In this document: positions 1 through 64,000 of the stretch, piece by piece | Layout of the letters: each line of letters starts with the position of its first letter | How positions within the stretch are numbered: position 1 is the stretch's first letter | Assembly: GCF_035084215.1 (NCBI RefSeq) | Contig: NC_090356.1 | Coordinates: forward strand, 17,174,001 to 17,238,000 | DNA: 64,000 nucleotides | Origin: Heptranchias perlo | Taxonomy: Eukaryota | Direction of reading: 5' to 3' | Program-made: the position numbers and the translations under genes | Notes under the pieces: generated by a model | What the model saw: only the letters and a program-made list of their open reading frames with translations | What the model was told of the DNA's origin: nothing | Databases searched by the model: none

Positions 1-631
1 CTCTATACTGCCTAACAACAGAAAATCTGCAGGCCTTTGATCTTGGCACATGTGCCAGGATACGCCCACTGGAAACCTCTGCTACTGATCCCATCGAAAT
101 GTATCCAAAGTCGGGGGGTGGTTCCCTTATTTGAATTTTACTGGTGGGCGCCCATGCAACTATGGCCGCAGCTCAGGCTCCCACAGGAGGGGGGTTATGA
201 TGGGTTAAGTGGCATTGGCCAGCCACTCCTATTTACAACAACAGCCTCGACCTAGCAGGCAAATTTTCAAGTACTCATTAGCCCCTCCCGACCCCTATAA
301 AGGGATCCTCCAGCTATACCTCCTCTAATGCAGAGCACCATGTTTGCGGTGGACTGAGATTCCATCCAAACAAGTTCCTGAGGAAATTAGTAGCACAGAT
401 CCGGACCCAACATATCTGGGTTCCAACCTAATTTGCAGGCCTTCCATCGCACTCCTGCCCAACCTATGGATTTTTCGGCCCAGGTTCCTCTCTAAACCAC
501 ATAAGACACAGGCTCCTCTGCACTGTCAGTGAACACAGATGCATTCTGTCCTTCCCAAAAATAAAATATACCTTGGATCAGACGGCACCAGAAATTAGCT
601 GGTGTCTCCGCTGATATTTGCTGATTTTTAA

Positions 632-1575
632 GAACAACAACAATTTGCATTTATATAGCACCTTTAACGTAGTAAAACATCCCAAGGTGCTTCATAGGAG
701 CGTTATCAAAAAAAAATTTACACAGAGGCACTAAAGGAGATATTAGGACAGGTGACCAAAAGCTTGGTCAAAGATGGGTTTTAAGGAACAGCTTAAAGGA
801 GGAGAGAAGTAGAGAGATGGAGAGGTTAAGGGAAAGAATTCCTGAGCTTAAGGCCTAGGCAGCTGAAGGCACAACCACCAATGATGGAGTGACTAAAATG
901 CGCAAGAGGCCAGAATTGGAGGGGTGCAGAGATCTCGGAGGGTCATAGGGCTGGAGGATGTTGCAGAGATAGGGAGGGGCAAAGCCATGGAGGAATTTAA
1001 AGACAAGGATGAGAATTTTAAAATCGAGGTGTTGCCGGACCGGAAGCCAAAGTAGATCAGCGAGCACAGGGGTGATGGGTGAACAGGACTTGGTGCGAGT
1101 TAGGATACAGGCAGCAGAGTTTTGGATGAGCTTAAGTTTACAGAGGGTGCAAGGTGGGAGGCTGGCTAGGAGAGCATTGGAATAGTTGAGTCTAGAGGTA
1201 ACAAAGGCATGGATGAGGGTTTCAGCAGCAGATGAACTGAAGCAGTGGCAGAGATGAGCAATGTTACGGAGGTGGAAGTAGGCGGTCTTGGTGATGGAGA
1301 GGATGTGGGGTTGGATCAAATAGGACGCCAAGGTTGCAAACGGTCTGGTTCAGCCTCAGACAGTGGCCAGGGAGAGGGAAGGAGTCGGTAGCTAGGGAAC
1401 GGAGTTTGTGGCAGGGACCGAAGACAATGGCTTCTGTCTTCCCAATATTTCATTGGAGGAAATTTCTGCTCATCCAAAACTAGATGTTGGACAAGCGGCG
1501 TGACAAATCAGAAGCAGCGTAGGGGTTGAGAGAGGACATAGTGAGTTACAGTTGGGTGTCGTCAGCGTACATCAT
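632..1575 (-). mobile_element. L2-clade LINE 3' fragment
   Basis: ORF 855..1331(-) has L2 RT C-terminal motifs (LIHAFVTSRLNYSNALL, IQNSAA, ITPVLADL.WLPV). The L2 3' tail reads, on +, acaacaacaatttgcatttatatagc at ~633. Confidence 0.9.
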
Positions 1576-2184
1576 TAACTAATGATGTTGTGCTAGCAGC
1601 AGTTGGAGTTGCTCTTTCATACAGATTACACTCAAAGTCCAGGATTCTCATTTTCTTAACTACTGTAAGGATTCCATTTTTAAAAATCTGATGAGTCAGG
1701 CATTTCCAAAATATGAAATATATAAATTTGGATTTGCTGAATTTATTACTGTAAGAATTTAGAAGAATAAAATATCAGTGTAGAATGTAAAGTCAGCGAT
1801 CAATGTCATCAGATCCACTGTGAATTCTCATGTGGTTTGTGATGATCAAAATCTGCAAAAAGCAGATAGTGGGAGGGGATTCACCTCCCTCCTTCCTGAT
1901 TGCCAGTCCAACTCCCCCCTTACATGCCCCACGATCTTTGCCAATTGCCGGGGACCGTTCCCAACGGTCCGCGGCTGCAGCCTTCTACCGCAGGCTTTCC
2001 CGCCCGGCAGCTGGCCCACCTTCAATCCGGCCGGCTGCCGGGTGGGAAACGGAATTAAAAAATGATAATGAGGTCCTGTTGTTAAACTTGGCAGAACCTC
2101 CGTGTGCCCGGAATTTCCGGGTTTCTCTCTCCGCAAACACCCCCGCCCCCCCATGTATATCAGGGCCAATGAATCACTTTGATA

Positions 2185-2410
2185 TGCCTTATTATTGTTA
2201 TGGAGACAAACACATAAACCATTTGTGCACAGTAAGATCCCACAAACAGCAATGAGATGAATAACCAGTTGATCTATTTTTTGGTGGTGTTGGTTGAGGA
2301 TACAATGTTGGCAAGGACACTGGGAGAACTCCCTGTTCTTCAAATCGTGCCGTGGCATTTTTAACAACTCGCTGATCCACCACAACAGACTGATTGGTCC
2401 TTGGTCAAAC
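2185..2410 (-). mobile_element. DeuSINE-type (SacSINE1/AmnSINE1-like) SINE fragment
   Basis: Reverse complement of gggagttctcc...caacaccaccaaaa...cattgctgtttgtgggatctt, the same core as the copies at 3785, 19795 and 27262. Confidence 0.7.
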
Positions 2411-2962
2411 TTGAGCACAGACACAAACTGCTCATATTAAATTCAGTTCAATATATTTTGCTGTTTAATATCTCAATAATGAACTCAATATAAATCAGAG
2501 TCCCTGCTGCAGCTGCCTTCTTAAGTGATATTATTAGCACGGGAGAGTCAGTTTAATACAATATAATTTAATCCTCCTGTAATCCAATCTGGTCAATTCA
2601 GAATAATCCTGCACCTGTACAGTACCCACATGGCAGATCACAAGTACTACAGTGTGCAATCATCGCACATGACACAATGTCTGGTATGAAAGTTGGCCTG
2701 GTTTGATGGCTGAGGTCACTAGGCTTTCAATTATTGACAGTAAGTATATGGCGCTCTCCTCTGCTCATGCTATGCCTATTTCTCTGCCAATTGTCCCAAT
2801 GTCCTGTGTTACAGCAATGCTTCTCTTGGGAAAACACACTGATCCTGAGTTAATCTGGGTTTCTCAGTAAAATGCATCAAACTGCAACAATTTGAATGAA
2901 GCCCAGTTAATATTTGACTGCAGTTCAGTTTCTTTTACAGTTTTACCTCTTATCTTGACACA

Positions 2963-3440
2963 GCTCCTCATGTCGCACCAAGTCCCATTCACCCATCACC
3001 CCTGTGCTTGCTGACCTTCACTGGCTCCCGCGGGGTCTGGGGCTGCCTCGATTTTAAAATTCTCATCCTTGTTTCCAAATCCCTCAATGTCCTTGCCCCT
3101 CCCTATCTCTGTTACCTCCTCCAGCCCTACAACCCTCCGAGATCTCTGCCCTCCTCCAATTCTGGCCTCTTGCACATCCCCGACTTTAATTGCTCCACCA
3201 TTGGAGGCTGTGCCTTCAGCTGCCTTGGCCCTAAGCTCTGGAATTCCCTCCCTAAACTTCTCTGCCTCTCTACTCTACTCTCTCTCCTTCTTTAAGACGC
3301 TCCTTAAAGCCTTCCTCTTTGACCTTCCTAATATCTCAAGTGGCTTGGTGTCAAATTTTGTTTGAAAACGCTCCTGTGAAGCGCCTTGGGATGTTTTATT
3401 ACGTTAAAGGCGCTATATAAATGCAAGTTGTTGTTGTTGA
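2963..3440 (+). mobile_element. L2-clade LINE 3' fragment
   Basis: Encodes DFKILILV.KSL...APPYL...AFSCLGPKLWNSLP and ends aggcgctatataaatgcaagttgttgttgttg. Confidence 0.9.
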
Positions 3441-3674
3441 AAGGCAGGAGGGAAGCTCAGCAAGCCACATACCTGCTGCCGCTCCCACCCTGCTGGTTGT
3501 AGAAAGAGTTGCACTTGCATTGTGCTAAGGAACAGAATGAAGTTATCCCAAAAGTACTTGTTGATGCTGTGCTGTATTCCACTTCACAGTCAGGTGATAA
3601 TGGAGAACCGGCACTTCAGGCCCTTCTACTAGGACATGGTAGACACCAGCAAACATGAGGCGTGCACGTCGGGC

Positions 3675-3775
3675 AATTGTGCACCTTCAGCGCATGATTT
3701 TCCATCCATTAAAATTAATAATGGAAAACCAGAAGCTGAGGGTGCACAAATTCATAAAGCAGAAAATCTCTCCCA
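3675..3775. mobile_element. Palindromic MITE remnant
   Basis: ttgtgcaccttcagc...ttttccat pairs with atggaaaa...gctgagggtgcacaa. Confidence 0.45.
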
Positions 3776-3784
3776 CTGTTGCAG

Positions 3785-4215
3785 TGTCCCTCTTTAGCTC
3801 AATTGTTAGCACTCTCACCTCTGAGTCAGAAGGCTGTGGTTTCAAGCTCCCCCACATAACCTAGGCTGACACTCCAGTGCAGTACTGAGAGAGTAATGCA
3901 TTATTAGAGGAACTGACGTTCAGATGATGTTAAACTGCCTATTCTGGTGGTTCAGGTAAACATAAGGAATTCCATGGTAATTTTTGAAGAAGAGCAGGGA
4001 GTTCTCCCAGTCCCCGGCCAACATTCCTCCATCAACCAACACCACCAAAAACAGATTAACTGGCTATTCATCACACTGCTGTTTGTAGGATCTTGCTGCA
4101 TGTAAAATGGCTACTATGTATACCTGCATTTCAGCAGTGATTGCATTTCAAAGTAATTAATTGTATATGAAGACCGTGGTACATTTCTGAGAGAAGTGAT
4201 GAGATGCTATATAGT
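3785..4215 (+). mobile_element. Near full-length DeuSINE-type SINE
   Basis: tRNA-like head (tagctcaattgttagcac A box; ggtttcaagc B-box-like), Deu-like core, and L2-like tail (gatgctatatag). Confidence 0.75.
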
Positions 4216-5579
4216 TCTTTCTTTAGATATAGTGAGAAAAGATTAGATGGGCGCTGGATATTCTTTGACCGTACCTCAGTTATCATGGAGTTTTGACAAT
4301 AAGCAGAAGGATGAAGCATGAAAGTGAAGGTACAGCATGTCACACAGACAACTCAGAGTTTCCACTCAAAAGGATGTATGTGTGGACAGTGGATTTAAGG
4401 TACGGTCTGGTATGGAAACATGTGCTCAACAATGTGTGGAGAGTATATTAATGCCAGGGTTTGGTCTAGTATTTATCTGTGAATGATGTGACCTGCTGCC
4501 ATTGCTGACCTTTCACATGGATTGGTCAAACCATTTTGACACATGAAAAGGTTGCTGTTGCTACTGGCATCTTCCTGGGCTGTTTCAAGCTTTATGCAAC
4601 CTCCCCAAACAGTGAACAGGCTAACAGAAAGATTTTCAACTTCATGCTATCTGACAATTCCAACAATTACTTTTCCTGTTTATCTGACATTCCATTCTCC
4701 CGAATGCATCCATATGAGAGCAAATTTTCCCCAGTCTCAGACTGTAGCCTTCTCTACAGCACGCTTGTTGTGTCTGCATCTCTCTTTATCTCTTTATCTG
4801 TCCTTTTCCACAAGCAGATTGGACAAACCCGTCAAGGCCATTGGTTGAGCAATATCAGTTTTAATGCCAGTGTTTTATGTGGGACACTTATCAAAGCAAG
4901 GTCAATTTAAAAAGTACTGAGCCAAATCATTTCTCTTCCTGTTTTGTTATTTTTGTGTTTTATATAAACTTTTTATAGGATTTTCCTCTGCACTTTGTTT
5001 GGCTGCAGCACAATCGTTTGTGTGAAATTTCTTCCCTGTGTCTAGCCTTGAGAGCCTCCCAAATACACTGTTCTCAAGCTCAATCTTGTTAATATTTATA
5101 TTAATTTTGTCTTACATTGAGTAAAATATTATTTTGAAAACTTCTCCTTGTCCCAAATTAACACTAATTAGCTGCATTACTCATCATCAATTTAGCGATT
5201 CGCGAATTCACCTCAATGCACAAGACAATAATGCAGAGTTCACAAATCTTGCATACTGCACAGCTGTAAATCCCCAAAATATCTGTGTGTGCTTATTTTA
5301 TGTTTGCCAGCTCTAATTTACTGATTGTCTCTAACTATAACAAAGCTCCAGTATACAGTGATCACAAGGAGCTGAAGAAACTTATGCAGTAACATGACTT
5401 ATCCTGACATATCTCATGGATCCCATTAAGGTTCACAATGCCAAAGTGCTACAAAAACAAAGAAGTACCAGTCGACCAATAATGTAAGAGTGACTGAATC
5501 AAAAGTGACATCCCACTTTTAAAAGTGATGCTAGTTTGGCACATGAAACCACTGGGAGAGGAGCAGGGCTTTTGGTCAT

Positions 5580-6846
5580 CTATTGTTAAACTAACAAAGG
5601 ATGACCAAAAAATTGATAAAAAGGGAGAAAATAGAATATCAAAGTAAACTGGCAAGAAATATAAAAATAGATTGTAAGAGCTTCTACTAGTATTTAAAAA
5701 GGAAGAGAGTAGCAAAAGTAAACATTGGTCCCTTAGGGGCTGAGACAGGAGAAATTATAATGGGAAATCAGGAAATGGCAGATGCATTAAACAAATATTT
5801 TGTATCTGTCTTCACAGTAGAAGACACAGAAAGCATACCAAAAATAGTGGGGAACCAAGAGGTAAATGAGAGTGAGGAACTTAAAACAATTAATATCACT
5901 AGATGAAGGGACCGAGTGTAATGTATCCAAGTTGGCTAACGATACAAAGCTAGGTGGGATAGGAAGCTGTGAGGAGGACACAAAGTGTCTGCAAAGGAAT
6001 ATAGACAGATTAAATGAGTGGGCAAGAAGGTGGCAGATGGAGAGTATAATGTGGGGAAATATGAGGTTATTCACTGTGGTAGGAAGAATAGAAAAACAGA
6101 ATATTTTTTAAATGGTGAGAAACTATTAAATTTAGGTGTTCAGAGAGACTTGGGTGTTCTCATACAAGAAACACAAAAAGTTAGTATGCAGGTACAGCAA
6201 GCACTTAGAAAAGCAAATGGCATGTTGGCCTTCATTGCAAGGGGGTTGGAGTACAAGAGTAAGGAAATCTTACTACAGTTGTACAGGGCTTTAGTGAGAC
6301 CTCACTTGGAGTACTGCACACAGTTTTGGTCTCCTTATCTAAGGAAGGATATACTTTCCTCAGAACGAAGGTTCACTAGATTAATTCCTGGGATGAGAGG
6401 GTTGTCCTATGAGGAGAGATTGAGTATAATGGGCCTATACTCTCTGGAGTTTAGAAGAATGAGAGGTGATCTCATTGAAATATATGAAATTATGAGGGGG
6501 CTTGACAGGGTGATTGTTTCCCCTGGCTAGAGAGTCTAGACCTAGGGGGCATAGTCGCAGGATAAGGAGTCAGCCATTCAAGACTGAGATGAGGAGGAAT
6601 TTTTTCATGTAGGCGGTTGTGAATCTTTGGAATTCTCTACCCCAGAGGGGCTGTGGATGCTAAGTCATTGAACATATTCAAGGCTGAGATGGATAGATTT
6701 TTGGACTCGTGGGGAATCAAGGGATATGGGGATTGGGCGGGAAAGTGGAGTTGAGGTCGAAGATCAGCCATGATCCAATTCAATGGCGGAACAGGCTCGA
6801 GGGGCCATATGGCCTACTCCTGCTCCTATTTCTTATGTTCTTATGT
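5580..6846 (+). mobile_element. CR1-clade LINE 3' portion with internal deletion at ~5900
   Basis: ORFs 5866/6018 give ANDTKLGG, LYRALVRPHLEYC and SLEFRRMRGDLIE. The 3' end is cctgctcctatttcttatgttcttatg. The linker (aattaatatcactaga) is joined directly to DEGTEC. Confidence 0.92.
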
Positions 6847-7284
6847 AGGACTGCCACGGAGAAAAGATAAATGGGGTGAAGGTACCAGCCATCATGAAGC
6901 TGCTATTGCCACATGAGGAAATGCCTTCTCTGTTTTTGGAAGAGAAGCAGTAATGGTCATTAACAAGGGCCAGTTTGGAGGAATGGTGCTATCATGCTGC
7001 ACATAATCTCCATTTATTATTATCCTTTATAGCATAAAGGATAAGCAGTTGCATTGTGCACAAAATTTCTTACGGCTTACTGCTCTTTGAAGTCATTGTT
7101 TTGGATTTGCATTGTAAATCAATTTCCTTTTCTCTTCCTGTAGGTTCCTCTCAAGATCAGACGAGACTAGGTGGCTCCACAGATCCTGGCACATCACAGC
7201 AGCTTGTCAGATACCGCACCTCAAAGAATGTAATTAGTGAGTTTTGAGGAAGGTGCACTAGTCGAGTCACAGTGCACAAATGAG

Positions 7285-8640
7285 CAACAACAACTATTTG
7301 TATTTACATAGCATCTTCAATGCAGAAAAATGTCACAAGTCGCTTCAGAGAGGTATAAGGAAAATAAACACCGAGCCAAAGAGAGACATTATAGGGCTGA
7401 CAAGCACTTGAGAAAAGAGATGAGTTTTAATGAGGGTCTTAAAAGAGGGGAGGGAAGTGGAGAGGCAGAAGGGACTGAGGAAAGAGCTTCAGAGTATGAG
7501 ACCTAGGTGACTGAAAGCACAGCTGTCAGTGGTGGAGCAAAGGGAGAAGGGATTGCCTAAGAGATCGGAGCCATACGAACATAGAGGTTTGGATAGGTTG
7601 TAGGGCTGCAGGAGATTATAGAGGTAGGAAGGGGCTAGACCATTGATGGATTTAAAGACAAGGACAAGAATTTTAAATTTGAGATGTTGGTGGAGCAGGA
7701 TATAATGTAGGTTAGTGCGCACAGAGGTGCTAGGGAAACAAGACGGTGCAGGATAGTGTACGAGCTACTGAGTTTAGGATGAACCAGAGTTTGTGGAGGG
7801 AGGAGGGAAAGTCAGCAAGGAGAGCTTTTGAGTAGTTGAGTCTGGAGGTGACAATGGCATGAATGAGGGTTTTGGCGGCAGATGGGCTGTGGCGGGTTGG
7901 AGGCAATAGATGTTATGGAGGTGGTTATGTGATCTTTGTTATGGAGAGGATGTGGGGATTGCACTCAACTCAGGGTCAGAAAGAATTTAGACATTGTAAC
8001 AGTCTGGTTAAGACTGAAACAGTGACCAGAAAGGTTGTTAGAGTCAGTGGTGAGGCAATGGAAGCTGTGGCGAAGGCCAATGACTTCATTCTTCCTAATA
8101 TTTAGTTGGAGTAAGTTAAGGCTCATCCATGACTTGATGTCAAACAAGTAGTCTGGCAGAACAGAAGCAATGGAAGGATCGAGGAAGGTGGAGGGGAAGT
8201 AGAGCTGGGTTTCATTGTCATAGATGTGGAAGCTGATCCAGTGTCTTCGGGTGTCACCAAGGGGCAGCATTTAGATGAGGAAGATAAGGGGGCTAAAAAT
8301 GGAACCCTGAGAGACTCCGGAGGTGACAGTGCAGTGGGGTGGGAAGAGAAGCCTTTGCTGGAGATGTTCTGGCTACGATTGGATAAGTAAGAATGGAACC
8401 AAGTAAGGACAGTCCCGCTGAGATGGACAACAGAGGAAAGGCATTGGAGGAAGATGGTGTGGTCAACTGCGTCAAAGGCTGCAAGGAGATCAAGGAGGAC
8501 TAGAAAGAGGTAATGCACCATTGTCATAGTCATAGAGAATGGCGTTTGTAACTTTGGGTGCAGTCGTTTGAATACTATGGGAGGTGTAGGAACCAGATTA
8601 GAGGGATTCAAATAAGGAGTTACAGGAGAGAAGAATATGC
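7285..8640 (-). mobile_element. Degenerate L2-clade LINE fragment
   Basis: LVLLDLLAAFDAVDH.I and LTWFHSYLSNRSQ (ORF 8123..8761-); L2 tail at ~7285-7320. Confidence 0.85.
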
Positions 8641-9623
8641 AGGGAGGCAACACATATAAGTGGAAGTGACAGGAAAGTAGCAAACTCTGATATGAACTGA
8701 ATGGACAAGAGATTGGTATCTTACAGGGCCTGCCTTCAGATAGGAGTGGATGTAGCAGCAAACGGCGTTTGTTATATCCTTGAGGCCACCATGAGCAGTC
8801 TGCAGTAAGTGGTGGAGATTGTGCAGCAGTGCATCTCTGACATCACTACAATCCTGCAGGAGGAATTTACTCAAACACAAAATACCTTGGAACAAACGGC
8901 AGCTTCACGGCTATCTGCAGGGGAGCCCCAAAGCATTGAGGGAACAGGAGTAGAGCATTGTTCTCCCACGAGCACTTAAGGTCCATTGAGACCTTGGACA
9001 TGCAGTTACAGATATATGTCATTTCCAAGTTGAACAGTCTGGGAGATTAGAATCAGTAGCAATGATGGGCTTTATCCATCCCTTGGACACCCTATGGACT
9101 GCTCTCATGCTGCCTACTGGGGTGCCCAGCTCTAGCAGGTGGCAGGAGAAGGGTCCAATGAGAAGGCCTCTTCTCAAGCTGACTGCACATCGTCGTCAGA
9201 CGCTTCTCCTACCACCCAGACTAAAGAAATGCCTGTGGAAAGATGCTCGCAGCCACTGCCTCATTGGATATGACACCAGCTGTTGCAGGAACATCACAAC
9301 CCTGCATTCCTCAAAGATCCAAGGCCATCACCACCCCAACAGGGCCGCACCACACATCAACCTGTCACCACAGTTGGTTCTCCCACTCAAGGAACAGACA
9401 GTGCCTAAAGTTAAGAAACAGTACAAGACCAGTTTACAGCGTCATCAAGTCCAGCTTAGAGTGTCACCAAGCACACCTTATGGGGTCACTAAGCCCAGTT
9501 TAGAGGATCACCAAGAGGAAGCATGCAAATAGGACTTACAGCACCGTTTGTTGGGTAGGGTTGTGTAACGTTAATCAGTGCTGAGAAGGGGCTGAAAGAT
9601 AGCAATTTAGCTTCATGGCCATC

Positions 9624-9745
9624 TGCAGAGGAAATGTTGGGCCCGATTTTTCAACATGCACCCACTGCTAGTGAGTTTCCATGCTGTTGCTAGCACCTAG
9701 AATAATCAGTATTCTGATCTGTGCTCCCTAAGAATATTCCCTGCC
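9624..9745. mobile_element. Small MITE-like element
   Basis: Imperfect terminal inverted repeats gcagaggaaatgtt / aatattccctgc. Confidence 0.4.
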
Positions 9746-10330
9746 AGTCACTGGTCTGACTTTTCAAACAGCTTTATGATTTGAGAGATCCAAACTCTGG
9801 TATCTCTAAATGTTTGTCATTCCCTGTTGATTTCAGTGAGGGATCCCAGAGGTTAGGAGCGGGCTGTGATTTCAGTTAGCTGGGGTCAGCATTGGCTCAA
9901 AGTTTCCAGCCAACAATTTCAGACGCAACATGCCATATGGATCAGCCTGTAGCAAGGGGCTGCCTGTAACTAGGCCTACCTGGCGTGAGAAAGTAGCCCA
10001 TTGTTGGGGGCTGCCCGGTTTGGCGGTGGGATGGGGGGGGGAGTGGTTGGTGTAAGGAGTGGGGAGCTGCCTGGAATAGATGCTACTCAGACCATGGGGC
10101 TGCCTTGAGTGGAGAATGCCTGGATTAGGGTGCTGTTCAGAGTGGGAGCTGTGAGCAGTTTTCAAGGATTTGGTTCTGTTTCGAGTGCACGCTATGTATA
10201 ACAGCACGGTAAATGCATTACATAATCAGTAAGAGGTGACAGGAAGAAAGTTGTCACAATTCTACCACTTAGTAGAGGCTGTATCATTAGCTTAACGGAG
10301 AGTTATCACTGAGCTTTTAATTCAAACTCT

Positions 10331-10492
10331 GTCAATTGTGATATAAGTAACAGGTGCAAATGGCAGATCCGACTATCCTTTCACTGGTCGAACAGCTTCA
10401 GGTACAGAAGACAGATCCCGCTGTTGCTTCATGGGTTGAAAAGTTGCAGGTGCAGATGGCAGATCCACTATCCCTCCATCAGTTGAACAGGT
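10331..10492. repeat. Short degenerate tandem repeat (about 3 copies)
   Basis: caggtgcaaatggcagatcc, caggtacagaagacagatcc and caggtgcagatggcagatcc recur with similar spacing. Confidence 0.55.
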
Positions 10493-11214
10493 TTTGGTGC
10501 AGCCGTTTGTGGGTTAATCCCTTCTGGGCAGAGGTGGGGAGGGAATTCACACAGTTGGAACTTTTTTTCCACCATGTCAACCATACTATAGCAAAACAAT
10601 GTAAATGTACAGACTATTCTAGAAACAATAATATTCACAAAACATATGTTGTGTGAAGGGGTTAAATTCAGAGGAAGACTGTGGGTGAAATCACACTGAC
10701 TGTGTCTAACCACCACTGACAACAGGTACTGATGCAGCAAATGAAATGGATAAATGAGATGGCCAAAGCATGATGCCATACTGAAATTAATTTACAGATC
10801 TTTCACACATCAGCTGGCTGCTGTTGTTTGTATTTATTTTTCACAGATGAAGCAAGGCTGGTGTTAATAATCAGGGTATTAGTTAGGCTGCTGTTTTACT
10901 GCCACCTTCTCATTATGCATATGTGAAACTACAACACAGGATAACTCAGGTATCAGGTCCTGTGTGCACTAAAACAAGGCTTCAACCCCCAAAGACCAAC
11001 AGGCTATCTCACTCCAGTTTGAGTTTGCATTTGCTGCTGTTCGCTTCAGTTCACTGCAAAGCCAAAATTACAAGTGACCAGGTGAAGAATGTTTTCAAAG
11101 TTAAGATAATAGAAAATCACATAATATTAAATATGCATCCAATCAGACAACACACAGCATGCAGCATTAGCATGAAGCTGTAATGTCAGAGACTAACAGC
11201 TGCACTATAACTCA

Positions 11215-11757
11215 ATTACAACAACGACTTGTCTTTTCCTGTAGAAAACCCCCAAGACACTTCACAGAGGCTTAATCAGAAATAAAAAATGGGCGCCAAG
11301 CCAAAGAAGGAGATATGAGGGGTCAAAGTGGTAGACTTTAAGGAGGATCTTAAAGGAGGAGAAGGAAATGGAGGGGTTTTTGCAGGGATCTCCGGAGCAT
11401 GGAGTCTATGTGGTCAAAGGCATGGCTGCCAATGGCGAAGTAAACAGAGAGGGTTGCACGAGGCCCCGAGTTAGAGGAATGAAGAGTCTGGGGGGGGGGG
11501 GGGGGGAGATGTAGGCTGGAGGAGATTACAGAGATAGGGAGGGGTAAGGTCATGAAGGAATTTAAAAGGGGATGAGAATTTTAAATTGGATGTGTTGAGA
11601 GACTGGGAGCCAATGTTGATCAACAAGGGCAGGGGTGATGGGTGAGCAGAACGGTGCGAAATGGGATACAAGCAGCAGAGTTTTGAATGAACCTAATCTT
11701 ACAGAGGGTAGAGGATGGCCAGGAGGGCATTAGAATAGTTGAGTCTGTGGTGACAAA
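11215..11757 (-). mobile_element. L2-clade LINE 3' fragment
   Basis: Homologous to 632-1200 (IQNSAA; FKFLHDLTPPYLCNLLQP). Confidence 0.8.
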
Positions 11758-11919
11758 CTCAAACTTAATTTTAAGACCCACCGACTGCCATGCGGAAAAA
11801 TGGGCCATGAAAACCTGCAACTGCTGCATCTCTATTTAACCATCTGGGTAAGCCCAGAGGTGATATCCAGTTCGGATCCTGTCAGAGTATGTGGGGTCAG
11901 AAGGTAGTCACCTAATTTT

Positions 11920-12145
11920 GTCAGGGCTGTTTGGAGTGGGGCTCAAACCCAACCCTTTCATTCAGAGATAGGAATGCTACCATTGAGCCAGTGGTCACTC
12001 TGTCCGGATGCAAGTACCCCACAGGATGTCAACCCAGTATTTAAAGACCATATTCTAGTCTCCACTTGCTGGGGCTGTCTGGAGTGGGGTTTGATCCTTT
12101 CACCTTCTGAAAGAGGGGGGAATGCTAGCACTACCCAAAGGCTCA
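11920..12145 (-). mobile_element. Two degenerate tRNA-derived SINE heads
   Basis: gggctgtttggagtggggctcaaaccc...gctaccattgagcca and gggctgtctggagtggggtttgatcc...gctagcactacc are reverse-complement A/B-box-like heads. Confidence 0.45.
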
Positions 12146-12169
12146 CACCCATTATAAGAGTAACTGGCG

Positions 12170-24423: not shown

Positions 24424-27036
24424 GGGATAAATTTTAACCCCGAAGAACAGGTGGGTTGGCGGGGGCGGGTGTGTATTGAAAATTGTCAGTTTTGGGAGTG
24501 GGACTGCATCCTGCCTCAACCCACTGACTTCCGACTTTGACCCAGACATATCTGGGTGCGCGCGCGTGCTTCTGAAACCCGGAAGTCCCGCTAGCACTTA
24601 AAGACTTAAAGTCACTCATATTTGATAGATTTTCATAAGGAGATCTGCAAAGTGAAGATAGTGAAGTACTCAGACCACCTGGAATGACCACCATCACCAC
24701 CAACATCAGCCTCCCACCCTCCCCTCCATTTGCACAAAACAGTCCTACAACCACACATACACCCATTGTAAATGCACCCAATGGGTGGCATCAAGTCTTG
24801 CCATTCATGATGAGGGACATGCAAGGGCGCTTTCACAAAAGGGACTCAAGAATGGACAAGACATGGCAGTGGTGGTGACAAGTATGATATTTACTGTGAT
24901 TAAAAAAAAAATGAGAAATGAAAAACATGACATTTAGTCAGACACCCTTGTGAATAGCCTTGGTGATCACAAAACCTTCACCTTACTCTTCCTACTACTT
25001 CTATGGGGTGCATCCCTTGTGGCTTCAGCAGAGGTAGTGGTAGGTTGCGCAGGTCCCTGCCCTGACTGCTGAGATGCTCTTGGCCTACATCCTCTGTGTT
25101 TTGAAGCCCGTGAGGGCCCCGCCAAAGACTGCTCCTTGCAGGTGCAGACTCGGCCATCTGGAGAGGAGGCAGCATTTCGGGTAGCGGTTGAGGGGGAGGG
25201 GGGGCAACGGGTGAGATGTGGGAACTCTTTGAGTGGAGTCCCCACTTCCATGTCCCCTTTCGCCATCATCCCTCTCCTGGGCCAGGGCCACATCACTCCT
25301 ACCACTGTGCTGGACAACAGCTTAGAGATCATCTGTGATGCCTTGTAAGGCCACTGCTAATGTATCTGTCTCCCTGTTTAAGGTGGCAGAATGTTGGTCA
25401 TCCTGAGTCCGCATGGCTGTTGTCAGGGCCTGAATGGAATCATTTTTGAGCTGTGCTTGAAGCTCAATGGAGGCTGCCATTCTCTCCATCGCAGACATTC
25501 CCACAACCAGTCCTGGTCACCAGTCCACTAATGCCGGAGGTGGACTCCTCCATGCTCTCCGCTGTTGTGCAGAGTGAGCGTGGCACGTCTTCCAGTATGT
25601 TGCAAAGGTGCATCTGTACCTCGATCATTCTCCTTTTCAAGGATGGCCCTCAGGGTTCAGCATTGGTGTCCAGTTGAGCAGAGCTTGGAGAGGAGTGCGT
25701 CCACCAACGCGGACTCTCCACAGCTGCCCCTGCCACCAGTGTCTGCTCGTGCTCACTTGTGTGTGGTGAATCACCAGGTGACAACCCAACTAATTCTCCA
25801 ATAGGACCCACTGAGGCGTGAGTATCTGCACTGGTGCATGGCTCGCTATGGTGTGATGGTGCACCATCAGAAGCATGGAGCTCCTCTGAGAAATTGCCCT
25901 CGCCCATATCGTGTGCCTCTTCAGCACTCTTTGAAGGCCCTGGAAGAGCAATATTAAGAAACATTACAGAAGTAATGTTGCGATTAGTATCCTGAGGTGT
26001 GCAACAGGTCAATCATTGATAACATCAATTCATGATGTGTGTATAGGATGTTAAAGTCCTGTCGCCAGTCGATTGCGGGTTGCCAGTCTCGCCATCTCTG
26101 ACGGCCAGGCATTCAACCTTGCGGCTGAGATCTAACGCATTCTCTTCCGCCTCTGTCAGAGCCACTATTTGTGGTGGGCCCCCTCCAGTCCTACTCCTCT
26201 CACATGCATTTTGTGCTCTCTTCTACAAGGGGAGAAAAAACAAACGTGTGAGTGAGTGAAGGTGGTATGTTTACCCAATGGATGCATTGCTTTGGGTGAT
26301 GCTGACAATGAAGCAGATGCATCAGAGGGTGACTATCAGACAGATTCATCACATTGCATCAGGATTGGGGTGAGTGGGTGTGGTGGGTTCACAAATGGGG
26401 AGGTGAGGAAGTGCACAGAAAGTGAAGGTAAGTTGATGATAAGACTTAAGTGGGTGTGAGGAGTGATGTGATGGAGTACCCTTGGCAAGATAGAGTGAGA
26501 GAGGGGGTAATGTACACGACAGGATATAGGTGAATCAGTAACTGGACTCACTTTTCCTGACCTTGTAAGGTCATTAAATTGCTTCCTGCTTTGTACGCAT
26601 GATCTTGCCATCGTGCTCCTGCTACTCAGCTCCTCTGCCACCTCCCTTCTTGGTGGCAGTAGCAGGGCGCTTCCTCTGGTCAGCCGGGTATAGTATCTCC
26701 CTCCTGCTCCTGATACCAGCCAGCAACAACTCCAGAGATGAGTTGCTAAAGCAGGGTGCTGCCTTACACCTGTGATGCTTCATCTCTGCACATTCCTCCT
26801 TTCTCCCTTAAAATCCATGCTTGCAACGGGCCTTTAAATACTCCAATTTCCAGTACATCATTCGAGTGCGCAGTACGCCTGCTGCACAGCTTGGAGACAC
26901 GAAACCCAGAAGTAACATTAAGGGCCTTCAATTTAGTCGTGATCGCTTGAGAGAACGCACAAAATTTTTTTCCCAGTTTCGCATCTGCTTATTGACCCCC
27001 TTGCTGAGATCCTGCTACTAGGTTAAAATTTACCCC
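24424..27036 (-). mobile_element. PIF/Harbinger-type non-autonomous DNA transposon carrying a degenerate Myb/SANT gene
   Basis: TIRs gggataaattttaacc (24424) and ggttaaaatttacccc (27021-27036); 3-bp TSD atg on both sides. The minus strand encodes FSNSSLELLL...EVAEELSSRS...QSRKQFNDLTRSGK|gtgagt and then KRAQNACERSRTGGGPP. Confidence 0.8.
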
Positions 27037-27261
27037 ATGATGACCAATGAAATGCAGGGCTTGCTGTTTCAGTGATTATGTTTATGGACCAGGCTCTGGC
27101 ACCTTTTCAACTGCACTTTAGATTAGACGTGAGTTCCATGGTTAAATTGGATTGATTCCAAGTAGTGTGAGAGGGCCACTGGAGCCAACGCACAGTAATT
27201 TCAGAACTCTTTGCATAAGGCATTGACAGTATATTAAATCAGACTGGTATGGATTACTTTA

Positions 27262-27480
27262 TGTCTGAGTGTCCTGACCAATATTTATCCCTCAACCAAC
27301 ATCACTAAAACAGATTATCCGGTCATTATCACATTGCTGTTTGTGGAACCTTGTGTGCAAATTGGCTGCCACGTTTCATACATTACAACAGTGACTACAC
27401 TTCAAAAGTACTTAATTGGCTGTAAATCGTTTTGGGACACCCTGAGGTCATGAAAGACTCTTTATAAATGCAAGCCTTTC
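27262..27480 (+). mobile_element. DeuSINE-type SINE, 3' half
   Basis: cattgctgtttgtgg...aaattggctgccacgtttc...acaacagtgactacacttcaaaagtactt...ataaatgcaag. Confidence 0.8.
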
Positions 27481-27904
27481 TTTCCTTCTTTTGATTATTT
27501 CCATTTAAAAGGGACAGTTCCCCATTTGTTTATAATAAAGTGATAGTTTCTTTAAAGTACTGATTGCTTACCTAATCTCACAAGCCAAGCATAGTTCTTT
27601 ATGATTTAAAGTCAGTCCTGCATTGCCAGCAGGACACCTGCCACAGAGACATCAATATCTTTCAGCATGAATTAAATTTATCCTCATCAGTAATTGAATG
27701 TAACTGACTCTGGCTGGATGGAAACACTAAGAGTAGCATCCTCAGCTGGCTGAGGCTATAAACCAGTACCAAAGTACTGCCTCCTCCCAGCACAAAGCTA
27801 TGACCATGCTGTAATTATCCAGATATTGAACGGACTGTACAAACTGTTGACTAGCTCTTAAGATGCACCTTTCAATCTAATATAATTGATTTACTAAAGG
27901 ACAC

Positions 27905-28035
27905 AGTTAACTGAGTTGATATTGGTTGATTTCAGTTCATTCCAGTTCAATTTAGTTTCAGGAGTTGAGTTTAATTCAGTTGATCCGAGTTCAGTTTAGT
28001 TGAGTTGAGTTAAATTGAGATTAGTTGAGTTCAAT
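27905..28035. repeat. Degenerate (TTGAG/TTCAG)n pentamer tract
   Basis: gagttgagtt, ttcagttcattccagttc and similar units. Confidence 0.6.
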
Positions 28036-28764
28036 TGTGTCACATTGGAACATTGCCTACATTGAGCCTTTTCTTTAACTGCCATTTTCTGCTCTTTCCT
28101 GTCAGACAGCTTGCTGCAAACCACACACTTTTGCATGGGTCATACAGCTTGTTTCTGAGTGTTAGCGAGAAACAGAACAATTTTACTCAAGCTAGTTCAA
28201 GGAGATGACAAATCAGAGTATTAGAACCAGGAATTCAAACATACACAGTTACTGCACACTGGGTAAAAATACCTTGGATCCCAACTTAGGTAACCATTGC
28301 ACATTCAACTTAACGATTCCCTATTAATCCAAATTATTATTTTGCACACACTGGGCTGTTTGTCTGTGTAGGGAATTCCCATCATTAGTAAAATGTAACA
28401 ATTACAAACATGACTATTACATCCTTATATTTAGAAGACACTTTTTTATTGAGATACCAAGCTGAAGGGCTCAGGCCCATAGTGTAGGACACCACCAAGA
28501 TTAAAAACATTAGGAGAGAAGATGAAGTAGATCAGTGTTGTCCAATAGAAATCGCTGACTAGCCAGCTTTATGGCTACAGCGACTCCATTTTAGCCAAAT
28601 GCACTAATTTTAATAGAAAATGCCTAACACACAATACAGGTAAATGTACTTCACATGCATTCTAACTTAACAAGCATCTACCACCATTCAGTGTGAAACT
28701 TTGTAGTGTTTCTCTTGGAATTCTGGCATGAATTTATCAGACACAGCACATCTCAGTTCAGTTT

Positions 28765-31698
28765 AAGAACATAAGAAATAGGAGCAGAGTAGGCCACATG
28801 GCCCCTCGAGCCTGCTCCGCCATTCAATCAGATCATGGCTGATCTTTGACCTCAACTCCACTTTCCTGCACGATCCCTATATCCCTTGATTCCCCTAGAG
28901 TTCAGAAATCTGTCTATCTCAGCCTTGAATATATTCAACAAAGTAACCACAGCCCTTTGGGGTAGAGAATTCCAAAGATTCACCACCCTCTGAGTGAAGA
29001 AATTTCTCCTCATCTCAGTCCTAAATGGCCTATCCCTTATTCTGAGACTGTGACCCCTGGTTCTAGACTCTCCAGCCAGGGGAAACATCCTCCCTGCATC
29101 TACCCTGTCGAGCCCTGTAAGAATTTTGTATGTTTCAATGAGATCACCTCTCATTCTTCTAAACTCTAGAGAATATAGGCCTAGTCTACTCAATCTCTCC
29201 TCATACGACAATCCCACCATCCCAGGAATCAGTCTGGTGAACCTTCGTTGCACTCCCTCTATGGCAAGTATATCCTTTCTTCGGTAAGGAGGCCAAAATT
29301 GTACACAATACTCCTGGTGCAGTCTTACCAAGGCCCTATGTAATTACAGTACGATATCTTTACTCCTGTACTCAAATCCTCTTGTAATAAAGACCAACAT
29401 ACCATTTGCCTTCCTAATTGCTTGTTGCACCTGCATGTTAGCTTTCAGTGACTCATGTACAAGGACACCCAGGTCCCTTTAAACATCAACATTTCCCAAT
29501 CTTTCAGCATTTAAAAAATACTCTGCATTTCTGTTTTTCCTACCAAGTGGATAACTTCACATTTTTTCACATTATATTCCATCTGCCATGTTCTTGCCCA
29601 CTCACTTAGCCCATCTATATCCCCTTGAAGCCTCTTTGCATCCTCCTCACAACACACATTCCCACCTAGTTTTGTGTCATCAGCAAACTTGGAAATTTTA
29701 CATTTGGTCCCCTCATCCAAATCATTGATATAGATTGTGAATAGCTGGGGCCCAAGCACCAATCCCTGTGGTACCCCACTAGTCACAGTCTGCCAACCTG
29801 AAAAAGACCTGTTTATTCCTACTCTCTGTTTTCTGTCTGTTAACCAATTCTTAATCCATGCCAGTATATTATCCCCAATTCCATGTGCTCTAACTTTGTT
29901 CACCAACCTCCTGTGTGGGACCTTATCGAAAACCTTCTGAAAATCCAAATACACCACATCCACTGGTTCCCCCTTATCTATTCTACTAATAACAACCTCA
30001 AAGAACTCCAATAGGTTTGTCAAACATAATTTCCCTTTCATAAATCCATTTTGACTCTGCCAAATCCTATTATTATTTTCTAAGTATCCTGTTATCACAT
30101 CCTTTATAATAGATTCAAGCATTTTCCCTACTACTGATGTCAGGCTAACAGGTCTGTAGTTCCCTGTTTTCTCTCTCCCTCCTTTCTTGAATAGTGGAGT
30201 TACATTTGCTACCCTCCAATCTGCAGGAACCGTTCCAGAATCTGTAGAATTTTGGAAGATGACAACCAATGCATCCACTATCTCTATAGCCACCTCTTTC
30301 AAAACCCTGGGATATAGATCCTTAGGTCCTTGGGATTTATTGACTTTCAGTCCCATTAATTTCTCTAGTACTATTTTTTTTTACTAATACTAATTTCTTT
30401 TAGTTCTCATTCTCGCCAGACCCTTGGTTCTCTACTATTCCTGGGAGGTTTTTTGTGTCTTCTTCCGTGAAGTCAGACACAAAGTATTTGTTTAATTTCT
30501 CTGCCATTTCCTTATTCCCCTTATATATTCTCCCGTCTCTGTCTGTAAGGGACCCACATTTGCCTTCGCCAGTCATTTCCTTTTTGCATACCTTCAGAGG
30601 CTTTTACAGTCCGTTTTTATGTTTCTCGCTAGTTTACTCTCATATTCTATTTTCCCTTTCTTTATCAATTTCTTGGTCCTCCTTTGCTGAATTCTAAAAT
30701 GCTCCCAATCCTCAGGCTTACTGCTTTTTCTGGCAACTTTATATGCCTTTGATTTAATACTATCTTTAATTTCTCTTGTTAGCCACAGTTGGACCACTTT
30801 TCCTGTTGGGTTTTTGTGCCTTAAAGGAATATATATTTGTTGCAAATTATGTATTAATTCTTTAAATGCCTGTCTACCGGCATACCTTTTAATGTAGTTC
30901 CCCAATCAACCACAGCCAACTTGCACCTCATACCTTCGTAGTTTCCTTTGTTTAAATTTAAGACCCTAGTTTCAGATTAAACTACATCACTTTCAAACTT
31001 AATGAAGAATTCTATCATATTATGGTCACTCTTCCCTCAGGGCTCCTTTACACCAAGATTATTAATTAACCCTTTCTCATTGCACAATACTAGATCTAAA
31101 ATATCCTGTTCCCTAGTTGGTTCCTCAACATACTGATCTAGAAAACCATCTTGTATACATTCCAGGAACTCGTCCTCCACAGTATTAGTGCTAATTTGGT
31201 TTGCTCAATCTATATGTAGATTAAAGTCCCCCATGATTACTGTATTACCCTTGTTACATGCACTTCTAATTTCCTGCTTTATACCATGCCCGACATTACC
31301 ACAACTGTTTGGTGGCCCATAAACAACTCGTACCAATGTTTTTTGCCCCTTGCTGTTTCTTAGCTCCACCCAAACTGATTCTATATCTTGATCTTCTGAG
31401 CCAAGATCCTTTCTCACTTTGGAATGATCTCATCTTTTATTAACAGCGCTATCCCACCTACTTTTCCTTTTTGACTGTCCTTCCTAAATGTCGAATATCA
31501 TTGAATATTCAGTTCCCAGCCTTGATCACCCTGCAGCCACGTCTCCATAATGACAATTAAATCATACCCATTTACTTCTATTTGTGCCGTCAATTCATCT
31601 ACCTATGTTGTTGGTACCGATATGGACCACAACCTCTAGCTGTTCACCCTCACCCCCAGAATGTTCTGCAGCCACTCAGTGACTCAATTACCCTGGCA
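28765..31698 (-). mobile_element. Long CR1 LINE fragment (endonuclease plus RT, frameshifted)
   Basis: ORFs 31205, 30594, 29511 (YRPVSLTSV, GVPQG.VLGP, FADDTK) and 28852; CR1 tail aagaacataagaaatagg at 28765. Confidence 0.95.
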
Positions 31699-31768
31699 AT
31701 TAGGGATGGGCAATAAATGCTGACCTTGCCAGTGACGCCCACTTCCCTTGAACGAATAAAAAAAAATG
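31696..31768 (+). mobile_element. Isolated 3' tail and poly-A of the 12281 LINE family
   Basis: gggcaataaatgctgaccttgccagtgacgcccacttcccttgaacgaataaaaaaaaa. Confidence 0.8.
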
Positions 31769-32967
31769 TACCCTGCTAGTTACATCCTCAAAAAATTCTA
31801 ATAGGTTTGTACAACACAATTTCCCTTTCATAAAACCATGTTGACTCTGCCTAATCATATTATGATTTTCTAAGTGCCCTGTTACCACTTCCTTAATAAT
31901 GGATTCCAGCATTTTCCCGACAACTGATGTCAGGCTAACTGGCCTGTAGTTTCCTGTTTTCTCTCTCCCTCCTTTCTTGAACAGCGGGGTCACATTTGCT
32001 ACCTTCCAATCCGCTGGGATCGCTCTAGAATCTAGGGAATTTTGGAAGATCGTAACCAATGCATCCACTATCTCTGCAGCCACCTCTTTTAGAACCCTAG
32101 GATGTAGGCCATCAGATCCAGGGGATTTATCAGCTTTTGGAACCATTAGTTTCTCAAGTATTTTTTCTCTACTGATATTAATTACTTTAAGTTCTTCACT
32201 CTCATTAGCCCCTTGATTCCCCACTATTTCTGGTAAGTTTTTTGTGTCATCTACTGTGAAGACAAATACAAAATATTTGTTTAACGCATCTGCCATTTCC
32301 TGATTCCCCATTATAATTTCTCCTGTCTCAGCCTCTAAGGGACCAATGTTTACTTTTGCTATTCTCTTCCTTTTTACATACTTGCAGAAGCTCTTACAAT
32401 CCGTTTTTATATTTCTTGTTAGTTTTTTAGGAAAATATTCTATTTTCTCTTTACCAATTTTTTGGTCGTCCTTTGCTGGTTTCTAAAACTCTCCCAATCC
32501 TCAAGCTTATTACTCTTCTTGGCAACATTATAGGCCTCTTCTTTTAATCTAATACTATCCTTGACTTCTTTAGTTAGCCATGGGTGGATCACTTTTCCCT
32601 GGAGTTTTTATTTCTCAATGGAATGTATATTTGTTGAGAATATTGAAATATTTCTTTAAATGTTTGCCATTGCTTTTCAATGGTCGTACCCTTTAATTTG
32701 GTTTCCCAATCTACCTTAGCCAACTCGCCCCTCATACCTATGTAATTGGCTTTATTTAAGTTTAAGAGTCTAGTTTCTGACTTAAGTTCGTCACTCTCAA
32801 ACTCAATGTGAAATTCTATCATATTATGATCACTCTTCTCCAGAGGACCTCTTACTGTGAGATTACTAATTAACCCTGTCTCATTACATAATACAAGATC
32901 TAAAATGGCCTGTTCCCTGGTTGGTTCCATGATGTATTGCTCTAGGAAACCATCTCGAATGCATTCC
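31769..32967 (-). mobile_element. Second CR1 fragment (endonuclease end to RT start)
   Basis: EPTREQAILDLVL, SDHNMIEF, PRVLKEVA and NYRPVSLTSVVGK (ORFs 32589, 31700). Confidence 0.92.
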
Positions 32968-33649
32968 TAGAAGCTTCTAGGTTTTGGTCCAGCAATTGTG
33001 AGTGGTACTTTGACTTCATTAGAATGATTGCTGAAAATGTTGACTTGCACAATGCCAGATCCATCCCTGCTCTCCATCCAGAATGCGGTTGGATGTTGCT
33101 TGCCCTTTGCCAAGATATGCCCTGCTGGAACTGCTTGTTATTGGTTGGGCTTGCTTTCTTCTGCTGGCCTGGAGTGGTCATTCTGATTGGTCGAGCTGAC
33201 CATGATGACAGCTCCCCTCTCCATACAATGTTGCTGGTGTTTCCATGGTGCTGAAGTCCAGCGTTTTCACCCGTGTCACACACCATTTTAACAGATAACC
33301 AATAAGCAGTAACCAAGGAAGTAAAGCACACACAATGATCAAAAACACTTGCACACTCTGCTTTTTGTCTTACCATTTTACCAACAAACACACAAAAAGG
33401 TTAAAGTACACATTCATATGCCATGCAAATATGAGTATTGAAATTATATGCCCCACAACGGTGTCTATTACTCATTTTTTAATTTACTAATCAAAAATGA
33501 AATTAACCACATCTGCATTCCCAATAAACCATATGTGGCTAGTGGCTAACGTATTGGACAACCCTGAGGTAGATCAGGAAGTGATGCGGTGATACCAAGT
33601 AAGGATAAGAAGGGTCAGCACCCTCTAGTAGAAGTATTTAAATCTAAGC

Positions 33650-33880
33650 TGCCTGTTCATTTTCCCTCTTCCGAACTTGTACTGTAATGCCTAGGTTCTT
33701 ATCCCTCTCGACAGACTTTAATTCTGTACTAAGCATGGTATATACATGCTTGGCATTAGCCCTACCCATGTGCATGGTATTGCATTTGTCTATATTAAAA
33801 GACATCTGCCAGATGCAGGGCCGTTGCCCCATCACATCTAGATCAGATTGTAGTCTTTTTTTCTCCTCAAGGGTATTTAA
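33650..33880 (-). mobile_element. Old CR1 RT fragment
   Basis: WQMSFNIDKC..MHMG..N...ERDKNLGI. Confidence 0.65.
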
Positions 33881-34932
33881 ATAGATATAAATTTAAATAG
33901 AAAAATCTTATGGGATTGGAATGAATATATATTTGGCTGTTCTTTCAGAGTTTATTGATTCCAGTAGTTTTTTTCTCAGTATTTCTCAGCCAGTTTAGAT
34001 GAAATTGGAGAGTCTGCCTGAAGCCTTTGGAGAAATGTAAACGGGACACAAAGTTTCCATAAAAGGTGAGAAGAAAGGAAAACTACCACTTGAGAATATT
34101 ATGTACATTACAGTTTTATACCGCAATCGTGGCTATTTATTATTTTCTACTTACTCAAAGAGGTGTTTAAACTTAAACACGACTATAACATGTGTCACTG
34201 CTACCGTTCACTTATTGTTGTTCTGTTTAACAGATTTGTTTGGCAGTTTTAAGTTTTCAAAATCAAGGAAGATCACATGAGGGCACATGATAAGTCAAAA
34301 TAAAGTTAAATGGATTCTGTGTTGACCCCTGGGCAGACTACAAATTTGCTTAAGTATCTGGGCAAATGAAAGCATTCCATCGGACATATAGTACAAGGGC
34401 GCACCTATGGGAGTGATCTAAGATTCTCATCCAAAAAAAATCGAGAATAAGAAAAACAGAAATGTAATAGTTCTGTCAAACAATTTATTAGGGTTTGGTT
34501 TATCTGTACTCCTTAGAATCTTAGAGCATCAACAAGGCTTCCCTTAAGTTGCCCTCTCTCCAGTATAAACATTCTCAGCTTCCTTGGTCTCTCCTCACAG
34601 CTCCAATATCAGTTTAGTTGCTCTCCTCTATATCCTCTCCAAAGCCAGGATGTCCCCAACAGTAGAAAAGTGGCTAGTATACACAGTACTTCAGATGGAA
34701 CCAGACCCATGCTGTATACAATCTCACCATTATTCAGGCTCTCATGCTTTGTCCCCCTAGCTGTACACTCTTAGGATCTTCTTTGTCCTCTTTACTGTGC
34801 TGATTGCTTCCACCGGTATCCCCAGATTCCCCTCCCTTGTGTGTCCTGATGTCCACTACCATTCATCTTATACTCCCAGTGCATAGTTCCTTTTTTTCTC
34901 CAGTATAGTGAAGAGTTAAAACAGTAGATAAT

Positions 34933-37232
34933 GGCCCGGAATTTGCGCTGAGCAGTGAACAAATGGCACCCACCATTTGTTAGATTTAAACTTACCCACA
35001 AACTATCCACGGGCTTCTGGATGCCAACTTGCTGAAGTGGGGAGCCGGAAAAAGTGCAGCGTCCTCTCCCAGGCATCTGTGAGCTGTGTGAAGGAACTGT
35101 CTGTCCCCTCAAACAATCAGATTGAAGCATCCTTGACAAACCGTGCAGAGTCAGAACCAGGAAGTGCAAGCTACAACAGGAAATTCAATGTAAAATCAGT
35201 TAGAGAAAGCGAAATAAAGAGAGGGTAAGAAATATTTAAATAAAAGATGGAAATAAAAGAGACAAGGAAAAAGTAAAAAAATAAAAATTTAAAATCTTTT
35301 TTAAATGTCCAACAATAATTAAAATCGGAAGGAATGAGACTCCACATTCTTAAAAGTTAATTTTCAGTGCCAGAGGTGGCAATCATTAAGACTTACCACA
35401 CCGTTAAAAGTTAGCTTAGACCTAAAAAAACTGAGGGGAAAAAATTGAATAGGGGCCTGTTGGGGCGTAGCTGGCGTGATGTGCTATTACCCCGCACCCA
35501 ATGGCCCCTATGCAGGCAGGACACAAGTTTTGGCCCACCCGAGGACATACCTGCAAGCAGCGTTCCATTCCAGGCCTTGCACGTGGAATCAGTGCAATTC
35601 GCACTTTCCACCACCAGGGGAGCTCAATCTCTTAAAGGGAGGATGTTTCTTAGAGATCTCTTAAAGGTAGCTGGTACTTGTTATTTGCTGAAAATAACAG
35701 TCTACTGTCTGCACGGAGTCTGAACAGAGATCAGACATCGCACACGTAAAACACAGATGCAGTTGCCATCCCTATGTTTACACGCTGATGAGTTTTGTTA
35801 AAACATTGAATAAAGGTTGCACACTACTAAATCCCACATCCTCCAATCTGCATGCCAGACCTCACCTATCTGCCGATCTGAGTTGGTACCAGGCCTGTGA
35901 GAGTGCATGCACCAAGGTTCTCTGCTGATGTACTAGAGACCTTGGTGCAAGAAGTGGACAGAAGGAGGGACATCCTATATCCGCAGGGGATGGGGGGGGG
36001 GGCAAGAGACATATATCAAAAAGGCAGTGGGAAATCAATGCCAGGCGCACAGCATCATGAACATTGATGCAGTGCAGGAAGAAGTTCAATGCTTTGACAT
36101 GAGTGGTCAAGGTGAGTGAGGTCAACTGTCAAGTGGCGTCTCCTACCAACTGCACCACGCACTACACCCCCCCATCACCCACATACCAACAAACTCACTC
36201 CATCAGTACTCAACTCTTCCCCAAATGCTTCCTCTCACCCTTACATATTACCACTGTTTCAAACCGCCCACCCACAACTCATAGGCCACACACTGGTAGC
36301 TATTCAATCATGACAGGCACGCCATCCAGACATACGTCCCGTTTCTTGCAGGAGAAGGTGGCACATATCAGGAGGCAGCAAGTGGCAGGGGCATTTAGCC
36401 CCTTCAGCCTGTTCTGCCATTAAGTGAGATCATGGTGGACCTGTGCCCTAACTCGATATACCTGCCTTAGCCCTATAACCCTTAATACTCTTGGTTCACA
36501 GAAATCTATCAATCTCAGATTTAACATTCACAAGTGAGCTAGCATCAACTGCTGTTTGCAGAAGAGTGTTCCAAACATCTCCCACACTTTGCGTGTAGAA
36601 GCATTTCCTAACTTCACTCCTGCACGTCCTGGCTCTAAATGTTAGGCTGTGTCCCCGTGTCCTAGTATTCAAGTCTAGGAGACCTCCAAAAATAGTTACA
36701 AATGTCTCCGCAGCCAGAAGCAATAATCCAGCCACTAACCTGTAAATCCTGCATGGTCCCTTTAAATAGCGCTTGTGGGAGGTCCTCCAGGCACTTTAAG
36801 ACAAGTTCAGATGGTCGGGGTTAAGGCTATGCATTGAGTTGAGCCTTAAATACCAAAATGATGTCTATCACTTTAAATCAGCGTTGCACACTGATTGAAG
36901 CCATTTTCTCCCCACTTTACATGATTCAGCGGCGAAACAACAGGCGCTACACGGCTCAATTTAGCGCCCAGTCTGTATCTTTATGTAGATTACTTCATTT
37001 CCAGCTGGGCAGGAGAGCAACTTCGCGCTGGTCCATTCATTCCAACGGGGATCCAGCCAGCGAGCTGTCCTTCCTGCACAGTTTCGAAGGAGCAGGGCAT
37101 CTGATAGAGCAGCTTCCGGATTTCCCTGTTTGACTGCGCGTGTGCATTCGCCGGAAGTTGCTGTACCAGATGCGCAGAAATAACGGTGAACTCTGTTAGC
37201 CTCACCGTTATTTTATGAGCAAATTCCGGGCC
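34933..37232 (+). mobile_element. Harbinger-type non-autonomous element with a Myb/SANT remnant
   Basis: Perfect 14-bp TIR ggcccggaatttgc / gcaaattccgggcc; TSD aat on both sides. 35895-36115 encodes APRFSADVLETLVQEVDRRRDILYPQG...CRKKFNALT*VVK|gtgagt. Confidence 0.82.
36385..36665 (-). mobile_element. CR1 3' fragment nested in the Harbinger element
   Basis: TRTRGHSL...YTQSVGDVWNTLLQTAVDA...SEIDRFL. Confidence 0.8.
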
Positions 37233-37244
37233 AATATAAGTGCC

Positions 37245-39160
37245 AGCGTAGCTCACCTGGTAGCACTGTTCTGAGCTGCAAGTTTGTGGGTTGAAGGCCC
37301 ACTGCACAACTTAGGTACAAAAAATATGTTAACTTACACTACAATGTAGTACTGAGGGAGACTTCCATTGTTGGAGGTTCAGGGGGCGAAATTGTGCCTT
37401 GTAGCATCCGTTATGTAGGCGCTATGCAAACACCTGAGCCCCGAAAATGGCATCCGAGATGCGCATACATAAGTCCGGCGTGACGTGTGCAGGACACCAT
37501 CTTAGTACACCTAACGAACGCCGGCAGCATGTAGAGTAGGGAGATTATGATGTTAATCAGTGTGCAACGCTGATTTAAAGGGACCGCTGCTATTTTGGAA
37601 CTCCACACTCCAGCCAGCGCACTGTCTTAACCTCGCATAGCTAAACAGGTCTTAAAGGCATGGAGGACCCCCCCCCACCAGTGCTATTTAAAGGGATCAT
37701 TCACGAGTTACTGGTTAGTTGCTGGATTATTTGTTCTGGCTGCTGATGCATTTGTACCTGTTTTTGGAGGTTTCCTATACTATATAAAGTTACAATACTC
37801 TACAGGGAGTGGGCTGGCTAGCAGACAGGCAACAGCAAGGGCACTGGCGGAGTGGCAGGGCTGGGACAGGAGTGCTGTCATCCTGAGAGAGGACAGCAGG
37901 TTCATGTTCCATGGAACCACTGCTACTTGCTGCCTCCTGTTATGTGCCACCTTCTGCAAGAAAGCGGCAAGTGTGTCGGTGAGTGTCCTGCAAGATGTTT
38001 GAGTGGTGTGGCTGTCATGATTCAATAGTTGCCAGTGAGTGTGACCTTTGAGTTGTGGGTGTGCGGCTTGCAACAGTGGTAATGTGTGAGGGTGAGATGA
38101 AGCATCCGATTGGGAGAGATGTGTACTGATTGAAAATGTTTGTTGGTAGGTGGGTGATGGGGAATGTAGTGCTTGGAGCAGTGGATGCGACTAGTGGTGC
38201 AGTTGGTAGGATATGCTACTTGACAATTGAACTCACTCACCTTGACCACTCGTGTCAAATCATTGAACTTCTTCCTGCGCTGCATCCATGTTTGTGGTGC
38301 TATGCTCCTGGCATTGACTTTGTCCCCTGCTGCCTCCCACTGCCTCGTGAGCATATGTCTGGATGGCCTCTTGCCACCCTGCTGATACAGGATGCCCCTC
38401 CTTCTGTCCCCCTCTTCCATCAAGGCCTCTAGTGCATCATCCGAGAACCTTGGTGCACGCCCTCTCGCAGGCCCGGTACAAACTCAGATCAGTAGATTGT
38501 CCGGGTCTGGCGTGCAAATTGGAGGATGTGGGATGTAGTTTTGAGAAACCTTTATTCAATATTTTAAAATGCAACAACAGTTTTTAAACTCAACGACGAG
38601 ACCTGCATCTGTGTTTTACTTGTGCAATTTCTGATCTCCGTTCAGACCCGTATCTTATATTTTGAAAATATAAGAGTCCCACAAACTTTGAGCTGCCAAG
38701 TTGTTGCTCATTAAAAATTCCAGAGTTCCCAAAATCACCATTCTTCACTATATTGCAGCACAAATTCACTTCAAAATTGACTTCCACCACTGCTCCCCTT
38801 TAAAAGGTGCAAGCTGCCTTTAAGTGATGCTAACCACTCCTGATATTGGGGCCCCCCTGCTGGTGCATGCAGCCAATCAACAGCACAGGCAGTGCTGGCT
38901 GCACACTGCAATCATTGAAATCATCAGGCAACATGAATGTTACGTGCTGCCTGCATCGCAATCAACTGGTGCGAGTTAATCACGTACCACAATCCCAGCA
39001 CCCGTTTACGGAGCTAACCAATTTAACCCCGCATGAAATGTTAAGCTGGGTCTAAATCTGCCTGCTGTGGTCAGTTTAAAGATCCAATTACATTACTCAA
39101 AGAACAGTATTGCCCTGACAATATTCCTCCCTCAACCAACACCACCAAAAAATGGATTCA
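37245..39160 (+). mobile_element. DeuSINE-type SINE split by a DNA transposon
   Basis: Head and gtactgagggag...ggagg at 37245-37382; the SINE continues at 39031 (atgaaatgttaa...ccctcaaccaacaccacc). Confidence 0.6.
37383..39030 (-). mobile_element. Harbinger-type element with a Myb/SANT remnant
   Basis: Imperfect TIR ggggcgaaattg / caatttaacccc. ORF 38022..38423(-) gives RRRGILYQQGGKRPS...QWEA...RRKKFNDLTRVVK. The interior is homologous, in inverted orientation, to 35700-36930. Confidence 0.72.
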
Positions 39161-39169
39161 CAATTTGTT

Positions 39170-39424
39170 TTTTGTATTTATTGGTAAAATGGTAAGATGA
39201 AAAGCAGAGTATGCGAGTGTTTTTTGATCTTTGTGCATTCTTTTACTTCCTTGGTTGCTGAATGGGAGTAGATGTTTGTTGAGTAAATATTCACATGTGA
39301 AGTGTGTTTAACTGTATTGTGTGAGTGTATGTAAGGCGCTTTCGACTAAAATTATACATGTATCTAAAATGGTACCGCAGTAGCCACACCTGTGGCTAGT
39401 TGGCAATTTCTATTGGACACCAGT
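39170..39424 (+). mobile_element. Short derivative of the hAT/MER3-like family
   Basis: 39175-39260 matches the reverse complement of 33300-33390; the end ctattggacaccagtg matches the 28533 terminus. Confidence 0.65.
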
Positions 39425-39789
39425 GACTGAAAGAGTAATCAAGGTATGGGGTAAGTTACACGGAAAGGATATTGAAGCAGACAGTATAAATGGGATCAAC
39501 AGGTTTGTTGGGCCTGATAGCCCTTTCATGTTCTTGAGCAAATTTAAGAAAAAGAATGTTTATCATTTCTGCTTCATCTGTCACAAACTGTTAGTCTCAT
39601 CAAATTTTTAACTGTTTACCCGAATTATTACAACTCTGGACACTAATTAAATAGAACCTTCTAAAATTGAAGCATTTTACCAGAACACACAGTACATCAG
39701 TTCCCCATATATAAAGAAATGCATATCCTCCATGCACATAGTGTCAGGATAACTAACTTTCAGCAGATAAACATGAAAAAACTTGTTTT

Positions 39790-40015
39790 CCCTAAACACA
39801 CACACACGGGGAGACACATGTACATGCACCTGTGTGGAGACAAACTTAGAAGTGCACACACACACACACACACACACACATGGAGGAGACAGATGTGCAC
39901 ACACATACAGGGGGAGAAAAATGTGCACATGGGGAGACAGACAGGCATATACTCTCAAACACAAGAGACTCTCACACAGACAAACAAACATAAACAAGCA
40001 GATACATGCACACAC
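39790..40015. repeat. (CA)n microsatellite and CA-rich low-complexity tract
   Basis: cacacacacacacacacacacaca at ~39855-39880 with degenerate flanks. Confidence 0.85.
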
Positions 40016-40382
40016 AGGCGCATCAGCTGCATGTACTTGTGACTGTTAGGAAGGGATTATAAAGAGTGCTGATCCCATTCTGCGACTGGCAGACTTGCCA
40101 AAGCATTCTCTCATTCTCGCATTGCAGATAAAGTGCTATCTTTAATTTTGGAGGAAACATACCAGCGTTTGGGTGGGGCAGCAGGTTACAACATAGATTT
40201 CATCTCTGTGGCTCGTGATGAATTCTAGCCAAGAGATTTCAGCTGAAAGTTTCCTTTCCCTGACGCTGTTAACTTTCCCAATGGAAAACAATTTGGATGT
40301 TTTCAGCCCTATTCCCAGTGCACATGAAATTAAAGCCCAAAAAATCCCAGAAATTGAACGTTATTAATGTCCATTACTACAT

Positions 40383-40803
40383 GAGCTGGCAAGGACCCAA
40401 TACCACAGGAGCTGACAAGGATCCAATACCACAGGAGCTGACAAGGACCCAATACCACAGGAGCTGACAAGGATCCAATACCACGGGAGCTGACAAGGAC
40501 CCAATACCATGGGAGCTGACAAGGACCCAATACCATGGGAGCTGACAAGGACCCAATACCACAGGAGCTGACAAGGACCCAATACCACAGGAGCTGACAA
40601 GGATCCAATACCACGGGAGCTGACAAGGACCCAATACCACGGGAGCTGACAAGGACCCAATACCACGGGAGCTGGCAAGGACCCAATACCACGGGAGCTG
40701 ACAAGGACCCAATACCATGGGAGCTGACAAGGACCCAATACCATGGGAGCTGACAAGGACCCAATACCACAGGAGCTGACAAAGACCCAATGCCACAGGA
40801 GCA
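40383..40803. repeat. 26-bp minisatellite, about 16 copies
   Basis: Unit gagctgacaaggacccaataccac(a/g)g or ...ccatgg, period 26. Confidence 0.95.
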
Positions 40804-41089
40804 GGATTGGATGGCTGATGTAGAGAATCAAAACATCACAGACTTGTCAATCAGCCCATCCTTAACCTCTGAGATTGTGTTTAAGAAATATTGACGATGT
40901 GTGATATGCAACATCATACAACTGTACAAGATTCCATTCCACAGTGATTGTAGCCGGCAGGTTGATAATTATAAAATCCCCTCCCCCACAAAAATGTTTA
41001 AACAACTGAGTGAATGAAGTTCATTGTTTCTGGAATCTGGCCGGTGGAGGAGGATCATTAACCCACGCTGATATAAAATGATCAAAACA

Positions 41090-41180
41090 GAAACAAAAGG
41101 CAAAATACTGCAGATGCTGGAAATCTGAAATAAAAACAAAAAATGCTGGAAACACTCAGCAAGTCAGGCTAACCTTTCAG
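41090..41180 (-). mobile_element. Partial copy (tail plus one arm) of the 51639 palindromic family
   Basis: gcaaaatactgcagatgctggaaatctgaaataaaaac..aaatgctggaaacactcagc. Confidence 0.7.
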
Positions 41181-41449
41181 CTAACCTTTGCGATTATAGC
41201 ACCAAATACAGCCAAACATATAGGGCATGACCTAAGAACCATGGAGAACAGCACAAGCACTTCTTGCTGCTGGGCTGGCAACATTAGTGAAACAGGATGA
41301 AAGACACACGGAAATGGTATTTCAGTTTTCGGTGCTTTGAATGTATTAAATAGTGATTAATAACCTTCCCCATCCCTAGAATCATTGCCTTTGTGTATGT
41401 GTACTTCTGTGCATTTCATTATTCACCACTGTCCCTTTGTGTGTCGTTC

Positions 41450-41660
41450 TGGCTTAGTTGGGTCAAAAGGTTGTTAGTTCAAGCCCACACCTGGGGTTTG
41501 AGCCTCATAATCTAGGCTGACACCATGCAGTACTCAGGGTGCCATTCTGCAAATGAGACATTAAATCAAGGTCCTGTCTGCCTGTTCCAGTCATTCAGGT
41601 GGACGTTAACGATTTCATAGCACAATTTGAAGAATAGCGAGTTCCTGCTGTTGGCCAATT
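41450..41660 (+). mobile_element. DeuSINE-type SINE fragment
   Basis: gttcaagcccacac...taatctaggctgacac..gcagtact...caggtggacgtt. Confidence 0.6.
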
Positions 41661-43467
41661 ACTAGAAATTCTAACATCCACACCTCGCTTAGCATGAAAC
41701 CAGACCAGCCGCTAAAACACTCAACTTTTTATATACTCTTAATCCTTTAACTAAACGAAACAGTAAGTCATTTCCCTCATTCCTGAGACCCTTGCATCCT
41801 ACAGCATGGGACCGAGTACAAATAGTCTGAGTGAAGGACGACTCGAGGGACCTGACCTTGGTCCTTGAATGGATGGATCTGTAACCAGATCCAGACATAC
41901 AGCGAATACAATAAAACTGAGATTTTTTGTCCCTCTTGGAGAAATTTTGCTGTGTCTGTTTCATAGTGAGTAAAATAGCATGAAGTCTGTGACATTTTTA
42001 AACACTTTGATGCGGGACAGGCACTGCAGGATCCGCAGATAAATATAGTTTGAAGGTTTCTTTCTGCTGAGCTTCTGTTCATAATTTTAATTTGCAGTGC
42101 AGCTGGTTCATCTCTGAATGAAGTAGGCGGATGCGGTAGATTTAAATATAAATTACACATTACGCTGGATTTATGCCTGGCCTCCTACTCCTCCGCTGTG
42201 CAGTCAGTAATAGTTCAACTTGAAGTGTCTGCCTGTGAATGAAGGACATAGGAAACAGATTTCATTCCACAAGGTCTTTGAATGTAAAACATTTTTTCAC
42301 TAGTATGCCATTAATAATTGTAGTAAAAGTAATGGGTTTGAAAATGGCCTCAGACTGAGAGTTGACTTAACTGTTAAGTGTTCCACTGCTTCTGTGGGGA
42401 AGCACTTTGTTGGCACTAAGCATTATGTCACCAAGGCTAGAACAAGACTGGGAAACTCACAGTTTAAAAGTTACATCTTACCAGTCCACGGAAACTACAC
42501 CATGGTATACGGTGACACACAATAAACATGCCACCAGGATATCCAATAGTTCATATCCTGATGACTAGCCCATGACCAAATCTCAGTGTATTCTTTGCTC
42601 ATTGCATTCAGTTCTCACTCTGCTCAGCGGTGATCCAGTGCATTCGAGAAATGAACTTTCTTGAAAGTTCACATATTGTCGGCTTACTCACAGCATTTGA
42701 AATACTCTAATTTACACTAAAGAAAAATCACTATATGAATTTAATTAAAGGAGCCTCTTCACTAAACTCTTCAGTCAGTTAGCATTGAGTGTTCATTGAA
42801 GCATAAATCTGGCAGATTCTTGGTGAGAGCATTGAACAGAGGTGGATGAAATTGCTTGAGTTGGAGGTAGCCCAGCCCCTCCAGCAGCTGTATGTTCAGT
42901 AATACTTTGCCCTCCTACTTGACAAAGATCTGCCGATGTAAGTAACTCTTTGTGAAGCGAAACGGCACCTTTCAAATTATCAGATAAAAATTGGGAGCTG
43001 TAAAGCAAAAGCAGGATCCGGATCAACACCAGCATATGTGTGGACTATTCAGAAGCCAATAGATTCATTCTTGGTTTTTATAGTATTTGTTTTTGTAAAC
43101 TTTTGGTAGTCACAGAGTTTTCCAAAAGCTGCATGGTGAGCAGGCCCTGACTGAGACTGAAACTGTCAGAATTTTACTTATTTAAGGGACTTCCTCCTTC
43201 CCGGAACATTCTCCCTCCCACAAATACTCCAGCCCATGCACTCCCCCACCCACACACCCATTCACACGCACTCTTTCCCCCACATATAATTCCCATCCAC
43301 GCACTCCCCTGATACACACATTCTCCACCCCAAGCAAAAAAGTTAAGAATCAATCACATTTACTGTTTGCAGAGAACATATGGAAAAAAAATTTTTTAAT
43401 GAATTTGGTGCTCTTCAAGATGAATGCTATTAATGCTGACAACAAAACACTTTCCATTTTGTGCGCC

Positions 43468-43605
43468 CAGTGTCAGCATCAAGCACGACAGGTAAACAAG
43501 GTCAGATGTGGCATAGGTTAATTACAGAGGAAAACTCCCTCTGTACTGCCCCATCAAGCACTCCTGGGTCAGGTACAGAGTAAAGATCCCTCTGCTTTGT
43601 CACAA
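43468..43605 (-). repeat. Degenerate repeat related to 58095-58295
   Basis: cagtgtcagcatcaagcac, cccatcaagcactcc and acagagtaaagatccctct are reverse complements of units at 58.1-58.3 kb. Confidence 0.55.
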
Positions 43606-44459
43606 CATGTACAAGCTCAGGATTGTAGCATGTCCTGCATTCATGTAAATGCTTCCATTTTCCACATGAACTGCCCTAATGGCCACTAAGCGCAATTACC
43701 AGGCTGGTGCCAATTATGTGGGCCTCATATTGTGCGACCAACTCCTGACTGAGGGAAATCTAGTGGAGACCAGTGCTTTGGAGGTGCTGGCTTGCAGGCT
43801 GATATGGGTATGGGCTGTTCTGGAATCGGCACCAAGAACAGTCGTGGCTGTCTCCAATGGGACTAGTCTAGTTCAACCATGGTTATGGTGTGATTTGGCG
43901 GCAGCAATTCACTTCGTAAATTTTTTTAAACTACTGCATTTGCAAAGTGAATGTTTCTGAGCAAGAGACCTTCCTGTGGACAAAGTCCAGCTGCGAGAGT
44001 AACAGAGGAGATCTTCTCTCACTAAATCTGGGGTGCAGGCCACTGTTGGCTGTACAGCAGATTTCACTGTAAGATTGTTAATCACACCCAGAAGCTGGTT
44101 CAAAATCAGTGCGTGAAACACATAAGAGTACCTATTTTACAAAGGAAGTTCCTCTTCCAACAATTATATTGCCCTTTAATAACCATAAAGCAATGGTGAG
44201 CCATAAATGAAAACTTTTCAATCTCAATGAGTGAACTACACAAGGTTCCATTATAAGACTTCTCCTATCTTCAAATTTGCTAGCAATATAAAAATAGGAG
44301 GTGCAGCAAATAATGAGGAGCAAAACAACCAGATTCAGGAGATTGATAATTGGACCAAATTGTGTCCCATGGGATGTGTACCCTTCACCAAACATTTCCC
44401 AATATGCCTTCCAGCCATCAGGCATGGGCAACATTATCAAGTTCCTATCTGAAACTTCA

Positions 44460-46460
44460 GTTAAGAACATAGGAAAGTTCAGCACCAGAAATGGCTCAGC
44501 AGTCCATCTGGCTGGTCCCAGAAACTGATACTCCTCAATCACCTATACCCTCAAATATCTAACCAATTCTCCTGTAACTTTTTCCACATTCTTTGCCTCC
44601 CTGGACAGTCCATTTCACATGTTCATCAGCCTCTGTGTAAAGTAGATGAACCTAAACTGTTTGTGTACCCTCTCTCTACTAAGGTTGAGCCCATGTCCTC
44701 TGGCTCTAGAGTTTGTGACAATCTTGAACATATTATTTGCGTTTCGTTTATCTATACCCTTAAGAATCTTGAATACATGAATTGTATCTCCCCTGACCCT
44801 TCTCATCGCCAGAGTAATCTAAGACTCTTCAACCTCTCATCATATCAAATGTCTTAAGTTAGGTATTAGTTTGGTTTCCCTTTACTGCATTACATACGAA
44901 CATATGATTAAGAGCAGGAGTAGGCCATTCGGCTCCTCGAGCCTGCTCTGCCATTTGATAAGATCATGGCTGATCTGATTGTGACCTCAACCCTACTTTC
45001 CTGTCTACCTACTATAACCTTTGACTCCCTTGTTAATCAGGAATCTATCTAACTCAGCCTTAAAAATATTCAATGACTCTGCCTCCACCGCTCTCTGGGG
45101 AGGGGAGTTCCACAGACGCACAACCCTCTGAGAGAAAAATTTTCTCCTCATCTCCGTCTTAAATGGAAGACCCCCTTATTTTTAAACTGTGGCCCCTAGT
45201 TCTAGTCTCTCCCACAAGGGGAAACATCCCTTCAGCATCTACCCCTTCTAGTCCCCTCAGGATCTTATATGTTTCAATAAGTTCACCTCTCATTCTTCTA
45301 AACTCCAGTGTTTACAGGCCCAACTTGTCCAACCTTACCTCATAAGATACCCCCTCATCCCAGGAATCAGTTGAGTGAACCTTCTCTGAACCCCCTCCAA
45401 AGCAATTATGTCCTTTCTTAAATAAGGAGACCAAAACTGCACTCAGTATTCCAAATGTGGTCTCACTAATGCCCTATACAACTGTAGCAAAACATCTCTA
45501 CTTTTATATTCCATTCCTCTTGCAATAAATGACAACATTCCATTTGCCTTTCTAATCACTTGCTGTAACTGCATACTAACTTTTTGTGATTCATGTATGA
45601 GGACACCCAGATCCCTCTATACCTCAGAGTTATGTAATCTCTCTCCATTTAAATAATACACTGCTTTTCTATTCCTCCTGCCAAAGTGGACAAGTTCACA
45701 TTTTCCCACATTATACTCCATCTGCCAAATTTTTGCCCACTCGCTTAACCTATCTATATCCCTTTGCAGACTCCTTGTGTCCTCTTCACAACTTACTTTC
45801 CTACCTACCTTTGTGTCATCAGCAAATTTAGCAACCATACATTCGGTCCCTTCATCCAAGTCATTGATATAGATTGTAAATAGTTGAGTTCCAAGCACTG
45901 ATCCCTGTGGCACTCCACTCGTTACATCTTGCCAACCTGAAAATGACACATTTATGCCTACTTTCTGTTTCCTGTTAGCTAACCAATCCTTTATTCATGC
46001 TAATTTGTTACCCCCTACACCATGAGCTCTTTAATGTTTCCAGTGCTTCCAGTACTTGGATATCCCTTGTTAGAGTACAGCAACCAGAATTGTACATAGC
46101 ACTTCAGGTGTGGCCATACCTGTGCCTCGTACAGACTCACTATTACCTCCTGACATTTGTGCTCTATCCCTCCAGCTATACATCCCAAAATCTCGTTTGT
46201 TTTTCTTGCTGCGGCAACACTCTGTGCTGTTGGTTTCAACGAGCTATCCACCAAAACACCCAGGACTCTCTGAGTTGTTTCCTGTAGTCTAGAGCCATTT
46301 GTTTTATATTTCCATAGTTTATTTACCATCCTTAGTCTCACTTTCTTTTATTTGTCCACATTAAATTAATTTGCCACTCATTATCCCACTTTCCCAATTT
46401 ATTTGGATCCCCTTGTATTTGGTTTATCTGTTCCTTCTTATTTGACCTCGCCCCACCAAT
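44460..46460 (-). mobile_element. Old CR1 fragment with a younger CR1 (44893-46030) inserted in it
   Basis: Old parts: RRVRGDTIHVFK, LYEAQVWPHLKCYVQFW. Young part: GVPQGSVLG, FADDTKVG and tail gagcaggagtaggcc at ~44912. Confidence 0.85.
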
Positions 46461-46489
46461 TTGGTATCGGCTTTGCTCTCATCCCTTCT

Positions 46490-47157
46490 CCAAATGACCA
46501 TGCCATCCTCCTCCATCGTCTCAGTTGTCCAGCTCAGTGGAACTGCCCTCACTTGGTTCCACTCTCCACTATCCAGTCGCAGCCAAAGCATCTCCAGCAA
46601 TGACTTCTCTTCCTGCCCCCACATCAATATCTCTGGAGTCTTCCAAGGATCTATCCTTCACCCCTCCTCTTCCTCATCTACATGCCGCACTTCGGCAATA
46701 TCATTTGAAGACACGGGTCAGCTTTCACATGTACGCAACGGCACCCAGATCTACCTCTCCACCACCTCTCTCAACCCCTCCGCTGCCTCTGTGTTGTCAT
46801 CCAATATCGGATGTCAGAATTTCCTCCAGTTCGATCCCGAGCTGAACTTCTGACCCTATATCCTGTCTATCACAAAGACCCCCACCTACTTCCACCTCTG
46901 TAACATTGCATGCTTCCACTCCTGTCTCAGTCCATCTCCTGCTTATCTATGCCTTTGTCACCTCCAGACTTGACTATTCCAATACACTTCTGGCCAGCCG
47001 CCCATCCTCCACCCCCCACAAACTTCAATTCATCCAAAACTCTGCTGTCCATATTCTATCCTCCACCAAGTCCCGCTCGCAAATCAGCCCTGTCCTTGCT
47101 GAGCTGCATTAGCTCCCAGGCTTCCAACACCTCCAATTTAAAATCCTTATCCTCATC
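46490..47157 (+). mobile_element. L2-clade LINE fragment
   Basis: LSGTALTWFHS, IYAFVTSRLDYSNTLL, FIQNSA and ISPVLAELH. Confidence 0.85.
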
Positions 47158-47466
47158 TGGGAAGAGAGCTAGGCACAAGAATGCCTAGATCTCTTCCCTG
47201 ATCAGCACTCTGTCTCATCTAGTCCCAGGTGCTCAAGCAGGGGGTGTCAGGCAGGAGCCTCTCCTCCAACACAAGGAGATAAAAAGAGACAAATTCATAT
47301 ATGAGGTAAGTCAGGTTTTTAAACTGAAAGCTGCACAATAGGTGTGAGGTGTTTACCGATTACCAAGATATGATGTCATGATGTGGAGATGCCGGTGATG
47401 GACTGGGGTTGACAATTGTAAACAATTTTACAACACCAAGTTATAGTCCAGCAATTTTATTTTAAA

Positions 47467-47505
47467 TTCACAAGCTTTCGGAGGCTTCCTCCTTCCTCAG
47501 GTAAA
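47467..47505 (-). ncRNA. Minimal hammerhead ribozyme motif in pLTR
   Basis: Reverse complement: tttac-CTGAGGA-a-ggagg-aag-cctcc-GAAA-gctt-gtgaa. Confidence 0.75.
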
Positions 47506-47734
47506 TGTTCAGGAGCTCCTCGAAGCCTACGCATTTATACATATAGAACAATACATGGTGTTTACAGAATGCCCCTGCAACTGCCCGTTGCCAAGGCAAT
47601 CACCGTGTTCAGACAGAGAGGTGTCTCCTGCAGAACCCCCGAATACACATTCAACAAAAAAACAAACAGGAAAAAAAACAGAGAGAGGCAGAAACATCCG
47701 GAAGGCAGAGAAAGCCAGCAAATGACCCATTATA

Positions 47735-48692
47735 TTAAAAACAGATAACATTTGTTCGCTGGTGGGGTAACGTGTAGCGTGACATGAACCCAAGATCCCG
47801 GTTGAGGCCGTCCTCATGGGTGCGGAACTTGGCTATCAATTTCTGCTCGACGATTTTGCGTTGTCGTGTGTCTCGAAGGCCGCCTTGGAGTACGCTTACC
47901 CGAAGGTCGGTGGATGAATGTCCATGACTGCTGAAGTGTTCCCCGACTGGGAGGGAACCCTCCTGTTTGGCGATTGTTGCGCGGTGTCCGTTCATCCGTT
48001 GTCGCAGCGTCTGCATGGTCTCGCCAATGTACCATGCTCTGGGGCATCCTTTCCTGCAACGTATGAGGTAGACAACGTTGGCCGAGTCACAGGAGTATGA
48101 ACCATGCACCTGGTGGGTGGTGTCCTCTCGTGTGATGGTGGTATCTGTGTCGATGATCTGGCATGTCTTGCAGAGGTTACCGTGGCAGGGTTGTGTGGTG
48201 TCGTGGACGCTGTTCTCTTGAAAGCTAGGTAATTTGCTGCGAACGATGGTCTGTTTGAGGTTGGGTGGCTGTTTAAAGGCGAGTAGTGGAGGTGTGGGGA
48301 TGGCCATAGCGAGGTGTTTGTCCTCATTGATGACATGTTGAAGGCTGCGGAGAACATGGCGTAGTTTCTCCGCTCCGGGGAAGTACTGGACGACAAAGGG
48401 TACTCTGTTGGTTGCGTCCCGTGTTAGTCTCCTGAGGAGGTCTATGCGATTTTTTGCTGTGGCCCGTCGGAACTGTCGATCGATGAGTCGAGCGTCATAT
48501 CCAGTTCTTACTAGGGCGTCTTTCTGCGTCTGTAGGTGTCCATCGCGTTCCTCCTCGTCTGAGCAGACCCTGTGTATTCGCAGGGCCTGTCCATAGGGGA
48601 TGGCCTCTTTGACGTGGTTAGGGTGGAAGCTGGAAAAGTGGAGCATCGTGAGGTTGTCCGTGGGCTTGCGGTAGAGTGAGGTGCTGAGGTGC
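47735..48692 (-). CDS. Inverted duplicate of the PLE thumb, Cys linker and GIY-YIG region (no RT core)
   Basis: ORF 47735..48727(-) matches the C-terminal ~318 aa of the + ORF except for L>Q (TLKDA to TQKDA). Confidence 0.85.
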
Positions 48693-51025
48693 TTGAGAAA
48701 CTCGGCATCACCACCAGCAACGACCAAGCTTCCCCTGGTACCACGGTTGCAACCACAGGGAAGTCTATTGTCAATTTATCCGACCACACCCTTCAACCAG
48801 ACGAAATCGAAGTTCTCAGCCGAGGGCTCAATTTCTGCCCCACTACCAAAATGGACCCCACTAGTCTCGCGGCGGACACAGAGGAATTCATCAGGAGAAT
48901 GAGGCTCCGGGAATTCTACCACAAACCCCAAGATTTCAGCAGCGAACCCAATGAGACAATCGACGATCCGGAACAGCAGACAGAGGGATCCGCGGTACAG
49001 CAACCGAAGAGGAAAGAGTCAAACTGGACTCCTCCGGAGGGTCGCTGCCCTCAGCTGGACATGTATGCTCAAGCTGTCAGGAAATGCGTCAATGCCAGAT
49101 TCATCAGCCGCACTCAGAAGACAGTCCAGAATGTCACCCGAGCACAACGCAACGCCATCAACGCTCTCAAGACCAACCGCAACATCGTCATCAAACCAGC
49201 GGACAAAGGAGGAGCCATAGTCATACAGAACAGAACAGACTATTGCAAAGAAGCATACCGACAACTGGACAACCAGGAACACTACAGACGGTTACCCGCA
49301 GATCCGACCAAAGAACACACCCACCAGCTCAACAAACTGATCAAGACCTTCGATCCAGACCTTCAAAGCATCCTACGCACTCTCATCCCACGTAATCCCC
49401 GCGTGGGAGACTTCTACTGCCTCCCAAAGATACACAAAGCCAACACACCTGGACGTCCCATCGTATCAGGCAACAGAACCCTGTGTGAGAACCTCTCTGG
49501 ATACATCGAGGGCATCCTGAAACCCATCGTACAGGGAACCCCCAGCTTCTGTCGCGACACTACAGACTTCCTACAAAAACTCAGTACCCACGGACCAGTT
49601 GAACCAGGAACACTTCTCACCACGATGGACGTCTCGGCACTATACACCAGTATCCCCCACGATGACGGCATCGCTGCGACAGCATCAATACTCAACACCA
49701 ACAACAGCCAATCTCCGGAAGCCATCCTACAACTCATCCGCTTCATCCTGGATCACAATGTCTTCACCTTCGATAACCAGTTCTTTACCCAAACACACGG
49801 AACAGCCATGGGGACCAAATTCGCACCCCAATATGCCAACATTTTCATGCACAGGTTCGAGCAGGACTTCTTCACTGCACAAGACCTCCAACCAACACTA
49901 TACACCAGATACATCGACGACATTTTCTTTCTATGGACCCACGGCAAGGAATCACTAAAGAGACTACACGATAACATCAACAAGTTCCGTCCCACCATCA
50001 AGCTCACCATGGACTACTCCTCAGAATCAGTTTCTTTCTTGGACACACGAATCTCCATCAAAGACGGGCACCTCAGCACCTCACTCTACCGCAAGCCCAC
50101 GGACAACCTCACGATGCTCCACTTTTCCAGCTTCCACCCTAACCACGTCAAAGAGGCCATCCCCTATGGACAGGCCCTGCGAATACACAGGGTCTGCTCA
50201 GACGAGGAGGAACGCGATGGACACCTACAGACGCTGAAAGACGCCCTAGTAAGAACGGGATATGACGCTCGACTCATCGATCGACAGTTCCGACGGGCCA
50301 CAGCAAAAAATCGCATAGACCTCCTCAGGAGACTAACACGGGACGCAACCAACAGAGTACCCTTTGTCGTCCAGTACTTCCCCGGAGCGGAGAAACTACG
50401 CCATGTTCTCCGCAGCCTTCAACATGTCATCAATGAGGACAAACACCTCGCTATGGCCATCCCCACACCTCCACTACTCGCCTTTAAACAGCCACCCAAC
50501 CTCAAACAGACCATCGTTCGCAGCAAATTACCTAGCTTTCAAGAGAACAGCGTCCACGACACCACACAACCCTGCCACGGTAACCTCTGCAAGACATGCC
50601 AGATCATCGACACAGATACCACCATCACACGAGAGGACACCACCCACCAGGTGCATGGTTCATACTCCTGTGACTCGGCCAACGTTGTCTACCTCATACG
50701 TTGCAGGAAAGGATGCCCCAGAGCATGGTACATTGGCGAGACCATGCAGACGCTGCGACAACGGATGAACGGACACCGCGCAACAATCGCCAAACAGGAG
50801 GGTTCCCTCCCAGTCGGGGAACACTTCAGCAGTCATGGACATTCATCCACCGACCTTCGGGTAAGCGTACTCCAAGGCGGCCTTCGAGACACACGACAAC
50901 GCAAAATCGTCGAGCAGAAATTGATAGCCAAGTTCCGCACCCATGAGGACGGCCTCAACCGGGATCTTGGGTTCATGTCACGCTACACGTTACCACACCA
51001 GCGAACAAATGTTATCTGTTTTTAA
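48689..51025 (+). CDS. PLE reverse transcriptase plus Cys linker plus GIY-YIG endonuclease (778 codons; the native start is probably lost)
   Basis: KPADKGGAIV, FYCLPKIHK, MDVSALYTSIP, GTAMGTKFAP, RYIDDIFF, LYRKPTD, PCHGNLCKTC, NVVYLIRC...YIGET...RMNGH; no stops. Confidence 0.95.
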   Translation: MLEKLGITTSNDQASPGTTVATTGKSIVNLSDHTLQPDEIEVLSRGLNFCPTTKMDPTSLAADTEEFIRRMRLREFYHKPQDFSSEPNETIDDPEQQTEGSAVQQPKRKESNWTPPEGRCPQLDMYAQAVRKCVNARFISRTQKTVQNVTRAQRNAINALKTNRNIVIKPADKGGAIVIQNRTDYCKEAYRQLDNQEHYRRLPADPTKEHTHQLNKLIKTFDPDLQSILRTLIPRNPRVGDFYCLPKIHKANTPGRPIVSGNRTLCENLSGYIEGILKPIVQGTPSFCRDTTDFLQKLSTHGPVEPGTLLTTMDVSALYTSIPHDDGIAATASILNTNNSQSPEAILQLIRFILDHNVFTFDNQFFTQTHGTAMGTKFAPQYANIFMHRFEQDFFTAQDLQPTLYTRYIDDIFFLWTHGKESLKRLHDNINKFRPTIKLTMDYSSESVSFLDTRISIKDGHLSTSLYRKPTDNLTMLHFSSFHPNHVKEAIPYGQALRIHRVCSDEEERDGHLQTLKDALVRTGYDARLIDRQFRRATAKNRIDLLRRLTRDATNRVPFVVQYFPGAEKLRHVLRSLQHVINEDKHLAMAIPTPPLLAFKQPPNLKQTIVRSKLPSFQENSVHDTTQPCHGNLCKTCQIIDTDTTITREDTTHQVHGSYSCDSANVVYLIRCRKGCPRAWYIGETMQTLRQRMNGHRATIAKQEGSLPVGEHFSSHGHSSTDLRVSVLQGGLRDTRQRKIVEQKLIAKFRTHEDGLNRDLGFMSRYTLPHQRTNVICF

Positions 51026-51254
51026 TATAATGGGTCATATGCTGGCTTTCTCTGCCTTCCGGATGTTTCTGCCTCTCTCTGTTTTTTTTCCTGTTTGTTT
51101 TTTTGTTGAATGTGTATTCGGGGGTTCTGCAGGTGACACCTCTCTGTCTGAACACGGTGATTGCCTTGGCAACGGGCAGTTGCAGGGGCATTCTGTAAAC
51201 ACCATGTATTGTTCTATATGTATAAATGCGTAGGCTTCGAGGAGCTCCTGAACA

Positions 51255-51293
51255 TTTACCTGAGGAAGGAGGAAGCCTCCGAAAGCTTGTGAA
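51255..51293 (+). ncRNA. Minimal hammerhead ribozyme motif in pLTR
   Basis: tttac-CTGAGGA-a-ggagg(aag)cctcc-GAAA-gctt-gtgaa: core CUGANGA/GAAA, 5-bp stem II, stem I tttac/gtgaa. Confidence 0.78.
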
Positions 51294-51347
51294 TTTAAAA
51301 TAAAATTGCTGGACTATAACTTGGTGTTGTAAAATTGTTTACAAGAT

Positions 51348-51572
51348 ATGATGTGGAGATGCCGGTGATGGACTGGGGTTGACAATTGTAAACAATTTTA
51401 CAACACCAAGTTATAGTCCAGCAATTTTATTTTAAATTCACAAGCTTTCGGAGGCTTCCTCCTTCGTCAGGTTCTTTCACATCGTTCACCTGACGAAGGA
51501 GGAAGCCTCCGAAAGCTTGTGAATTTAAAATAAAATTGCTGGACTATAACTTGGTGTTGTAAAATTGTTTAC
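51348..51572. mobile_element. ~225-bp non-autonomous palindromic pLTR element
   Basis: Tail, then 85-bp arms 51388-51472 and 51488-51572 around a 15-bp spacer. The outer TSD gattaccaagata is at 47358-47370 and 51573-51585. Confidence 0.92.
51485..51523 (+). ncRNA. Minimal hammerhead ribozyme motif
   Basis: ttcac-CTGACGA-a-ggagg(aag)cctcc-GAAA-gctt-gtgaa; stem I ttcac/gtgaa is perfect. Confidence 0.8.
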
Positions 51573-51638
51573 GATTACCAAGATAGGCTAATGAATTTCT
51601 TATTGTCTACAGTCATTAGGGAAACAACTTCAAAGCCT

Positions 51639-51865
51639 TAAAACAAAAGCAAAATACTGCATTTGCTGCAAATCTGAAATAAAAGCAGAAAATGCCGGAA
51701 TACTCAGCCGATCAGGCAGCATCTGTGGAGAGAGGAACAGAGTTAACATTTCAGGTCGATGAGTTCTGACAAAAGGTCATCGACCTGAAACGTTAACTCT
51801 GTTTCTCTCTCCACAGTTGCTGCCTGACTGGCTGAGTATTTCCAGCATTTTCTGTTTTTAATTTC
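51639..51865. mobile_element. Second-family palindromic element (probably PLE-derived) with a hammerhead-like motif
   Basis: Arms tgaaataaaagcagaaaatg...caggtcgatga and tcatcgacctg...ttttctgtttttaatttca; left-only tail; direct repeat ttcaaagcct at 51629-51638 and 51863-51872. Confidence 0.85.
51761..51799 (+). ncRNA. Hammerhead-like motif, core mutated (CTGACAA)
   Basis: gagtt-CTGACAA-a-aggtc(atc)gacct-GAAA-cgtt-aactc; same spacing as 51485. Confidence 0.65.
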
Positions 51866-52126
51866 AAAGCCTAGCTTATTAGCATTTTAACTACCTTTCA
51901 TCTCAGGGCCTTTTTTAAAAACTTGTGTGAATACACTTGGCTTTAAAACACATATCATAAATGCATCCCTTTTTTTAATACTTTTTGTGGGAAAATTGAC
52001 AAAACACTCCCACACGTAACAAGCACACTGTCTCACTTCTTTTCCACACACAATATAACCCTTAGATCTCTCTCAGGATCAGCATGCCGTCTCGCTGTTC
52101 CATTTAACATACAATATAAACCTACA

Positions 52127-52781
52127 GGTCTAGAAATTGGTTTGGGCCGGCAGGCCAGCACATACTGGGCCCAGGGAACTATTCCTGCGTCGGAATGGGT
52201 AGACCCAAGGTACACCTGATATTAGGCCTTGGACCTCATTTAAACGAGACCAGCAAGCTGCAGGTGCATGCTGGGAGCCGCAGACAGCTTGCCAGCGAAT
52301 CGGCATCGGAAATGATCGGGAGGGAGAGGGCGATCGCAAGGGGGGAAGGCAGCAATCAGGAGTCTTCAGCACTGTAGTGGAACCGGGAGGAGCACTCGGG
52401 TAAGTAATTTTTTAACAAACTTAATTTTTTGATGCCAGCATCCAGCAGTCCCTTTAAGGACCGCTGGTTAGCCCGCATGTAGACCATGTTTTCCTGAATG
52501 CAGCCGGCTGCATTCAAGACAGAACAATTTTTCAAAGGGGGCCTCAAACAGGTTTAGGCCCCTCAATTGCATGCACAAAGCATCTAACGCCTGTTTCAGG
52601 CATGGGCCCTTGATGCCTCTTTTTCTGCCTTTACCAATATGGAGGACAGTCATTGAATGTGTGTGCGCCAATGTGGGTTTCCATCATAGAATGTGTGCAC
52701 GCACATTGCCCGCCATATTGGATGCTTTGGCGCTTATTTTACGTCTGTAAAACGGGTGTGGCGCCAACCAATTTCTAGGTT
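52127..52781. mobile_element. MITE-like element (Harbinger-type ends)
   Basis: ctagaaattggtt (~52130) and aaccaatttctag (~52766-52778) are inverted ends of a GC-richer insert. Confidence 0.6.
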
Positions 52782-53289
52782 ACCATCTGTCCCCAGACCA
52801 GCAAACTGTCTCACTGTTCCATTTAACACACACTATAATGCCTGGATCTCTCTCTTGATCAGCAGACTGTTCCTTAACTCATGCTCACTCTTTTTCTCCC
52901 ATAGTTTTTATTTTACACTTATCACTGTTATATTACACATAGCACTAATTTTACACGCCATATTGAACTGCATCTGTCTATATTGGCCAATGTAACTAAA
53001 TGATCCGAACGTTTCTGAATCTGCATAAACCTGCGTTAAAATAAATGTCAGCATTAAGTAGATTAGTTTCTAATAAGAACAACCACTTGATTGAGGCCAC
53101 ACACTACACCGATCTTATAGAGGAACTGAGTGTTATAAAGGTTGATGGGAATTGGATTCTGGATGTTGAAGGTGTAACTAAGGGCGTTAGGGCCTCAGGA
53201 AACCCTTGTTTTCATTTAATATCAACACTAAGTGATGAGATGGTTAATCTGGGTTTGTTCAAGTTTTTTCCCAAGTCAGGCACCTTGCC

Positions 53290-53557
53290 AGCATTGTAGT
53301 GACGCGGTGTTTCGAAGTTCAACAATGTGCAGAGAGATTTGATCCCAGAGCTGCCTCTGGTTCAACTTGAACTTTTCCAATCCTCGATCCGCAAAGGAAT
53401 TCGAGACACTGGCGAGGGGTGCGGATTGGAGCTGGTACAGATTGAAATGTGGCTGGGACTCGCTCGGTAACTCGGCGATGTTTCGAACTTCGTATTTTGG
53501 GGAATAATATGAGCAAAGACACAGCGGAGTTTCAGAGATTCGGGAGCTGCGGCCGCC
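53290..53557 (+). promoter_or_regulatory. Probable VWA1 promoter / 5' UTR
   Basis: CpG-rich; TGACG at 53300; reverse CCAAT (attgg) at 53425-53429; directly precedes the gccgccATG. Confidence 0.6.
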
Positions 53558-53636
53558 ATGCTCGCACTCAGAGCCATCTGTCTGCAGTCCCTTTTGCGAG
53601 TGGCTTGGATCTTCCAGAGCAGTGTCCTGAGCACAG
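53558..53636 (+). CDS. VWA1: VWA1 exon 1, signal peptide (MLALRAICLQSLLRVAWIFQSSVLST)
   Basis: GCCGCCATG context; donor cag|gtgagg. The 79 nt give phase 1, matching the phase-1 acceptor at 60006. The peptide is hydrophobic. Confidence 0.8.
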
Positions 53637-54267
53637 GTGAGGCAGCTGACAGGTGGAAGCAGGACCTCGGGAGACGGGGTGGGGGGTCAATCTCCTTCCA
53701 TATGTTTGGTTGAGGAACCAGTCATATTTCAGGGGCTAATGACAAATATCACCAGTGAGAAGATGGATGATTTCCGATCTTGTTAAGATTCCAGGGAGTG
53801 AGAGGAGAATGTGCCAGGGGCAAGAATGCTGTTAAATTTTAAAAACATCAAAGGTTAGATGTGTTCAGCAGGTTTAAAAAATTGTTTTTAAAAAGTCTGT
53901 TGGGGAGACAGGTGCAAATTGTTCCCCTCAGTACAGATTGGGGCTCCTGAAGTTGGAACTGAGCCCCTGGCGTTAATGCTGGTGTCAGGTCCCTGTTTGG
54001 GGCTGGGCTTCACGGTGTAGAATTGCCACTTGAAACTGGAATCTGAAAATTTTACTTCCCACCCAAAGACAGAATCCTAGTCTACCCCAGGAGAGGCGGA
54101 TTTTGGAATTTCCTTCACTGTCTTTTAATTGTGGGAATTGCAGAGTCTAAGATTACAGTGGATTAGATTAAGATTAGAGTGCACCCATCCCAGCTAACAG
54201 GTTGCACACTCGGCTCTCTACGTTTCTGGAATATTCTGTTAGGATATTTGGATTATTCAGTCCGGCC

Positions 54268-54390
54268 TTCATAGAATCACACAGCACAGAAGGAAGCCAT
54301 TCAGCCCATCGTGCTTGTGTCAGCTCTCTAAAAGAGCTACCAATAAGTGCCACTCCCCTGCTCTTTTCTCCCATAGCCCTGCATTGTTTT
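54268..54390 (-). mobile_element. CR1-type 3' tail
   Basis: catagaatcacacagcacagaaggaagccattcagccc. Confidence 0.6.
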
Positions 54391-56239
54391 ATTTTTTAAG
54401 CCCCAAACTCGGTGGCGGAATGAGGCAGAAATGGAAATCAAAAGGCTGAAAGCTCGAATGAGAATTTGGACTTTAAAATCTGAGTCGGAACTTTTTGCAT
54501 TCATTGGGTTGGAGCTCAGAAACGGAAAATCCCGAAGGAGTTTTTACAAATCAAAATTAAAGCCGCTTCTCTGTCCCAGTTGGAAGTAGTGAGATGGGCA
54601 CATGGAATCTGCATGGCGTTCTCTGATTCTCTCTCCCACTCCCACCTACTCCTCTTTCTTATGCTGTGCCTGTCCCTCTAGTTCCGATGGGGGTAAAGTG
54701 TCAGTTCTGAGGAGCAGGTGGCGTCCACGAGGCATTTAATGCAGCAGACGGTCTGCCAGCTTTTGGCCTGGTCGGTGTCAAACCCACCACCTGAGAAATA
54801 CTCTTGTTTAACGACAGTGCCTCTAAACTGGCCGAGCCTGTAATGGACGTCAGTGGTTCGGTGGTCACAGAACTAAATCCTGTAAACTGGGTCTGTGGGT
54901 TGCTTTTGTGTCTGATTATTTGAACCCTATTGCTGTTCAGATTGTTTCTTGTCCAATGTCATTGAGTTGACCCCCCCCCCCCCACTTCTTGGCTAGGTTA
55001 GCAAATTCTGCCTGGAAGAGAGGAGGATTTGCTCCTTGCTGACTATTTAACCCACCCGTTGGTTTTGCTAGGAGCTGTTCAGCAGAAGGCATTTCCCTGC
55101 CCAGATTGGGCATGTTAGAGTGTTACAGAAGTAAAAACATCTGGAATTTCCTGGCAATTAGAAGTTGCTGCTGCGGAGTGTGTGGTCCTTAGTACAGAGT
55201 AACTGTGCCGGATGGGTGGTTATTAGTACACGGTAACTCTGCAGCTCACCTCGGGCTGAGACGTGAGTTACAATGATAACCTGGTTAAAATGCTAAGTGA
55301 CCCTTAGTTGGTGGCAATAGAAATTAAAATACTCGGGTTCCTGTAACTATATTCCTGGCAACGAGCTCAGACCTCATACGAGATTTTCACGAAAGGTTAG
55401 GAGTGACTTGGCTCCCCACAAGTTACTAACCGTGTAGCTCATTGTCTAGGTGTTCCGATCCTGTAACACAAAGCCCATACATTATTGGAATGTACACACA
55501 CTCCACTGACCTAGTGATCGCAGCCCAATGAGCAGAACAACAAAGGCTCATTAATTCAGCAGAAACTTACGTTTACAGTTAGAACTAAGATAATATCACA
55601 AGTTGGTTATTGGTAACCCGCAGTGACCTTGCAAGTGGTCCCTTCCGCAACAGTAGCCAACAATTTCCACTCTGATTGTGGACTGGCCCAAAGATAAATT
55701 TCAGAATTCAAATTTATTGCAGATAACAGTAACTATTTATCAAACAATGAGCAGCGCTGGGATTTCCTGTCCATCTGTACAGATCTCACACCTGGACATG
55801 GGCTACATACAAGTTGCTGTTCCGGAATGGTTCTGTGGAAGGGGAAAAGCTACAAAATGAATTACTCTGGTTAGACATCTCAAAAATGAAATAAATTAAA
55901 GCTTACATAAGCAGCATGCTACAGAACTCCAGACCAGTATAAGAAGGGGAGCGATTTGCTCTACAGAGAGATAGAAAGAGTATGAGAGAACAGGAAAGTT
56001 ATTTTAATAGGATACGTCAATCAACCAAATATAAATTGGGAAAATCTATGGTTTAGAGTCATAGTTGATAAATGCAATGTATGATTGCTTCATGCCCTAG
56101 TGTATTAAGGAAATCAAAAGATGCAGTGCTCATCTAGACCTGGAATTGGTTAATAACCCGGATAATATACAGGAGATTGAAGTTGTTGTACCCGTGGTAG
56201 AATAGTGTGCTCCCCAAACAGAAATAATCTAAGCAAAAT

Positions 56240-57900
56240 CAATGACTTCTACATAAATAAGATGAAAGTTTTAGACAGGCTAAAAGAGCTCAAAACAATA
56301 TGTCCCCAGAGATGGATGGTATTTATCCCAGAGTGCTGAGAGAGACCAGAAAGAAGATTTCTGTGGCACTGACAACCTTTATAAGTGAGTCACTGCGCAC
56401 TAGTGGGATACCAGAAGATTGGAAACATGATAACGTGGTGCCCATATTTAAAAACAGACAGAGGCAACTAGAGACCCATTTCATACTATACAAAATAATG
56501 GAGTTGATTATCAGGAGTACATTTGAGGATTATCTGTACAATAATTTAGAAAACAACAATCATTATAGATTCAGAAGGGAAAGATCCTGCCTGCCTGACA
56601 AACTGCTCCAATGAAGTGACGACTCAAGTGGACTGTGGATCGTCCTGTGTTGACTTCCAAAAGGTATTTGATAAAATTCCACAAAAAGGCTGTTAGTTAA
56701 ACTCAGTGTGTTAGGGATTTAGGGTAAACTCTGAGAATGGATAAATAATTGGCCGTAGAGTGGAAAACAATGAGTGCTTGTGAAAGGAGTTATGTTAGGG
56801 TGGGAGAAGGGCTGAGTGAGGTTCCCCAGGGATTGGTGTTGAGACCATCACGGTTTCTAATTTACATAAATGATCTGGATTTAGAAACTGAATGCAGTGT
56901 GGTCAAATCTGCAGATAATACCAAACTAAGGGAGGCAGTGGATTTAGAGGAGACAGCTCAGAAATTAGAGAAAAAGTTGGATAAAATACATTAGTGGGTA
57001 AAAAAGTATCAGATGAAATTTAGTGGAAATAGATTAAATTTAGTACAGACAAATGTAAAGTACAAAGAAAAAATAAGTAATAGATTTACTCCATGAATGG
57101 TATTGCAATAGCTAACGATGAAACTGAAAGAGACCTAGGATTCTTAGTAGACTCGACACTCAACAGGGGTCATTTTAACTTTGGGCAAAGGTGTAAAATG
57201 GCTGATATCGAATTGACCACTCGTTATACACCACATTTGATTTTCTTTTCCATTTAAGTCAATAGAAGGGAAAATTGGGAAAGGTGTAGAATGGGCAACC
57301 AATTCCATATCGCCTGTTTTACACAATCGCCCAAAGTTAAAATTACCCCCAACATGTTCAACCAATGCACAACAGCAATCAATAAAGCCAATGGAATGTT
57401 GAACTACATAACATCGACATTAGAATACAAGTTGACCAAACTGCATAGTGCTCTGGTCAGATTGCACCTTGAGGACTGCATCTGATTTTGGTTGCTGAGG
57501 CATAAGGGAGACATTCACATGCTAGAGGCAGTGCAGAAAAGAGCCACAAGATCCCTAGTGTCAAAGGTCTGAGTTTGGAGGAGAGACTAGAGAAATTTAG
57601 GCTTTTTAGTATGGAAGGGCAGTGTCTGAGAGATGGTTTTAGAGATATACAAGCTAGTTAAGAGAACAGAAAAGGTAAATCTGGAATATTACTTTATGTT
57701 AAATACTGACAATAGGACAAGGGGACATACGTTCAAACTTGTAAAATGTGATTTTAGGACTGAAATCAGGAAATTCTTCTTCATACAAAGATTGAACAAC
57801 ATATGGAACGGACTTCCAGGAAGAGTAGTGGAAAAAAACTCTGGAATCTTTTGAAACAATTGGATGCTGTAATGAGGGAACTTTAGCATCTTTCTGGATG
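56240..57900 (+). mobile_element. Old CR1 LINE fragment in VWA1 intron 1
   Basis: SPEMDGIYPRVLRE, VPQGLVL..FLIYINDLD, LVRLHLEDC and RTRGHTFKL. Confidence 0.85.
57165..57350. mobile_element. Palindromic MITE inserted into the CR1
   Basis: ggggtcattttaactttgggc / gcccaaagttaaaattacccc; flanking duplication aac (or caaca). The TIR resembles that of 24424-27036. Confidence 0.82.
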
Positions 57901-58094
57901 CACGAACTACCTTCCTCATTTCTTTTCCATACTGGTATGAATACCACAGAACGTGAAGTAACCAGGTTATAAAGTTAGATAAAAATATACAGAAAATATC
58001 TTTTAGAAACTGTGGTTTAAATGATAAAATTGGAGCAGTCCACACATTAGAAATGTCACACGTGTGCAGTAGGGGGCATTGAGCTGAGGCATAT

Positions 58095-58295
58095 TATTGG
58101 GACAGGTGCAGAAAAAGCTTCACTGTGTATTTGATGTGGGAGTGTTTAATGGGGCCGCGTAAAGAAAGCTTTACTCTCAATCTGACTTGTGTTATACCTT
58201 AGCTTGGAGCATTTGATGGGCAGGGTAGTGGGATCTTTACTCTGCATTCAACTCGTGCTGTACCTGCTCTGAGAGTGCTTGATGCTGACACTGAA
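58095..58295 (+). repeat. Degenerate ~60-65-bp tandem units
   Basis: ggagtgtttaatggg...agctttactct, ggagcatttgatggg...ctttactct and gagtgcttgatgctgacactg. Confidence 0.55.
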
Positions 58296-59251
58296 TACCC
58301 AAAATGGAAAGTACTCCTTTCCCAGCATTAACATCCAACAATTTGATAAAAGCAAAAATCGCCCCCAAAATTCTTGCAGAACGCTTTCCAAAACCTAGTG
58401 ACACTGTGTATTCAACCACATCATTGAGTGCATGATAATGTTTAGTTTTTATTAATAAAGAATTAATAACAGCTACAGTCTGTGATGTGGTGATTGTCTC
58501 ACTGACTGGGTGCGTTAAGTTACTAATTGTATAAATTGTCTTGTAAGCCCCTTTAATTTGGCTAAAAGTTGCATAAGCAATTATTTTGTTCAAGTACCAA
58601 ATTTTAAAGTGACAGTAACCCAGTGATTGCAGGGAAACCAGTGATGCATGACAAAGAATGTGGTACTAAGCAGATCGCATGTATTGGGAGTGCTGGTCTT
58701 TGAACCACTGTGTGCACAGTAATACTGTTTTAAGTTGAATGAATCATGTATTATTGTACATGAAGTACAATGGAATCACTTGCTGTGCATTTACACAACT
58801 GTGTTTTGCTGCTTGGGGCCAAACATAAATCCTTTGTGTGGCTGTTAATCAGCCTCAGTGCCAGCTTGTGTTGCCCTCAGTCCTGGTTTGTGTCCCCACT
58901 TGGAATGCCTGTCTACAGTAGTCATTCATTGTGCTATATTTCATTTTATTTCATTATGTTAGAGCTGCAAGTTCTGTTTTTTTAAGGCCTACTCTGCAAA
59001 CTATAACATAATAACATTATGATGGCGCAGGTGTGTAGTGCCTATCAGTGAGAAATACACTGCTAGTTACACAATGTCAGGCTATAATTAAGGGGAATGA
59101 ACAAAACTGCAGCCAGCATGTGCTACCATGAATTATGGTTTGGGATGGTGGTGGTGGAAATCCTAGCAAGAAGAGTGACAAGAAAGCATACCAGCCATAA
59201 TCTCAGCTTCCATCAAAGTACCAAATTCATTTATGTCGTATTGTCCTCTTC

Positions 59252-59343
59252 TTCACCTGACGAAGGAGCAAAGCTCCGAAAGCTTGTGATTTCAAATAAA
59301 GCTGTTGGACTATAACCTGGTGTTGTGCGACTCCTTACATTTG
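59252..59343 (+). mobile_element. Solo pLTR end of a related PLE variant with a hammerhead motif (59252-59290)
   Basis: ttcac-CTGACGA-a-ggagc(aaa)gctcc-GAAA-gctt-gtga, followed by tggactataacctggtgttgt as in the 51.5-kb family. Confidence 0.82.
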
Positions 59344-59374
59344 CTTTTAAAGGTGTGAAATTGTGCAGGAAAGA

Positions 59375-59495
59375 AGAAACTTCCATTTGTATAGTGCTTT
59401 TTATAACCTTATCCCAAAGCACTTCACAGCCAATTAAGTACTTTTGTAGTGCAGTGAGTATTGTATTGTAGGCAAACACAGCAGCCAATTTACGC
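59375..59495 (-). mobile_element. DeuSINE 3' end
   Basis: cccaaagcacttcacagccaattaagtacttt...gcagccaattt is the reverse complement of the 27.4-kb tail. Confidence 0.6.
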
Positions 59496-60005
59496 TCGAG
59501 GCGTATGAATATTTTCTTGTACCCTTTAGTCCTGTACTCCTGTCCAAGTTGTTTACTTCCATCTCCTCCTCATTTTTCATTATCTTAAAAATCTGGATGT
59601 CTCTCCTCTGTCTTTTCTCCAGCAAAAATAAGCTTAGCTACTTGAGTCTTCCTTTATTACTTAGTCCCCTAAGGCCTGAAACCGCCCCAGTCACTCTTTC
59701 CTGAACCCTATCTAATGCATTAATATCCTTTTTGAGGTAGGGATATCATACTCCAGAACTGGCCTCATTGTTGATCTCTACAATGCCAGGATAACTTGTT
59801 CTGACTTGTAGTACAACGCTTCTCACAGTCACTCTCACATCCCAACGTTTTAATACACGTATCATTTGTAACATTTGTCAAACATATAGTGACTCTCCTA
59901 GAATCTAGAACTGTGAAAACAGTAAAATTAATCCACAGATTGGTTATCATTGTACAGTTATGCCTTTATTCTCATTTAATCTGTTGTTTTCTCCCCTTCC
60001 CCCAG

Positions 60006-60569
60006 GGGCTGAACACTCTATACAGGATGCAGAAGGAGACCTACTCTTCTTGATGGACGGTTCTGGAAGTATTTTACCCTATGAGTTCACCAGATTGAAA
60101 GAGTTTGTTGTTGATTTACTGACGCCATTCACCATAGGTGCCAGTGATGTGCAGGTTGGCTTTCTGCACATTAGTGATGACCCAGTGGTGGAGTTTCCGT
60201 TTAATAAGTACATGTCGGACACTGCTGTACAGTGGGCTCTTCTGAACATGAAGCAGAAACTGGGAGACACCAATACTGGCAAGGCACTGTCTCATGCCAA
60301 AGACACCATGTTCACACAGAAAGCAGGTGCCAGACCAGATGTCCCAAAGGTCTTGGTGTGGCTGACAGATGGGGTATCATCAGACGACATATCACAGCCC
60401 ATCCAGCTCCTCAAGGAACTCGGGGTTACAATTTTCGTTGTTAGCACAGGGAGGGGCAATTACATTGAACTGAAGGCTGCAGCTAGTGAACCATCAGAAA
60501 GCCACCTGTATTACGTAGATCCCGATGATATGTATGTTATTACTGAGGAGCTGCGTAACGAAATTCTAG
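60006..60569 (+). CDS. VWA1: VWA1 exon 2, von Willebrand factor A domain
   Basis: Acceptor ttctccccttcccccag|, donor |gtatgt; 564 nt, phase 1-1. GDLLFLMDGSGS (MIDAS DxSxS), GDTNTGKAL, GARPDVPKVLVWLTDG and VSTGRGNY.EL.AAAS.P.E.HL closely parallel vertebrate VWA1/WARP. Confidence 0.93.
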
Positions 60570-60683
60570 GTATGTTCATGTTACAGTCATCACTTCCATA
60601 CAATTGTTTTCAGCTGGGGTTAAGGTACTTTCTCCCAATCCCTTTATCTTCACCATCTGTCATTGGGGGGAGCAGAACTACCT

Positions 60684-61497
60684 CTCAGCTCTGTGACTGG
60701 GGAGAGGGCGAGCAGTTCCCAGGGCACTGTGTGTGCAATTCTGTGACTGGGGAGGAGGTGAGCAGCTCCCAGGGCAATGTTTGTGCAGCTCTGTGACTGG
60801 GGAGGGGGCAAGCAGCTCCCAGGGCACTGTTTGTGCAGCTGTGTGACTGGGGAGGAGGCAAGCAGCTCCCAGGGCACAGTGCGCGCAGCTATGTGACTGG
60901 GGAGAGGGCGAGCAGCTTCCAGCGCTCTGTGTGTGCAGCTCTGTGACTGGGGAGAGGGCGAGCAGCTCCCAGGGCACTGTGTGTGCAGCTCTGTGACTGG
61001 GGAGAGGGCCAGCAGCTTCCAGCGCTCTGTGTGTGCAGCTCTGTGACTGGGGAGGAGGCGAGCAGCTCCCAGGGCACTGTGTGTGCAGCTGTGTGACTGG
61101 GGAGAGGGCGAGCAGCTCCCAGCGCTCTGTGTGTGCAGCTCTGTGACTGGGGAGGAGGCGAGCAGCTCCCAGGGCACTGTGTGTGCAGCTCTGTGACTGG
61201 GGAGAGGGCGAGCAGCTCCCAGCGCTCTGTGTGTGAAGCTCTGTGACTGGGGAGAGGGCGAGCAGCTTCCAGCACTCTGTGTGTGCAGCTCTATGACTGG
61301 GGAGGGGGTGAGCAGTTCCCAAGGCACTGTGTGTGCAGCTCTGTGACTGGGGAGGGGGTGAGCAGTTCCCATGGCACTGTGTGTGCAGCTCTGTGACTGG
61401 GGAGAGAGCGAGCAGCTCCCAGCGCACTGTGTGTGCAGCTCTTTGACAGAGGTGGGAGAGGGCGAGCAGTTCCCAGGACTTTGTGTGTGCAGCTCTG
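60684..61497. repeat. 50-bp minisatellite, about 16 copies, in VWA1 intron 2
   Basis: gtgactgg recurs exactly every 50 nt from 60693 to 61400; unit ctgtgactggggagagggcgagcagctcccagggcactgtgtgtgcagct. Confidence 0.95.
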
Positions 61498-62055
61498 CAA
61501 CAAAGGGCCAAGGAGACCAGATCTCAGGCGTCCAATGCCGGTTGTTGGTTGCTGGATGGAGATGACCTGTACGTTCTGTACAGTTCTCTATCAATGACGA
61601 TTCTTGTATTTAAGGTTATGTTATAGTTTAAAATATCTGATTCAAAGTATGAAGCAAGACTTCTTGGACTCTTCGGTAGGTCATTGAAGTACTTTTGGGC
61701 AGTTTTTGGACAGGCCTTTACCTGGAATAGCTGCTCAGACTGGGCACGGGGATTGTAAATGCTCCAGTAAATGTAGAATCTGCTGGTGGACAAACTATTG
61801 TAAGGTGGGTTAATGAGGAGCTTTTACTTGTTTAAAACTTTAATTGAAGTAGATTATTTAGTGCTGAACCATTCACATCTTTAGGTTAGTACATCATTAA
61901 TCATGTGATTGTACCTCTTAGTAAAAGGACACAAGAGCCAATCTTTTTAGGACGACATATCCCTTTAAAATATCCAAAGAATCAAAAGTATTTAAAATAA
62001 CTATATAGGGAAATATTTCTGCACAAATTAAAAACATGTTTGCAGCAATATAACA

Positions 62056-62197
62056 GAAGGCATCAAGGGGTATGGGGAGAGAGTGGGAATATGGCATTGA
62101 GATAGAGGATCAGCCATGATCATATTGAATGGTGGAGCAGGCTCGAAGGGCCAAAAGGTCTACTCCTGCTCCTATTTTCTATGTTTGTTTCTATGTT
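62056..62197 (+). mobile_element. CR1 3' end
   Basis: aagggcatcaaggggtatgggga...tactcctgctcctattttctatgttt. Confidence 0.8.
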
Positions 62198-62837
62198 TAA
62201 TATTCTAATCAAATAGTTTCACTACCATCCGAATTAGCAAGGCGTGCCTTCCCTATGTTCCTGTATTGTTTTGTATAATTCACCTTTAAAAAGTACTTGG
62301 ATTACAGTATCAGCCAATTTAAATGTTACTTCACCACAAAATAGTTTCAGATCCTTTCATTTATTATTAATAAGAATGCTCCTTATGGGGGAGAAGGAGC
62401 AGGTCAGCATGAGGAGCAAAGGGAAAAAGTGCAGATAACAATTCTTGTTTATTATAGGACGTGGTGCAGCCAGGCACAGCTGGTCCTGATGCAGCCAGTG
62501 TTCTGTGTGATGCAGAAAAATGTAGCAGGGACTGTTTTTAAAGTGCAAGCAGGAGCTAGCAGTCAGTCTCTGAGCAAATAGCCTGCAGGGAACTCATTAT
62601 GTGGAACTGGACACTGCACAAGCTGATCCCCCTCTAGCTTCTTTGGGGAGTTGCGTAAAGGATGATTATGGTGATATTTATACTGGTGACCATAATGGTT
62701 CTTGGAAATTTCGAGTCCCAGAGTCTCAATGGTAGGCCCAGAGTTTTGTAGGTCTTGTGATCTGCTGTTGAATTAAGTGCCTCCTGTTCTGGGTCGCTAA
62801 ATGAGCATGGAGTTGGTTCCATGCTACTCCCTGCTTT

Positions 62838-63565
62838 TTAAAAATTCATTCATTGGATATGGGCGATGCTAGCAAGGCCAGCATTTATTGCCCTTCCCTA
62901 ATTGTCCTTGAGTAAGTGGTGGTGAGCGCCGCCTTCTTGAACCGCTGCAATCCATGTGGTGAAGGTACTCCCACAGCACTGTTAGGTAAAGAGTTCCAGG
63001 AATTTGACCCAGTGGCGATGAAGGAATGGCTATATAGGTCCAAGTCAGGATGGTGTGCGACTTGGAGGGGAACTTGGAGGTGATGGTGTTCCCATGTGCC
63101 GGCTTCCTTTGTCCTTCTAGGTGGTAGAGATCGTGGGTTTGGGATGTGCTGTTGAAGAAGCCTTGGTGAGTTGCTGCAGTGCATTCTGTAGATAGTACAC
63201 ACTGCAGCCATGGTGCGCCGGTGGTGGAGGGAGTGGATGGTTAAGATGGTGGATGGGCAGACGATTATTGAACTGTTTTGTCCTGAATGGTGACGAGCTT
63301 CTTGAGTTTTGTTGCAGCTGCACTCATCCAGGCAAGTGGAGAGTACTCCATCGCACTCCTGACTTGTGCCTTGTGGTGGAGGGGCCTTGGGGAGTCAGGA
63401 GGTGAGCCTTTCACCAGAGCATACTCAGCCTCTCACCTGCTCTAGTAGCCGCAGTATTTATATGGCCGGTGCAGTTGAGTTTCTGATCAATGGTGACCCC
63501 CAGGATGTTGATGGTGGGGGATTTGGTGATGGTAATGCCATTGAATGGTTAAACTCTCTCTTGTT
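62838..63565 (-). mobile_element. LINE 3' fragment of the 12281 family
   Basis: VCTIYRMHCSNSPRLL and WNSLPNS; the tail is the reverse complement of 13200-13300. Confidence 0.88.
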
Positions 63566-63574
63566 GCAGATAGA

Positions 63575-63875
63575 CTCTGGATATGTGCTGAGTTAGCTGA
63601 TCTCAGCCGGGACAGTAATTAGAGGCATACAATTGGCCTTAGTGTCCATGGGCTAGGGGGAAAAAAAATCAGGCTTGGTTTACACTCCTGCTATGTCTGC
63701 TATTCAGTGGCTACTGCTGGAAAATGCACGATGTCATGTGAAGACAGAATCATATTCAACCGAGACTACCATAGTAGTTCAATAGCCTGCTGACACTAGG
63801 TTCATGAGAAAAGGCCAGTTGGATGACGTACCAGAGCATGATCTGTGCCCATGGAACCATACCCGAGCAGAAGTC
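63575..63875 (+). mobile_element. Probable old SINE body
   Basis: gctgagttagctgatctcagc hairpin and downstream blocks look like a dispersed repeat; no second copy in this window to confirm. Confidence 0.35.
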
Positions 63876-64000
63876 AGTGCCTTCATGAGAGGAGATGAGG
63901 AAATTGAAGGAAAAGTACTATAAACAAATAGAGAGAAAGAGATTGCTGTGCATTATAGAGGTATTATTAAACAGCCACCTACATTCCTGAATTACAGACT

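Follow-up and report, generated by a model that had tools for sequence, protein, structure and literature searches.

The 64-kb window (the whole stretch of DNA analysed here) carries, between 47 and 51 kb, two insertions of one Penelope-like element (PLE) family whose TSDs interlock. The anatomy of the locus supports two successive events, a short hairpin having inserted first and a long copy thereafter, across the left junction of that hairpin. With moderate confidence we read them as two ordinary insertions of one young Neptune-type shark family that reused one favourable site. Young copies of this family are probably numerous in the shark genome, and three of them lie in the window. Each of the three carries a 12-13-bp TSD and, on one side, a tail of 39-41 nt.

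The outer repeat (GATTACCAAGATA) is exact and lies on the plus strand at 47358-47370 and 51573-51585. The inner repeat (AAGATATGATGT), equally exact and on the same strand, is found at 47365-47376 and 51343-51354. Both pairs had been recognised in the preliminary description, and a scan of the 64-kb window recovered two exact occurrences of each on the plus strand and neither of them on the minus strand. For an exact 13-mer, the chance probability at one given position is 2.6e-8. The maximal extents are 14 bp for the outer and 13 bp for the inner repeat because the C that precedes each left copy is also the last base of the element. The left outer copy, assigned to the first (hairpin) insertion, is thus 13 bp long, or 14 bp including the ambiguous C at 47357; the right outer copy (13 bp) is followed by a host GG. 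The left inner copy joins six host-derived nucleotides, the end of the outer TSD, to the first six of the hairpin (tgatgt), as had been described, and the right inner copy is followed by an element-derived GG. The 12-bp length of the inner duplication is in line with the TSDs of the family at two other sites (13 and 12 bp).

The order of the insertions follows from the full 13-bp right copy of the outer TSD, which could not have been produced had the long copy come first. The earlier suggestion that a hairpin of ~225 bp (224 bp in our delimitation) preceded the coding copy is thus imposed by the anatomy. At the inner junction the copies are joined tail to tail around the host-derived hexamer. 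The two insertions are of indistinguishable age and were presumably separate in time. Any insertion across a junction would produce interlocked TSDs, which by themselves are no evidence of targeting. A single complex event, with the left tgatgt arising by stuttering or as a longer templated tail and the inner hexamer added as filler that matches the host by coincidence, is very improbable. In its favour, only 3 of the 6 host-like nucleotides are diagnostic, the others being possibly element-templated (P 0.017), and 2 of the 6 left nucleotides surely match the ORF start, with which a Thr at codon 2 is compatible. However, the family ORF starts M-T-T (P0121, P0122), against the M-T-S that the window would give, and templated read-through from the ORF start was rejected on this mismatch. 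The tail-to-tail join would also require a primer duplex between two cDNA starts, and the CC and the 12-bp length would have to be coincidences; the likelihood ratio against a single event is ~1e4 (a rough figure, one factor of 10 being assumed).

The long copy measures 3,966 bp and has the 12-bp TSD. It begins with a 41-nt tail (47377..47417, minus strand) whose first two bases, CA (47377-47378), are templated, a point absent from the preliminary description. Positions 47377-47379 are the reverse complement of the family ORF start codon, and the tail translates to HHRHLHIM, as found directly before M-T-T in P0121. There follow an inverted 5′-truncated arm of 1,275 nt (47418..48692, minus strand) with a minimal hammerhead core at 47500, an uninterrupted ORF of 777 aa (48692..51025, plus strand) and the 3′ UTR/pLTR end (51026..51342, plus strand), which has a minimal hammerhead with its core at 51260 and ends without a tail. 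The pLTR hammerhead was recognised (core, stem I, stem II) by motif scan and folding, and its cleavage is predicted; the 14 matches of an Rfam search were all sub-threshold, mostly to miRNA hairpins, with no Rfam hammerhead among them. The ORF is 5′-truncated, which had been missed, and lacks the first 125 N-terminal residues of the family; the copy previously called coding is for this reason judged non-autonomous. The upstream direct pLTR of an autonomous copy is absent as well. P0121 is identical to the window ORF at 132 of 132 residues, and the closest named relatives of the long copy come from the shark Heptranchias perlo. A PDB search for relatives gave no match, and none of the 246 hits obtained by tblastn of 120 homologues on the window fell outside the locus, so that no other coding fragment was found there.

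The protein comprises an RT domain (Pfam RVT_1, 40.5 bits; cut-off 29.6), a CX4CX2C linker finger and, C-terminally, a GIY-YIG domain (Pfam E 4e-4, 21.1 bits, slightly below the 22.6 cut-off) with CCHH, two Cys lying between the motifs. The GIY-YIG residues Y, G, R, H, H, E and N and the finger between RT and EN are invariant in all six aligned sequences. Judged by these sequence features the long copy is an EN+ PLE, of the Neptune type by the CX2-5CxxC finger between RT and EN and probably not a Nematis element. PMC8557442 gives this linker finger as the criterion of the Neptune clade. The Penelope/Poseidon clade, characterised by absence of the finger, was rejected, and the element is Neptune-type instead of the Penelope named before.

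The short copy (51349-51572, 224 bp, 13-bp TSD) is a hairpin composed of a 39-nt tail (51349-51387), a left arm (51388-51472), a 15-nt centre and a right arm (51488-51572) with a hammerhead core at 51490. Its arms are identical at 85 of 85 bases and show one diagnostic difference from the long arms, one hammerhead-core variant being present in both long arms and the other in both short arms. The variants assign the hairpin and the long copy to two different RNA templates; the description of the element as inserted into its own non-autonomous hairpin holds at the family level but not strictly, the template of the hairpin being slightly different. As regards a separate non-autonomous family, for which a multi-copy consensus of its own distinct from the coding family would be the criterion, the short copy shows two diagnostic bases and a centre that was not found elsewhere in the 64-kb window. 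An origin of the centre from a circular template or from re-initiation was dismissed, the match to the tail end being limited to 6 nt with mismatches on both sides. A non-LTR retrozyme would require at least two tandem type I hammerhead units, and the units are inverted here. In MITEs and DNA transposons the terminal inverted repeats directly abut the TSD on either side; in the short copy a 39-nt unpaired-end tail stands between the left arm and the TSD.

A third family copy, missed previously and independent of the nested locus, occupies 18811..19117 (copy 18823-19105 with its tail on the left; 12-bp TSD at 18811-18822 and 19106-19117; target GC-N12-GG). This sister hairpin holds a 169-N gap at 18899-19067, the only one in the window, a sign that the assembly struggled with the family, and problems of this kind are flagged in PMC8557442. 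The inverted and forward arms of the long copy differ at five positions over 1,275 nt, all of them transversions and none a CpG transition, with 68 CpGs in the arm (P 0.001-0.01), a pattern that does not look like ageing. It is nevertheless very unlikely that alleles or paralogous copies were misjoined: the left junction is anchored in unique flank, the inner junction has host-derived bases in register, the structure agrees with the TSD length and motif of the family, and the junctions would not result from an internal error.

The three targets read CC-N13-GG (hairpin), CC-N12-GG (long copy) and GC-N12-GG (18.8 kb), and are not microsatellites. The half-sites after the six inferred nicks start with GG, GG, GG, GG, GG and GC. 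GG at 5/6 or more at a fixed offset occurred in 29 of 200,000 random triples, and GG at 5/6 at any of 13 offsets in 332 of 200,000. For the top nicks alone (n=3), for which microhomology is no explanation, the P value for GG is 0.005. The signature comes from a motif spotted post hoc in three insertions (two loci), with one GC half-site, and the nick positions are inferred, the bottom nicks lying possibly one base further out. CC-N12/13-GG occurs often (359 sites in 64 kb). Of the three such matches in a modelled hairpin-only allele, the site used is the sole one at a junction; the junction-hit rate per insertion is 6e-4 versus 7.5e-4, the motif alone giving no increase. Literature searches, with most subscription papers and Repbase/Dfam outside their reach, turned up nothing published about a GG target signature, PLEs nested at junctions or this shark family. 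We regard the symmetric target signature as a new lead, the architecture and the nesting being already of known kinds.

In the account favoured here, the GIY-YIG endonuclease would nick the two strands 12-13 bp from one another, in each case 5′ of GG, at a CC-N12/13-GG motif presumably read by the protein. Both 3′ ends would prime reverse transcription, helped by 1-3 nt of pairing, one start lying at the ORF start codon, which would yield the 39-41-nt tail, and the other ~40 nt upstream in a pLTR stem-loop; head-to-head joining of the two cDNAs would produce the inverted arrangement that the TSDs enclose. The first event would yield the hairpin and keep a second host CC within the duplicated site, and the hairpin's own GG, 12 bp away, would complete a new target, used in a later event templated by a slightly different RNA. 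As the GG supplied by the first insertion completes the second target, targeting of pLTR ends, proposed earlier, is not needed: one nesting is within chance genome-wide (~7e-4 per insertion), and the CC..GG common to the unrelated 18.8-kb site accounts for the spot. It is unlikely that the events were coupled, a second RNP having re-nicked the freshly completed junction in the same cell minutes to hours later. Coupling would suit the rarity of the junction hit as well as the same orientation and equally pristine state of the copies, down to the identical short arms, and PMC8557442 describes complex insertions, tandem and inverted, as frequent among PLEs. It is opposed by the different RNA templates, by a second bottom nick that falls on the strand synthesised in the first event, which must have been essentially finished, and by a chance expectation of 0.24-90 such cases genome-wide (assumed copy numbers).

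The host flank (47350..47357, plus strand) consists of a 7-nt match to the right end of the element and one extra C, and gives the CC of the first target. The gtttac at 47351-47356, extended to 7 nt when 47350 is included, does exist as reported, but an additional C (47357) stands between it and the TSD. Shifted by one base against the real junction, the match is not the priming homology formerly suggested; ambiguous nucleotides at the real junctions number 1-3 in 6/6 cases (P 0.008 for all being at least 1; P 0.045 for the sum). A 21-bp TSD primed on tgtttac was also rejected: it requires a later 1-bp loss and deviates from 12-13 bp.

At offset +1, the flanks of the no-tail nicks match the element end (first 7 nt of the cDNA) at 15/21 bases, by site 7, 5 and 3 (19 of 200,000 unconditioned; 37 of 200,000 conditioned on GG, GG, GC). 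The resemblance above chance is driven by the nested locus, and a bare GG rule gives no account of it. Homology- or RNA-assisted targeting, by which the family prefers sites like its own no-tail end and its RNA possibly pairs beyond the nick, so that element-like ends and this host flank would be actively selected, is a tentative reading on the unlikely side. The conditioned match speaks for it, as does the 8/14 obtained without the site that prompted the comparison (P 0.019). On the other hand, a match one base off register cannot be primer pairing, the sole independent locus scores 3/7 (P 0.18), the second insertion struck the tail end and host sequence instead of the no-tail end, and a longer protein-read preference predicts the same pattern. 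Doubtful, too, is the combination of a symmetric double nick at CC-N12/13-GG with site choice assisted by RNA pairing beyond the no-tail nick, the sites being regenerated. If true, the tail-carried GG would complete fresh targets, leading to insertion hot spots and nested chains, and target choice would be RNA-assisted in a class whose sole in vitro system showed none.

In LINE-1 twin priming both nicked strands prime cDNA, joined as an inversion between TSDs. Its two pieces do not overlap, whereas the two pieces of the shark element both begin from the 3′ end, which is present twice. Neptune-type EN+ PLEs (PMC8557442) resemble the long copy in the C-terminal GIY-YIG with CCHH, the CX2-5CxxC finger, the pLTR hammerhead and an inverted 5′-truncated copy with a 30-40-bp tail at one end; there the linker finger is tied to microsatellite targeting, whereas the targets here share CC/GC-N12/13-GG. 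Adineta vaga Pen2a in Pen3 (PMC3846280) is likewise a PLE within a PLE, with pLTRs in inverted orientation, 8-10-bp TSDs and a tail of 31 bp at a single end, but it belongs to a different family from its host element, sits in the opposite orientation within an internal N-rich segment and crossed no junction; self-priming on antisense RNA was proposed in that work. Animal non-LTR retrozymes, too, are short pieces derived from PLEs that carry minimal type I hammerheads, and opposite-strand minimal hammerhead pairs 100-700 bp apart are described (PMC4209133 and bioRxiv 10.64898/2026.07.22.740005); retrozymes are tandem repeats, whereas the shark short copy is an inverted pair, probably formed at insertion. 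In vitro, the Anolis carolinensis Poseidon (PAc) nicks both strands and extends them, and its tail is bounded by two internal RT start sites; a dimer was predicted and a stem-loop lies at the start site (PMC11167929). Priming of both strands, two start sites and the stem-loop fit the shark locus. PAc, the sole in vitro system, comes from a different clade, and its preference is for ATT within AT-rich DNA, in contrast to the shark targets with CC/GC-N12/13-GG, which counts against the account favoured here. Its ORF starts inside the hammerhead, with start sites ~111-118 nt into the ORF, whereas the shark tail ends at the start codon, and PMC11167929 reports no homology at initiation, whereas shark junctions show 1-3 nt. 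The PLE integration pathway being largely unresolved, the locus offers a clean in vivo footprint consistent with in vitro Poseidon in a second clade, connects the start codon with the end of the tail and supplies a testable target signature, which would be useful as a clue to DNA cutting by this poorly understood class.

Both short direct repeats noted in the preliminary description are exact and each occurs just twice in the window. The outer one (47358-47370 and 51573-51585) is the 13-bp target-site duplication (TSD) of a short hairpin, and the inner one (47365-47376 and 51343-51354) is the 12-bp TSD of a long Penelope-like element (PLE) copy across the hairpin's left junction. Their maximal extents are 14 and 13 bp, respectively, because the C preceding each left copy matches the element's last base. 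The order proposed earlier, with the hairpin inserted first, holds: insertion of the long copy first is ruled out by the complete outer right copy (13 bp). At the inner junction two 3' ends are joined around six host-like bases, so that a primer duplex was needed there, and the inner duplication has the length of the family's TSDs. The main alternative, in which the ORF start was the template for the six extra left bases, would require an ORF starting M-T-S, whereas two relatives (P0121 and P0122) read M-T-T. Of the six host-like bases, no more than three are strictly diagnostic (P 0.017). Two insertions are favoured by a likelihood ratio of roughly 1e4, one factor of which is assumed. Since the second bottom nick lies on the strand synthesised in the first event, that event was essentially complete; minutes or generations may have separated the two.

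The long copy (47377-51342, 3,966 bp) comprises a 41-nt tail, a 1,275-nt inverted arm and a 2,650-nt forward part with a 777-residue open frame carrying reverse transcriptase (RT) and GIY-YIG domains, the latter scoring slightly below the Pfam cut-off. The closest protein matches are from Heptranchias perlo (93-94%), followed by Scyliorhinus (85%), from which a shark host is very likely. The CX4CX2C finger preceding the endonuclease is invariant and, by the criterion in PMC8557442, would mark the copy as Neptune-type, not Penelope/Poseidon. P0121 and the frame in the window agree at 132 of 132 residues, and the comparison reveals that the long-copy frame lacks the N-terminal 125 residues; the long copy therefore cannot be a source element. 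Its arms differ at positions 47626, 47721, 47765, 48503 and 48525, all five by transversion, without any CpG transition despite 68 CpGs in the arm, a pattern better explained by RT errors, by two templates or by errors in the consensus than by age. Of the three coding differences two are synonymous, and the third replaces a conserved Leu by Gln in the inverted arm. Considering these differences and the N gap in the third copy, a small risk of artefact remains, mainly for the interior. About 260 residues of P0022, an epn2 isoform model of H. perlo, are 95% identical to this PLE family, suggesting that an intronic copy was absorbed into the gene model.

The HHRHLHIM stretch immediately ahead of M-T-T in P0121 is the exact translation of the tail, which therefore ends at the start codon, the CA at 47377-47378 being templated. 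The tail sequence occurs three times in the window. The short copy (51349-51572) consists of a 39-nt tail and two 85-nt arms of identical sequence, with a centre of 15 nt between them; this centre (51473-51487) is found just once in the window, and 6 nt of it are shared with the end of the tail. Motif scan and folding identify the hammerhead as minimal, with no Rfam call. One variant of its core is found in both short arms and the other in both long arms; the two copies were thus read from different RNAs. The third copy (18823-19105), our sole independent control, has a tail on one end, a 12-bp TSD and an N gap in the middle (18899-19067; 169 nt, the only N run in the window), which hides the copy's true length and subfamily.

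An older, different hairpin with arms 87% alike lies ~45 bp downstream of the complex (51629-51872). It has a left extension, a centre that by eye is degenerate and hammerhead-like, and a 10-bp direct repeat (51629-51638 and 51863-51872). Its build is that of the nested copies without the CC..GG flanks, and it probably represents another family. Degenerate local inverted repeats (arms 70-78%) are present at 3677-3749, 22292-22438, 36672-37781 and 57166-57349, the one at 22.3 kb resembling this old hairpin by eye. A more diverged (86-88%) solo pLTR end at 59252-59326 starts near stem I and keeps the minimal hammerhead motif intact. The open frame at 59909-60793 carries a von Willebrand factor A domain (Pfam VWA, E 1e-40) and is probably a host-gene exon ~8 kb downstream. 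RT fragments of another retroelement type, presumably CR1-type LINEs by resemblance, are found on the minus strand (29514-30380 and 31703-32482).

The three reconstructed targets read CC-N13-GG, CC-N12-GG and GC-N12-GG. GG follows five of the six inferred nicks, a score reached by 29 of 200,000 random triples at that offset and by 332 of 200,000 at any of 13 offsets; for the three top nicks only, P is 0.005. Every tail also contains a CC-N12/13-GG match (approximately 47394-47410, 51364-51380 and 18838-18854), a possible self-target. In the second target GG came from the hairpin and CC from the host TSD. This accounts for the usability of the site without implying that the element sought it out. 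The window holds 359 matches to the CC..GG motif, and the chance of hitting the junction is 6-7.5e-4 per insertion, with or without the motif. For assumed genomes of 3-5 Gb with 1e4-1.5e5 copies, 0.24-90 nestings are expected genome-wide by chance. This one case therefore does not demonstrate the targeting of pLTR ends suggested previously, for which chance suffices.

Microhomology priming, also proposed in the preliminary description, stands in part. Ambiguous bases counted from alignments at the six junctions number 1, 3, 1, 1, 1 and 2 (P 0.008 for at least one base at all, P 0.045 for the sum), and short pairing at priming is modestly supported. Host bases 47350-47356 do match the element end over 6-7 nt, but an extra C (47357) shifts this match by one base relative to the junction, and it is not the primer pairing. 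At offset +1, 15 of 21 positions in the three no-tail flanks agree with the start of the cDNA, a level reached by 37 of 200,000 triples when GG, GG and GC are taken as given. Two of these flanks overlap at the nested locus, and the independent site matches at 3/7 (P 0.18). The 15-of-21 agreement counts against our own reading of the site; a longer enzyme preference, RNA pairing or a chance 7-bp repeat in the host flank may explain it.

The nested insertion is real and of a known kind. Inverted pLTRs, one-sided tails, TSDs and PLE-in-PLE nesting are already described in PMC3846280 and PMC8557442, as are opposite-strand minimal hammerhead pairs in PMC4209133 and PLE-derived retrozymes in bioRxiv 10.64898/2026.07.22.740005; PMC9977147 and PMC8969392 offer general background only. 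No report of the GG signature or of this shark family was found in the literature searched, most subscription papers lying outside its reach, and the target signature is new but thinly supported. According to PMC11167929, anole Poseidon nicks each DNA strand and extends it, two internal RNA initiation sites bound its tail, and a dimer is predicted; its enzyme differs in preferring ATT and showed no homology at initiation. The three shark copies fit its scheme of two start sites. If, by analogy, the mechanism is transferred to the shark family, one end would be initiated at the ATG and the other ~40 nt upstream in a stem-loop, and the two cDNAs would meet head to head.

Follow-up and report, generated by a model that had tools for sequence, protein, structure and literature searches.

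A one-tailed, head-to-head Penelope-like insertion in Heptranchias perlo, probably formed by double target-primed reverse transcription

The window, the whole stretch of 64,000 nucleotides of Heptranchias perlo DNA analysed here, contains a large inverted insertion, element A, which on the sequence features described below is probably a single insertion of an endonuclease-bearing Penelope-like retrotransposon, with two 5'-truncated copies placed head to head inside a target-site duplication of 12-13 bp by double target-primed reverse transcription. An inverted insertion with a tail at one end is no oddity; it is the normal product of its family, which is estimated to comprise ~23,000 insertions.

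The two arms of element A, at 47416..48692 on the minus strand and 50068..51344 on the plus strand, had been predicted to be reverse complements with about five substitutions, including TQKDA versus TLKDA, and exact alignment bears this out: they match without gaps over 1277 bp at 99.6% identity, far beyond chance (BLAST E 0.0), and differ at exactly five sites (right-arm positions 50235, 50257, 50995, 51039 and 51134), the first of which gives TLKDA in the right arm and TQKDA in the left. The left arm is a 5'-truncated copy (family unit 1788-3079) with its 3' end outward, the right arm finishes at a tail-less 3' end, and they meet head to head at 48691..48692 with 2 bp of microhomology. The extension of ~39 nt anticipated on the left end is indeed confined to that end and measures 39-41 nt (47375/47377-47415), of which 39 nt are annotated as the tail (47377..47415, minus strand); in tandem copies this same sequence follows the element 3' end and continues into the ORF start codon. 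An exact 13-bp direct repeat encloses the element (47364..47376, best 12-bp register 47365-47376, and 51342..51354, both plus strand). The final two bases of its left copy also fit the template just beyond the tail, and the terminal three bases of the right arm are common to its right copy. Each arm contains a match to the minimal type I hammerhead ribozyme motif described in PMC4209133, on the left by motif (47466..47506, minus strand) and on the right by motif and fold (51254..51294, plus strand). The motif has 211 matches, among which stem II alternates between G-C, G-U and A-U and stem I between U-G and C-G; an Rfam search gave no hammerhead match, only hairpin look-alikes under the gathering scores. 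The family's repeat contains the motif of this putative ribozyme.

An assembly chimera at 48692 is extremely improbable as an explanation of this structure. Assembly is difficult for a young repeat present in tens of thousands of copies, and the five arm differences consist entirely of transversions, a class that makes up 57 of 160 private changes family-wide (chance of the all-transversion pattern ~0.006, in one of about ten loci examined). Against this, a single target duplication surrounds both arms, the tail sits where it does in 70 other loci, and microhomology of the kind found at the junction is typical of the family; the chimera is disfavoured because a mirror artefact makes neither a duplication, nor tail asymmetry, nor microhomology at the junction. 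Short-read contigs came from four DNA runs of one sample, and the flanking sequence was found in no RNA run. A 368-nt contig matches 47100-47399 without differences in all four runs and extends 23 bases into the element (the bridging mark being 31 bases). At 100% identity, none of the contigs listed bridges 48692, such contigs losing rare variants, and among the same contigs coverage falls to zero over 48505-48524, a stretch flanked by two private letters.

The plus-strand frame 48680-51025 is open from stop to stop (781 aa), with an element-derived portion from 48692 of 778 codons including the stop. The stop-free ORF of 778 codons in the original prediction therefore stands as an open frame but not as a complete gene: the remnant at 48692..51025 encodes residues 126-902 of a 902-aa family protein and carries three private missense changes. 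Because the 125 N-terminal residues and the upstream repeat are absent, this otherwise ordinary copy is likely dead. The reverse transcriptase core motifs, RPIVS to RYIDD, lie at 49454..49921 on the plus strand, and Pfam calls RVT_1 (E 3e-10); the 11 best Foldseek matches of a structure model (pLDDT 87.5), in which N-terminal helices occupy residues 6-128, are telomerase reverse transcriptases, and a sequence search of the PDB found no relative (best E 0.86). Further downstream, at 50684..50926 on the plus strand, motifs mark a GIY-YIG-type endonuclease region (VVYLIRC...WYIGET...H...H), made up of VVYLIRC...WYIGET and downstream His motifs. A Pfam scan of this protein did not call a GIY-YIG domain; many relatives carry PF01541. 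The element is an endonuclease-containing Penelope-like element, with a telomerase-related reverse transcriptase in a single ORF and C-terminal GIY-YIG motifs, and a young member of this group had been correctly anticipated.

So had the Cys-rich linker ahead of the GIY-YIG region, which was found as a Zn-finger-like CX4CxxC motif (CHGNLCKTC, 50573..50599, plus strand). A CX2-5CxxC linker between reverse transcriptase and endonuclease is diagnostic for Neptune, where it is shared with Nematis, and has a hypothesised role in repeat targeting (PMC8557442). This motif suggests membership of the Neptune clade, which is described as paraphyletic (PMC8557442) and is, with Poseidon, one of the only two clades found in vertebrates (bioRxiv 10.64898/2026.07.22.740005). 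None of the 120 homologs listed carries a clade name. The Penelope/Poseidon clade, defined without a Cys linker before GIY-YIG, is ruled out by the presence of the linker, and Naiad/Chlamys, with an N-terminal endonuclease, by the C-terminal position of the motifs. Within the family, copies also occur as partial tandems (pLTR) and as inversions, with a tail of 30-40 bp.

The asymmetry of element A recurs throughout the family. Of the 71 inverted insertions flanked by a duplication, every one pairs a tailed with a tail-less end, and so do all 16 in the subset located through the ORF, a route blind to the tail. Another tail-blind list, the first 100 3'-end matches on C1, contains 24 adjacent pairs, 23 of them discordant and none lacking both tails; the sole double-tailed pair is an internal tandem junction. 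Genome-wide, 21,530 of 45,895 exact 3' ends (47%) continue into the tail. Terminal ends lacking a partner number 76; they are either non-inverted insertions, duplicates, ends at the edge of a locus, or cases in which the duplication has decayed, and only a few non-inverted insertions (L020, L079 and L112) retain a second-cDNA remnant, of 6-8 bp. Arm lengths are coupled: in 47 insertions, three loci having been skipped, both arms exceed 400 bp in four cases (0.39 expected) and just one arm does in one. In a second, older hairpin family, six of seven pairs are one-tailed and one is two-tailed without a duplication; its 30 loci yielded one pair with a first matcher and seven with a second, and age blurs the duplications.

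These counts bear on a fold-back, akin to the self-priming described in PMC3846280, in which one primed cDNA copies itself into an inverted arm. Such a reaction would make arms identical at birth and leave microhomology at the junctions, but the copied arm must be the shorter one and must be without a tail that its template does not hold, whereas the tail is carried by the shorter arm in 12 of 21 loci, element A included, and by the longer arm in nine (three unresolved loci left out). The tailed short arms largely refute this explanation, which is viable only with an antisense RNA template and which we regard as very improbable.

The arms also speak to the number of templates. Across 21 loci they differ at one polymorphic site in 36.0 kb, where ~100 such differences would be expected, polymorphic differences between loci amounting to 2.77 per kb. 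The 36.0 kb were obtained by adding up, over the loci, the longest inverted pair of each, with L111 versus a separate older copy left out, and the comparison was made without overlapping duplicate loci, the low-complexity stretch at unit positions 2760-2860 and bases near gaps. The five differences in element A, three in the left arm and two in the right, are all private, the odd letter occurring in none of 54-68 other segments; therefore the earlier suggestion of two different template RNAs fails, and the arms share polymorphisms family-wide. The five differences likely arose at or after insertion. With five in the 1160 bp scored, compared with 0-2 in 16 of the 21 loci, element A is among the more diverged copies of the family.

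Polymorphisms common to both arms would also be expected from two RNAs of one donor locus, and gene conversion between arms is a further possible source of them. Double priming on two separate RNAs from the same donor locus, one per subunit, accounts for the shared polymorphisms and for microhomology at both ends, and makes strand displacement unnecessary. It nevertheless appears rather unlikely: equal RNAs bound by a symmetric dimer at a symmetric site give no cause for discordant ends in 71 of 71 cases, and the abundance of intact copies (24 whole ORFs among the 21 sampled loci) predicts some template mixing, against the single difference observed.

The target site carries a signature of its own. 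The exact duplication length (n=71) is 11 bp in one insertion, 12 bp in 44, 13 bp in 17 and 14-16 bp in nine, a spread that is as expected because chance matches add to a fixed 12. The target consensus, CnnTGYY-N12-RRCAnnG, is dyad-symmetric, its left half correlating with the reverse-complemented right half at r = 0.82 (0 of 5000 shuffles as high), and a leave-one-out profile, scoring 91 registers per site, put the true one at the top in 25 of 41 sites and within the top five in 37. For the target profile and microhomology only exact-12 sites were used (43; 41 unique), and one ambiguous pairing (L066, 617 bp) was dropped from the duplication/microhomology, target-profile and arm-length analyses. 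Once ends with untemplated gaps (1 and 4) are left out, primer-template microhomology has a mean length of 1.55 bp at one outer end (n=42) and of 1.33 bp at the other (n=39); the corresponding permutation means are 0.56 and 0.46 bp, and 0 of 5000 permutations reach the observed values. Both outer ends, taken in the original prediction for element 3' ends, are confirmed as such and behave as priming sites.

Identical arms and a one-sided tail would likewise be obtained if a DNA intermediate, palindromic or concatemeric, were resolved by endonuclease cuts flanking the tail and the resulting piece were joined to a staggered target (PMC8557442), and in earlier work, cited in PMC11167929, the Penelope endonuclease required the tail for plasmid cutting. 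We consider this route unlikely. The element's own tail borders poorly fit the target profile, in that no core that ends at 0 or starts at +1 exceeds -1 bit and the one ending at +38 scores -0.8, where true sites average 5.5; the element end positions shift by a few bases in step with microhomology; and reverse transcription starts in vitro fall on the tail borders (PMC11167929).

Under the double target priming that we favour, a dimer of the reverse transcriptase/GIY-YIG protein would bind CnnTGYY-N12-RRCAnnG and nick both strands, leaving 12-nt 3' overhangs, each of which would pair with element RNA by 1-4 bases and prime a cDNA. One cDNA would start at the base of the tail (offsets between -3 and +3) and the second at the tail's far end (between +34 and +40), placing the two starts ~37 nt apart on one RNA; both would be copied from that same RNA, the outer probably displacing the inner, and the cDNA 3' ends would be joined through 1-6 bp of microhomology and then filled in. 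The Poseidon protein of an anole, which is predicted to be a dimer, nicks and extends both strands in vitro from starts at two tail-bounding sites (PMC11167929). More tentatively, and with reservations, we propose that concerted double priming may be the standard Penelope-like reaction in place of one-sided target priming: a dimer would cut the palindromic site in the manner of a homing nuclease or transposase, with its two reverse transcriptase centres spaced 37 nt along a single (possibly circular) RNA; tail, inverted copy, hairpin stubs and tandems would all follow from that geometry, and non-inverted copies would have lost one cDNA.

On its right, element A adjoins element B (51348..51572), a 225-bp hairpin of a sister subfamily with its tail on the left, ~87-bp arms with hammerhead motifs and a 14-bp direct repeat as target-site duplication (47357..47370, exact, and 51572..51585, both plus strand). 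Element A is nested 7 bp within the tail end of element B, so that its right duplication covers the first seven bases of B, which was inserted earlier. A MITE or self-copying hairpin, with one junction recurring at many loci, was rejected for element B, all 45 hairpin junctions being unique. Self-targeting of the tail was rejected as well: the nested junction pattern has three genome-wide matches, including this locus, against ~0.3 expected, a mild excess at most, and the other two adjoin older relatives, a class outside that estimate. Element A likely landed inside element B by chance, at what is a fair target site.

By what route Penelope-like elements integrate, and why they come with inverted copies and a tail on one side, has been described as an open question (PMC8557442, section 15; PMC11167929). 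The shark family is young and abundant enough for the reaction to be read from its products. It defines a substrate, the symmetric site of 28 bp cut with a 12-nt stagger, and makes three predictions that the in vitro system already established can answer with yes or no: starts that are paired but unequal, an overhang of fixed length, and a single RNA for each insertion. It further suggests an origin for many of the small hairpin repeats of shark genomes, as double-primed products that aborted rather than as DNA-transposon MITEs.

Canonical Neptune-clade elements resemble the family in their single ORF with reverse transcriptase, CX2-5CxxC linker and C-terminal GIY-YIG, in partial tandems, an inverted 5'-truncated copy at the 5' end and a hammerhead in the repeat, and in a 30-40-bp tail, which is often at one end and has been ascribed to endonuclease resolution (PMC8557442); in the shark family, however, the tail is at exactly one end in 71 of 71 insertions, the duplication has a fixed length of 12 bp, and insertion is into a dyad-symmetric consensus rather than a microsatellite. 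Penelope elements of Adineta vaga share inverted pLTR insertions, 8-10-bp duplications, microhomology junctions and an optional 31-bp tail on one inverted repeat, but have few copies, a variable duplication and a proposed self-priming on an antisense template (PMC3846280), and the description available contains no target consensus. PAc, the Poseidon element of Anolis, likewise has two internal reverse transcription starts bounding the tail, nicking and extension of both strands, a predicted dimer and a hammerhead adjoining the ORF start (PMC11167929). It differs in belonging to another clade without the Cys linker and in showing an ATT preference only; its start sites are described as non-homologous to the cut DNA, and in the available text we found no report of start-site pairing, stagger length or a single template (PMC11167929). 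For PAc, cut sites are related to start sites in Fig. S1B of PMC11167929. In the literature covered (listings and abstract starts, with few subscription papers or Repbase reports), we found no symmetric target, fixed 12-bp stagger or obligate one-tail rule. The inverted, tailed architecture is already known for Penelope-like elements, and what the family contributes is a set of rules. In LINE-1 twin priming, the other strand of the target likewise primes a cDNA from the RNA already being copied, and the inversion is closed by microhomology within one duplication; there the second primer anneals at an internal position, and the two parts have no overlap. In the shark family, by contrast, two fixed sites close to the 3' end serve as the starts, and the same sequence is duplicated.

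Insertion of the Penelope-like family to which element A belongs follows four rules: only one outer end carries a tail, the ~39-nt extension past the element 3' end; the stagger is fixed and the target site symmetric; both ends are primed; and a single template is used. From these sequence patterns we infer cutting by a dimer and double priming on one RNA. The dimer would cleave the symmetric site and leave 12-nt 3' overhangs. Reverse transcription of a shared RNA would then start from each overhang, at the base of the tail for one and ~37 nt farther out for the other, and microhomology would unite the two cDNA ends.

Element A, the large inverted insertion consisting of two 5'-truncated copies head to head, has the arms, the reading frame and the one-sided extension that the original prediction had described: its two 1277-bp arms, 47416-48692 and 50068-51344, are mutual reverse complements that differ by five substitutions and no gaps, a frame is open without stops over 48680-51025, and an extension of 39-41 nt is present at the left end only. 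Three features had been overlooked, namely a 13-bp direct repeat enclosing the whole of element A (47364-47376 and 51342-51354), a 2-bp microhomology at the inversion junction (48691-48692), and the continuation of the right end into element B (51348-51572), another family member in the form of a 225-bp hairpin. The latter is flanked by its own 14-bp direct repeat (47357-47370 and 51572-51585), and the nesting of the two repeats indicates that element A inserted 7 bp within the tail end of element B, which was already present. Three junctions of this nested type occur genome-wide, that of element A included, with ~0.3 expected; the nesting itself looks like chance. A chimeric assembly at 48692 appears unlikely, given that a single duplication encloses both arms, that the tail is present and that other loci repeat the design. 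The locus is ordinary and likely dead. An exon-sized von Willebrand factor A (vWA) domain (Pfam E 1e-40) lies ~8.5 kb downstream at 60038-60520 on the forward strand, and element A may reside in or upstream of the corresponding gene, which is relevant to read-through.

The family unit measures 3079 bp. The middle of the ORF gave 1635 candidate matches in the 3.25-Gb genome, the 40 scored being ~99.5% alike or better, and an exact 36-base 3'-end word occurred 45,895 times, 21,530 of these (47%) running on into the tail, from which ~23,000 insertions are estimated. Besides the window, 125 loci were examined, 35 found via the ORF and 90 via the tail. All inverted insertions with a duplication (71/71) combined one tailed with one tail-less end, and the same survey yielded 76 additional ends without a partner. 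As the tail search had supplied most loci, two unbiased subsets are informative: large insertions found through the ORF had one end of each kind in 16 of 16 cases, and a tail-blind list contained 23 discordant pairs, no tail-less pair and, as its lone double-tailed pair, the internal junction of a tandem. Relative to the element 3' end, the ends cluster at offsets of -3 to +3 (mode 0) and +34 to +40 (mode +37). A third family copy in the window (18811-19117) is a small hairpin with its tail on the left, a middle that reads N and a 12-bp duplication (18811-18822 and 19106-19117). The hairpin at 51639-51866 stems from a different and older repeat family, for which 1876 candidates (87-94% alike) were counted; its design is the same, with a ~36-nt extension at one end, a hammerhead-like core and a 10-bp direct repeat. 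Six of seven pairs in this older family were one-tailed; the remaining one, which has no duplication, was double-tailed and counts against double priming.

Exact duplications (n = 71) were mostly 12 bp (44) or 13 bp (17) long, with nine of 14-16 bp and one of 11 bp. The consensus of 41 unique 12-bp sites reads CnnTGYY in the left and RRCAnnG in the right flank, with T at position 5 and A at position 8 inside; its left half correlates with the reverse-complemented right half at 0.82 (0/5000 shuffles), and for 25 of the 41 sites a leave-one-out profile gave the true register the top rank among 91. The target of element A scored 2.7 bits versus a background 95th percentile of 0.4; element B reached 0.3 bits and the copy at 18811-19117 only -0.6. 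In host repeats, insertions with differing inner junctions independently used an identical 12-bp site in separate repeat copies (L038 and L059; L100, L122, L081 and L056), which shows a genuine site preference. The dissimilarity between the tail borders and the target weakens the alternative offered in PMC8557442, in which the endonuclease resolves a DNA intermediate.

That both outer ends are priming sites, as originally proposed, is borne out by the mean match between duplication bases and template continuation, which amounted to 1.55 bp (n = 42) and 1.33 bp (n = 39) at the two ends, above permutation means of 0.56 and 0.46 (0/5000); element A has 3 bp and 2 bp. The 21 inversion junctions comprised 13 with 1-6 bp overlap, three blunt ones and five with inserted bases. 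Fold-back copying of a single cDNA fails, since in 12 of 21 cases it is the shorter arm that carries the tail. Foreign DNA of 139-298 bp is trapped between the arms at three inversion junctions (L007:4362-4659, L091, L085). Each arm of element A contains a minimal type I hammerhead motif, with stem covariation across 211 matches, of the kind described in PMC4209133. Measured from the 3' end, the motif has its 5' edge at 91 bp and its cut site at 56 bp, and in 29 of 45 small hairpins (L009-L125) the shorter arm stops at 75-105 bp; short arms thus extend past the cut site, which implies a template uncleaved there and a reverse transcriptase that tends to halt just beyond the ribozyme. The small hairpins are independent products and do not constitute a self-copying MITE, since their junctions were unique in 45/45. 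Double priming is faced with the finding that a remnant of the second cDNA is present in just a few non-inverted insertions. One non-inverted tandem insertion (L020:4525-4531), whose 5' end lies at the hammerhead cut site (unit position 3022), carries an 8-bp inverted remnant of the tail-less end.

For the differences between the arms, two template RNAs or later mutation had been suggested. The first option did not withstand a segregation check: all five differing sites are private to element A, as none of the 54-68 other segments shares the odd letter, which lies in the left arm at three sites and in the right arm at two. Across the arm pairs of 21 loci, a single polymorphic difference was seen in 36.0 kb (our summation), where divergence between loci (2.77 per kb) would predict ~100. 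The lengths of the two arms are coupled: in 4 of 47 cases both exceed 400 bp, with 0.39 expected, and in 1 case one arm alone does. Two RNAs from a single donor, one per arm, may have been copied instead, or gene conversion may have acted between the arms. Polymorphisms are common to tandem copies too, which a circular template, as proposed in PMC4209133, would explain. The arm differences (47626, 47721/51039, 47765/50995, 48503, 48525) are all transversions (5/5, versus 57/160 family-wide), a pattern that double priming leaves unexplained and for which reverse transcriptase error, damage and assembly error are candidate causes.

The protein of element A matches RVT_1. The intact family ORF comprises 902 aa and starts directly behind the tail; in that of element A, residues 1-125 are missing and three private missense substitutions set it apart from 24/24 whole ORFs (21 loci). 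An AlphaFold2 model of one intact ORF (pLDDT 87.5) found its best structural matches in telomerase reverse transcriptases. A CX4CxxC linker precedes a C-terminal region of GIY-YIG type, as recognized by motif forms that we take to be typical of it. Among named proteins, the nearest occur in sharks (Heptranchias, Scyliorhinus, Mustelus; 80-96%), followed by turtles (43-44%), which points to a shark as the host. Judged by its sequence, element A is a canonical endonuclease-bearing Penelope-like element. It probably belongs to Neptune, because the linker excludes Poseidon by the criterion in PMC8557442, and Neptune and Poseidon are the only clades found in vertebrates according to bioRxiv 10.64898/2026.07.22.740005.

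Elsewhere in the window, long diverged inverted arms (35713-38651) surround a Myb/SANT-like ORF piece (38025-38483, reverse strand), possibly a decayed Harbinger-type DNA transposon; a pair of tandem arrays (40293-40864 and 60586-61535) has units of 26 bp and 50 bp, and various LINE reverse transcriptase fragments are present.

Inverted insertions with one tail and a short duplication have already been published (PMC8557442, PMC3846280). Our literature search retrieved no dyad-symmetric target, fixed 12-bp stagger, obligate one-tail rule or single-template test; older subscription papers, Repbase reports and supplements may contain parts of these. Through the family of element A, the way in which Penelope elements integrate, an open question, becomes accessible to direct tests. 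In PMC11167929, both strands are nicked and extended by a Poseidon protein that starts at two sites, one at each border of the tail, and for which a dimer is predicted; this fits the proposed double priming, whereas the family of element A differs from it by microhomology at the start sites and by the symmetry of the target.

What the first reader, a model, noticed from the sequence alone, without database searches (positions are those of the whole stretch)
51255..59290. Three covarying minimal hammerhead motifs with identical spacing and U at the cleavage position
Seen, variant 1: ttcac-CTGACGA-a-GGAGG(aag)CCTCC-GAA-AGCT-t-gtgaa at 51485 (CTGAGGA form at 51255 and 47467). Variant 2: tcac-CTGACGA-a-GGAGC(aaa)GCTCC-GAA-AGCT-t-gtga at 59253. 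Variant 3: gagtt-CTGACAA-a-AGGTC(atc)GACCT-GAA-ACGT-t-aactc at 51761. Stems I, II and III change sequence but keep pairing, and stem III is a loopless 4-nt palindrome. Established: PLE pLTRs carry minimal type I hammerheads thought to cleave as dimers. Inference: these share an extra A after CUGANGA and a CUU/GUU cleavage triplet, which is a weak or atypical configuration that may need dimerisation or protein help.
Basis: partly seen in the sequence, partly recalled or inferred. Interest (0 to 1): 0.75.

Follow-up and report, generated by a model that had tools for sequence, protein, structure and literature searches.

The report
Penelope retrotransposon minimal hammerhead copies
The three motifs are real copies of the small "minimal hammerhead" RNA already described at the ends of Penelope-like jumping genes, with the same extra A and U at the cut site; this genome holds about 94,000 of them, and most are likely uncut, inert leftovers of copying.

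Summary
The motifs are in the sequence (5 hits; 0 strict hits in 50 simulated windows). They are minimal type I hammerheads in the pseudo-LTRs of two Penelope-like element (PLE) families. Variant 1 flanks a very young Neptune-type element (RT + GIY-YIG motif); variant 2 is a 98-nt solo end of a sister subfamily; variant 3 belongs to a second family and carries a G8-to-A change. The "atypical" traits are published: Cervera and de la Pena 2014 list the extra nucleotide, the palindromic loopless stem III and low, dimer-dependent cleavage; 24 of 56 motifs in their Fig. S3 have U17, and the turtle row has the same AGCU/U core. Protein help is shown for an anole PLE. Covariation holds but rests mostly on one two-family split. 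The genome has 86,042 + 8,307 exact cores. One added detail: 5' ends of 110 sampled copies never fall on the cut site; 61 fall at or just upstream of the core, below a TATA box, so templates were likely uncut. The scan noted this class before in other genomes.

The parts
47377..48692 (-). Inverted, 5'-truncated copy of the PLE 3' end, with the 'tail' (47377-47415) that ends at the ORF start codon
   Evidence: 1277-nt arms 100% complementary; match to tandem unit L025; tail runs into ATG in L009, L025
47466..47506 (-). Hammerhead variant 1 (C3 47500, U17 47472) in the inverted pLTR
48691..51344 (+). Main body of a 5'-truncated Neptune-type PLE, 98% identical to tandem units elsewhere in the genome
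   Evidence: flanked with the inverted copy by a 13-nt direct repeat at 47364 and 51342
48680..51025 (+). Open frame of 781 aa: RT domain, CX2-5CxxC linker, C-terminal GIY-YIG-type motif; lacks about 125 N-terminal residues of the 902-aa full ORF
   Evidence: (RVT_1, E 3e-10; no Pfam GIY-YIG hit)
51221..51226 (+). TATAAA, 39 nt upstream of C3; predicted pLTR promoter element
   Evidence: TATA-like word 36-47 nt before C3 in 8 of 14 intact contexts, TTAAAA in 2 more, none in 4; function inferred
51254..51294 (+). Hammerhead variant 1 (C3 51260, extra A 51267, stem II 51268-51280, AGCU 51284-51287, U17 51288; predicted cut 51288/51289)
51348..51571 (.). Earlier small insertion: two short pLTR ends back to back, interrupted on its left by the large element
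   Evidence: 14-nt direct repeat at 47357 and 51572; matches to L003/L094; order of events inferred
51436..51472 (-). Sixth hammerhead copy (C3 51470), 5' strand of stem I truncated
51484..51524 (+). Hammerhead variant 1, CUGACGA form (C3 51490, U17 51518)
51639..51866 (.). Inverted pair of short ends of a second PLE family, 10-nt direct repeat at 51629 and 51863
   Evidence: relatives sit beside decayed PLE ORFs 27-47% identical to the window ORF in L045, L046, L054, L063
51762..51798 (+). Hammerhead variant 3 (C3 51766, U17 51794), G8 changed to A; likely inactive
59246..59343 (+). Solo 98-nt pLTR end holding hammerhead variant 2 (59253-59289; C3 59257, U17 59285)
   Evidence: 97% to L006 over 100 nt; no target duplication found

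Best explanation
These are minimal type I hammerhead motifs in the pseudo-LTRs of two Penelope-like retrotransposon families, predicted to cut RNA only weakly and only as a dimer or with the element's protein, and the copies in this window are likely inert by-products of copying from uncut RNA. Shown: the motifs, their place between the ORF stop and the tail/ATG of a young RT + GIY-YIG element, tandem units of 3,083 nt with one motif each, about 94,000 exact cores, and 5' ends of copies that avoid the cut site. Inferred from published PLE work: in a tandem transcript two motifs join their AGCU (or ACGU) palindromes to form stem III, or the bound ORF protein folds the motif, and cleavage falls 3' of U17. 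Inferred here: transcription starts about 30 nt below the TATA word, some 10-17 nt before the core; reverse transcription starts inside the RNA at the tail and often runs only to near that 5' end, leaving 100-150-nt copies with a whole hammerhead.
For: Every trait matches the published min-HHR consensus, and the Chrysemys row has the same extra A, AGCU and U17. Location in pLTRs of an intact young PLE. 86,042 AGCUU cores against 28 for the reversed pattern and 8,307 ACGUU cores against 145. Stems pair in 91% of 312 cells against 27-45% for slid controls. No excess of copies departing at the cut site: 168 at position 17 against 132 at 16.1, among at least 22,471 copies; 0 of 110 sampled 5' ends at the site, 61 of 110 at 31-62 nt above the anchor, 5 of 110 in the next 240 nt, 23 longer. 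The anole PLE hammerhead cuts only with protein, is not needed for insertion, and RT starts internally at the tail.
Against: No cleavage was measured and no RNA ends could be read. The AGCU duplex is worth only -2.5 kcal/mol and the computed two-molecule folds were strand-swapped, not joined through stem III. Covariation on the two measures least inflated by kinship did not beat shuffles (127/500 and 147/500), and the 27 rows were hand-picked from 81 distinct motifs. The start-site reading is only partly met: local modes sit at TATA +30-32 in both spacer classes, but distances from C3 did not differ between them (p = 0.68), and 19 of 45 and 6 of 26 ends lie upstream of TATA +28. The 110 copies are not independent (inverted pairs, duplications) and the pattern that listed them misses long copies of the window's own subfamily.
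Confidence: 0.85

Rival explanations
1. The motif is a vestigial or non-catalytic structure: kept as a protein-binding or promoter-proximal element of the PLE, and not cleaved in vivo.
For: U17 is fixed in both main families (non-U 849 and 1,364, with reversed controls 309 and 739); no genomic footprint of cutting; published in vitro activity is low and no anole RNA-seq reads ended at the site.
Against: All core positions are kept across families whose proteins are about 33% identical, including a third family with C17; GUU is listed among cleavable NUH sites; the anole motif does cut with protein and shows C3/G8 rescue.
Confidence: 0.25
2. The pile-up of 5' ends near the core is not a transcript start but a stall or template switch of reverse transcriptase after the folded hammerhead, or simply a preferred cDNA length.
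For: Ends spread from 5 to about 40 nt upstream of C3 and do not shift significantly with the TATA-core spacing; many are inversion joints.
Against: The break rate falls about 45-fold upstream of the zone (0.037 to 0.0008 per nt), and the sharpest mode is at TATA +31 (9 of 87), where a start site is expected (recalled).
Confidence: 0.4
3. The U17 plus extra A configuration is a distinct, lineage-specific hammerhead subclass with its own activation mode.
For: Near-total fixation of U17 and very high copy number in this genome; no cartilaginous fish among the 56 published rows.
Against: The same configuration is in the published set from cnidarians to a turtle (24 of 56 rows with U17); fixation follows from expansion of two families.
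Confidence: 0.04
4. One of these copies has been adopted by the host, for example to regulate the VWA-domain gene whose exon lies 0.7 kb downstream of variant 2 on the same strand.
For: Variant 2 is intact and sense to a VWA-domain exon at about 60006-60569.
Against: It is 97% identical to a dispersed copy, one of tens of thousands, and has no same-family partner within 7 kb.
Confidence: 0.03

Closest known systems
[quoted passage not shown]
   Same: Core, unpaired nucleotide between 9 and 10.1, short helix I, palindromic 15.2-16.2 with no loop 3, H17 often U, mostly solo copies, pairs on opposite strands 100-700 bp apart; the Chrysemys row has the same AGCU/U17 core.
   Different: Copy number: about 94,000 exact cores here against about 4,000 (coelacanth) and 9,000 (Xenopus) there, by different search rules; no cartilaginous fish in their table; variant 3 family often has A-U at 10.1-11.1 (also in two of their rows).
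PAc, Poseidon PLE of the green anole, Frangieh et al. 2024 (PMC11167929; read: parts 1-2 of 4)
   Same: pLTR hammerhead upstream of an AC-rich tail; insertion from unprocessed RNA; no ends at the cut site.
   Different: There the ORF starts in stem II and the tail lies 111-118 nt inside the ORF; here the ATG is 121 nt after C3, at the end of the tail, and the element is Neptune-type.
Neptune clade PLEs (Craig et al. 2021, PMC8557442; passages only)
   Same: C-terminal GIY-YIG-type domain, CX2-5CxxC linker, tandem and inverted 5'-truncated insertions, 30-40-bp tail on one end.
   Different: Clear 10-14-nt direct repeats at three of four insertions here; no RT tree was built.
Non-LTR retrozymes (Li et al., bioRxiv 10.64898/2026.07.22.740005; read: parts 1-2 of 5 and passages)
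   Same: Short non-coding, PLE-derived units with a type I hammerhead; one cartilaginous fish was among their genomes.
   Different: Those are head-to-tail tandem repeats; the short copies here are solo or inverted ends of autonomous elements.

Membership tests
PLE minimal hammerhead (min-HHR) | Core CUGANGA ... GAAA ... UH (variants 1 and 2; variant 3 family) | tested here: met
PLE minimal hammerhead (min-HHR) | G8 in the window's own variant 3 copy | tested here: not met
   CUGACAA at 51766; filed as a decayed copy of a member family, not as an intact member
PLE minimal hammerhead (min-HHR) | Unpaired nucleotide between 9 and 10.1 | tested here: met
   A in 26 of 27 aligned rows, G in 1; listed trait
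PLE minimal hammerhead (min-HHR) | G10.1-C11.1 pair (consensus trait) | tested here: inconclusive
   G-C in 18 of 24 distinct rows (variants 1, 2), A-U in 4 and G-U in 2 (variant 3 family); A-U also in the published Latimeria(2) and D. willistoni rows
PLE minimal hammerhead (min-HHR) | Helix I of about 4-5 bp, helix II paired | tested here: met
   stem I 4-6 bp, stem II 5 bp in the four + strand copies folded; 87% and 93% of cells paired
PLE minimal hammerhead (min-HHR) | Palindromic 15.2-16.2, no loop 3 | tested here: met
   GC in 18, CG in 6 of 24 distinct rows
PLE minimal hammerhead (min-HHR) | Sits in the pLTR of a PLE ORF | tested here: met
   variant 1: window element and L025 tandem; variant 2: same tail in L006; variant 3: 4 of 20 loci fetched lie beside decayed PLE ORF pieces
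PLE minimal hammerhead (min-HHR) | Low self-cleavage, as dimer or with protein | not testable with these tools
   needs in vitro assay; folding gave no stem-III dimer
Neptune clade PLE | RT followed by CX2-5CxxC linker and C-terminal GIY-YIG | tested here: met
   RVT_1; CHGNLCKTC and VY...YIGET; Pfam GIY-YIG hit only in the 33% identical L026 ORF; clade trait
Neptune clade PLE | Placement in the RT phylogeny | not tested
   no named reference PLE proteins were held
Non-LTR retrozyme | Head-to-tail tandem of short hammerhead-bearing units | tested here: not met
   short copies in the window are solo or inverted; the tandems seen are 3,083-nt coding units

The most novel reading that the evidence does not exclude
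The hammerhead is the first fold of the PLE messenger: a TATA promoter starts the RNA 10-17 nt before the core, internal priming at the tail about 120 nt downstream copies just this leader, and so the roughly 100,000 solo hammerheads are 'strong-stop'-like cDNAs of uncut RNA. Their ends would map the start site and show, in tens of thousands of germ-line events, that ribozyme cutting is not part of insertion but a way to remove the cap or end the transcript.
Probability: 0.4. Interest if true: 0.5.

Novelty: new member of a known kind. Interest (0 to 1): 0.22.

Why it matters
The class and its traits are known, so the finding as posed is ordinary. What remains useful is the resource: a very young PLE with many identical full ORFs, tandem arrays and about 94,000 hammerhead copies lets one ask from genome data alone whether PLE ribozymes cut the RNA that is copied. 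The sample here says the copied RNA was likely uncut, in line with the one in vitro study, and offers an origin for the many solo minimal hammerheads in animal genomes.

Tried and rejected
Rfam scan: no hammerhead family matched. A/T-type stem III palindromes with G10.1-C11.1: 64 matches against 117 for the control, no family. Sequencing runs: no RNA holder listed; four contig sets each were laid on a pLTR-ORF junction of both families: contigs cannot show ends or level, the runs are RNA only by guess, and no GT-AG joint was among the joints shown (4 rows; 15 of 27), so the idea of a pLTR intron (GT at the cut site in family 1; acceptor-like pyrimidine tract after the motif in family 3) is neither supported nor excluded. 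Two-molecule folding did not give the stem-III dimer. The test of whether 5' ends follow the TATA word or the core was inconclusive; its TATA-based p value (0.015) is partly forced by my cut-off. One search used an anchor shifted by one base (108 copies, and an empty point/break count); it was redone. A genome-wide count of copies that reach the TATA word was not obtained; only the count reaching the core for one subfamily is in hand (7,708). Lunse et al. 2017 on dimer cleavage is not held; I know it only from its citation; it and the figures of PMC4209133 that I could not see may hold closer matches. No measured rate for a CUU site was found; that U17 is slower than C17 or A17 is recalled. 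PMC2632901 passages gave nothing of use. No R-scape or covariance model was run: with two or three independent lineages it would have little power. Dimer formation at this very locus is unlikely by inference: the two sense copies 230 nt apart enclose an antisense copy that would pair with either.
Full report
Observation. A descriptor asking for the core, stems I and II and a 2-bp stem III found exactly these five: + strand at 51255, 51485, 51761 and 59252, minus strand from 47505. Fifty order-3 Markov simulations gave 0.16 loose and 0 strict hits per window. A sixth copy with a truncated stem I lies on the minus strand, C3 at 51470. Rfam has no model that catches them.

Surroundings. Variant 1 belongs to a Penelope-like element. 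A 781-aa open frame at 48680-51025 carries an RT domain, a CX2-5CxxC linker and a C-terminal VY...YIGET motif; Pfam did not call GIY-YIG in it, but did in a 33% identical relative. That linker marks Neptune and Nematis elements (passages). An inverted 1,277-nt copy of the 3' end precedes it, the usual PLE layout. Direct repeats of 13 and 14 nt show the large element inserted into the left end of an earlier 230-nt back-to-back pair of pLTR ends (order inferred). The family is very young: all 150 scored genome matches to a 220-aa piece were listed at 100% identity, many in 918-codon frames. L025 holds head-to-tail units of 3,083 nt, each with TATAAA, the hammerhead 40 nt later and a 902-aa ORF starting 121 nt after C3. 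Variant 2 is a 98-nt solo end of a sister subfamily with the same tail. Variant 3 lies in an inverted pair of ends of a second family; 4 of the 20 loci fetched for it lie beside decayed PLE ORF pieces. Its window copy has lost G8. The host is a 3.25-Gb genome, probably a cartilaginous fish; that label is recalled from the repeat content and comes from no call.

Genome counts. Exact cores: AGCUU type 86,042 (reversed control 28), ACGUU type 8,307 (control 145). With another base at 17: 849 (control 309) and 1,364 (control 739); the latter includes a real C17 family. A/T palindromes gave nothing above control. U17 is therefore a trait of two expanded families.

Covariation. I aligned 27 motifs, chosen for looking intact, from 81 distinct ones in the stored loci. 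91% of 312 cells pair, against 27-45% for slid partners; 10 of 13 pairs show a double change. But most double changes are the one split between 18 AGCU and 6 ACGU rows, and the two measures that count pairs or pair types did not exceed shuffles (127/500, 147/500). Within the AGCU family the loop-closing pair of stem II is G-C, C-G or A-U and is unpaired in 6 of 24 rows. So the fold is supported, at the strength of two or three lineages.

Comparison with print. Cervera and de la Pena 2014 (main text parts 1-2 of 4; supplement parts 1-2 of 3) define this motif: nucleotide between 9 and 10.1, palindromic 15.2-16.2, short helix I, mostly solo copies, pairs on opposite strands, no monomer cleavage and low dimer cleavage for a schistosome example. 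In their Fig. S3 I count 24 of 56 rows with U17, 25 with C, 6 with A, 1 with G; the turtle row has the extra A, AGCU and U17 of variants 1 and 2, and several rows have the ACGU/U17 of variant 3 (the GAAA column is printed apart in the extracted text). An extra A there causes only a moderate rate drop in a viroid hammerhead (passage); GUU is listed as a cleavable site (passage). Frangieh et al. 2024 (parts 1-2 of 4) show that an anole PLE hammerhead cuts only with the PLE protein, is dispensable for insertion, and that RT starts internally at the tail. A search for Penelope + hammerhead + shark listed 4 papers, none on this by title; a 2026 preprint includes one cartilaginous fish for tandem retrozymes. 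Earlier notes of this scan reached the same class in other genomes; none existed for this genome.

Footprint of cutting. If cut RNA were copied, insertions would begin right after U17. Genome-wide, 168 copies depart from the family at position 17 and 132 at 16.1, among at least 22,471; 26 of 30 position-17 cases were breaks, 4 point changes. That is at most 0.75%, like the 0.7% per base seen around it. In 110 copies from loci L095-L150, 5' ends fell as follows, in nt above an anchor 2 nt below the cut: 0-1, 1; cut site, 0; 3-30 (inside the core), 20; 31-62 (from C3 upward), 61; 63-150, 2; 151-300, 3; longer, 23. Counting one copy per locus kept the pattern (31 of 54), as did a subfamily not disfavoured by the listing pattern (18 of 37 in the zone, 1 in 63-150). 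A TATA-like word stands 36-47 nt before C3 in 8 of 14 intact contexts, including a distant family, and the commonest end is TATA +31 (9 of 87). A test between subfamilies with 39-40 and 46-47 nt spacers was inconclusive, and about a third of ends lie between the TATA word and +28. No held paper had all of Penelope-like, truncated, transcription start, hammerhead and TATA; Drosophila Penelope has a TATA-less internal promoter (abstract).

Mechanism. Shown: sequence, layout, counts, end positions. From published work: weak cleavage 3' of position 17 through an intermolecular stem III or with the ORF protein. Inferred: the pLTR promoter starts RNA just before the hammerhead; internal priming at the tail yields short cDNAs with an uncut motif; these solo and inverted copies, including those in this window, are passengers. 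Any real cutting would act on tandem transcripts, ending them or removing the cap. At this locus the inverted neighbours would likely pair with each other and block folding.

Verdict. New member of a known kind, interest 0.22, with one testable side result on where copies begin.

Noticed in passing
L026 (G000:C1:990500-1000499) and L027 (G000:C1:198223500-198233499): A third PLE family with a C17 (GUC) minimal hammerhead stands in head-to-tail units of about 8-9 kb near both ends of contig C1 (8 and 14 motif hits listed). The L026 unit has an upstream 754-codon frame with a weak GDSL/SGNH-like hit (E 0.011) and an RT + GIY-YIG ORF, and a 460-nt (CCCTAA)n tract; the L027 stretch has no such tract. 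Possibly a subtelomeric, two-ORF Neptune-type element; one search found no paper on it by title.
   Followed up: partly
window 51205-51226 and L003, L007, L025, L030, L032, L036, L094: An ATTGTT word stands shortly upstream of the TATA-like word in the AGCU subfamilies; it resembles a Sox/HMG site (recalled, untested).
   Followed up: no
window 51795-51820; L063:1930-2000 minus strand: In the variant 3 family the cut site is followed by a branch-like TTAAC, a pyrimidine tract and CAG, with a second acceptor-like tract about 55 nt on. PLE pLTRs can hold introns; no splice joint was seen in the contigs laid.
   Followed up: partly
window 60006-60569 +: Exon-like frame with a von Willebrand A domain (E 1e-40), bounded by AG and GT; a 50-nt tandem repeat follows at about 60586-61535.
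   Followed up: no
L042 (G000:C1:67669882-67671909): A recurring motif with both hammerhead core halves and C17 but no paired stem II (14 of 100 listed rows; failed the stem II filter); perhaps a degenerate or differently folded family.
   Followed up: no
window 40293-40864, 12163-13989, 14350-14586: Tandem arrays of 26 nt, about 26 nt (degenerate) and 48 nt.
   Followed up: no
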